From a virus (lineage: Duplodnaviria > Heunggongvirae > Uroviricota > Caudoviricetes), in the IMG/VR virus record IMGVR_UViG_2541047124_000005, positions 1 through 10,475 of that record: a stretch of DNA of 10,475 nucleotides, one strand, 5' to 3'. The notes below the pieces were generated by a model. The model did not search any database and had not been told where the DNA came from. It saw nothing but the letters and a program-made list of their open reading frames with translations. The position numbers and the translations under genes are program-made. Shown piece by piece: positions 1 through 10,475 of the stretch (positions within the stretch are counted from its first letter, which is position 1; the number at the start of each line of letters is the position of its first letter).

Positions 1-82
1 CATAAGCATCACCCTTGCCGTTGTAAACCCACAGAGTGGTACCGGCACCTTTTACCGGCTCAAGGGGATTTGGTGTTGCCAT
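1..82 (-). CDS. V: major tail protein V, N-terminal 27 codons only (gene continues past the left edge of the window)
   Basis: Minus-strand translation from ATG at 82..80 gives [27 protein letters not shown], which closely matches the lambda gpV N-terminus as I recall it ([27 protein letters not shown]). It sits 7 nt downstream of the gpU-like stop, consistent with lambda order Z-U-V. Absent from the ORF track because it is truncated by the window edge. Confidence 0.75.
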
Positions 83-89
83 ATCGTCC

Positions 90-488
90 TCACATCTCGT
101 AGGTAATTTTCCACAGGAGATCTGCCGATCCCCACATCATAAACTCATCATCCCGGCGGTAGTCATACCCCTGAAGATTCATCTTCAGCAGTAATGCACT
201 GAGCCCGGGAACTGCCTCCAGCGCAGGAAGAATTTTTTCTTCCATCCACATATCCAGTGCCGAGTCCGGTTCTTTTGCCCTGAGAAAAACCTCAATATGC
301 AGTGTCGCCTCCCAGGTTCCCTCATCAACGAACTCGTCAGCAGCAGACGCATCTGTCAGGTAAACAGCAACAGCAGGCAGTTCCTGTTCATCAATAAAAA
401 CCGGGCGACCGTCAAACCAGCTCACCCTCTCAGAAATATTTTCTTTCAGGGCAGACAGAACTGCCGCCCGTATTTCACGGTGTTTCAT
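90..488 (-). CDS. U: tail terminator protein (lambda gpU family)
   Basis: 132-aa [20 protein letters not shown]...[26 protein letters not shown] aligns along its length with lambda gpU as recalled (MKHTELRAAVLDALEKH...GYDYRRDD...ITYEM). A GGGAGG Shine-Dalgarno lies 4-5 nt upstream of the ATG at 488. Position between Z and V homologs is as expected. Confidence 0.9.
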
Positions 489-500
489 ACACCCTCCCAG

Positions 501-1130
501 TCATTTTCTTTTCAGCACCAGGCGTAACTGATGCGTCATGGCTTTCATCATCTGCGCCGGTAATTTTTCCCGGTACATCCGGTCCCGTTCACGTTCAAAG
601 GTTTCTGCCAGCGGTCCGGCAGTCGTAATCTTCACCACTTCGATCGGCAGACGGTGGCGTTTCGGCCTCCCTTTGCTGTCCGCGCCGGTGGATGATGATG
701 CCCACGGCATACGCTGCATCACATGCCAGCGTCCGTTAGCCAGCCGGGTGATAAAGGCGTCCGGGATCCGTCTTTTCCCCACAATCAGCACACTGCCGCC
801 CCCTTTCAGGGCCGCACGCTGTCCTTTCTTTCTCCGTTTTCTGCGGGAAAGTCGAACGCGGGCCTCCCCCAGTTTGATGGCGGGCAGGTTGCCGGTATTG
901 ATGTAAACCTTTGCGTAAACCTTATCCGGTCGTGCCGGACTTAACCGGATGCGGGCACGGATAAGACGACGGGGAACGGCCAGCTCCCTGGCAACTGAAG
1001 AGGCCGTTTTCGCAATAATGGCCCCCGCCACTCGGTTCAGTGTCATGGCAGAGGCCCGGGGAACGGCACGGCGATCAATTGCATCCAGATTTTTCATGGC
1101 CTGCGCCAGACCTTTTATTGCCATACTCAT
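501..1130 (-). CDS. Z: tail completion protein (lambda gpZ family); true start is probably the third codon (ATG at 1124)
   Basis: ORF MSMAIKGLAQAMKNLD...LSRRKRRKKGQRAALKGGGSVLIVGKRRIPDAFITRLANGRWHVMQR... matches lambda gpZ as recalled (MAIKGLEQAV...LSRRRRRKKGQRSSLKGGGSVLVVGNRRIPGAFIQQLKNGRWHVMQR). The first ATG overlaps the upstream stop (ATGA); the ATG at 1124 has AGGAA at better spacing and matches the lambda start MAIKG. Confidence 0.9.
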   Translation of the reverse strand: MSMAIKGLAQAMKNLDAIDRRAVPRASAMTLNRVAGAIIAKTASSVARELAVPRRLIRARIRLSPARPDKVYAKVYINTGNLPAIKLGEARVRLSRRKRRKKGQRAALKGGGSVLIVGKRRIPDAFITRLANGRWHVMQRMPWASSSTGADSKGRPKRHRLPIEVVKITTAGPLAETFERERDRMYREKLPAQMMKAMTHQLRLVLKRK

Positions 1131-1408
1131 TCCTGTTCGACAAAAATCCGGGGTTTACCGTTGTACGTGTCATAACGGGTCACCGTCAGTGTGCGCCCCG
1201 CAAACACAACAACATCATGACGGGCCGGACGGTACCGGGCTGAAAACACCACCAGTGACAACTGGCTGCCCGAAAGCGCCCCCATCTCCGCGGACTCTTC
1301 CTCCGGCATCACGTCGTACACGACGCCGTTAATCTCCGCCTGTTTGCCCATCACCCGAACGGTCGCCACGTCCATCCGGCAACACATTCGCGTAAACAGA
1401 TCAGACAT
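1127..1408 (-). CDS. head-tail joining protein, FII-like (putative)
   Basis: 93-aa ORF in the position lambda gpFII occupies (just upstream of Z). Weak but consistent pattern similarity to lambda gpFII as recalled (DLF near the N-terminus, a GV-F/Y-D-PEE block, and an SL-VF block). Overlaps the upstream gene by 8 nt (ATGTCTGA), typical of translational coupling. Confidence 0.55.
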   Translation of the reverse strand: MSDLFTRMCCRMDVATVRVMGKQAEINGVVYDVMPEEESAEMGALSGSQLSLVVFSARYRPARHDVVVFAGRTLTVTRYDTYNGKPRIFVEQE

Positions 1409-1727
1409 TGATTTTTACCGCCACAGTGGCGCTGTTTGCAGGGGCATTTTCCCAGGCTACCCCCGCTGCCACCGCACCGTCTGCAGCCAGCTGCACAACC
1501 CCGTCCTTCAGATAAACCACCGCGCCGGACTGAATGTCGTCAGCAGACTGTTTGGGCAGCAGGAACACGCCTTCGGCAAAACCGTCACCGGCCTCACCGG
1601 CAGGAATATCGGTAATGGCCACGGCCACCATACTGCCGACCACCACCGCAGCACCGCTCAGGATGGTCTGATCTCCGGCATTCACCAGTTCAATGGTGGT
1701 ACCGTCCTGTACAAAATTTTTCGCCAT
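1401..1727 (-). CDS. small Ala/Gly/Val-rich head protein, DUF2190-like (putative capsid decoration or cement protein)
   Basis: 108-aa ORF MAKNFVQDGTTIELVNAGDQTILSGAAVVVGSMVAVAITDIPAGEAGDG... lies directly downstream of the major capsid gene. Its composition and MAKN-type N-terminus resemble the small DUF2190-family proteins that follow capsid genes in many lambdoid prophages, as I recall them. GGAG lies about 10 nt upstream of the ATG. Confidence 0.5.
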   Translation of the reverse strand: MAKNFVQDGTTIELVNAGDQTILSGAAVVVGSMVAVAITDIPAGEAGDGFAEGVFLLPKQSADDIQSGAVVYLKDGVVQLAADGAVAAGVAWENAPANSATVAVKINV

Positions 1728-1768
1728 AATGCTGTTTCTCCGGACAGCCCCTGTGGGGCTGTTTTTCA

Positions 1769-1792
1769 GGCATAAAAAAAGCCCTTTCGGGC
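1769..1792 (-). terminator. candidate intrinsic terminator immediately downstream of the capsid gene
   Basis: On the minus strand: GCCC-GAAA-GGGC (4-bp GC stem with GAAA tetraloop, plus 1781..1792) followed directly by a U7 tract (plus A7 at 1774..1780). Located 23 nt after the capsid stop at 1815. Short stem, so probably a partial terminator. Confidence 0.4.
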
Positions 1793-1814
1793 AGTGATTG
1801 TGATAACGCGGTTA

Positions 1815-3770
1815 TCAGGCCACCGACGAACGCACCAGCCCGCGCCAGTCAAGTGGTGCCACTCCGGCATCAATACGGATTTTTGTGGCAATGCCGTCAG
1901 TGGTGAAACCTTCCTGCTGATCAATGTATGGCGTGTCCACACCATCCAGCCAGGCCACTTCAATGGTGTCAGTGCCCTGTGCCGCCGCCAGATACCAGGT
2001 TTTCGGGTCTGCCGCATCAAGACGCGCTTCTGCAATCACCTCAGCAAAGTTCTGGATAGGGTTAATGACACCGGCGTTTGCATCCGCCCCTTTCACACTG
2101 GCCGATTTGATGGTCTGGTTCGCCACCGTCTCCAGTGCCACCGGTACCAGCATAAAGGCCGGACGGATATTCAGGGCACGATCGCCTTCTTTCTGCAGGC
2201 GCATCATCTGACGGGCCGCATCCAGTCCGGAAACGGAGATCCCCCCGGTGGCAATATTTTTGTGATCGGCATGGAACAGCGCCTTACCGTCGGACAGTTT
2301 CGGGTTATCCGTCAGCACCTTGTAGACCAGGTCACCAATCGTTGCCTTCGCCGCACGCCCCATCTTCATCGGCACGTCCACCAGCATATTCAGATCATCA
2401 TTGATAATGGCCTGGCGGGTGATGGAGAAAATCTCCCCGTAAGTGGCCAGTGCAATGGTCTCCTTGCGATCTGAGGTGGTGATGTATTTATACTCCGCCC
2501 CCTCACGAACCTGGCGCAGAGAACCAAAACCGCCCATCCCCACGCGATACGCTGTTTTGAAGTCTGACAGGCGTCCCTTACGGGTCCACTTCTGGAAGGT
2601 TTCTTCTGATTCCTCCCAGCCCTGGATCAGCCCCTTGTTCGACACATCCAGCAGAATATTGCCAAAATCAGAGGTGCTGTGCGTCAGCGCCAGCCCGACC
2701 ATCTGCATGGGGTTATAACTGGCCACCCCAATACCGCGCTCCGTCAGTGACATGCGAGCCCATTCACGCAGGGTCATCCCGTTATAGGCGTTATCCTTCT
2801 CGACATTTTCAAATCCGGCACGGGCCAGCATCGCCTGGCGGATCCCGTCCCCCACAAAATTGCCGTTTCCGGCATAAATATGGGCCGGTGTATTTTTGTT
2901 GGTCGGCGAGGACTCCTTGCCCATTTCATTCAGCAGTCGTTCACGGGCCATTTCCAGCGAACAGTCAGGATCAGCCACGCACTGTGCCTGAAGCGTCTGA
3001 TAGCGACCGCCGAACATGGCAAACAGATCGTTAATGCCTGACATGCGGGCTTTCTGTTCTGCCATAACGCGGGCGCGAATGGTCGCCTCATCAGACACTG
3101 CCGGTACCGGTGATGGTTCTGTTACCGCCGGTGCAGGGATTGTCACTGTGGTATCACGCGGGGCACTGTTGCGTGGCGGAGTAATCATGTTTCGGATGGA
3201 TTCCGGCATCTTTTTAAATTCCTCTGTACGTTTTGACTGAATACATGCCATTGCCTCAACGGCGGGTGTCACCTGGTCAGCAAATCCGTGTGCCAGACAT
3301 TCGGCACCGGACATCCAGGTCTCATCCGCCAGCATGGCAGCAATTTCATCGGTGGTTTTCCCGGTTTTCTGTGCATAAGCGGGTAACAGAACCGCCTCAA
3401 CTTTATCGAGCAGGTCGGCATAGGTGCGCATGTCCTCCGCATCACCGCCCGTAAAGCCAAATGGTTTATGAATCATCATGAAGGAGTTTTCCGGCATAAT
3501 GACCGGTTTTCCCACCATCGCAATGACCGACGCCATTGACGCCGCCACACCGTCGACATAAACGGTAATGGACGCACCATGTGTTTTCAGTGCATTAAAA
3601 ATGGCGATGCCTTCAAAGACATCGCCACCCGGTGAATTGATATTGAGATTAATGTGGGTGATATCGCCCAGTGCATTCAGATCACTGATAAACTGCTTCG
3701 CTGTAACACCCCAGAAACCAATCTCGTCATAAATATAAATATCCGCGTCACTCTGGTGACCAGCCTGCAT
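1815..3770 (-). CDS. prohead protease (ClpP/S14-like) fused to major capsid protein
   Basis: One long ORF. The N-terminal region carries a ClpP-like serine protease fold, including a GVAASMAS block (ClpP-type active-site Ser context) and a downstream MIHKP His. A Pro/Ala-rich linker follows (PAPAVTEPSPVPAV), then a roughly 400-aa C-terminal region typical of phage major head proteins. The track ORF begins at 4031, but I place the start at ATG 3770..3768 (MQAGHQSDADIYIYDEIG...), 13 nt after the portal stop, because the upstream 87 codons overlap the portal gene. Confidence 0.85.
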   Translation of the reverse strand: MQAGHQSDADIYIYDEIGFWGVTAKQFISDLNALGDITHINLNINSPGGDVFEGIAIFNALKTHGASITVYVDGVAASMASVIAMVGKPVIMPENSFMMIHKPFGFTGGDAEDMRTYADLLDKVEAVLLPAYAQKTGKTTDEIAAMLADETWMSGAECLAHGFADQVTPAVEAMACIQSKRTEEFKKMPESIRNMITPPRNSAPRDTTVTIPAPAVTEPSPVPAVSDEATIRARVMAEQKARMSGINDLFAMFGGRYQTLQAQCVADPDCSLEMARERLLNEMGKESSPTNKNTPAHIYAGNGNFVGDGIRQAMLARAGFENVEKDNAYNGMTLREWARMSLTERGIGVASYNPMQMVGLALTHSTSDFGNILLDVSNKGLIQGWEESEETFQKWTRKGRLSDFKTAYRVGMGGFGSLRQVREGAEYKYITTSDRKETIALATYGEIFSITRQAIINDDLNMLVDVPMKMGRAAKATIGDLVYKVLTDNPKLSDGKALFHADHKNIATGGISVSGLDAARQMMRLQKEGDRALNIRPAFMLVPVALETVANQTIKSASVKGADANAGVINPIQNFAEVIAEARLDAADPKTWYLAAAQGTDTIEVAWLDGVDTPYIDQQEGFTTDGIATKIRIDAGVAPLDWRGLVRSSVA

Positions 3771-3783
3771 CCTGAACCAGGAA

Positions 3784-5293
3784 TTATTCTTCGGACTGGT
3801 CGTCGGTGTGCTGCGGCTCCTGTCGTTTCGTTGCGGCACTGCTGCCTCCTTTATCACTGGCCGGATCGGTATCAAATACCAGATCCAGCTTGCGGTTTTC
3901 ATCAATTTCGGCCTTGCGCCGACGTTTGACATCATCCGGATTACGACCACCTGCACGTACCCAGTCTGATTCTGTCGCTGCTCCACCACGAATCTGAATT
4001 TTCCAGGCCTCAGCCTCCTTAACAGGGTCAATCCACGGCATCACCGGTCCGGAATACACCGCGGTATACAGTGAAGAACGGTCAAGATCGCGGGGTAGCC
4101 TGATAACACCGGATGCCACAGCCTGTTTCAGCCAGGCACGATACATCGGGCGGGTGACGGCACCAATAAACCAGTCCTGCAGGATCAGGTAGCCATCAGT
4201 GGATTCAACCAGCTCCTGACGCTGGGCGCTGTAAGTGCCGTTATAGTTGCGCGCTGTACTGGAAAAAATTCAGACGACTGCCCGCCGCCACGGCACGCAA
4301 CTGACCATTACGAAAAGTTTCAAGGTTAGGATTGGGGCGATCCGACTTCACCATTCCGATTTCTTCGCCGGGTTTCAGATCGTCGTAAATAATGCCTGGC
4401 TGAATGGTAAGCTCGCGTTCCTTATCCTTGCTGCCATTACCATCCGGTTCATAGCTCTGCCCATCGCCTTTCCGGATGTACATCCCCAGAGCAGCGGCGA
4501 TCCTTGCTGCAGTCAGCTCAGAATCCTCATACTCTTTCAGGGCACTGAGGCGGATCAGCACACCGGACAACAAAGACGTCCCGCGCATCTGGTGCAGACG
4601 GCGAACAAATTTAAGATGCAGCATTCGCTCTGCATCCACTTCTTTGGTTTCCATCTGCCGTCCGGATACGGGACGGCTTTTATACACCAGATATTTTTCG
4701 GGACGCCCCCAGTCATCAACAAACACGCCCTGATTCAGCCTGTTGCTCTCATCACTGGTCATGGGAATAAAGTCTGGCTCGAGCGCCTCCAGCCAGAAAT
4801 GAACACCGGCAGAAGGCGTCAGGCTGTTTATGCGCCCGGAAACCATCTGGGCAAACACCTCACCATCGCGCAGCCAGGTACGCAGCATCAGACGTTCCAG
4901 CATCGGACGGGTAAACTGCCCGGTGACTTCCGGACTGACAGACCATTCACTCCATCGGGTGCGTATCTCCGCTGCCAGATCACGGGCAATGGCCCCATTG
5001 CGTAATACCGGATGTGGCTCGACAATAATCCCGTTTTTCCCCACCACCCGTTCTTCCAGCTTGTCAAATACACCAATAACCAGATCGTGGTTGTTATCAA
5101 GGTAACGGGCCTGCTCACGTAACGACACGGCCCCGTACTGGCTTAACTGGTCGGCAGTTCGGTTTTCCCGCCGGGCTTTGTGTGTCCGCGTCGTTTTTAC
5201 GGCCTCATAAGCCTGGATCACCGCACGGGAACGCAGCCTTGCCGCTTTCCATCCTGGTGAAAAAACGCCAATCACATCATCAAGAATTGCCAT
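3784..5293 (-). pseudogene. portal protein (lambda gpB family), reading frame interrupted by an apparent +1 insertion in a homopolymer run (A6 on plus strand at 4263..4268); genuine inactivation versus sequencing error cannot be decided from sequence
   Basis: Two consecutive track ORFs (4241..5365, 374 aa, and 3784..4146, 120 aa) are in different frames. The upstream frame ends ...AVAAGSRLNFFQYSAQL*. Deleting one T from the T6 run on the gene strand gives ...RLNFSSTARNYNGTYSAQRQELVES... and runs continuously into the downstream ORF, giving a protein of about 502 aa. The restored junction resembles the corresponding lambda gpB segment as I recall it (...SYEQLSRNYAQMSYSTARAS...). Start placed at ATG 5293..5291 (MAILDDVIG...), overlapping the gpW stop as TGATG. 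Confidence 0.8.
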
Positions 5294-5505
5294 CAGAACC
5301 TCGCCAGCCGGTACCCGGGATGCCCCCGTCGTCGTGTAATCAGAGCCGCAAGGCGGCGCTCCCACTCCTGCCGTCCCTGCCGGATCTCAGATAAGTTTTC
5401 CATGGTCATCTGCTGACCATTAAAGGTGACGGATTTTCCGTCCAGCACCGCCATTTCAGCTTCCGTATAACGCTGAATCATGGCTTCGATATCATTCTGG
5501 TTCAT
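5293..5505 (-). CDS. W: head-tail joining / head completion protein (lambda gpW family)
   Basis: Small ORF between terL and portal, as in lambda (A-W-B). The C-terminus ...ITRRRGHPGYRLARF resembles the lambda gpW C-terminus as recalled (...QRRRGPAGFYV). Start chosen at the third codon (ATG 5505..5503, protein MNQNDIEAM...) because GGAGG lies 6 nt upstream of it; the track start at 5511 abuts the SD. Confidence 0.7.
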   Translation of the reverse strand: MNQNDIEAMIQRYTEAEMAVLDGKSVTFNGQQMTMENLSEIRQGRQEWERRLAALITRRRGHPGYRLARF

Positions 5506-7604
5506 AACCATCCTCCGGAAGTCAGCCAGGGGTTAACATCGTCAGTTACTGTTTTCTTCCGTTTTTGTTTTTTAACAGGCGTGGATACCGGTTCCGGTGA
5601 GGGTGACGGTTCGGTACTGTCCGGGACACTCTCCAGCCAGGTTTCCCGGCTCGCCCACCCCGGTGCATCCGGCCAGCGGATCTTTTCGTATCCATGCAGA
5701 ATGACCAGAGCCTCGGCATACACCATCAGGTCAAAAGCTTCGTTGGCACCGCGACCCGGCTTACTCCATTTCCCGTCACTACTCCGCTCTTCATACGTCA
5801 GTTCGTCGTAAAACCAGCTCCCCAGCCAGTCAGGGAAATGCACATAGCCGGGACCTGGAGAGTCACGCCATAACGCGTTATTCACCCGGTCTTTCAGTGC
5901 ATCCGTCTGAAGAAGCCAGAGCGGCACATCACCTGCGGCCTGCGCCCGTCGGCCCGTTCGTCCGGTGTTATCAGGGAATGTACGGGTGATCAGTTTTGCG
6001 CGCCGGATGCTGTCGCCCTTAAACAGGTAAATACGTTTACCAAGGCCATCACGACGGCAACGACGCCAGAATTTATAGGCATTATCAGTGACCCCGTCTT
6101 CACCGCCGGAGTCCACCGCCATTGCCATCAGTCGCATTTGTTGAGAAGGATCGGAGGCCAGCGGCCAGCTTTTATGAAAAACATCCGTCAGCAGGACATC
6201 CCAGTCTTCCGGATAGCTGGCCGGATCAATTCGCTGGCTCTCACCGTCGCTGTCACCGCGCAATGACTGCGTGATGTTGTAACGATCAATAATCCAGCGT
6301 TCGCCACGGCTGCCATAGCCCGTTACCTGAACCACAAAACGGCGATGACGTCCCGCCTGCACATCCACTGTCGCCACAAGGAAATTAACGCCATCCGGCA
6401 CACTGCTGGAAGGAACTGGCTCTGCCCGCTGCTCAAGCAGTTCACTTTTTCGTTGCTCCATGCTGGCGCGGGGAAGATAAGGTAATCCCCAGTCGGTATT
6501 GATAACCGTCTTGAGTGTTTCTTCACTTCCGGTTGTCTCGTATTCCTGTTCTGCAGTAAGCAGTTTGTAAACGAGTTGCGAGAGTGTCTGGTAAGCAGCT
6601 GCCGGACCCTCCATCCAGAATGACGCAATACGTGAGCGTCGGGGATCACCATAACGACTACCATCCGCATTGATGGATTCACCATCCCGCAACCAGACCC
6701 CACGTCCGTTCAGCTCACGTTTTTGTTCAGGCATAATCCGTCCTGAACAGGAAGGACACTGAATATAAGCCGCCTCACTTGCCAGCACGGGATCGGCAAT
6801 ATCACGGAAACCAGCAACCACATCGCCGCAGGGCTGAAAATACTCACCACAGTGTGGACAGGGCCAGTACCAGCGACGGCGATCGCCACGGTTATAGAGC
6901 GACAGTATCCCCGTGGTTGGTGGAGCCTCATGCGGTGAAGTCCGTCGCCATTTCACATCCTTCACATCCCTGCCGGGGGAACTCTCCACCAGCGTCATAC
7001 CACTGGACATAAATGTGGTGGTACGTTTTGAGGCAAGAGAGAAGGCATCCCCCTCGCCATCAATATCTTCCGGAAAACGGTCATAATCCGTCAGCGCCAC
7101 GCATTTATAATCTGATGAGGACATGATATTGACTGACGGCCAGCCGATTTTCAGGTAGTTGCCAGCAAGGAATGTTCTGTCATAAACGTTGTTGTCATTT
7201 TTGTTCGGACTCAGGCGACTGACCACTTCCGGGCTGACGCGAAACGTTCTGGCGAGTCGTTTTTTGGAGTGTTCGCGGGCTTTTTCCTCCGTCATCTGAA
7301 TGATCAGCATATCCGCAGGATCGCAAATCACGTTGTAAATCACCCAGCCGTCAATCAGGCCGATAGTCTTGCCGGTTCGTGCCGGGCCAACAAATATCAC
7401 TGCGTCGTATTCACGCGAGGCCAGGCAGTTCATCGGCTCAATAACATACGGTGCCACCAGCGGATCCCACGGGACTGAGTTCCCGGCCCCCATGGGCACC
7501 CGCATATACTGAGCAACGGCATCAGCAACCCGCATTCGTCTCGGTGCGCGAAGGATATAACCTGAATCGGTTCGTGCTGCCTTTGCGGTTTCCTGATTCA
7601 GCAT
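5502..7604 (-). CDS. A: terminase large subunit (lambda gpA family)
   Basis: 700-aa ORF with a Walker A motif VGPARTGKT (about nt 7365..7388) and a CPHCGE motif matching the ACPHCGE block of lambda gpA. Further blocks resemble gpA as recalled (...WIIDRYNI... versus SWLIDRQII; AFDLMVYAEAL versus ALDCFVYALAAL). The start ATG overlaps the terS stop (TAATG) and is preceded by GGAGGAG. Confidence 0.95.
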   Translation of the reverse strand: MLNQETAKAARTDSGYILRAPRRMRVADAVAQYMRVPMGAGNSVPWDPLVAPYVIEPMNCLASREYDAVIFVGPARTGKTIGLIDGWVIYNVICDPADMLIIQMTEEKAREHSKKRLARTFRVSPEVVSRLSPNKNDNNVYDRTFLAGNYLKIGWPSVNIMSSSDYKCVALTDYDRFPEDIDGEGDAFSLASKRTTTFMSSGMTLVESSPGRDVKDVKWRRTSPHEAPPTTGILSLYNRGDRRRWYWPCPHCGEYFQPCGDVVAGFRDIADPVLASEAAYIQCPSCSGRIMPEQKRELNGRGVWLRDGESINADGSRYGDPRRSRIASFWMEGPAAAYQTLSQLVYKLLTAEQEYETTGSEETLKTVINTDWGLPYLPRASMEQRKSELLEQRAEPVPSSSVPDGVNFLVATVDVQAGRHRRFVVQVTGYGSRGERWIIDRYNITQSLRGDSDGESQRIDPASYPEDWDVLLTDVFHKSWPLASDPSQQMRLMAMAVDSGGEDGVTDNAYKFWRRCRRDGLGKRIYLFKGDSIRRAKLITRTFPDNTGRTGRRAQAAGDVPLWLLQTDALKDRVNNALWRDSPGPGYVHFPDWLGSWFYDELTYEERSSDGKWSKPGRGANEAFDLMVYAEALVILHGYEKIRWPDAPGWASRETWLESVPDSTEPSPSPEPVSTPVKKQKRKKTVTDDVNPWLTSGGWL

Positions 7605-8095
7605 TACTCCTCCTGCTGTAATTCCTCCTCATCATCCGCACCTGCTTCGGTCACCCGCAGGGCTATCTGATCGCGCAGATCATCAATAATGGACTGAACA
7701 CGGCTCACAGCGGCAGGCTGCAGACCACAGTCACGTTCCAGAATATCCGGTAATGTCTCCAGCACCTGCACGACCGCTTTTGCCCAGATGGCAAACTCCC
7801 GTCTGACATCACTGGCCGGAATGAGTTGTGCCGTTTCCTGTTCGAACTTAAGACGCTCACGTTCAGACTGATACCAGGCTTTGCGTTCATGTGGATCCAT
7901 TTCGCCCTCAGCAACCGGCGGTGGTAACCCCATAAATTCAGTCAGAATATCGGTCAACCGGTATAGCTTGAGTTTGTCATGTCCACCAGCGGGACGAATG
8001 TTTTTCAGTCTTGCCACGACAGTCTGGCGGTGCAGACCAGATAAAGCCGCCAGTTGATTAATATTCAGCACCAGGTTTTTCAACTCATGATCCAT
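7604..8095 (-). CDS. terminase small subunit (Nu1-like, N-terminal HTH DNA-binding domain)
   Basis: 163-aa ORF immediately upstream of, and overlapping, terL. N-terminal LNINQLAALSGLHRQTVVARLKN is a helix-turn-helix-like segment as in Nu1-type small terminases; the C-terminus is acidic (DDEEELQQEE). GGAGG lies 4-5 nt upstream of the ATG at 8095. The candidate cos site lies about 180-200 bp upstream, the same spacing as in lambda. Confidence 0.8.
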   Translation of the reverse strand: MDHELKNLVLNINQLAALSGLHRQTVVARLKNIRPAGGHDKLKLYRLTDILTEFMGLPPPVAEGEMDPHERKAWYQSERERLKFEQETAQLIPASDVRREFAIWAKAVVQVLETLPDILERDCGLQPAAVSRVQSIIDDLRDQIALRVTEAGADDEEELQQEE

Positions 8096-8104
8096 ATTTC
8101 CTCC

Positions 8105-8300
8105 GGAGAGCTTTAAACATGCATCGTGCGAACAACTTTAAGAAAACGCGTTCGATGTCGAACAAAAAACACTCAATTCGACATACAAAAAACAAATAAC
8201 CATTAATAATCAATAAGATGCAAAGATGATGGTGGCCGATAAAAATGCAAAAACTAGCCTTTTTCCGCGACGCTCCCGCCCCGTGGCAGGCCACCCCACC
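8105..8300 (-). other. candidate cos site: cosN-like GC-rich core (plus 8265..8286) plus AT-rich cosB-like region with TCGA-containing repeats (plus 8110..8200)
   Basis: On the gene strand the sequence reads ...CCTCCCGGTGGGGTGGCCTGCCACG GGGCGGGAGCGT CGCGGAAAAAGG..., which parallels the lambda cos junction as I recall it (...TTTCCGGTGATCCGACAGGTTACG GGGCGGCGACCT CGCGGGTTTTCGC...). The 12-mer GGGCGGGAGCGT (plus 8270..8281) differs from the lambda cohesive end at 4 positions. Between it and terS lies an AT-rich stretch with A-tracts and repeated TTCGA/TCGAAC motifs (8126..8136, 8150..8163, 8177..8193), including the palindrome GTTCGA-TG-TCGAAC, plausibly terS-binding R elements. Confidence 0.45.
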
Positions 8301-8703
8301 GGGAGGAGCCGTCAGCCTGAAAGCCATGACGAACGTCTGATACAGCCCTTGCATGAATGGCATCGGGATAATCCAGAAAGGAATAGCATCGACCCACAAG
8401 AATCTGTGTGAGTGTCCTGTTTCTTCCACCCCCGCACAGGACTGGCGAGCATGAGGGACAAACCCGCGAATCATTAGCGCGGTAAAAACCCGGTGTGCAT
8501 CGTTTTTGATTATTCCCGCACACTCGCGCAGAAGGAGTTCCCCGTCGGGCTACGGTCATGGTTAATGCGGGAATACAGCGACGATACAGCGCATGATGTG
8601 TCAGGCTTGAATACCTTTATCCGTTAAAAGGGATATCAGTTAAGTTATCCCGTGTAGGGTATAAGCCATTATCAAGCCCACCAGTAGATGGGCTTTGTAA
8701 TGG

Positions 8704-8961
8704 CTACTTCGCTTTTGCTTCCGCTCGCTTACGCCGGCGCTCTTCTTTCCTCTCGGCTTTTGCCATGTCCATGAATGCCTGCATGATCGAGTTCCGCATC
8801 ATGTAGCTAACAAAGTGATGATTGACACAGCCGTTGAGGCGCAGCTGCTCGCCAAACTCATCCACCGAGGCCAATGCTTCCATCATACCCTTCTCGCCTT
8901 TCATGAACTCTGAGAAGTCGCGCCCCGCTCTGGAGGCGCATTCAATGACACGATCACTCAT
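8704..8961 (-). CDS. hypothetical small protein (85 aa), or frameshifted C-terminal part of the upstream KilA-N-like gene
   Basis: ORF MSDRVIECASRAGRDFSEFMKGEKGMM...AKAERKEERRRKRAEAKAK with a highly charged Lys/Arg/Glu-rich C-terminus. Its ATG (8961..8959) overlaps the stop of the upstream ORF as ATGA. No family recognised with confidence. Confidence 0.4.
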   Translation of the reverse strand: MSDRVIECASRAGRDFSEFMKGEKGMMEALASVDEFGEQLRLNGCVNHHFVSYMMRNSIMQAFMDMAKAERKEERRRKRAEAKAK

Positions 8962-9455
8962 CCCGGAAGCCCGGGGATCGAAATCTGCAACTGGTTAGCC
9001 AGGGAGTTAATTTCAGCGATCAAACCAGGTTTCGTGTAGCGCCATGCCGCGAGGCCTTGTCCACAGAAGCTCGCCATGTCTTTTTTCTGATCAAACTCAT
9101 GACATTTCATGTTGAGCTGCGCACTTAAGCTGTTCCGATGATGAAGCTCTCCGGTGAAGTAATCATCGAGGACTTTATAGGCTGCATATTTAAATCCGGG
9201 GTTTAGCCATGCTGCGTAATCATAAGCAACGAACTTTCCGCCATAAGTTCCACCGTGCGCACCGCGTTCCGTAAAAACCACAGATTCGTGGTTTTTCTCC
9301 AGCTCAGCCAAGAACTCTTTGGTCTGCTTGTTTCGCAGGTAGTGGTACGGAGATTCAGATTCACTTTTACCACTGGCTTTCCACATATCAGTGAGGCAGA
9401 TCATGCCATCTTCACCGATACGGATTGGTTGATTGAAGAGGGTTAATGATTTCAT
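8958..9455 (-). CDS. KilA-N domain-like protein (accessory gene between the lysis cassette and cos)
   Basis: 165-aa ORF MKSLTLFNQPIRIGEDGMICLTDMWKASGKSESESPYHYLRNKQTKEFLAELEK...GGTYGGKFVAYDYAAWLNPGF... The pattern (segment ending in G-x-I/Y, then L-T/N-D-hydrophobic-x-K-A-x-GK, then W/YLR-x-x-x-T-x-EF, then a G-T-W/Y-hydrophobic...A-x-W-x-x-P-x-F block) matches my recollection of the KilA-N/APSES-type domain. AGG lies 8 nt upstream of the ATG. Confidence 0.5.
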   Translation of the reverse strand: MKSLTLFNQPIRIGEDGMICLTDMWKASGKSESESPYHYLRNKQTKEFLAELEKNHESVVFTERGAHGGTYGGKFVAYDYAAWLNPGFKYAAYKVLDDYFTGELHHRNSLSAQLNMKCHEFDQKKDMASFCGQGLAAWRYTKPGLIAEINSLANQLQISIPGLPG

Positions 9456-9570
9456 AGCGTGTACCTACTCTTTGAAATGAACCTTTGCCGCACAGGAAAC
9501 CAGCCCACCGAGGCTCGCCAGCACTAACTGGTATCCTCAAAGGCCCATTCCAAAGGGGCAGGTTCGGTGT

Positions 9571-9597
9571 AAAAAACATGCGTTGCGGTACGCATTT
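9571..9597 (-). terminator. candidate intrinsic terminator (second of two tandem terminators downstream of Rz)
   Basis: Minus-strand RNA: AUGCGU-ACCGCA-ACGCAU (6-bp stem from plus 9578..9583 and 9590..9595, 6-nt loop) followed by G and a U6 tract (plus A6 at 9571..9576). Confidence 0.4.
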
Positions 9598-9600
9598 ATT

Positions 9601-9625
9601 GCAAAAAGCCCCGCATCGCGAGGCT
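9601..9625 (-). terminator. candidate intrinsic terminator (first of two, about 33 nt downstream of the Rz stop)
   Basis: Minus-strand RNA: AGCCUCGC-GAU-GCGGGGCU (8-bp stem including one G-U pair, 3-nt loop) followed by UUUUUGC (plus aaaaa at 9603..9607). Confidence 0.5.
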
Positions 9626-9657
9626 CATTAAATGGACTTTGTGATTTGCAAAAAAAA

Positions 9658-10095
9658 TTATTTCAGGCATTGCGTCCTGATGTACTCCTGCAGGTAGTTA
9701 ACCTGCGCGGTTATCTTGTCGATTCCACCTCGGAGACGGTAATAATTGAGTTCAGCATCTGCTGTAAGTCCTGGGCTTTCTCCATCGCCCATGCTGCTGG
9801 CTCCGGTCGTTGACTTTGCACAGGTGGCGGAGACTTGCAGGCGCTTACGCCCAGCAGAAACATCAGCACGGAGACTTTCGATAGTCGCATTAGCATCAGC
9901 AAGCTCCTTTGTGTATCTGGCGTCAAGTTCTGCTACATCACGTTGCCGCTTCTGCATATCAGCGATGATGGATGTGGCTTTATCGCGCTGCTCTTTGTAG
10001 GCGATGGCGTTATCACGGTAATGATTAACAGCCCATGACAGGCAGGCGATAATGCAGATAACCAGAGCGGAGATAATAACGGTTACCCTGCTCAT
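9658..10095 (-). CDS. Rz: i-spanin Rz (inner-membrane spanin subunit)
   Basis: Translation from ATG 10095..10093 gives [39 protein letters not shown]..., near-identical at the N-terminus to lambda Rz as recalled ([39 protein letters not shown]...). N-terminal TM segment followed by a charged coiled-coil-like region. The track start at 10107 is a GTG with no room for an SD; the ATG at 10095 is preceded by GGGGG at 5 nt and overlaps the endolysin stop (ATGA). Confidence 0.9.
9711..9896 (-). CDS. Rz1: o-spanin Rz1 (outer-membrane lipoprotein), entirely embedded in the +1 frame of Rz
   Basis: Track ORF 9711..9926 lies wholly within Rz in another frame. From the internal Met at 9896 the product is [20 protein letters not shown]|[16 protein letters not shown]...: short basic n-region, hydrophobic core, lipobox-like VSAC, then a Pro-rich mature region as in lambda Rz1. 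Exact start (9896, 9890 or 9926) is uncertain. Confidence 0.7.
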
Positions 10096-10475
10096 TGTTG
10101 CCCCCACAAACAGACTTCACGCTCAATCTCGCGGCGAGTCATCAGCCCTTTCCATTGCTTACCGCCAGCGTATGTCCAGCGCCGTAGCTGATCACATGCG
10201 CCTTTGATATCGCCCTGGTTTATTTTGCGAAGAAGCGTCGATGTTCTGAAATTGCCAGCGCCCACGTTGTAAACGAACGAGTAAAGAGCGCCGCGCGTTG
10301 TTTCCGGTATATCGACGTTGATGTACGGGTTAATTTGTCTGGCGACCGTGGCAAGGTCTTTATTCAGGAGGGCTTTGCATTCTGCTTCGGTATACGTTTT
10401 ACCGGGAATGATGTCTTTTCCGGTGTGTCCGTGACATACAGTCCATACGCCAACGATATCTTTGTATGGTATGTA
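10092..10475 (-). CDS. endolysin, phage lysozyme type (GH24, T4 lysozyme / P21 R family); C-terminal 127 codons only, 5' end beyond the right edge of the window
   Basis: Minus-strand translation from the window edge is open for 127 codons to TGA at 10094..10092: [127 protein letters not shown]. The G[11 protein letters not shown] block and overall layout match the phage lysozyme family (compare P22 gp19 TIGVGHTGK). Not in the ORF track because no start codon lies within the window. Confidence 0.85.

Follow-up and report, generated by a model that had tools for sequence, protein, structure and literature searches.

The window analyzed here, a stretch of 10,475 nucleotides of viral DNA, carries on its minus strand an open reading frame at positions 1815..4031, which corresponds to 738 amino acids counted from a TTG codon in the ORF listing of the window. 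The frame lies between a lambda-family portal gene and the gene for a head decoration protein (Table 1). Its TTG-start translation holds the motifs GVAASMAS and MIHKP, both of which had been pointed out in the first-pass annotation, as well as a Pro/Ala-rich segment, PPRNSAPRDTTVTIPAPAVTEPSPVPAV, and a long C-terminal domain. As had also been reported there, the upper part of the frame overlaps the 3′ end of the portal gene in another frame; the portal ORF ends with TAA at 3786-3784. The ORF listing and Pfam searches on the neighbours reveal no further minus-strand gene between the portal stop and the decoration gene, in agreement with the earlier statement that no separate protease or scaffold gene intervenes between portal and capsid. 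A terminator-like hairpin was recognized by eye just 3′ of the fusion gene. A pattern scan for terminators did not list this hairpin because its stem has only 4 pairs; in phage mEp460, a rho-independent terminator is annotated at the equivalent place.

Table 1. Features of the fusion gene and its surroundings in the window. Residue numbers are those of the 674-aa product.
Feature	Position	Strand	Details
Lambda-family portal gene	3784..5365	minus	split into 4241-5365 and 3784-4146; Phage_portal_2 E=1e-73
Upper open frame, most likely non-coding here	3840..4031	minus	portal gene 3′ part, other frame
Shine-Dalgarno AAAGGAGG	3845..3852	minus	5 nt 5′ of GTG 3839; within portal codons K-G-G
Fused protease-scaffold-capsid gene, best reading	1815..3839	minus	GTG 3839 to TGA 1817-1815, 674 aa
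Basic N-terminal peptide MPQRNDRSRSTPTTSPKNNS, residues 1-20, predicted disordered	3780..3839	minus	pLDDT <50 at 1-17
ATG 3770, Met24, most likely an internal codon	3768..3770	minus	no Shine-Dalgarno; codon variability; strand 22-26
ClpP-like (peptidase S14 fold) prohead protease domain, residues 21-192	3264..3779	minus	
Catalytic residues	Ser101 3537-3539; His124 3468-3470; Glu173 3321-3323	minus	
Intragenic recombination junction	3257..3321	minus	sliding identity and informative sites
Boundary segment, residues 193-222	3174..3263	minus	conserved SKR(T/I)EEFxKMP motif; pLDDT ~72
In-frame ATG, Met211	3209-3207	minus	in boundary segment; GAGGA 3224-3220 ahead
Disordered Pro/Ala-rich linker, residues 223-246	3102..3173	minus	pLDDT <50
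Three-helix scaffold-like domain, residues 250-310	2910..3092	minus	helices 251-274, 281-289, 295-308; pLDDT 87-96
Low-confidence connector ESSPTNKNTPAHIYAGNGN, residues 311-327	2859..2909	minus	pLDDT 57-61 between confident domains
HK97-fold major capsid domain, residues 328-674	1818..2858	minus	
Terminator-like hairpin GCCC-GAAA-GGGC then T7	1774..1792	minus	just 3′ of fusion gene
Head decoration (cement) protein gene	1401..1727	minus	Phage_cement_2 E=7e-19; position as in Gifsy-2, mEp460

The proposal that a protease, a linker and a capsid protein are encoded as a single ORF is borne out by Pfam, by the conservation of the catalytic residues, by the structure model and by synteny with Gifsy-2. 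On the 738-aa track, Pfam CLP_protease was found at residues 95-255 (E=4e-36), inside the interval 90-300 to which a protease fold had been assigned, and Phage_capsid_4 at residues 448-735 (E=7e-56). A structure model based on a shallow alignment (14 sequences of 75-96% identity) had a mean pLDDT of 36 and was discarded; the model used here, from a 101-sequence alignment, has a pLDDT of 85.5. Ser101 and His124 turned out to be invariant in the 101 sequences (34-96% identity), and residue 173, which aligns with the Asp of ClpP, is Glu or Asp in 97 of them. The N-terminal peptide, most of which overlaps the portal 3′ end, follows a pattern conserved across Enterobacterales relatives, MPxxxxRxxxRPKASxKxNS. 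The Pro/Ala linker differs among relatives in both sequence and length. The three-helix domain is covered by no Pfam family in the Pfam search, and it is common to a second fusion family, NF045541. A whole-protein search of solved structures gave only ClpP chains, and the capsid domain was therefore searched separately; this domain is Mu-gpT-like (Pfam PF10124; solved structures 8rkc/8rkx). The connector is, according to the model, a candidate maturation cleavage region.

The fusion protein scores 992.6 bits against the NCBIfam model NF045540 (cutoff 475), with residues 32-672 aligned to profile positions 2-651 of 652, and 1157 bits against phrog_133. It has the parts expected of an NF045540-type protein: an N-terminal ClpP-fold serine protease with its catalytic residues, a central linker and scaffold region (223-246 plus 250-310) that aligns with the central region of Gifsy-2, and, with no break in the frame, an HK97-fold capsid domain at the C-terminus. 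The portal gene lies 5′ and the decoration gene 3′, as in Gifsy-2, ASU11 and mEp460. The type 2 fusion model NF045541 remains below its cutoff (418.3 vs. 525 bits), matching residues 213-671 only and leaving the protease unmatched. A lambda gpC-type S49/SppA protease is not indicated either (SppA_dom, 22.5 bits vs. a cutoff of 155), nor is a cellular ClpP, since TIGR00493 gives 61.6 bits vs. 308.6 and the remaining ClpP equivalogs fall well short of their cutoffs. The protease has the fold and the catalytic residues of ClpP, but these scores set it apart from the cellular enzyme. Among the best 150 cluster representatives (clustering at 50% identity), over 100 hold the entire fusion at a length of 640-740 aa, a full-length match was obtained for 74 phage records, and many full-length relatives have 36-60% identity. 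A first scan of viral contigs recovered only close relatives of at least 74% identity; a second one added a Pseudomonas-type clade. The fused gene very probably encodes a 674-aa head-shell precursor of the Gifsy-2 ‘tripartite capsid gene’ type. As such, the observation is already known: the gene is an ordinary member of a common, described phage head gene family.

Effantin et al. are said to have described the fused ‘tripartite capsid gene’ for Gifsy-2 in 2010 (Virology 402:355); the gene reportedly yields capsids bearing a lambda-gpD-like decoration protein. The Gifsy-2 product STM1034.3n (696 aa), a homologue along the full length, is 62% identical over residues 18-673 and has the same protease-central-capsid order. 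The gene order is shared as well (large terminase, W-like, portal, fusion, decoration, FII-like, Z, U), and the Gifsy-2 fusion also starts inside the portal 3′ end. The start there is ATG with an 86-nt portal overlap, whereas here it is most likely GTG with an overlap of 56 nt. The two proteins differ in the sequence and length of the N-terminal peptide and of the Pro/Ala linker (696 vs. 674 aa), and the window copy, in contrast to that of Gifsy-2, adjoins a frameshifted portal. A passage of PMC8538268 cites the 3-fold axes of Gifsy-2 as carrying a trimeric decoration protein.

The fusions of E. coli lambdoid and Stx phages (ASU11, VT1-Sakai, Stx2 phages, CP-1639, mEp460, cdtI, Ayreon, mEp213, LLS) show 76-96% protein identity and a synteny identical to that of the window; their annotations differ, some reading protease/scaffold, others head maturation protease or major capsid protein. 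Pseudomonas phage MD8 has the same three-in-one gene, gp5 (PMC8508860). The MD8 relatives D14L and F10 are 57% identical over residues 18-674; MD8 and its relatives belong to another host group and have another N-terminus. In HK97, a scaffold-like delta domain is fused to the gp5 capsid protein and is cut off by the prohead protease gp4, the product of a separate gene (PMC8508860). Pfam and NCBIfam searches gave no match of the fusion protein to HK97-type protease families. The fold of the HK97 protease is unrelated to the ClpP-like fold found here. Lambda gpC/Nu3 and Mu gpI/gpZ resemble the present case in that protease and scaffold reside on one polypeptide adjoining the portal gene, but in lambda and Mu the capsid protein has its own gene. 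Lambda gpC is an S49/SppA-type enzyme, and Nu3-in-C and Z-in-I are nested scaffold genes.

The start of the gene most likely lies at GTG 3839, 23 codons 5′ of ATG 3770. In most of 116 distinct junctions, AAGGAGG or AAGGAG stands at an aligned spacing of 5 ahead of an in-frame GTG or ATG, and in some lineages ATG takes the place of GTG 3839. Most homologues of 671-675 or 686 aa use the equivalent start, and for RefSeq E. coli PGAP gives an equivalent CDS of 675 aa. The first-pass annotation had preferred ATG 3770, and this codon is indeed in frame, with 87 codons of the ORF above it, and gives a 651-aa version beginning 13 nt past the portal stop. Such a start would avoid the portal overlap; the position is ATG in 91 of the 116 junctions, and its equivalent is used by the mEp460 RefSeq CDS and by database entries of 648 or 651 aa. 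The choice does not hold up, however, against the comparison of junctions: in 115 of the 116 a Shine-Dalgarno match upstream is absent, and in 25 the codon is ATT, ATC, CTC, GCA, ATA or GTC, i.e., a non-start codon. In the wide family the Met24 column reads I38/M24/V6/L5, with Ile in Gifsy-2, and in the structure model Met24 belongs to a beta-strand predicted with confidence (22-26) in the protease domain. Immediately 5′ of ATG 3770, the codons for S-W-F-R keep their amino acids while changing synonymously, with Ser codons AGC18/TCC16/TCG4/TCA2/AGT2, Phe codons TTC29/TTT16 and Arg codons CGC20/CGT11/AGG4/CGG3/AGA1. The PKAS..KSWFRM peptide is still conserved, without overlap, where the portal of relatives stops further upstream. 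Initiation at ATG 3770 thus appears improbable. A much longer product, started at TTG 4031 or at the ATG of the 706-aa form of ASU11, would carry ~65-87 extra codons over the portal and an added peptide LTLLRRLRPGKFRF...IKEAA. The frame does stay open up to 4031, the ASU11 product is annotated as 706 aa, and one cluster representative has 707 aa. Nevertheless, a Shine-Dalgarno sequence is missing for every upstream ATG and TTG codon of the window, the upstream open length among relatives ranges from 19 to 168 codons with stops just above the GTG-equivalent in several of them, and the extension peptide is unconserved while the portal frame is conserved, which makes this the least probable of the starts considered. 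The earlier view that all 87 upstream codons are non-coding is hence retained for the 64 codons at 3840-4031 and abandoned for the 23 codons from GTG 3839, which are most likely coding.

The conservation of AAAGGAGG could partly reflect the portal codons K-G-G that it overlaps. Some database ‘proteins’ of 1158-1159 aa join the portal and the fusion. A programmed frameshift was considered for them and rejected, as the frame switches at several differing positions. Each of these entries is one sequence, and the clusters of the normal forms have hundreds to thousands of members. Sporadic frameshifts that lead into the open frame upstream are the best explanation for the long entries.

The portal gene of the window is itself in two pieces, a detail absent from the first-pass annotation: alignment with the portals of ASU11 and mEp460, which are intact, shows a fixed frameshift caused by one inserted base in the T run 4263-4268. 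A 251-nt query across the insertion has at least 99% identity in 353 complete E. coli genome records, with 100% among the matches listed, and one E. coli record that was inspected has two portal CDS. The frameshift suggests that the copy in the window is probably within a defective prophage. The fusion gene could then be intact and yet an idle remnant which, with a broken portal and no heads, has no function here; we see this as an even bet. The wide occurrence of the same insertion is consistent with it, and in VT1-Sakai an IS629 copy disrupts the fusion gene itself. On the other side, the fusion ORF has its full length and shares 96% identity with its counterpart in ASU11, an induced phage, and lambdoid prophages can be complemented or repaired through recombination with co-resident prophages. 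Moreover, a +1 slip at the T run would, as read from the sequence, restore the portal frame.

Recombination has also left a mark inside the fusion gene. Unlike its lambdoid and Stx relatives, the window gene is chimeric, with an mEp460-type protease half 5′ of the junction and an ASU11-type scaffold-capsid half 3′ of it, each at 97-100% DNA identity; the junction falls at the protease/scaffold boundary. The conserved boundary stretch may also be the crossover point for swaps of protease vs. scaffold-capsid modules between phages. The same stretch contains Met211, an in-frame ATG from which a second product, a 464-aa protease-less scaffold-capsid chain, might be made beside the full-length protein, in parallel to Nu3-in-C of lambda and Z-in-I of Mu. 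Glu206 is GAG in 50 of 50 Enterobacterales genes, the sole fixed codon among 17 conserved Glu columns, and GAG is the minor codon; Lys203 is AAA in 50 of 50, the sole fixed codon among 14 Lys columns. In the Pseudomonas-type clade, residue 206 is E, Q or K, with NAG as its codon and GAN as the next one in every case, so that AGGA is kept 10-11 nt 5′ of a conserved ATG. Raw synonymous diversity has its gene-wide minimum at residues 193-218, but after correction for amino-acid identity this stretch is merely joint-lowest (permutation p=0.07). In the wide family column 211 reads A19/V19/M15/I14/P13 and only Pro212 is conserved (93 of 101 sequences), which indicates that a protein-level motif accounts for much of the signal. 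In addition, the GAGG-to-ATG spacing of 11 nt is long for E. coli, and the joining of two lineages by recombination in this very stretch can also depress diversity. We therefore treat the synonymous-constraint signal at 193-218 as a weak hint and not as a finding, and consider a second product unlikely, though less so than a start at ATG 3770.

With a single 674-aa precursor as the preferred reading, self-processing of the fusion protein would be expected by analogy, from its membership in the Gifsy-2 family. The removal of the protease and scaffold parts is reportedly known for this family solely through the Gifsy-2 literature; a literature search for cleavage-site or proteomic data on fusion proteins found nothing useful. 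Translation would begin at GTG 3839 via the AAAGGAGG ribosome-binding site, located within the last part of the portal gene. The capsid domains would then build up a procapsid around the portal; its interior would hold the protease and helical parts, cf. the HK97 delta domain. By cleaving, probably within the connector (~311-327), the crowded protease domains could release both themselves and the scaffold from the capsid domain. The fragments would exit, the shell would expand during DNA packaging, and the protein encoded next (1401-1727) would decorate the expanded shell. In this scheme we infer the inward orientation, the activation step and the position of cleavage.

The discovery value of these data is small, given the Gifsy-2 precedent of 2010, a naming model of its own at NCBI and the many lambdoid phages (Stx phages among them) and prophages that carry the gene. 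Their practical value is annotation. The gene goes under differing names in public records (protease, scaffold, Nu3, gpC, major capsid protein, even terminase), which also use at least four starts (648/651, 656, 674 and 706 aa), and the comparative evidence favours one of them, GTG 3839 and its equivalents, with the popular ATG being most likely an internal codon. The recombination junction at a domain boundary offers a clean case of module exchange within one phage gene. If the internal start at Met211 were real, the gene would give two products and set the ratio of protease to shell, as lambda Nu3-in-C sets the ratio of scaffold to protease.

The minus-strand ORF 1815-4031 exists as the first-pass annotation described it, with 738 codons from TTG. 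Pfam assigns residues 95-255 of the 738-aa track to CLP_protease (E=4e-36) and residues 448-735 to Phage_capsid_4 (E=7e-56). The first-pass annotation had been ready to give up its reading if residues 90-300 lacked a protease fold, and this objection falls away because CLP_protease lies at 95-255. NF045540, an NCBIfam model dedicated to the protease/capsid fusion architecture ([quoted passage not shown]), matches with 992.6 bits against a cutoff of 475, and PHROGs assigns the protein to phrog_133 with 1157 bits. The equivalent gene of RefSeq E. coli genomes bears the NF045540 name. The family models, the catalytic residues, the structure model and the gene order shared with Gifsy-2 all support protease and capsid protein in a single ORF, with no separate protease or scaffold gene. 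In NCBIfam, the protein is far below all cutoffs of the cellular ClpP models and SppA. It belongs with the phage head proteases of ClpP fold and is neither a cellular ClpP nor an enzyme of the lambda gpC type.

According to the ORF list and Pfam, all genes of the window belong to one minus-strand lambdoid late-gene block (see the table). ORFs 8085-8474, 8254-8559 and 8704-8961 have no Pfam match, and the window ORFs include no further gene between portal and decoration gene. Since the portal ORF ends at TAA 3786-3784, the top of ORF 1815-4031 overlaps it in another frame. The fusion-gene DNA is shared at 94-95% identity by the E. coli phages ASU11, VT1-Sakai and several Stx2 phages; for mEp460, Ayreon and relatives, the figure is about 83%. 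In VT1-Sakai, the gene is interrupted by IS629. Directly 3' of the fusion gene, a short hairpin (GCCC-GAAA-GGGC) followed by seven T forms a terminator-like structure (1774-1792, minus), in the same place as the annotated rho-independent terminator of mEp460. A second, 7-bp hairpin lies at about 1744-1760, just 5' of the ribosome-binding site of the decoration gene.

Genes of the block, and parts of the fusion protein (residues of the 674-aa form starting at GTG 3839)
Feature	Position	Strand	Remark
Rz lysis gene	9658-10107	minus	first in block order, 5' of terminase genes
KilA-N/ORF11CD3 (Bro-like) gene	8958-9455	minus	after Rz, before terminase genes
DUF1441 small-terminase-type gene	7604-8095	minus	Pfam
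gpA-type large terminase	5502-7604	minus	Pfam
Small W-like ORF		minus	between large terminase and portal
Lambda-family portal, split	4241-5365 and 3784-4146	minus	after W-like ORF, before fusion gene
Cement/decoration gene	1401-1727	minus	next after fusion gene
Gifsy-2/FII-like head-tail gene, then gpZ and gpU tail genes		minus	block end
Disordered segment	residues 1-17		structure model
Compact domain	residues 21-192		structure model; first strands 22-26 and 31-36
Boundary segment	residues 193-222		structure model, moderate confidence
Pro/Ala linker, disordered	residues 223-246		structure model
Three helices	residues 251-274, 281-289, 295-308		structure model, confident
Weak connector	residues 311-327		structure model
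Large alpha/beta domain	residues 328-674		structure model; long spine helix 484-511

The protein parts listed come from a structure model built on 101 diverse sequences (mean pLDDT 85.5); a first model from a shallow alignment (pLDDT 36) was not usable. None of the 101 sequences departs from Ser101 (GVAASMAS) or His124 (MIHKP). At residue 173, which aligns with the ClpP catalytic Asp, 87 of them have Glu and 10 have Asp.

The start at ATG 3770 chosen in the first-pass annotation is contradicted by several independent lines of evidence. Of the 116 distinct portal/fusion junctions gathered from genomes and viral contigs, 115 have no Shine-Dalgarno match for the equivalent codon, and in 25 this codon is no start codon (ATT, ATC, CTC, GCA, ATA, GTC); Gifsy-2 has Ile there. 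The four codons 5' of it keep Ser-Trp-Phe-Arg despite abundant synonymous change, which for Ser crosses between the two codon families and for Arg between AGG and CGN, a pattern characteristic of translated sequence. PKAS..KSWFRM is likewise kept in relatives whose portal stops further upstream, leaving no overlap. In the wider family, the column of Met24 (the ATG 3770 residue) reads I38/M24/V6/L5, with conserved Trp21 and Phe/Tyr22 on one side and conserved Ala26 on the other, and residues 22-26 are modelled as a beta-strand of the protease domain. A better start, GTG 3839, lies 23 codons upstream of ATG 3770 and 5 nt after AAAGGAGG; GTG (ATG in some lineages) with this Shine-Dalgarno arrangement occurs in most of the 116 junctions. 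Most database homologues (671-675 and 686 aa) start at its equivalent with MPxxxxRxxxRPKASxKxNSWFRMQA, as does the RefSeq PGAP annotation. Because these five lines (ribosome-binding site, upstream coding signature, conservation, structure and a better start) speak against ATG 3770, the gene most likely runs from 3839 to 1815, encodes 674 aa and overlaps the portal by 56 nt.

The Shine-Dalgarno motif of GTG 3839 coincides with portal codons Lys-Gly-Gly, and its conservation may be partly protein-driven. GGA is a rare Gly codon in E. coli. Its consistent use at this Gly speaks for selection at the RNA level.

Above 3839, relatives have 19 to 168 open codons, several of them with interrupting stops, and every start in this part lacks a ribosome-binding site; the frame is open by chance. 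The earlier view of the 87-codon extension as non-coding overlap holds above 3839 and probably fails for the 23 codons directly upstream of ATG 3770, from GTG 3839 on. The 706-aa product annotated in ASU11 is an over-call, given this variable, stop-broken upstream frame without a ribosome-binding site. Public records assign the gene at least four different starts, and inconsistent names: protease/scaffold, Nu3, protease C, major capsid protein, Clp protease, even terminase. A protein collection (P0055-P0067) also holds about ten "portal + protease + capsid" chains of 1158-1159 aa, one sequence each. They switch frame at several differing positions and are best explained by sporadic frameshifts near the end of the portal (its 3' part) that continue into the open upstream frame of the fusion gene.

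In the portal itself, one base has been inserted into the T run 4263-4268 as compared to ASU11 and mEp460 (GAGTTTTTCC to GAATTTTTTCC, within 4241-4270, minus), and this breaks the gene into ORFs 4241-5365 and 3784-4146. A 251-nt query across it has at least 99% identity in 353 complete E. coli genome records, with 100% among the ten matches listed, several of them O157:H7, and the E. coli record inspected lists two portal CDS. These matches mark the insertion as inherited rather than as a read error. The prophage is probably defective; hypothetically, tRNA-Phe slipping by +1 on the T run would bring the portal back into one frame.

The gene is chimeric. The sequence matches mEp460 at 97-100% identity from 5300 to 3301 (portal and protease half) and ASU11 at 97-100% from 3200 to 1723 (scaffold-capsid half and downstream spacer). 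Informative sites change type between 3321 and 3257 (minus), which puts a recombination junction within the final helix of the protease domain. In agreement with this junction, NF045541, a second NCBIfam fusion family, matches only residues 213-671. Just 3' of the junction, the conserved stretch SKR(T/I)EEFxKMP has unusual codon fixity (AAA CGT ACA GAG GAA TTT AAA AAG ATG, 3207-3231, minus): among conserved columns of 50 relatives, GAG206 is the sole fixed Glu codon and AAA203 the sole fixed Lys codon. An AGGA motif 10-11 nt upstream of the conserved in-frame ATG of Met211 persists in the Pseudomonas-type clade though the amino acid changes. AGGA may act as a weak internal ribosome-binding site, from which a nested scaffold-capsid product would be started. 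However, the constraint scan misses significance after correction (p=0.07), the wider family does not keep Met211, and recombination at this very spot offers another explanation, in which the stretch may be a recombination linker. The protease part and the scaffold-capsid part act as exchangeable modules.

In most phages having a ClpP-like head protease, it is a separate gene. The fusion protein belongs to a large family: it has a full-length match in 74 phage records, and two viral-contig scans gave at least 581 and at least 588 confirmed relatives. Of the top 150 hits in a library of 50%-identity representatives, over 100 are full-length fusions of 640-740 aa with 36-60% identity. The prototype studied by experiment is phage Gifsy-2; its STM1034.3n (696 aa) is 62% identical over residues 18-673 and its gene order matches. 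PMC8538268, citing the Gifsy-2 work, describes a decoration protein that sits as a trimer at the 3-fold axes. In Pseudomonas phage MD8, one 693-aa gene comprises protease, scaffold and capsid protein (PMC8508860).

By analogy with HK97 and from reports on Gifsy-2, the capsid domains would build a procapsid on the portal with their N-terminal parts inside. In HK97, a scaffold-like delta domain is fused to the capsid protein. Here, the concentrated protease domains would excise themselves and the helical scaffold-like part, the cut falling most plausibly within residues 311-327, the flexible connector. On packaging, the shell would expand and bind the decoration protein from the next gene. What the analysis itself shows is the set of parts, the catalytic residues, the folds and the synteny, and from these and the analogies the processing steps are inferred. 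The first-pass observation stands and its main interpretation is correct, but the fusion gene is a routine member of a described, curated family; the useful yield is a corrected gene model together with a few side observations.

Follow-up and report, generated by a model that had tools for sequence, protein, structure and literature searches.

A split portal gene in the lambdoid prophage Sp3/CP-933K of Escherichia coli O157:H7 and a mosaic draft contig that carries it

The closest described counterparts of the portal gene studied here are found in phage lambda, in mEp460-like phages and in prophage Sp3/CP-933K of Escherichia coli O157:H7. For the lambda portal protein gpB, a wing (residues 24-249 and 368-452), a stem (250-279 and 343-367), a clip (280-342) and a crown (453-511) are described, with a tunnel loop near Gln379 (PMC10721106). 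A portal protein of this family is expected to be encoded by one uninterrupted frame, from the wing through to the crown and with the tunnel loop included, and to form a dodecameric ring at a single vertex of the capsid. Phages mEp460, cdtI, Ayreon, Tritos, HannyBb and PhiR47_1 carry such an uninterrupted portal gene, which is 98.3-99.2% identical to the one described below and one base shorter. Their deposited records are complete genomes and give laboratory E. coli as the host (K-12 in the case of Ayreon).

Prophage Sp3 was studied by Asadulghani et al. (2009), who scored its portal, integrase and general recombination functions as 'D' (defective) and its repressor, antirepressor and replication functions as absent (PMC2669165). 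After induction, no excision occurred, and neither circularisation nor replication nor packaging was observed (PMC2669165).

Here, we analyse a stretch of 10,475 nucleotides (the window), which is the entire 10.5-kb draft contig AVRP01000082.1 of the draft assembly GCA_000462165.2. Its portal gene is split in two. We assign a probability of about 0.93 to the following reading as a whole: the split is a fixed loss-of-function mutation, G to AT, in the portal gene of the lambdoid prophage Sp3/CP-933K of typical O157:H7. All coordinates are listed in Table 1.

Table 1. Coordinates of genes, lesion and junctions within the window.
Feature	Position	Strand	Remarks
Lesion	4263..4269	-	A (4269) + T6 (4268..4263); intact alleles have G + T5; net +1 nt
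Portal 5' fragment	4241..5293	-	350 codons + TAA; ATG 5293, premature TAA 4243..4241; from translation
Portal 3' remainder	3784..4269	-	~159 codons + TAA 3786..3784, open in the +1 frame
ATG ORF of 120 aa	3784..4146	-	lies inside the portal 3' remainder
gpW-like head-tail adaptor	5293..5511	-	TGA overlaps the portal ATG (ATGA); mEp460 homolog annotated 'head-tail adaptor'
Large terminase subunit	5502..7604	-	700 aa, intact; PF05876, PF20454
Nu1-like small terminase subunit	7604..8095	-	163 aa, intact; DUF1441
ClpP-like prohead protease/major capsid fusion	1815..3839	-	674 aa; PF00574 + PF25209
Sp3-identical block	3289..8675		100% to CP-933K/Sp3 of EDL933; first mismatches 3288 and 8676
Crossover interval, 32 nt common to both parents	3289..3320		Sp3-type <-> EC4115 1.76 Mb type; inside the ClpP domain
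Crossover interval, 104 nt	8572..8675		Stx2c-type lysis region <-> Sp3-type; upstream of the Nu1-like gene

The two portal fragments

An earlier reading of the sequence alone (the sequence-only reading) had proposed that the portal frame is broken at a six-nucleotide homopolymer, that the rest of the gene continues in another frame down to 3784, and that both ORFs are halves of one gene. Translation confirms the two frames. The gene strand reads ...CTG AAT TTT TTC CAG TAC AGC GCG CAA CTA TAA, i.e., the homopolymer is T6 on this strand and A6 at 4263..4268 of the plus strand, and the ORF from ATG 5293 reads ...AAGSRLNFFQYSAQL. A frame scan finds the 3' remainder opening right after TGA 4272..4270. 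Within the fragment, residues 1-343 are portal sequence (with Asn342 for the ancestral Ser342), while residues 344-350 (FQYSAQL) are out of frame, which gives the truncated product the terminal peptide ...SRLNFFQYSAQL. If one T is taken out, translation yields a single ORF of 502 aa from 5293 to 3784.

The frame-restored protein spans positions 3-354 of the PF05136 profile (Phage_portal_2; 7e-81, 272.5 bits). Taken by itself, the 5' fragment still covers positions 3-324 of 354 (8e-74, 249.3 bits), and both exceed the curated gathering cut-off of 32.9 bits. For the 120-aa downstream ORF, the profile search returned no Pfam family match of its own. A BLASTP alignment with lambda gpB crosses the junction (portal residues 235-440 against gpB 244-474, ~22% identity over 231 aligned residues), and the solved portals 8vhx and 8k38 also align over it. 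The gpB segment SYEQLSRNYAQMSYSTARAS, which the sequence-only reading had quoted for comparison, is genuinely part of lambda gpB, starting at residue 369. Since one homolog, be it PF05136, gpB or the PDB portals, covers both pieces, the two ORFs are, judged by homology, halves of one lambda-family portal gene. With its frame broken and its product predicted to lack the crown and the second of the two wing segments, this gene is classed as a pseudogene of the family. Homologs that end at ...FFQYSAQL next to a separate 120-aa gene would have spoken for two independent genes; the relatives are uninterrupted instead.

The surrounding module keeps the order known from the lambda family, i.e., small terminase, large terminase, W adaptor, portal, protease/capsid, based on ORF order and on the annotation of homologous loci. 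The protease/capsid fusion gene has a putative GTG start after a perfect AAGGAGG Shine-Dalgarno motif, such that its first 56 nt would lie within the portal 3' end (3784..3839). The annotation of mEp460 starts this gene at an ATG just past the portal stop (window 3770) rather than at GTG 3839.

Nature and reality of the allele

Alignments show that four intact relatives, namely O55:H7 DEC5D, O157:H- 493/89, the bovine strain 20.1 and phage mEp460, read CTG AGT TTT TCC where the window reads CTG AAT TTT TTC C. That is, the window has A for G at gene position 1025 and an additional T at position 1026, where the relatives show a gap. Since all intact relatives examined, viable phages like mEp460 among them, carry AGTTTTT, the lesion is, by alignment, a G-to-AT change that combines a substitution with a 1-nt gain and turns AGTTTTT into AATTTTTT; it is not an extension of T5 to T6, and the ancestral residue is Ser342 rather than Asn. 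Removal of a single T does restore the 502-aa ORF, as had been claimed, but it does not recover the ancestral sequence of the four aligned relatives, and the mutation is thus not a simple extra T. Both conceivable intermediates, AG+T6 as well as AA+T5 (which equals the simply 'repaired' sequence), are absent from 5,426 complete E. coli genomes.

To place the allele among other genomes, we used an 81-mer centred on the T6 run. It is found exactly in 287 of the 1,851 matching complete E. coli records, and all of these 287 that name a serotype name O157. Among the other 1,564 records, all sampled rows (33/33) are one base shorter and thus in frame. For the 1,701 nt around the portal, at least 30 O157:H7 genomes show 100% matches among the matches listed, including the independently sequenced genomes of EDL933, EC4115, TW14359, Xuzhou21 and the Sakai lineage. 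Gene callers start the truncated product at the upstream GTG 5365; in this 374-aa form, its exact sequence occurs in 6,533 indexed blocks of public assemblies, 464 of which have contigs >1 Mb. The T6 allele is one invariant allele and was found only in genomes that resemble typical O157:H7. It is absent from the phage collection, where the best match reaches 99.2% and all matches are one base shorter. Neither the sampled rows of the complete E. coli records nor the phage collection yielded a split portal outside of genomes with this exact allele.

These observations bear on the suspicion that the split is a homopolymer sequencing or assembly error, such that the true gene is in frame and the phage module functional. 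A break at a 6-nt homopolymer within a short draft contig is where such an error would be looked for. However, the allele is shared by 287 complete records (Sakai, EDL933, EC4115 and TW14359 included) and by thousands of draft assemblies, the adjacent G-to-A difference would not be produced by a homopolymer miscount, and the simply 'repaired' sequence is carried by none of the 5,426 complete E. coli genomes. Given the same allele in so many records, we reject the error, which we consider next to impossible. The sequence-only reading had left sequencing error and defective prophage side by side; it is the latter that is right, with the allele fixed in Sp3/CP-933K of O157:H7 and Sp3 published as defective. 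As far as sequence comparison can tell, the split is a real, inherited inactivating mutation.

A real split could still be bridged. Slippage of the ribosome into the +1 frame (tRNA-Phe moving from UUU to UUU) or transcriptional slippage on T6 might make enough full-length portal protein. A +1 shift anywhere within the 27-nt overlap from TGA 4272..4270 to TAA 4243..4241 would indeed yield the full-length protein, and the T6 run would presumably let tRNA-Phe re-pair. Programmed +1 frameshifting goes along with a shift site and a two-frame arrangement that are conserved among homologs. Here, the 33 sampled non-T6 rows (of the 1,564 records) as well as the aligned relatives are all T5 and uninterrupted, and the T6 allele occurs only in genomes like those of typical O157:H7. 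That is, the two-frame arrangement is conserved in none of the relatives examined, which argues against programmed recoding. Inspected by eye only, the codons of the shift site (UUU UUC CAG) include no stop or obviously slow codon, and no clear Shine-Dalgarno-like stimulator (AGGAGG) is seen upstream. In addition, Sp3 DNA is not packaged in Sakai (PMC2669165), and an excess of truncated subunits would probably disturb ring assembly. We thus regard sufficient recoding as very improbable, while rare +1 slippage on the T6 run could leave traces of full-length portal.

The split might also be functional, i.e., the N-terminal fragment or the 120-aa ORF might be kept for a purpose of its own, e.g., as a dominant-negative subunit that poisons superinfecting mEp460-like phages. 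The truncated ORF is perfectly conserved in all carriers. Yet clonal descent explains this conservation, the whole 5.4-kb block being identical; the 120-aa ORF lacks a family match of its own; and no split portal turned up beyond the genomes with the exact allele. A functional split is therefore most unlikely in our view. We give just as little credence to a more specific variant, in which O157:H7 has co-opted the fragment, perhaps together with slippage-derived traces of full-length protein, as a dominant-negative agent against incoming or co-resident lambdoid phages of the mEp460/Sp type. If it were true, the 'dead' gene would help to decide which members of the O157 prophage pool can be mobilised.

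Prophage context and the mosaic contig

The lesion lies in a 5.4-kb block that is identical to Sp3/CP-933K and contains the Nu1-like gene, the terminase, W, the portal and the start of the protease/capsid gene. In Sakai, the window matches within the annotated prophage Sp3, with coverage and identity equal to EDL933. CP-933K of EDL933 adjoins ybhC and carries lpxR, nleB2, nleC and nleH1-1 as cargo; the contig itself ends inside the prophage. Outside of the window, its integrase is frameshifted and bet is truncated, and it is without the gam-to-ninB genes (N, cI, cro, cII, O and P included) that are found between bet and ninE in the O55:H7 ortholog. In its Sp3/CP-933K context the portal lesion is therefore not the single lesion of which the sequence-only reading had spoken, given that integrase, bet and the immunity and replication genes of Sp3/CP-933K are affected as well.

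The split is already visible in current annotations. In RefSeq, Sakai has ECs_0826 (374 aa, 'hypothetical') and the pseudogene ECs_0827 'phage portal protein', which is the 3' piece. In EDL933, PGAP calls WP_010904538.1 for the 5' piece and a second 'phage portal protein' CDS for the 3' piece. The 5' fragment of the window, read from GTG 5365, is identical to both WP_010904538.1 and ECs_0826. Since the Sp3 portal is published as defective and annotated as a pseudogene, the defect was already known: the portal split is an ordinary pseudogene of a known defective prophage.

Some side observations concern other parts of Sp3. Table 1 of PMC2669165 scores the 'Head' of Sp3 as absent. Current annotation and Pfam assign to it a ClpP-like protease/major capsid fusion (PF00574 + PF25209) and a decoration (cement) protein, such that, contrary to the 2009 score, a head module is present but not lambda-like. 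In the O157:H7 assembly GCA_008931185.1 (CP032811.1), an IS3-family transposase gene (404 aa; 18219..19432 of our extract) sits at the position of the Sp3 tape-measure gene, which looks like a further, strain-specific lesion.

The window as a whole is not Sp3. We rejected an assignment of its full length to Sp3/CP-933K, because the reverse-complemented window fails to match the EDL933 locus outside of 3289..8675. In bins of 200 nt, identity to Sp3 is ~50-85% for 1..3275 and near zero for 8676..9675, and the flanks of Sp3 type (lysis genes; 3' part of the capsid gene and tail genes) do not occur in the window. Instead, positions 1..3320 match another O157 prophage (EC4115, at 1.76 Mb; 99.9% identity), which itself has an intact portal, and positions 8572..10475 are 99.9% identical to the lysis region of an Stx2c prophage. 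The protease/capsid gene of the contig is thus a hybrid of Sp3-type sequence and that of another prophage. The Stx2c prophage of FDAARGOS_293 has an HK97-like portal gene (extract 16595..19341), which is unrelated but likewise annotated as 'frameshifted'.

The 5,426 complete E. coli genomes contain no locus that spans 80% of the window, and they match neither junction exactly: the best match is 98.2% for the 221-nt query over 3289..3320 and 99.1% for the 331-nt query over 8572..8675, the latter in records without an O157 label. Only one other contig, MJIJ01000138.1 (GCA_017116905.1; 1..11009), was found to encode the hybrid capsid protein. This contig has the same portal lesion, the same junction at 3289..3320 and Sp3-type lysis genes; within the Sp3 block it departs from the window by 2 SNPs (window 5704 and 4973), and its tail genes Z and U differ at many positions. 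All other listed contexts of the truncated portal in further assemblies (8/8) are of Sp3 type.

Such a mosaic may be an assembly artefact or a real recombinant between prophages. Among the matches listed, sequences of the 1..3320 type recur at 2-6 places per O157 genome and those of the 8572..10475 type at 3-4, and both AVRP01000082.1 and MJIJ01000138.1 end just beyond gpU. Since a single-copy Sp3 core is joined to multi-copy flanks in contigs that end past gpU, an assembler path into collapsed repeats is the somewhat likelier origin, while a real inter-prophage recombinant is the less probable one of the two. Either way, the mosaic does not touch the lesion, which sits ~950 nt within the Sp3-identical block. 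Because the contig is mosaic, the prophage context of the lesion in this strain is uncertain. The same holds for the earlier statement that all other genes are intact: they are open and their lengths match those of annotated homologs, but in a mosaic contig this says little on one real element.

Origin, consequence and relation to known systems

The prophage of O55:H7 DEC5D (NZ_CP038386.1) is located at ybhC, has the same nleB2/nleC/nleH1-1 cargo and encodes a 502-aa portal protein; its integrase and early region are intact. Over the 5,387-nt Sp3-identical block it differs from the window by 5 substitutions and a 1-nt gap. As this orthologous prophage has the in-frame allele, the lesion postdates the split from O55:H7. 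Read from these alignments, the mutation took place in the line that led to typical O157:H7, once O55:H7 had branched off, and has since been inherited clonally. Independently, DEC5D has a head-gene lesion of its own: in its ClpP-protease/capsid fusion gene (NZ_CP038386.1, extract 20467..22494), codon 334 has changed from CAG to the nonsense codon TAG.

In the sorbitol-fermenting (SF) O157:H- strain 493/89 (NZ_CP038412.1), the portal of the ybhC prophage is in frame as well. Because it is 1.7% diverged from that of Sp3, the portal module may have been exchanged in this strain. Within the 38231-nt extract, this prophage shows no annotated lesion in integrase, repressor, O/P, terminase, portal, capsid or tail genes, and its early region has different immunity genes plus a HicA toxin.

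What the truncation would entail can be estimated from gpB. Domain limits were taken from PMC10721106 and transferred via the 22%-identity alignment, in which the fragment ends at about gpB residue 370. The G-to-AT change adds one base and shifts the frame, and translation is predicted to stop 8 codons on, leaving a fragment of 350 aa. This fragment would retain the first wing segment at the N terminus, the two stem helices and the clip, but neither the second wing segment with the tunnel loop nor the crown. We do not expect it to assemble into a functional dodecamer, such that the module would be unable to nucleate proheads or to package DNA. The downstream protease/capsid gene is probably still translated, since its GTG 3839 lies behind AAGGAGG, a strong ribosome-binding site of its own that would allow for independent initiation. 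The portal lesion is one of several in a prophage that is retained in the chromosome with its effector cargo.

The importance of these results is small beyond correct annotation. With the reading favoured here, the portal lesion is among the documented defects that keep the effector-carrying Sp3/CP-933K (nleB2, nleC, nleH1-1, lpxR) locked into the O157:H7 chromosome. The analysis settles the split as genuine and clonal, corrects the event to G to AT on AGTTTTT and dates it after the O55:H7 split. It also carries a warning: short draft contigs of O157:H7 prophage regions can mix several resident prophages, and statements that all other genes are intact are unsafe when made from such mosaic contigs.

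Compared with known systems, the portal pieces of Sp3 (ECs_0826/ECs_0827) and CP-933K are the same over the 1,701-nt region, at 100% and with the lesion included. The difference is in the surroundings: in all complete genomes examined the block sits in Sp3 context, whereas in the window it is joined to two other O157 prophages. The portal genes of the mEp460-like phages and of DEC5D are 98.3-99.9% identical at the nucleotide level and share the gene order. When one T is removed, the portal protein of the window has 502 aa, as above, and 2 residues that differ from these relatives. They read AGTTTTT (Ser342) and are uninterrupted, while the gene of the window is split. Lambda gpB (8k38; PF05136) belongs to the same Pfam family, is colinear over the frameshift site and is likewise encoded between W and the protease gene. 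Downstream of the portal, lambda has the separate head genes C, Nu3, D and E, in contrast to the ClpP-protease/capsid fusion of the window.

Follow-up and report, generated by a model that had tools for sequence, protein, structure and literature searches.

A probable lambda-type cos site upstream of a DUF1441 small terminase gene in a lambdoid Escherichia coli prophage

Genes and sequence features around the terminase genes

The window analyzed here, the whole 10,475-nucleotide stretch of IMG/VR record IMGVR_UViG_2541047124_000005, is the late region of a lambdoid prophage with a head of the cdtI/mEp460/Gifsy-2 type. A lysis gene, a KilA-N/ORF11CD3 gene, and a short ORF precede the two terminase genes (Table 1), and about 600 bp without a credible gene separate the 85-amino-acid ORF from terS. 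Past terL, the minus strand encodes a gpW-like adaptor, a lambda-family portal protein, and a fusion of a ClpP protease with the major capsid protein. The fusion is a single 738-amino-acid ORF (1815..4031, minus strand) that joins a ClpP-like prohead protease to a major capsid domain, an arrangement reported for Gifsy-2-type heads. Upstream of terS, a noncoding-looking segment (8414..8700) is ~92% identical in more than 300 records, mostly from Stx-converting and other E. coli phages and including phages with unrelated packaging modules; in phage Ayreon, the equivalent region is annotated with a terminator and a “putative late gene regulator.” A promoter scan found no promoter, and the only match in an Rfam scan of positions 7900 to 9000, a sub-threshold one to a eukaryotic lncRNA, is a chance hit.

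The cos site of phage lambda, known from the work of the Feiss and Catalano laboratories, is built in the order cosQ-cosN-I2-cosB. The first-pass annotation of the window had pointed to a divergent counterpart of the lambda cohesive end upstream of terS, and the sequence CCACG/GGGCGGGAGCGT/CGCGG is indeed present on the minus (gene) strand at 8286..8265. The lambda sequence used for that comparison is correct: the lambda record opens with GGGCGGCGACCTCGCGGG and closes with ...GGGTCCTTTCCGGTGATCCGACAGGTTACG, the last bases being GGTTACG, and GGGTCCT followed by 23 nt (...TTACG) precedes the end. Set against lambda (GGGCGGGAGCGT versus GGGCGGCGACCT), the window 12-mer is identical at positions 1 to 6, with GGGCGG as the left half in both, and matches at 8 of 12 positions overall; the four differences that had been counted fall at positions 7, 8, 9, and 11. 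The spacing to terS is also lambda-like, as claimed, with the ATG (8095) at position 187 from the first cosN base versus 191 for lambda nu1.

The segment described as AT rich (8110..8260) has a GC content of 27 to 38% and adjoins a cosQ/cosN zone with 73% GC. The palindrome noticed within it (GTTCGATGTCGAAC, 8150..8163) has perfect 6-bp arms and a 2-bp spacer, and a third TTCGAC copy lies at 8177..8182. In a repeat search, the strongest repeat of the region was a perfect 8-nt inverted repeat, ATGTCGAA/TTCGACAT, at 8155-8162 and 8177-8184. The stretch delimited earlier just misses a cosQ-like element (8310..8304), and an R3-like element, CACCATCATC, and an IHF-like site within it had been overlooked.

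Table 1. Predicted parts of the cos site and neighboring genes (window coordinates)
Feature	Coordinates	Strand	Remarks
Rz-type lysis gene	10107..9658	-	
KilA-N/ORF11CD3 protein gene	9455..8958	-	
85-aa ORF	8961..8704	-	
cosQ-like heptamer GGCTCCT	8304..8310	-	Ends 22 nt before cosN; canonical form GGGTCCT
cosQ-cosN spacer CCCGGTGGGGTGGCCTGCCACG	8282..8303	-	Closes with conserved CG before predicted top-strand nick
cosN 12-mer GGGCGGGAGCGT, predicted 12-nt 5' cohesive end	8270..8281	-	Equals bases 1-12 of the cdtI and Tritos records
Predicted nicks	8282/8281 (gene strand); 8269/8270 (+ strand)		Flanking CG
I2-like conserved block CGCGGAAAAAGGCTAGTTTTTG	8248..8269	-	Near-invariant in 48 distinct Enterobacterales cos sequences
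Putative R3-like element CACCATCATC	8225..8234	-	+48..+57 from cosN
Putative IHF-like site AATCAATAAGATG (WATCAANNNNTTR, 1 mismatch)	8208..8220	+	Between R3 and R2, at +62
Putative R2-like element ATGTCGAA, inverted (+ strand TTCGACAT)	8177..8184	-	Arm of 8-nt inverted repeat
Putative R1-like element TTCGACATCGAAC, core TCGACATC at +121..+128	8150..8162	-	Contains the palindrome described earlier
Conserved block AAAGTTGTTCGCACGATGCATGTTTAAA	8112..8139	-	Between R1 and the terS ribosome-binding site
terS, DUF1441, 163 aa	7604..8095	-	Pfam PF07278, 4.6e-44; PHROG 141 “terminase small subunit,” 2.7e-77
terL, gpA family	5502..7604	-	GpA_ATPase PF05876, 9e-72; GpA_nuclease PF20454, 2e-85

Genome ends and conservation of cosQ and cosN

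Several deposited phage genomes begin or end at this sequence. The records of cdtI (AB285204) and Tritos (OV696610) both start exactly at GGGCGGGAGCGTCGCGG and open with GGGCGGGAGCGTCGCGGAAAAAGGCTAGTTTTT, which is identical to window positions 8281..8249. Both close with ...GGGTCCT(T/C)CCGGTGGGG...CTGCCACG, that is, with GGGTCCT and 22 nt of which the last bases are CCACG. The record of Hafnia phage yong2, whose TerS is 63% identical, opens with CGCGGGAAACGGCTAG, which is position 13, the base after its 12-mer, and ends with GGGTCCT, 22 nt, and then the 12-mer GGGGCAGCGACA. In the record of phage LLS (TerS ~62 to 63% identical), GGGCGGCGCGCT is annotated as a 5' single-stranded cohesive site, which was inferred with help from M. 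Feiss, citing Vahanian et al. 2017 (PMC12315714). In cdtI, Tritos, LLS, and yong2 alike, GGGTCCT is found 22 nt before cosN. A more distant relative, cyanophage Cr-LKS3, has experimentally determined 5' cohesive ends of 9 nt (GGGCTCGCG); these ends have lambda-like flanks, and its TerS is 37% identical to that of the window.

The record of mEp460_4F5 (LR595868.1) opens 5 nt to the left of the predicted nick (CCACGGGGCGGGAGCG) and lacks three junction nucleotides (TCG) that are present in all other relatives, which is probably an assembly artifact at physical ends. The cos site of Ayreon is a prediction only, and we found no usable end-mapping statements in the Ayreon, Tritos, and mEp460_4F5 papers. 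In the literature, the 12-mer GGGCGGGAGCG turned up only in papers on G-quadruplexes and primers that have no bearing on cos. The scan of IMG/VR with the uncut junction recovers intact junctions only, mostly in prophages, and is therefore silent on physical ends.

Taken alone, the 8/12 match to lambda pointed out by the first-pass annotation is at chance level, as sites with at most four mismatches from lambda cosN number 80 in the window versus 78 expected from shuffles; it is the flanks, cosQ, and the comparative data that carry the case. The heptamer at the cosQ position matches GGGTCCT at 6 of 7 bases and lies at the expected distance from cosN, a CG precedes each predicted nick (CCACG/GGGC on the gene strand and CCGCG/ACGC on the complement), and the adjacent terL encodes a gpA-family large terminase, as in lambda-like cos phages. 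If the lambda-like motif were a coincidence, as the chance-level score of the 12-mer would allow, the phage might instead package by a headful (pac) mechanism. We consider this very improbable, given that its TerL belongs to the gpA family, that the composite cosQ/cosN pattern GGNTCCT-N18-24-CG-GGGCGG-N6-CG occurs once in the window and in none of 2,000 shuffles, that several deposited genomes begin or end exactly at the site, and that cohesive ends have been mapped in Cr-LKS3, whose terminase is related. Alignment with the cos sites of related phages, which had been proposed as a check, gives matching termini, cosN, and I2-like block and a cosQ-like heptamer. Together with the predicted full lambda cos layout (cosQ, cosN, I2-like block, R3, IHF site, R2, and R1) and the gpA-family terminase, the base-for-base homology to deposited genome termini supports the cos reading. 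We regard this homology as decisive for the identity of the site, and, on sequence grounds, we put the probability that 8096..8310 (minus strand) is a lambda-type cos of a cdtI/mEp460-like lambdoid E. coli prophage at about 0.9.

Conservation of cosQ, cosN, and the I2-like block extends to about 130 relatives in our comparison sets. Among the 79 IMG/VR relatives, cosN is GGGCGGGAGCGT in 69 and carries T12G in 7, and 73 share a cosN-to-ATG spacing of 186. The cosQ position reads GGGTCCT in 70 of these 79 and in 107 of the 115 loci with this exact cosN; the GGCTCCT variant of the window occurs at 8/79 and 3/115 related loci, all with window-type cosB. A profile search with a six-sequence TerS alignment revealed the same layout at 42 loci of other Enterobacterales (Citrobacter, Enterobacter, Klebsiella, Rahnella, Serratia, Providencia, and others): (G/A)GGT(C/A)CT, then 22 nt whose last bases are CACG or CGAG, a 12-mer mostly starting with GGGCGG, and CGCGG(G/A)AA(A/T)(A/C)GGCT(A/G)GTTTT to its right. 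This right-hand, I2-like block, CGCGG-AAA(A/C)-GGCT(A/G)GTTTT, is conserved from E. coli prophages to Cr-LKS3 (CGCGGAAGTCGGCAGTTTTT) and varies less than does the right half of cosN. A 7-nt inverted repeat that brackets cosN (GGTGGCC/GGCCACC) is not conserved in relatives and was dismissed as chance. The cos segment is present in 2,158 of 5,426 complete E. coli genomes, a set in which the whole window was not found at >94% identity over 75% of its length.

To the left of cosQ (GGGTCCT), the sequence is unrelated in several relative loci; thus, the conserved block begins exactly at cosQ. For the same reason, two minus-strand ORFs that cross the cos region (8254..8559 and 8085..8474) were treated as spurious; they have no Pfam match and only fragmentary PHROG matches. 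ORFs across cosQ/cosN are called hypothetical proteins in some phage records (L102, 604..846; L002, 1689..1937) and are probably spurious as well, since their upstream halves vary among relatives.

Among lambda-like phages, cosN positions 7 to 12 commonly vary (N15 at 9 and 12; Gifsy-1 at 8, 9, and 11) (PMC4669245). According to the same study (Feiss et al. 2015), conservation is seen in cosQ and in the CG next to each nick. The window differences at positions 7, 8, 9, and 11 fit this published pattern of natural variation. The predicted cohesive end is indeed distinct, as the first-pass annotation proposed, but falls inside known cosN variation, and the feature is an ordinary one, since deposited phage genomes already begin or end at the same cosN allele. 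What is known of cos packaging is unchanged; cosN variation at positions 7 to 12 and cosQ conservation were already published.

The putative cosB segment and the terminase proteins

The 48 distinct cos sequences, anchored on cosN, share three conserved islands downstream: a TCATCATC-type element at +43..+52, an inverted TCGACATC or TCATCATC at +95..+99, and a direct TCA(C/T)CATC at +119..+123. In the window, CACCATCATC (+48), an inverted TCGACATA (+97), and TCGACATC (+121) are the counterparts, and because they coincide with the islands, two of the TTCGA copies are likely to be R2- and R1-like elements. The proposal that all three TTCGA repeats are R elements would thus hold for two of them; the third, a palindromic half-site, belongs to an R1 extension found only in this sublineage, the group with 87% identical TerS having GTTCATCACTAAC in its place. 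Elements of the R3 type (TCATCATC) lie at +43..+52 in LLS, yong2, Fels-1, and the loci L109, L110, and L115, and inverted R2 elements (TCGACATC or TCATCATC) lie at +95..+99 in LLS, yong2, Fels-1, L110, and L115; lambda R3 is at a similar position in the lambda sequence. The R3-like element of the window fits the family core less well (CCATCATC versus TCATCATC).

Taken alone, the match to the IHF consensus is not significant (5 in the window versus 6.8 expected). However, a match with at most one mismatch is present in 33 of the 48 distinct relatives, 30 of them at +60..+64 and in the same orientation, and it is perfect in cdtI and 4F5. The order of elements in lambda cosB is R3, I1, inverted R2, and R1 (PMC4669245), and the window cosB follows this layout, with putative R elements and a putative IHF site. 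The block at 8112..8139 is near-invariant between the groups with 100% and 87% identical TerS and absent from the short (129-nt) LLS-type cos; its role could be that of one more TerS site, the fourth, or of an element acting in translation. The 28-nt sequence of this block, AAAGTTGTTCGCACGATGCATGTTTAAA, includes a further TTGTTCG motif. A cosB layout for a DUF1441 TerS appears not to have been described experimentally before, and the one seen here follows the lambda plan.

The palindrome GTTCGA-TG-TCGAAC and its neighbors might instead form a transcriptional element upstream of terS, such as a weak terminator or attenuator hairpin or an operator. A terminator scan has a match at 8164..8149 (TGTTCGACATCGAACG, then CGTTTTCTTA), although one such match is expected by chance in the region, and the stem is 6 bp long with three GC pairs. 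Furthermore, the palindrome is conserved neither in the group with 87% identical TerS nor in the LLS type, both of which keep the R1 (+119..123) and inverted R2 (+95..99) cores. These observations make a transcriptional role improbable and favor candidate TerS sites.

TerL has 25% identity to lambda gpA (E value of 3e-19, BLASTP) and is 87.5% identical to the TerL of cdtI, whereas TerS is only 42% identical to the cdtI TerS. Between the window and cdtI, the spacer, cosN, and the I2-like block are identical to about +34, and the cosB sequences beyond are unrelated; three cosB classes are found downstream among the 115 IMG/VR loci with this exact cosN. A shared cosN/I2 region and TerL combined with unrelated cosB and divergent TerS fits a division of labor, with cosQ/cosN/I2 recognized by TerL and cosB by TerS.

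The small terminase had been called non-lambda by the first-pass annotation, and rightly so: TerS is a DUF1441 protein without sequence similarity to Nu1, having no Pfam Nu1 match and no BLASTP alignment to Nu1. An hhalign comparison with Nu1 gave a probability of 11.6%, in an alignment that sets LNINQLAALSGLHRQTV over the Nu1 helix-turn-helix. An AlphaFold2 model of TerS (41 sequences, pLDDT of 81) has a beta-alpha-alpha-beta-beta-alpha arrangement at residues 9 to 54, followed by long helices. The best Foldseek matches in the PDB are the MerR-family proteins BmrR, MtaN, BldC, and RacA, together with 6hn7_B, from a study of PICI and helper-phage TerS, but all are weak, with E values of at least 0.1 at probabilities of 0.95 to 0.99 over ~50 residues. 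The N-terminal domain may be a MerR-like winged helix-turn-helix, on fold evidence that is no more than suggestive.

Predicted cleavage, related systems, and the state of this copy

We infer the nick positions and the binding of TerS and IHF at the window cos by homology with lambda. IHF would bend the AT-rich DNA between R3 and R2, and the gpA-family large terminase would thereby be positioned on cosN. Its two nicks, separated by 12 bp, would follow the CG at 8283..8282 in the gene strand and the complementary CG in the opposite strand, leaving 12-nt 5' overhangs, GGGCGGGAGCGT at the left end and ACGCTCCCGCCC at the right end. Packaging would run toward terS/terL until the next cos is reached; the terminal cut made there would require cosQ, the heptamer that lies 22 nt upstream of cosN.

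The window cos shares with that of lambda a cosQ-type heptamer 22 to 23 nt upstream of cosN, a CG before each predicted nick, the left half GGGCGG of cosN, the CGCGG right flank, the predicted R3-IHF-R2(inverted)-R1 layout, a similar cosN-terS distance (187 versus 191), and a gpA-family TerL. It differs in cosN positions 7, 8, 9, and 11, in its cosQ (GGCTCCT), and in its R core, which is TC(R)NCATC rather than of the CGTTTCC type; in addition, its DUF1441 TerS is unlike Nu1, and its TerL is only 25% identical to gpA. In cdtI and Tritos, the cosQ spacer, cosN, and I2-like block are identical to those of the window from about -22 to +34 and TerL is 87.5% identical, while no relation is seen in cosB past +34, identity in TerS is only 42%, and cosQ is the canonical GGGTCCT. 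The cos of the mEp213/LLS type (GGGCGGCGCGCT, PMC12315714) is alike in its DUF1441 TerS, cosQ-type heptamer, flanks, I2-like block, and R3/R2/R1 offsets. However, it differs at cosN positions 7 to 11 and has a compact cosB, with 129 nt from cosN to the ATG and R1 abutting the start codon, and it lacks the conserved block found at window 8112..8139. Fels-1 and Gifsy-2 of Salmonella also combine a DUF1441 TerS with a gpA TerL. The Fels-1 cosN, GGGCGGCAGCGG, has two differences from that of the window, and TCATCATC occurs there as an R3/R2/R1 triplet, with R3 at +47, inverted R2 at +95, and R1 at +119; in Gifsy-2, AGTGTCGAA and TTCGACACT form an inverted pair. In both, the cosQ position reads AGGTACT, unlike that of the window, and the R-element sequences differ.

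Lambda, cdtI, Tritos, LLS, yong2, and almost all relatives have G as the third base of cosQ, as does AGGTACT, the variant in Fels-1 and Gifsy-2; the window-type subset aside, it is G in every sequence examined. The window cosQ, GGCTCCT, departs from this near-invariant form, and the viable phage PhiR55_1, which is 98.7% identical over the cos region, keeps GGGTCCT. The portal gene is also split between different frames on the minus strand, with 5365..4241 corresponding to positions 7 to 377 of PHROG 21 and 4146..3784 to positions 413 to 529, which reflects either a frameshift (a pseudogene in a defective prophage) or a sequencing error. Together, the atypical cosQ and the frameshifted portal gene mean that the prophage may be defective, and, given a portal gene in two frames, it may not package anything itself. 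The site could accordingly be a decayed, nonfunctional relic, a true cos by descent that no longer terminates packaging or that is used only in trans by a co-resident terminase.

Many O157:H7 chromosomes carry the exact 235-nt cos segment, at 100% identity, beside bioA/ybhB, where it lies next to a truncated terS in what looks like a remnant of Sp3, and Sp3 is neither excised nor packaged in strain Sakai (PMC2669165). Use in trans has a precedent in the terminase-defective Sp4, which is proposed to be packaged by the Sp14 terminase in O157 (PMC2669165), where the putative cos sites of lambdoid prophages had already been aligned with that of lambda (PMC2669165). Against decay, cosN, the I2-like block, cosB, terS, and terL are intact in the window, and the portal frameshift could be a sequencing error. 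Weighing these points, we think it rather unlikely that the copy is such a relic. The site is a cos by descent, and its function in this prophage is uncertain.

As a lambda-type cos, the site would establish how a very common E. coli/Shigella prophage family packages its DNA (by cos, with predicted 12-nt 5' ends) and where its genomes end. This could be of use in annotating prophage ends and in predicting which defective prophages or islands are packaged in trans by co-resident terminases, as proposed for Sp4 and Sp14. A broader idea, which we offer tentatively and at somewhat less than even odds, is that DUF1441 TerS proteins, without Nu1 similarity, use an R3-IHF-R2(inverted)-R1 cosB geometry measured from a near-unchanged cosQ/cosN/I2 module, from E. 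coli to cyanophage, and that GGCTCCT, the allele shared by the window and the O157:H7 Sp3-like remnant, may be a naturally occurring termination-defective cosQ mutation. If this is true, the DUF1441 family would be a natural test bed for TerS-cosB specificity evolving independently of TerL-cosN. In the remnant of E. coli O157:H7 PV15-279 (locus L146, NZ_AP018488.1, 892458-906692), the identical cos segment is followed by a terS that breaks off after 336 nt; tail-fiber fragments and the effector genes nleB2, nleC, nleH1, and nleD stand in place of the head and tail genes.

Follow-up and report, generated by a model that had tools for sequence, protein, structure and literature searches.

A conserved, covarying multi-hairpin element at the lysis-packaging junction of lambdoid phages: a candidate cis-acting RNA structure

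The window analysed here is a stretch of 10,475 nucleotides from a Caudoviricetes virus (IMG/VR record IMGVR_UViG_2541047124_000005, positions 1 to 10,475), in which a KilA-N/ORF11CD3 gene, a small 85-aa ORF, a presumed cohesive-end site and the terminase genes lie side by side (Table 1). A sequence-only reading had pointed to four inverted repeats in the interval of about 400 bp between the 85-aa ORF and the candidate cosN, and all four were verified at exactly the positions claimed. The 17-nt dyad that contains the rightmost one overlaps the 85-aa ORF at its stop codon (8704-8706, minus strand). Of 1000 dinucleotide-preserving shuffles of positions 8300-8703, 1.1% contained a perfect inverted repeat with arms of 10 bp or more and a spacer of 3-60 nt, and 7% contained three or more repeats of 7 bp or longer; on composition alone, the 10-bp repeat is just mildly unusual, and it is the comparative evidence that decisively supports the dyads. 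Judged by alignment with related phages, the four dyads split into two mosaic modules, A and B.

Table 1. Features of the window in and around the structured interval (positions in the window).
Feature	Position	Strand	Description
Terminase large subunit	5502-7604		700 aa
Terminase small subunit	7604-8095	minus	DUF1441, phrog_141
Presumed cosN	~8270-8282	minus	reverse complement GGGCGGGAGCGT; aligned with lambda and phage 434 right ends
cosQ-like site	8304-8310	minus	AGGAGCC; aligns with annotated cosQ of 434; ~23-29 nt from presumed nick
Module A	8412-8593	minus	whole element (H1, GGG/CCC clamp with H2, H3); strand of the covariance model, favoured by E. coli variants
H1	8414-8442		7-bp stem GTCCTGT 8414-8420 / ACAGGAC 8436-8442 (I23), 7/7 complementary; 15-nt loop
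Linker domain	8455-8495		H2 and predicted GGG/CCC clamp, then conserved AACCCGGTGTG
H2	8464-8482		small hairpin, CCGCG 8464-8468 / CGCGG 8478-8482; sequence differs among types
H3	8496-8588		irregular 93-nt hairpin, four helices P3a-P3d
P3a	8496-8503 / 8581-8588		TGCATCGT / ACGATACA, 8 bp
P3b	8511-8520 / 8566-8575		10-bp repeat (I9), middle helix of H3; TATTCCCGCA / TGCGGGAATA, 10/10 complementary, spacer 45 nt
P3c	8527-8531 / 8550-8554		CGCAG / CTACG, 5 bp
P3d	8540-8542 / 8547-8549		apical, CCC / GGG
Module B	8594-8705		right-hand hairpins
B1	8617-8664	minus	core GGGATA 8630-8635 / TATCCC 8646-8651 within longer imperfect dyad 8617-8635 / 8646-8664 (I3)
B2	8664-8705		strong hairpin; core AAGCCCA 8674-8680 / TGGGCTT 8689-8695 within 17-nt dyad 8664-8680 / 8689-8705 (I2)
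85-aa ORF	8704-8961	minus	Pfam/PHROG
KilA-N/ORF11CD3 protein	8958-9455	minus	Pfam and PHROG matches

The cosN/cosQ region (8270-8310) is outside Module A; it was compared with what we take to be the lambda cos sequence, and the genome record of mEp460_4F5 ends at window position 8287. The view that the dyads are not cosQ proved right, as the cosQ-like heptamer adjoins the lambda-like cosN. Lambda cosQ shares with Module A a place upstream of cosN, near the right end of virion DNA; however, it is a 7-bp GGGTCCT-like site some 20-30 bp from the nick, specific to a lambda-type terminase, whereas the dyads lie 131-420 bp away.

A covariance model of Module A (R1) matches the minus strand, that is, the late sense, at 8412-8593 with 215.9 bits (E 2e-57) and finds a sole copy in the window, and nhmmer places the element at 8413-8593. 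The loop columns of H1 are invariant and include TTCTTCC (GGAAGAA on the late-sense strand). In the linker domain, RNAalifold predicts a GGG/CCC clamp enclosing H2, with arms at about 8455-8457 and 8490-8492 (converted from alignment columns); H2 is missing in the lambda type, and alignments read by eye place CAGC/GCTG at its position in S107, TCTC/GAGA in Min27 and CTGT/ACAG in 434. Since the H2 stems of different types misalign column by column, they were left out of the covariation counts and are described per type. The architecture of H3 was predicted independently in the window, lambda, S107 and Stx2_707 versions, in agreement with RNAalifold: P3a, P3b and P3c stack as an interrupted helix that is kept across types, with the 8-bp and 10-bp helices flanking an asymmetric internal loop and the 5-bp helix above, and in Stx2_707 P3d is deleted, leaving a plain loop closed by P3c. 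Invariant loop sequences on the late-sense strand comprise, besides GGAAGAA in H1, GAGUGU, AUAAU and AUUAAC in H3, and a CU-rich CUCCUUCU is found near the H3 tip on the same strand. In RNA folding, proposed earlier as a check, the single-sequence energy of the window version is unexceptional (z -1.0 for the whole element, -2.4 for H3). Pairing between the H1 loop and the H3 tip was considered and set aside, being possible in some types but unconserved.

Sequence comparison identifies Module A as a conserved, non-coding multi-hairpin element that is widespread in lambdoid phages. In lambda, its homologue lies at 46868-47034, between bor and lambdap78, where it fills about 58% of a 289-bp spacer without any annotated feature; further copies are present in K-12 DLP12, Stx phages and Salmonella phages. 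Matches were obtained in 559 phage records and in 4633 of 5426 complete E. coli genomes (~85%), with up to 11 copies in each. At all of the about 140 loci examined, the element has a constant orientation and sits between lysis and packaging genes, with terminases of four types. Its neighbours in other phages are bor, ybcV, ylcI, hyp50 or Rz, and in Sakai prophage Sp3 the 85-aa/KilA-N cassette is replaced by a 50-aa gene. The tie of the 10-bp repeat and the GTCCTGT hairpin to KilA-N is thus refuted, these being parts of an independent element with several neighbouring cassettes.

Covariance and conservation analysis across related phages, which had been suggested as a check on the dyads, supported those of H1 and H3, which are conserved and show compensatory changes. 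The pairing statistics cover 24 distinct variant types and 785 pair-cells, of which 96.1% hold standard pairs on the minus strand; with the partners shifted by 1-3 columns, 29-57% do. Both sides differ in ten pairs, a number equalled in 1 of 500 shuffles, and the covariation score was equalled in 0 of 500, although these controls treat the variants as independent and overstate that independence, because the variants stem from about 8-10 lineages of mosaic phages. Run unguided, RNAalifold recovered P3a, P3b, P3d and H1 at -35.3 kcal/mol. Changes on both sides affect five of the seven H1 pairs, and at one pair the sequences divide about evenly between T-A and G-C. The Salmonella type, 71% identical to the window over Module A, differs on both sides at five of the seven H1 pairs and at three P3b pairs, with pairing intact. 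Altogether, four of the ten P3b pairs change on both sides (C-G to G-C in lambda, the three pairs of the Salmonella type, and C-G to T-A in variant L009), and pattern searches requiring a change in one arm of P3b retrieved loci in which the partner arm had changed too. These patterns show that the H1 and H3 stems, including the 10-bp repeat, are kept by natural selection. A recombination scar, as also proposed, does not fit stems kept by compensatory substitutions between lineages just 71% identical.

Moreover, the description of the interval as non-coding and structured holds, given the covarying stems, the lack of Pfam matches for its ORFs and the 1-nt indels. A protein-coding gene was ruled out: close variants of Module A are separated by frame-breaking 1-nt indels, there is no conserved start codon, the start codon of a 101-aa ORF that crosses cosN is missing in the commonest variant, the ATG is lost in the Ayreon type, and a Pfam scan of every ORF in the interval gave no match. 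The PHROG matches of these ORFs are partial and point to families of unknown function or to mis-named ones, most likely built from spurious ORF calls. Searches of Rfam 15 returned no match at the gathering score in the whole window, a sole match at E up to 10 in 8050-9000 (a eukaryotic lncRNA model, 24.8 bits against a cut-off of 50), and nothing at E up to 1 when the Min27, Sp10, S107 and lambda versions were searched.

Several known kinds of element were considered for Module A. An intrinsic terminator has a G+C-rich stem, a short loop and a U-tract that starts 0-2 nt later; H1 and H3 were rejected as such, since they have no U-tract on either strand and large loops (15 nt in H1, a branched or irregular one in H3); the flanks read GCGCAUGAUG (plus) and CACACCGGG (minus), and the nearest U-run starts 8 nt past the stem. 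A terminator scan of 8400-8700 on both strands reported no site, a promoter scan of the same positions found nothing, and no conserved promoter stands beside Module A, whose flanks vary among contexts. An integron attC site is an imperfect palindrome with RYYYAAC ... GTTRRRY ends, located 3' of cassettes and with an integron integrase nearby; by inspection, the sole GTT motif, GTTAATG (~8561-8567), misfits GTTRRRY and lies inside the hairpin instead of at its end, and no integron integrase was found among the neighbouring genes. The sole resemblance to attC is seen in contigs that carry two Module A copies around one ORF. Inspection gave no convincing IHF or CRP site in the element. CsrA-type GGA motifs were discarded, the lambda type having no GGA in the purine-rich tract of H3; the GGA of the H1 loop (late sense) is invariant. 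Literature on the Module A sequence, ybcV/borD sRNAs, lambdoid RNA motifs and RNase III sites in late transcripts yielded nothing on the element.

Module B is a separate module of terminator-like 3' structures. Positions 8595-8720 fold on the minus strand with a z-score of -4.96. On the late-sense strand B1, common to HK022, Sf6, Stx phage 1717 and the Ayreon type, is a hairpin followed by UUUUAA and looks like a weak terminator; it stays below terminator-scan thresholds, with a 10-nt loop (8630-8651) and the tail UUUUAACG. B2 directly adjoins the 85-aa stop codon and, with ATCAA and TTTGTAATGG as its flanks, has the layout of a bidirectional terminator; it, too, stays below the thresholds (8674-8695 is followed by TTGTAATG, four T in eight). 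In relatives, the flanks of B2 are kept and the stems are swapped, as in AAAGCCACTC/GAGTGGCTTT and GAGACCA/TGGTCTC, and its homologue in Ayreon and Sp3, GAGTGGCTTTTGT, is a canonical terminator, annotated as such in phage Ayreon. In the relatives examined, the gene directly upstream of the Module B hairpins is either the 85-aa gene or an unrelated 50-aa one; stretch 8617-8705 directly follows the 85-aa gene in Stx phage 1717, HK022 and S107 as it does in the window, and is matched in Sf6 and others. The proposal that the KilA-N transcript ends in a structured RNA fits these two right-hand hairpins only. According to Juhala et al. (2000), as cited in PMC4104026, intrinsic terminators bound 'morons' in lambdoid late operons. 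The 8617-8705 stretch is like these terminators in its position directly 3' of a cassette gene, its kept flanks and swapped stems, and its A-rich and T-rich tracts, whereas H1 and H3 differ from them in having no U-tract and large loops.

The strand on which Module A would be functional was assessed from its variants. Standard pairing is found in 96.1% of pair-cells on the minus strand versus 91.2% on the plus strand, and consensus folding of 51 unique sequences gave -34.3 kcal/mol for minus versus -12.6 for plus. Pair-cells that read as G-U on the late-sense strand alone number 130, versus 23 on the opposite strand alone; counted as pair positions, such states are 13 versus 8-9. In window-type sequences every cell pairs on the minus strand and 2-3 fail to pair on the plus strand, while the lambda and K-12 types have four in the late sense versus two in the opposite one, and Salmonella types have one or two T-G pairs, equal to A-C on the late-sense strand. 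Lambda H3 folds at -36.9 kcal/mol (z -4.6) in the bor sense and at -33.1 kcal/mol (z -2.8) in the late sense. Hence, E. coli variants favour a late-sense RNA, and those of lambda and Salmonella show a slight preference for the other sense.

We tentatively prefer the reading of Module A as a cis-acting RNA structure in the late transcript, serving as a processing or stability signal. As a folded RNA, the element would act in cis on any transcript running through it, most likely the Q-antiterminated late transcript, which corresponds to the window minus strand. There, H3 may be a nuclease-processing or stability signal, either an RNase III-type cleavage site or a block to 3' exonucleases, by which the lysis-gene part of the late mRNA would be uncoupled from the packaging-gene part. 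Furthermore, the invariant loops (GGAAGAA; GAGUGU, AUAAU, AUUAAC) suggest that a protein or an RNA reads the element.

In an RNase III signal, a nearly continuous helix extends over about two turns and is often cleaved at an internal loop; well-established examples are the T7 R1.1-type and lambda sib hairpins. H3 resembles these in being an irregular hairpin of the ~60-100 nt class between genes of a long phage transcript, with two helices of about one turn each and an asymmetric internal loop, at which mRNA stability could be uncoupled. However, no sequence relationship was found, P3a and P3b add up to an interrupted 18 bp, cleavage is only predicted by analogy, and H1, with its invariant 15-nt loop, has no counterpart in the T7 and sib signals. 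The ERIC/IRU and REP repeats, which may modulate mRNA decay, are comparable with H3 as imperfect palindromes of about 100 nt in transcribed intergenic regions, but they are scattered in either orientation, whereas Module A has a fixed position and orientation in phage genomes; no similarity to the ERIC consensus was recognised.

A functional RNA of the opposite sense (plus; that of bor, ybcV and ylcI) is a less probable reading. The element would then be an intercistronic structure, a 3' UTR or a segment of an sRNA, and would stabilise or insulate the transcripts of lysogen-expressed accessory genes that adjoin it in many phages. This reading agrees with the slightly better plus-sense pairing of the lambda, K-12 and Salmonella variants, with plus-sense stop codons within ~20 nt upstream of H1 in three unrelated contexts (ybcV/lambdap78, a ylcI-like gene in 434, hyp52 in 1717), and with hairpin 8664-8705 as a plausible plus-sense terminator ~75 nt past H3. 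Conversely, the window, Sp3 and Ayreon-type variants pair perfectly only on the late-sense strand and have no plus-sense gene or promoter upstream, where only cos and the terminase genes are found.

In this context, Tree et al. (2014; PMC4104026, Table S2) listed EcOnc10, EcOnc11 and EcOnc12 as orphan Hfq-binding peaks in the O157 strain Sakai. They map in Sp12, Sp10 and Sp9 to the same intergenic region, on the strand opposite the late genes and next to H1; this abundant Hfq-bound RNA ends just upstream of H1. The published coordinates derive from an older Sakai record and were corrected by about +140 bp. Module A was rejected as the source of these Hfq-dependent sRNAs, as the corrected peaks fall in the 3' UTR/terminator of a YlcI-like gene. 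In all three prophages, a strong intrinsic terminator ends opposite-sense transcription 8 nt before H1, and on the other side of the element the Rz stop codon lies 11 nt before the start of H3. The EcOnc RNA thus stops at its own terminator 8 nt before Module A, which argues that little plus-sense transcription enters there. The window has neither the YlcI-like gene nor its terminator, and no Hfq peak occurs on the Sp3 copy of Module A (NC_002695.2, 903300-903481). The sRNAs AgvB, AsxR and Pas were also discarded, since they are located near pR' and the holin gene and not at Module A.

Two further contexts weigh against the opposite sense. One is the plasmid gene iss, which is expressed: the copy in front of it is truncated, without H1 and H2, and is decaying, its H3 containing an inserted base and six non-Watson-Crick pairs. 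Such decay would be expected of a constraint tied to the lytic cycle of the phage. In addition, Salmonella arizonae, Salmonella diarizonae and Photobacterium have no Module A upstream of their bor genes.

That Module A acts as DNA, either as a protein site or as a structure-prone linker for the exchange of cassettes between the lysis and packaging modules, we regard as unlikely. The idea of a module junction was itself borne out, as mosaic breakpoints cluster at 8413/8414, 8486 and 8593/8594, at the edges and inside the element; besides, some contigs carry two diverged copies bracketing one late-sense ORF, as unequal exchange would yield, G-T-compatible states occur on both strands, and the loop sequences are invariant. 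In this sense, the element may be a structure-specific junction that mediates lysis/packaging cassette exchange. Nevertheless, homologous exchange needs identity alone and involves no selection for compensatory stem changes, and duplex DNA does not readily extrude imperfect palindromes whose centres span 45 and 15 nt. No known protein-binding motif was recognised in Module A, and no DNA-binding or recombinase gene is present in every context, KilA-N, Rha and Ant being nearby in some phages.

Somewhat more doubtful is an undescribed class of phage structured RNA, in which a stable hairpin RNA of ~100-180 nt would be cut from the late or the opposite-sense transcript and its invariant single-stranded motifs would act in trans on a factor of the host or the phage; GGAAGAA and the CU-rich tract near the H3 tip would then target, for example, ribosome-binding sites or an RNA-binding protein.

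It is improbable that Module A is a functionless relic, for instance of old terminators, persisting by descent and by hitch-hiking at the junction. In the stretch of HK022 that was examined, module B occurs alone, and truncated copies of Module A are found elsewhere; the element is therefore dispensable. Recombination breakpoints lie within H3, and much of the apparent conservation reflects recent common ancestry, because most E. coli copies are 80-99% identical. A relic is contradicted by pairing that survives multiple double substitutions between lineages 71-84% identical, by the collapse of the slid-partner controls, by unpaired loop motifs that are invariant in all types, and by the visibly greater degradation of the iss copy, the sole one outside a phage context.

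Finally, packaging signals (cosQ or another cos subsite) or a small protein encoded in the interval are highly improbable: the distance from Module A to the presumed right cohesive end is 131 bp in the window, that to the genome end of Salmonella phage SPN3UB is ~95 bp, and gene callers place ORFs there ('hypothetical protein', phrog_17397, phrog_6954, the Ayreon 'late gene regulator'), but the element is 1.5 kb from cos in lambda, adjoins four unrelated terminase systems and is separate from the cosQ-like heptamer, and the indels, the lack of a conserved start codon and of Pfam matches, and a 101-aa ORF spanning cosN speak against coding.

Lambda is the best-studied temperate phage, yet its bor-lambdap78 spacer holds this covarying, unannotated element. 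If Module A controls how the late transcript is processed or how stable it is, it matters for the balance between lysis-gene and virion-gene expression in lambdoid and Stx phages, and if its RNA acted in trans, lambda itself would encode an overlooked regulatory RNA. In practice, a covariance model for Module A would clean prophage annotation, as spurious ORFs are repeatedly called there, and the element is a handy marker of the lysis-packaging junction in lambdoid prophages. If the opposite sense is active, it bears on lysogenic-conversion genes such as bor. What we take to be the AT-rich bor promoter, with a PhoP-box-like TGTTTAGGGTTTGTTTA, is downstream of Module A, and this sequence is absent from the window; a link with bor expression was rejected, as the bor promoter is missing from the window and Module A is missing upstream of several bor genes. 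The search of genome contigs with the Bor protein retrieved mostly lambda DNA contaminating unrelated assemblies.

All four dyads described in the sequence-only reading are present where it placed them, distributed over what the phage-genome searches show is a patchwork of two separable parts: module A (8412-8593), which carries the 10-bp repeat and GTCCTGT/ACAGGAC and is an entity separate from module B (8594-8705), which carries the other two. Taken alone, the 10-bp repeat is only mildly unusual: when 8300-8703 was shuffled 1000 times with dinucleotides preserved, 1.1% of the shuffles held a perfect repeat of 10 bp or more whose spacer was 3-60 nt. The window is a lambdoid prophage with its late genes on the minus strand (late-sense), 94% identical across 1710-8704 to prophage Sp3 of Escherichia coli O157:H7 Sakai, where a 50-aa gene with its own terminator (L207 3472-3686) takes the place of the KilA-N/85-aa cassette (8704-9455).

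Features of the window, in late-transcription order, and the corrected EcOnc11 site
Feature	Position	Strand	Remark
KilA-N/ORF11CD3 protein	8958-9455	-	first in late order
85-aa protein	8704-8961	-	function unassigned; second in late order
Gene-free stretch	between 85-aa gene and cosN		~420 bp; third in late order
AAGCCCA/TGGGCTT	8674-8680 / 8689-8695		inside longer imperfect dyad 8664-8705
GGGATA/TATCCC	8630-8635 / 8646-8651		inside longer imperfect dyad 8617-8664
H3	8496-8588		93-nt irregular hairpin, four helices
P3a			TGCATCGT/ACGATACA, 8 bp
P3b	8511-8520 / 8566-8575		perfect 10-bp repeat, arms 45 nt apart
P3c			CGCAG/CTACG, 5 bp
P3d			CCC/GGG, apical in H3
H2	8464-8482		small hairpin between H1 and H3, sequence type-specific
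H1	8414-8420 / 8436-8442		GTCCTGT/ACAGGAC hairpin, 15-nt loop
cosQ-like AGGAGCC	8304-8310		before cosN
Lambda-like cosN	~8270-8282	-	after cosQ-like motif
Direct repeats, presumed cosB region	8161-8177 / 8191-8207; 8215-8224 / 8242-8251; 8099-8116 / 8124-8141
Dyad ATGTCGAA/TTCGACAT	8155-8184		8 bp, within presumed cosB region
Terminase small subunit	7604-8095	-	after cosN
Terminase large subunit	5502-7604	-	after small subunit
Corrected EcOnc11 site	L208 ~2147-2208		Sakai Sp10; equivalent place in Sp9, Sp12

Module A is non-coding and structured, its structure is under selection, and the conservation, folding and covariance analyses that the sequence-only reading had proposed were run on it. 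It is widely kept across related phages and prophages, with matches in 559 phage records and in 4633 of 5426 complete E. coli genomes (median two copies, maximum 11). Copies occur in lambda (46868-47034, an unannotated spacer from bor, 46459-46752, to lambdap78, 47042-47575), phage 434, mEp460 and Ayreon, Stx phages of the 933W-like, BP-4795-like and 1717-like kinds, S107 and SPN3UB from Salmonella, K-12's cryptic prophage DLP12 (in its ybcV-bor spacer) and, in truncated form, large E. coli plasmids, where it lies upstream of iss. Literature searches found no description of it, the lambda, phage 434 and RefSeq E. coli annotations hold no feature for it, and Rfam gave no match; its unannotated presence in lambda and most E. 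coli genomes makes it of moderate interest.

In phage comparisons, homology starts at 8413/8414 or 8486 and ends at 8593/8594 regardless of the flanking DNA, and the orientation is identical throughout the ~140 loci fetched. One flank holds the lysis genes, separated from module A by bor or iss, by KilA-N plus the 85-aa gene, by the 50-aa gene, or by no gene at all; the other holds a terminase system of one of four unrelated kinds, in some cases accompanied by ybcV (DUF1398), ylcI (DUF3950) and ybcW on the opposite strand. Position and orientation are fixed at the lysis-packaging junction, independently of any single neighbour. Module A lies 1.5 kb from cos in lambda versus 131 bp in the window; in Min27 it is ~115 bp upstream of terS, and in Sakai Sp10 it lies 11 nt past the stop codon of Rz. 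Some phages can dispense with it; HK022 carries module B only, within the stretch examined, and the DNA upstream of bor lacks it in Salmonella arizonae, Salmonella diarizonae and Photobacterium. A separate search of genome contigs with lambda Bor returned proteins 97-100% identical to lambda's in more than 30 assemblies of unrelated organisms (L130-L171; Pseudomonas, Kitasatospora, Cohnella, Flavobacterium, Shewanella and various MAGs among them), with lambda-type module A wherever the upstream flank was long enough; these contigs are most likely contaminating lambda control DNA.

Folding placed the 8511-8575 repeat as P3b within the predicted H3, whose architecture came out the same in separate predictions for the versions from the window, lambda, S107 and Stx2_707; H2 is a hairpin by eye in each type, its columns not aligning between types. 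On alignment A2 (24 distinct variant types), unguided RNAalifold recovered P3a, P3b, P3d and H1 at a consensus energy of -35.3 kcal/mol, with 10 pairs changed on both sides. The five-helix structure gave standard pairs in 96.1% of 785 cells, versus 29-57% when partners were slid by 1-3 columns. Only 1 of 500 shuffles matched the 10 both-side changes and none of 500 reached the covariation score of 0.202 (shuffle mean 0.115), in a control that ignores the relatedness of the variants, which represent perhaps 8-10 lineages of recombining phages and were retrieved by exact anchors placed in conserved loops. Stronger arguments for selected stems come from the slid-partner control and from how deeply the Salmonella type has diverged.

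Compensatory changes were found in the H1 and H3 stems. P3b reads CGGA/TCCG in lambda versus CGCA/TGCG in the window, and ATCATTGCA/TGCGATGAT in the Salmonella type (three pairs changed on both sides); at one H1 pair, 23 sequences have T-A and 24 have G-C. The Salmonella module A is only 71% identical to the window's, and its H1 (TCTCGAT/ATCGAGA) has five of seven pairs changed on both sides with all seven paired. Two pattern scans that required a change in one P3b arm and left the partner free returned Salmonella-type loci in which the partner had changed too, the sole exception being a contig of E. coli type whose two copies include one with a P3b mismatch. Loop motifs are invariant in all types (plus strand: TTCTTCC in H1; ACACTC, ATTAT and GTTAAT in H3).

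The most likely role, which we propose tentatively, is that module A works in cis, as RNA, on the late transcript antiterminated by Q, where H3 may mark off the lysis-gene part of the late mRNA from the packaging-gene part, because its build is like that of phage RNase III processing hairpins or exonuclease barriers. T7-type and lambda sib-type RNase III hairpins are comparable to module A in build and placement, as are ERIC/REP-type intergenic palindromes; the features of an intrinsic terminator (looked for in H1 and H3), cosQ, an Hfq-bound sRNA, a coding gene, an integron attC site or an Rfam family were not found in it, and we class it as a cis-acting intergenic structured element.

The late-sense strand is favoured as the functional one, not settled. 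Across 51 unique sequences the consensus fold reached -34.3 kcal/mol late-sense versus -12.6 on the opposite strand, with 130 versus 23 G-U-only pair-cells and standard pairing of 96.1% versus 91.2%; the window, Ayreon and L024 types left no unpaired cells late-sense versus 2-4 on the opposite strand. The call is not firm, since G-U-only states counted as pair positions, nearer to independent events, number 13 versus 8-9, pairing in the lambda, K-12 and Salmonella types is slightly better on the opposite strand, and lambda's own H3 is stablest in the bor sense. An opposite-sense RNA serving ybcV, ylcI or bor, which the last two observations would favour, seems rather unlikely.

Tree et al. 2014 (PMC4104026, Table S2) reported abundant Hfq-bound orphan RNAs in Sakai Sp12, Sp10 and Sp9, namely EcOnc10, EcOnc11 and EcOnc12, whose three peaks are equally strong. 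At its published coordinates EcOnc11 falls on the 5' half of H3, an overlap rejected as an artefact of an older Sakai record shifted by ~140 bp near 1.9-2.2 Mb, because the AgvB1 sequence lies ~140 bp further along in the current record than published, and the EcOnc10 and EcOnc11 positions relative to the YlcI-like stop codon agree only if the shifts total 275 bp (~137 bp each). Once corrected (+140 bp), the three peaks fall on the 3' UTR and terminator of an opposite-strand YlcI/YnfO-family (DUF3950) gene, module A itself lying outside them, and the Sp3 copy has no Hfq-binding peak. That terminator (CTGCTGTG...CACGGCAG then T7) ends 8 nt short of H1; therefore, opposite-sense transcription in Sp9, Sp10 and Sp12 is largely stopped just ahead of module A, and little would enter it. 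EcOnc10/11/12 may be a 3'-UTR-derived sRNA.

A role at the DNA level, as a protein site or exchange linker, is unlikely. Three contigs (L009, L199, L017) carry two diverged copies; in L009 (5058-6186) these lie ~950 bp apart around one ~200-aa late-sense ORF, with Rz and a 103-aa ORF upstream, which looks like cassette gain by exchange at module A. The 85-aa gene is 98.8% identical to its homologue in Salmonella phage S107, whereas the adjoining module A is only 71% identical, a difference that shows very recent cassette exchange across genera.

That module A is a functionless relic appears quite improbable beside its selected stems. Its only copy in a non-phage context, on the iss plasmids, shows visible decay: H1 and H2 are gone, and H3 has six non-Watson-Crick pairs and one inserted base.

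A cos subsite or a small protein can be set aside as highly improbable. The dyads had been judged too far away for cosQ, correctly so, because a lambda-like cosN and a separate cosQ-like AGGAGCC were mapped and the nearest dyad is 131 bp from the right cohesive end. The region 8270-8310 is a lambda-like cos whose reverse complement reads ACGGGGCGGGAGCGTCGCGG, against ACGGGGCGGCGACCTCGCGG in lambda; the AGGAGCC lines up with the cosQ annotated in phage 434, and window 8287 is where the mEp460_4F5 genome record stops. The presumed cosB region (8099-8251, from cosN to the terminase small-subunit start) contains direct repeats at 25-30 bp spacing, which, like its dyad, may be terminase or IHF binding sites; a terminator scan marked as terminator-like a stem at 8149-8164 (minus strand) that overlaps this dyad and is a different one.

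The absence of a convincing ORF also held up, given frame-breaking indels, a lost ATG and zero Pfam matches for any ORF in the interval. Close variants differ by single-base indels (GCAGAAGGAG vs GCAG-AGGAG; T5 vs T4; H1-loop deletions), a -1/+1 indel pair marks the lambda type, and the 101-aa ORF (8254-8559, minus strand) extends across cosN and lacks its ATG in the commonest (Ayreon) type. PHROG matches were partial and to function-unassigned or doubtfully named families, most likely built from spurious calls on conserved module A DNA; phrog_17397 and phrog_6954, which partly match the 101-aa ORF, appear to include such calls. ORFs that gene callers repeatedly place over module A, in the window and at homologous loci, are named 'hypothetical protein', 'putative late gene regulator' (Ayreon) or 'Rz-like spanin'.

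In the window, HK022, Stx phage 1717 and S107, module B follows the 3' end of the 85-aa gene closely, and in Ayreon and Sp3 it lies 3' of the 50-aa gene; Sf6 and HK620-like phages match the same stretch. Among relatives, the 8664-8705 hairpin keeps its flanks (CCATTATCAA ... TTTGTAATGG) and swaps its stem (AAGCCCA/TGGGCTT, AAAGCCACTC/GAGTGGCTTT or GAGACCA/TGGTCTC), and its Ayreon homologue is an annotated terminator. UUUUAA follows the 8630-8651 hairpin on the late-sense strand, the 8595-8720 fold is much stabler than shuffles (z -4.96), and both hairpins fell below the thresholds of a simple terminator scan. We read module B as ordinary terminator-like 3' structures at the cassette boundary. 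The loop of its 8664-8705 hairpin (8677-8684) reads late-sense ACTGGTGG, a 7/8 match to Chi (GCTGGTGG), which RecBCD entering from the right cos end would, on our reading of lambda conventions, meet in active orientation; the likeness is probably chance, since most relatives have CCCACCCGT there.

Follow-up and report, generated by a model that had tools for sequence, protein, structure and literature searches.

Genomic context of the two genes

We analyzed a 10,475-nt window of a tailed-phage record (Caudoviricetes; IMG/VR record IMGVR_UViG_2541047124_000005, positions 1 to 10,475) and focused on two genes on its minus strand. Gene 1 (8958..9455, minus) is complete and encodes a 165-aa protein with a KilA-N and an ORF11CD3 domain, as defined by the open reading frame (ORF) list, Pfam, and PHROG matches. 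Gene 2 (8704..8961, minus) encodes an 85-aa protein of PHROG 875 (ORF list and PHROG). As had been noted from the sequence, the two ORFs overlap in an ATGA stop/start, read on the coding strand, such that the four bases 8958-8961 (minus) are common to both.

Upstream of the pair, on the same strand, are the lysis genes: a lysozyme gene, placed upstream of Rz by gene order, that runs past the end of the window; the Rz i-spanin gene (9658..10107, minus; ORF list and Pfam Phage_lysis, PF03245, E = 1.1e-34); and Rz1 (9711..9926, minus), which is embedded in Rz. The lysis cassette ends with Rz, which is the directly upstream neighbor of the pair; a gap of 202 nt separates Rz from gene 1. Downstream of gene 2, approximately 600 nt contain no convincing genes. 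They are followed by a DUF1441 small-terminase-like gene (7604..8095), a 700-aa ORF (5502..7604) that we read as the large terminase, and, further downstream, portal and protease/capsid genes, all on the minus strand. The original prediction had placed a same-strand pair between the lysis cassette and cos. Gene order confirms a same-strand pair downstream of Rz/Rz1 and upstream of the terminase genes; a search for a lambda-type cosN gave no match better than chance, and the position relative to cos is a likely one based on gene order. The GC content across the two genes is 0.46-0.54, like that of the neighboring genes, and an Rfam scan of the whole window gave zero matches.

The sequence from 8600 to 9660 is 100% identical to that of Stx2-converting phage 1717, phage 2851, and several other Stx phages. 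In these identical phage records, the two genes are annotated as "kilA" or "KilA-N domain-containing protein" and as "putative bacteriophage protein" or "hypothetical protein." Matches are also present in 625 of 5426 complete E. coli genomes (~11%), with Shiga-toxin prophages among them, and the PGAP labels in E. coli genomes are "KilA-N domain-containing protein" and "hypothetical protein." The two-gene feature is thus an ordinary one, and GenBank, RefSeq, and PHROGs already carry it with this description. Our search of the literature found no experiment or functional study on either protein.

Sequence and predicted structure of the encoded proteins

The KilA-N-like pattern originally read from the translation of gene 1 was borne out by a profile search. 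Pfam KilA-N (PF04383) matches residues 9-101 with a score well above the cut-off (58.4 bits versus 23.8; E = 7.4e-16), covering model positions 8-106 of 107. A second domain, ORF11CD3 (PF10549), matches residues 109-161 (47.5 bits; cut-off, 25; E = 2.1e-12). This model is matched in full, from position 1 to position 54 of 54, and the domain ends 4 residues before the stop codon. The corresponding coding parts are ~9153..9431 for KilA-N and ~8973..9131 for ORF11CD3 (both minus; Pfam). Gene 1 also matches PHROG 129 and PHROG 10441, and its ORF11CD3 region matches the Rha-like PHROG 518. Full-length homologues of the gene 1 protein are 164-189 aa long, with identity down to 46-50% (e.g., in Erwinia phage phiEt88). 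The N and C termini are kept in 18 homologues, and the C terminus, QLQIxIPGLxx, is common to full-length homologues down to the lowest of these identities.

Structure models were made for both products. The AlphaFold model of the gene 1 protein (pLDDT, 82) consists of an alpha/beta N-domain, with strands plus helices, and a predicted long, antiparallel helical hairpin (residues 86-130 and 132-156) that corresponds to ORF11CD3. ORF11CD3 is probably an oligomerization or interaction module. Foldseek matched the model to the APSES-type proteins Bqt4 and Mbp1 at a probability of 0.14-0.75 with nonsignificant E values (0.2-0.9); DdrC was also a weak, nonsignificant match. KilA-N and APSES domains are reportedly related, and the weak resemblance of the N-domain model to the fungal APSES/Bqt4 proteins is consistent with such a relationship. 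Searching the PDB with sequence profiles of the gene 1 and gene 2 proteins yielded no relative among solved structures, and NCBIfam has no family for either protein.

The gene 2 protein covers the whole 85-position profile of PHROG 875 with its full length (residues 1-85; profile positions 1-85; E = 3.2e-54). Its database homologues (n = 138) are almost all 83-87 aa long and stand alone. Compared with seven homologues at 54-86% identity, gene 2 has a dN/dS of 0.04-0.28, and the substitutions pile up at third codon positions. We conclude from these two observations that gene 2 is a real gene under purifying selection rather than a chance ORF. The family is very narrow: an exhaustive HMMER search of 1.8 billion representatives returned only 21 matches, all of them close relatives or fragments, and all from Enterobacterales phages or prophages. 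Hence, there is no remote homologue in that set to lend gene 2 a function.

The AlphaFold model of the gene 2 protein (pLDDT, 93.7) is a three-helix bundle with helices at residues 3-20, 26-42, and 48-84, and fold searches with this model returned generic helical bundles only. The charged tail described earlier is present, the C terminus being KAERKEERRRKRAEAKAK, and the third helix bears a conserved basic patch, EERRRKR (coding part, ~8707..8760, minus). The EERRRKRAEAK tail resembles arginine-rich RNA-binding motifs such as that of lambda N, although this likeness is speculative. We also considered whether Cys8, Cys45, and His48/49 might make up a zinc site but dropped the idea because Cys8 is replaced in the protein P0178.

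Candidate signals for transcription and translation

Two terminator-like hairpins follow Rz on the minus strand. The first (9601..9626, minus; RNA fold) has the form GAGCCUCGC-GAU-GCGGGGCUU followed by a U run, and it falls within an Rz mosaic block, common to mEp234 and HK022, that extends down to 9603. The second (9568..9595, minus; terminator scan and RNA fold) has the form AUGCGU-ACCGCA-ACGCAU followed by GUUUUUU. A crude consensus scan of the coding strand, which a weak promoter may escape, revealed no sigma-70-like promoter between the second hairpin and the ATG of gene 1 at 9455. From the two hairpins and the lack of a recognizable promoter of its own, we infer that transcription of the cassette would start at the late promoter and reach the two genes through Q-antiterminated read-through.

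There is no well-placed Shine-Dalgarno sequence for gene 2, which suggests that this gene may be translated by termination-reinitiation at the ATGA junction or, in the loci described below that have a short spacer, at a TGAnnATG junction. All of the data fit the alternative to a broken gene that had been offered, namely, two translationally coupled genes that form an accessory unit of the late operon.

A strong interrupted hairpin lies over the stop codon of gene 2 (8664..8705, minus; RNA fold). Its predicted folding energy is -27.4 kcal/mol (z = -5.05), and none of 200 shuffled sequences was equally stable. It is uncertain whether this hairpin acts as a terminator; the U tract (UUAUACCC) is weak. 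The hairpin marks the right-hand edge of a mosaic block.

Pairing of gene 2 homologues with KilA-N genes

We assembled a set of 255 loci drawn from phage records, IMG/VR, and genomes; 239 of these contain the 85-aa gene. A KilA-N gene is directly upstream in ~230 of the 239 (~96%), and there are two types. In ~137 loci, the upstream gene encodes KilA-N and ORF11CD3 and overlaps the 85-aa gene by 4 nt (ATGA). In ~93 loci, including those of mEp234 (gp58), HK022, and Klebsiella phages, it encodes a protein of 242-284 aa with KilA-N and P63C domains and is separated from the 85-aa gene by a spacer of 1-2 nt (TGAnnATG). Identity between the KilA-N domains of one type and those of the other is only 24-27%, whereas the 85-aa proteins beside them are 85-98% identical. 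The pair follows the spanin genes in ~145 loci and is located inside the tail gene clusters of Klebsiella-type phages in ~63 loci; its downstream neighbors vary widely. PhiR55_1 has its packaging module and Rz in common with the window and lacks the cassette, which supports the original description of the genes as nonstructural cargo. Together, the two late-operon positions, the two KilA-N partners, and the absence from some phages indicate a mobile two-gene accessory cassette. Judged from sequence comparison, the fact that PHROG 875 is regularly paired with two distant lineages of KilA-N appears to be a modest new point. Our main reading, to which we assign a probability of about 0.85, is that two intact, separately conserved genes form an accessory cassette of lambdoid phages, here in the late operon of an Stx-type prophage, and are not a broken gene.

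Either gene can also be found without its partner. In seven loci, one of them in an isolated phage, the KilA-N gene is intact and the 85-aa gene is cut to 10-22 codons; in two others, the 85-aa gene is intact and the KilA-N gene is deleted or split by a nonsense codon. HK97 gp61 is a frameshifted 77-aa version of the 85-aa protein. Among more distant KilA-N+ORF11CD3 genes in the slot between Rz and terminase, we found no 85-aa partner, and the small ORFs that follow such genes in Cronobacter and on a phiEt88-like contig from Erwinia are, by inspection, unrelated to the 85-aa protein.

That either gene occurs alone is a point in favor of the alternative that the two have independent functions. 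In this alternative, the 85-aa gene and the hairpin would be a conserved mosaic block (8946..8667) adjoining a recombination hotspot at which KilA-N genes are swapped, and the upstream gene would be needed only for translation. The homology breakpoints are as this alternative predicts. Homology of the window to mEp234 and HK022 runs through Rz to 9603, picks up again at 8946, 15 nt into the 85-aa gene, and ends at 8667; the same end, which coincides with the end of the strong hairpin, is seen in 40 loci. In a further locus (L010), nucleotide homology likewise begins 15 nt into the 85-aa gene and stops at the hairpin. The 85-aa protein also does not covary with the type of its partner. That the same protein occurs beside KilA-N domains of ~25% identity, with different C-terminal domains, argues against a tightly coevolved protein-protein interface. 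However, if there were no functional link, it would be hard to account for a KilA-N neighbor in nearly all loci, at two genome positions and across several genera, and the exceptions to the pairing are visibly decayed derivatives of the pair. We therefore consider independence of the two genes to be improbable, though by no means negligible, and retain the linked accessory cassette as the preferred reading.

Comparison with known systems and possible functions

KilA-N and ORF11CD3 are both listed in the "Bro network" of phages and satellites, in which domains are swapped and several members are regulators (PMC10111431). The gene 1 protein has the same domains, above the Pfam cut-offs, as HK620 hkbK, "kilA" of phage 2851, and PHROG 129, with the same N-terminal KilA-N domain and with deposited sequences that are identical or nearly so. 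Domain swapping is seen here too, since ORF11CD3 and P63C (PF10546) occupy the same slot. We found no structural difference from the family; the pairing with PHROG 875 was not found in the family description.

The cassette occupies the same slot, between Rz and the packaging genes, as lambda bor and the P22 rha region, and it shows the same presence/absence polymorphism among phages with common flanking modules. The match of ORF11CD3 to a Rha-like PHROG is a further likeness to the P22 region. Lambda bor is on the opposite strand and has its own promoter. In contrast, the cassette genes run in the same direction as the late operon, our scan detected no promoter for them, and their GC content is not distinctive. 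The cassette also differs from the genes of the bor/rha slot in being found inside tail gene clusters. With respect to the traits of a moron, the cassette is extra DNA between genes that are adjacent in a relative (PhiR55_1), with discrete homology breakpoints. Its base composition does not depart from that of its flanks, and as for a promoter and terminator of its own, we found no sigma-70 consensus match and a downstream hairpin that is strong but has a poor U tract.

The cassette is best read as encoding a late DNA-binding "Bro-network" protein and a translationally coupled partner. The gene 1 protein would be expressed late and would probably be oligomeric via its helical hairpin; the gene 2 protein would be a small, basic-tailed helical protein made together with it. 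The two products may act late in infection in a DNA-directed regulatory or nucleoid-targeting role, on which lysis, packaging, and assembly would not depend. KilA-N/Bro-type proteins rank among the most common phage proteins that lack a known function, and the existence of a conserved partner gives experiments on them a simple starting point.

A more specific proposal, which we regard as quite doubtful at present, is that the PHROG 875 protein is a dedicated, interchangeable small subunit for late KilA-N ("Bro-network") proteins. The pair would then be a two-component DNA- or RNA-targeting module in which KilA-N binds the target and the three-helix protein is the common effector or adaptor. 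If this is true, the effector could have a role in, for example, competition with coresident prophages or satellites, or in late counter-defense, and the proposal would give the first functional handle on a very widespread class of uncharacterized phage proteins.

P1 KilA kills cells, and the tight two-gene linkage and stop/start coupling are what one would expect of a toxin/antidote-like or abortive-infection (defense) pair, in which the KilA-N protein would be the toxic effector and the 85-aa protein would neutralize or regulate it. BstA, another KilA-N-type protein, is ~300 aa long, is encoded next to the repressor locus, and has a different C-terminal domain. It is a prophage defense protein, a single two-domain protein headed by a KilA-N-like putative DNA-binding domain (PMC8585504). 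The gene 1 protein is likewise prophage encoded with a putative DNA-binding domain of this type, but it differs from BstA in architecture, being 165 aa long with ORF11CD3 and encoded in the late operon with a small downstream partner. PADLOC gave a weak partial match of the KilA-N core of gene 1 to the defense candidate PDC-S22 (E = 1e-8) and no match to any named system; a QatB match was at chance level and was rejected. The distribution of the genes argues against an antidote. An essential antidote should persist, yet the small gene is the one lost first in several otherwise intact loci, and the distant KilA-N+ORF11CD3 genes occur without a partner. In addition, no promoter was found from which the pair could be expressed on its own in a lysogen. 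We conclude that a toxin/antidote or defense pair is distinctly unlikely and that a late DNA-binding protein with a coupled partner remains the better description.

The junction between gene 1 and gene 2

The useful results were mostly negative: no frameshift, no pseudogene, and no recoding. KilA-N domains are usually N-terminal in longer proteins (Pfam), as they are also said to be in earlier published work, and the original prediction had suggested that the two ORFs might be one gene of ~250 aa. In that case, an ancestral KilA-N gene would have been split by a frameshift, or by a sequencing error, within the 36 nt before the ATG of gene 2. The ATGA overlap allows for such an event, and the nearest upstream in-frame stop in the second frame is, as predicted, only 12 codons before the ATG (8997..8995), leaving merely 12 sense codons there. 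However, this idea loses its premise: gene 1 already contains, in complete form, the C-terminal partner domain that would be expected to follow KilA-N, and the C terminus of gene 1 is kept in all full-length homologues. The predicted single proteins of ~250 aa did not appear. Instead, the homologues consistently show two separate genes conserved at these lengths, an outcome that had been named in advance as refuting a split, and no fusion of KilA-N to the 85-aa sequence was present among the 138 and 56 homologues found. Longer database entries proved to be read-throughs into downstream DNA, deletions, an Rz chimera, or over-extended N-terminal starts.

One protein from a single contig (P0001, 123 aa) does carry the 85-aa sequence fused to the last part of ORF11CD3, and it reflects a real frameshift. 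Against this single case, the same ATGA junction is present in more than 130 ORF11CD3-type loci, as well as in complete genomes that number in the hundreds and come from independent projects, and P63C-type partners join the same 85-aa gene through a different junction. A split ancestral gene is therefore extremely improbable, and the two ORFs are read as two intact genes.

Equally little probability attaches to a programmed -1 ribosomal frameshift at CCCCGGG that would add a KilA-N-ORF11CD3-85aa fusion to the two products: the 85-aa ORF lies in the -1 frame with respect to gene 1 and the C/G run lies within the 12-codon open stretch, but C_CCC_GGG does not fit the canonical X_XXY_YYZ pattern of a slippery heptamer, the run is missing from the P63C-type junctions, where the frame relation is also different, and the local RNA fold at the junction is unremarkable (z = -0.42). 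The CCCC/GGG run corresponds to Pro-Gly codons in gene 1 and is not kept in the Klebsiella homologue of the ORF11CD3 type (ATCCCTGGCTTGCAGCCATGA).

Presence and absence of the KilA-N cassette

Escherichia phage PhiR55_1 (locus 7396-9170) has the DUF1441/TerL/portal packaging module and Rz as in the window, without the cassette formed by the 165-aa KilA-N gene (9455..8958, minus strand) and the 85-aa small gene (8961..8704). Only short hypothetical ORFs were found in the gap at the cassette position. The window and PhiR55_1 represent a clean presence/absence polymorphism for the KilA-N cassette.

The homology breakpoint found most often is a very stable hairpin on the minus strand at 8664-8705 (z = -5.05), which overlaps the 85-aa ORF at its stop codon; homology stops at 8667 in 40 loci. 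The related region in compared locus L002 is 2760-3041. In mEp234, HK022, and HK620, this hairpin is followed by a 160-220 bp insert, and behind the insert lies a second hairpin, distinct from the first, whose 3′ flank is that of window positions 8701..8616. On the Rz side, two tandem terminator-like hairpins, each with a U run, occupy 9568-9626 on the minus strand, directly 3′ of the Rz stop codon. The first of these is part of the Rz mosaic block, which the window has in common with mEp234 and HK022 as far as 9603. A terminator scan detected 6 terminator-like sites in the 2.1-kb region (2.1 expected).

Upstream of the DUF1441 small-terminase-like gene, an AT-rich stretch at 8000-8370 (GC, 0.40) with strong AT skew is a candidate location for cos or a packaging site. 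A sequence search found no lambda-type cosN.

Other locations and decayed forms

In Klebsiella phages, the cassette is located within the tail gene cluster. In Klebsiella phage ST11-VIM1phi8.1 (1743-4868 of the compared locus), it adjoins two genes of the Arc family as well as a Bro-N protein; this layout recalls the P22 immI (arc/ant) region.

Decay of the pair was seen in both directions among the compared loci. The small gene is intact next to a KilA-N gene that has been deleted or split by a nonsense mutation in L161 (2941-3252) and L233 (2453-3264). Conversely, the KilA-N gene is intact and the small gene is cut to 10-22 codons in L171-L176 (around 3001) and L101 (1471-2066); loci of this second form include an isolated phage filed under Actinobacillus.

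Contig JARKOR010000234.1, deposited under a "Candidatus Nanosynbacter" MAG, has a copy of the small gene with 99% identity, adjoining a KilA-N ORF shortened to 146 aa; the contig is almost certainly a binning contaminant originating from an enterobacterial prophage. The 139-aa ENA protein P0004 is a chimera in which the 85-aa protein is joined to the Rz C terminus at RRKR codons common to both, and is probably either an assembly artifact or a recombinant of the nearby 85-aa and Rz genes.
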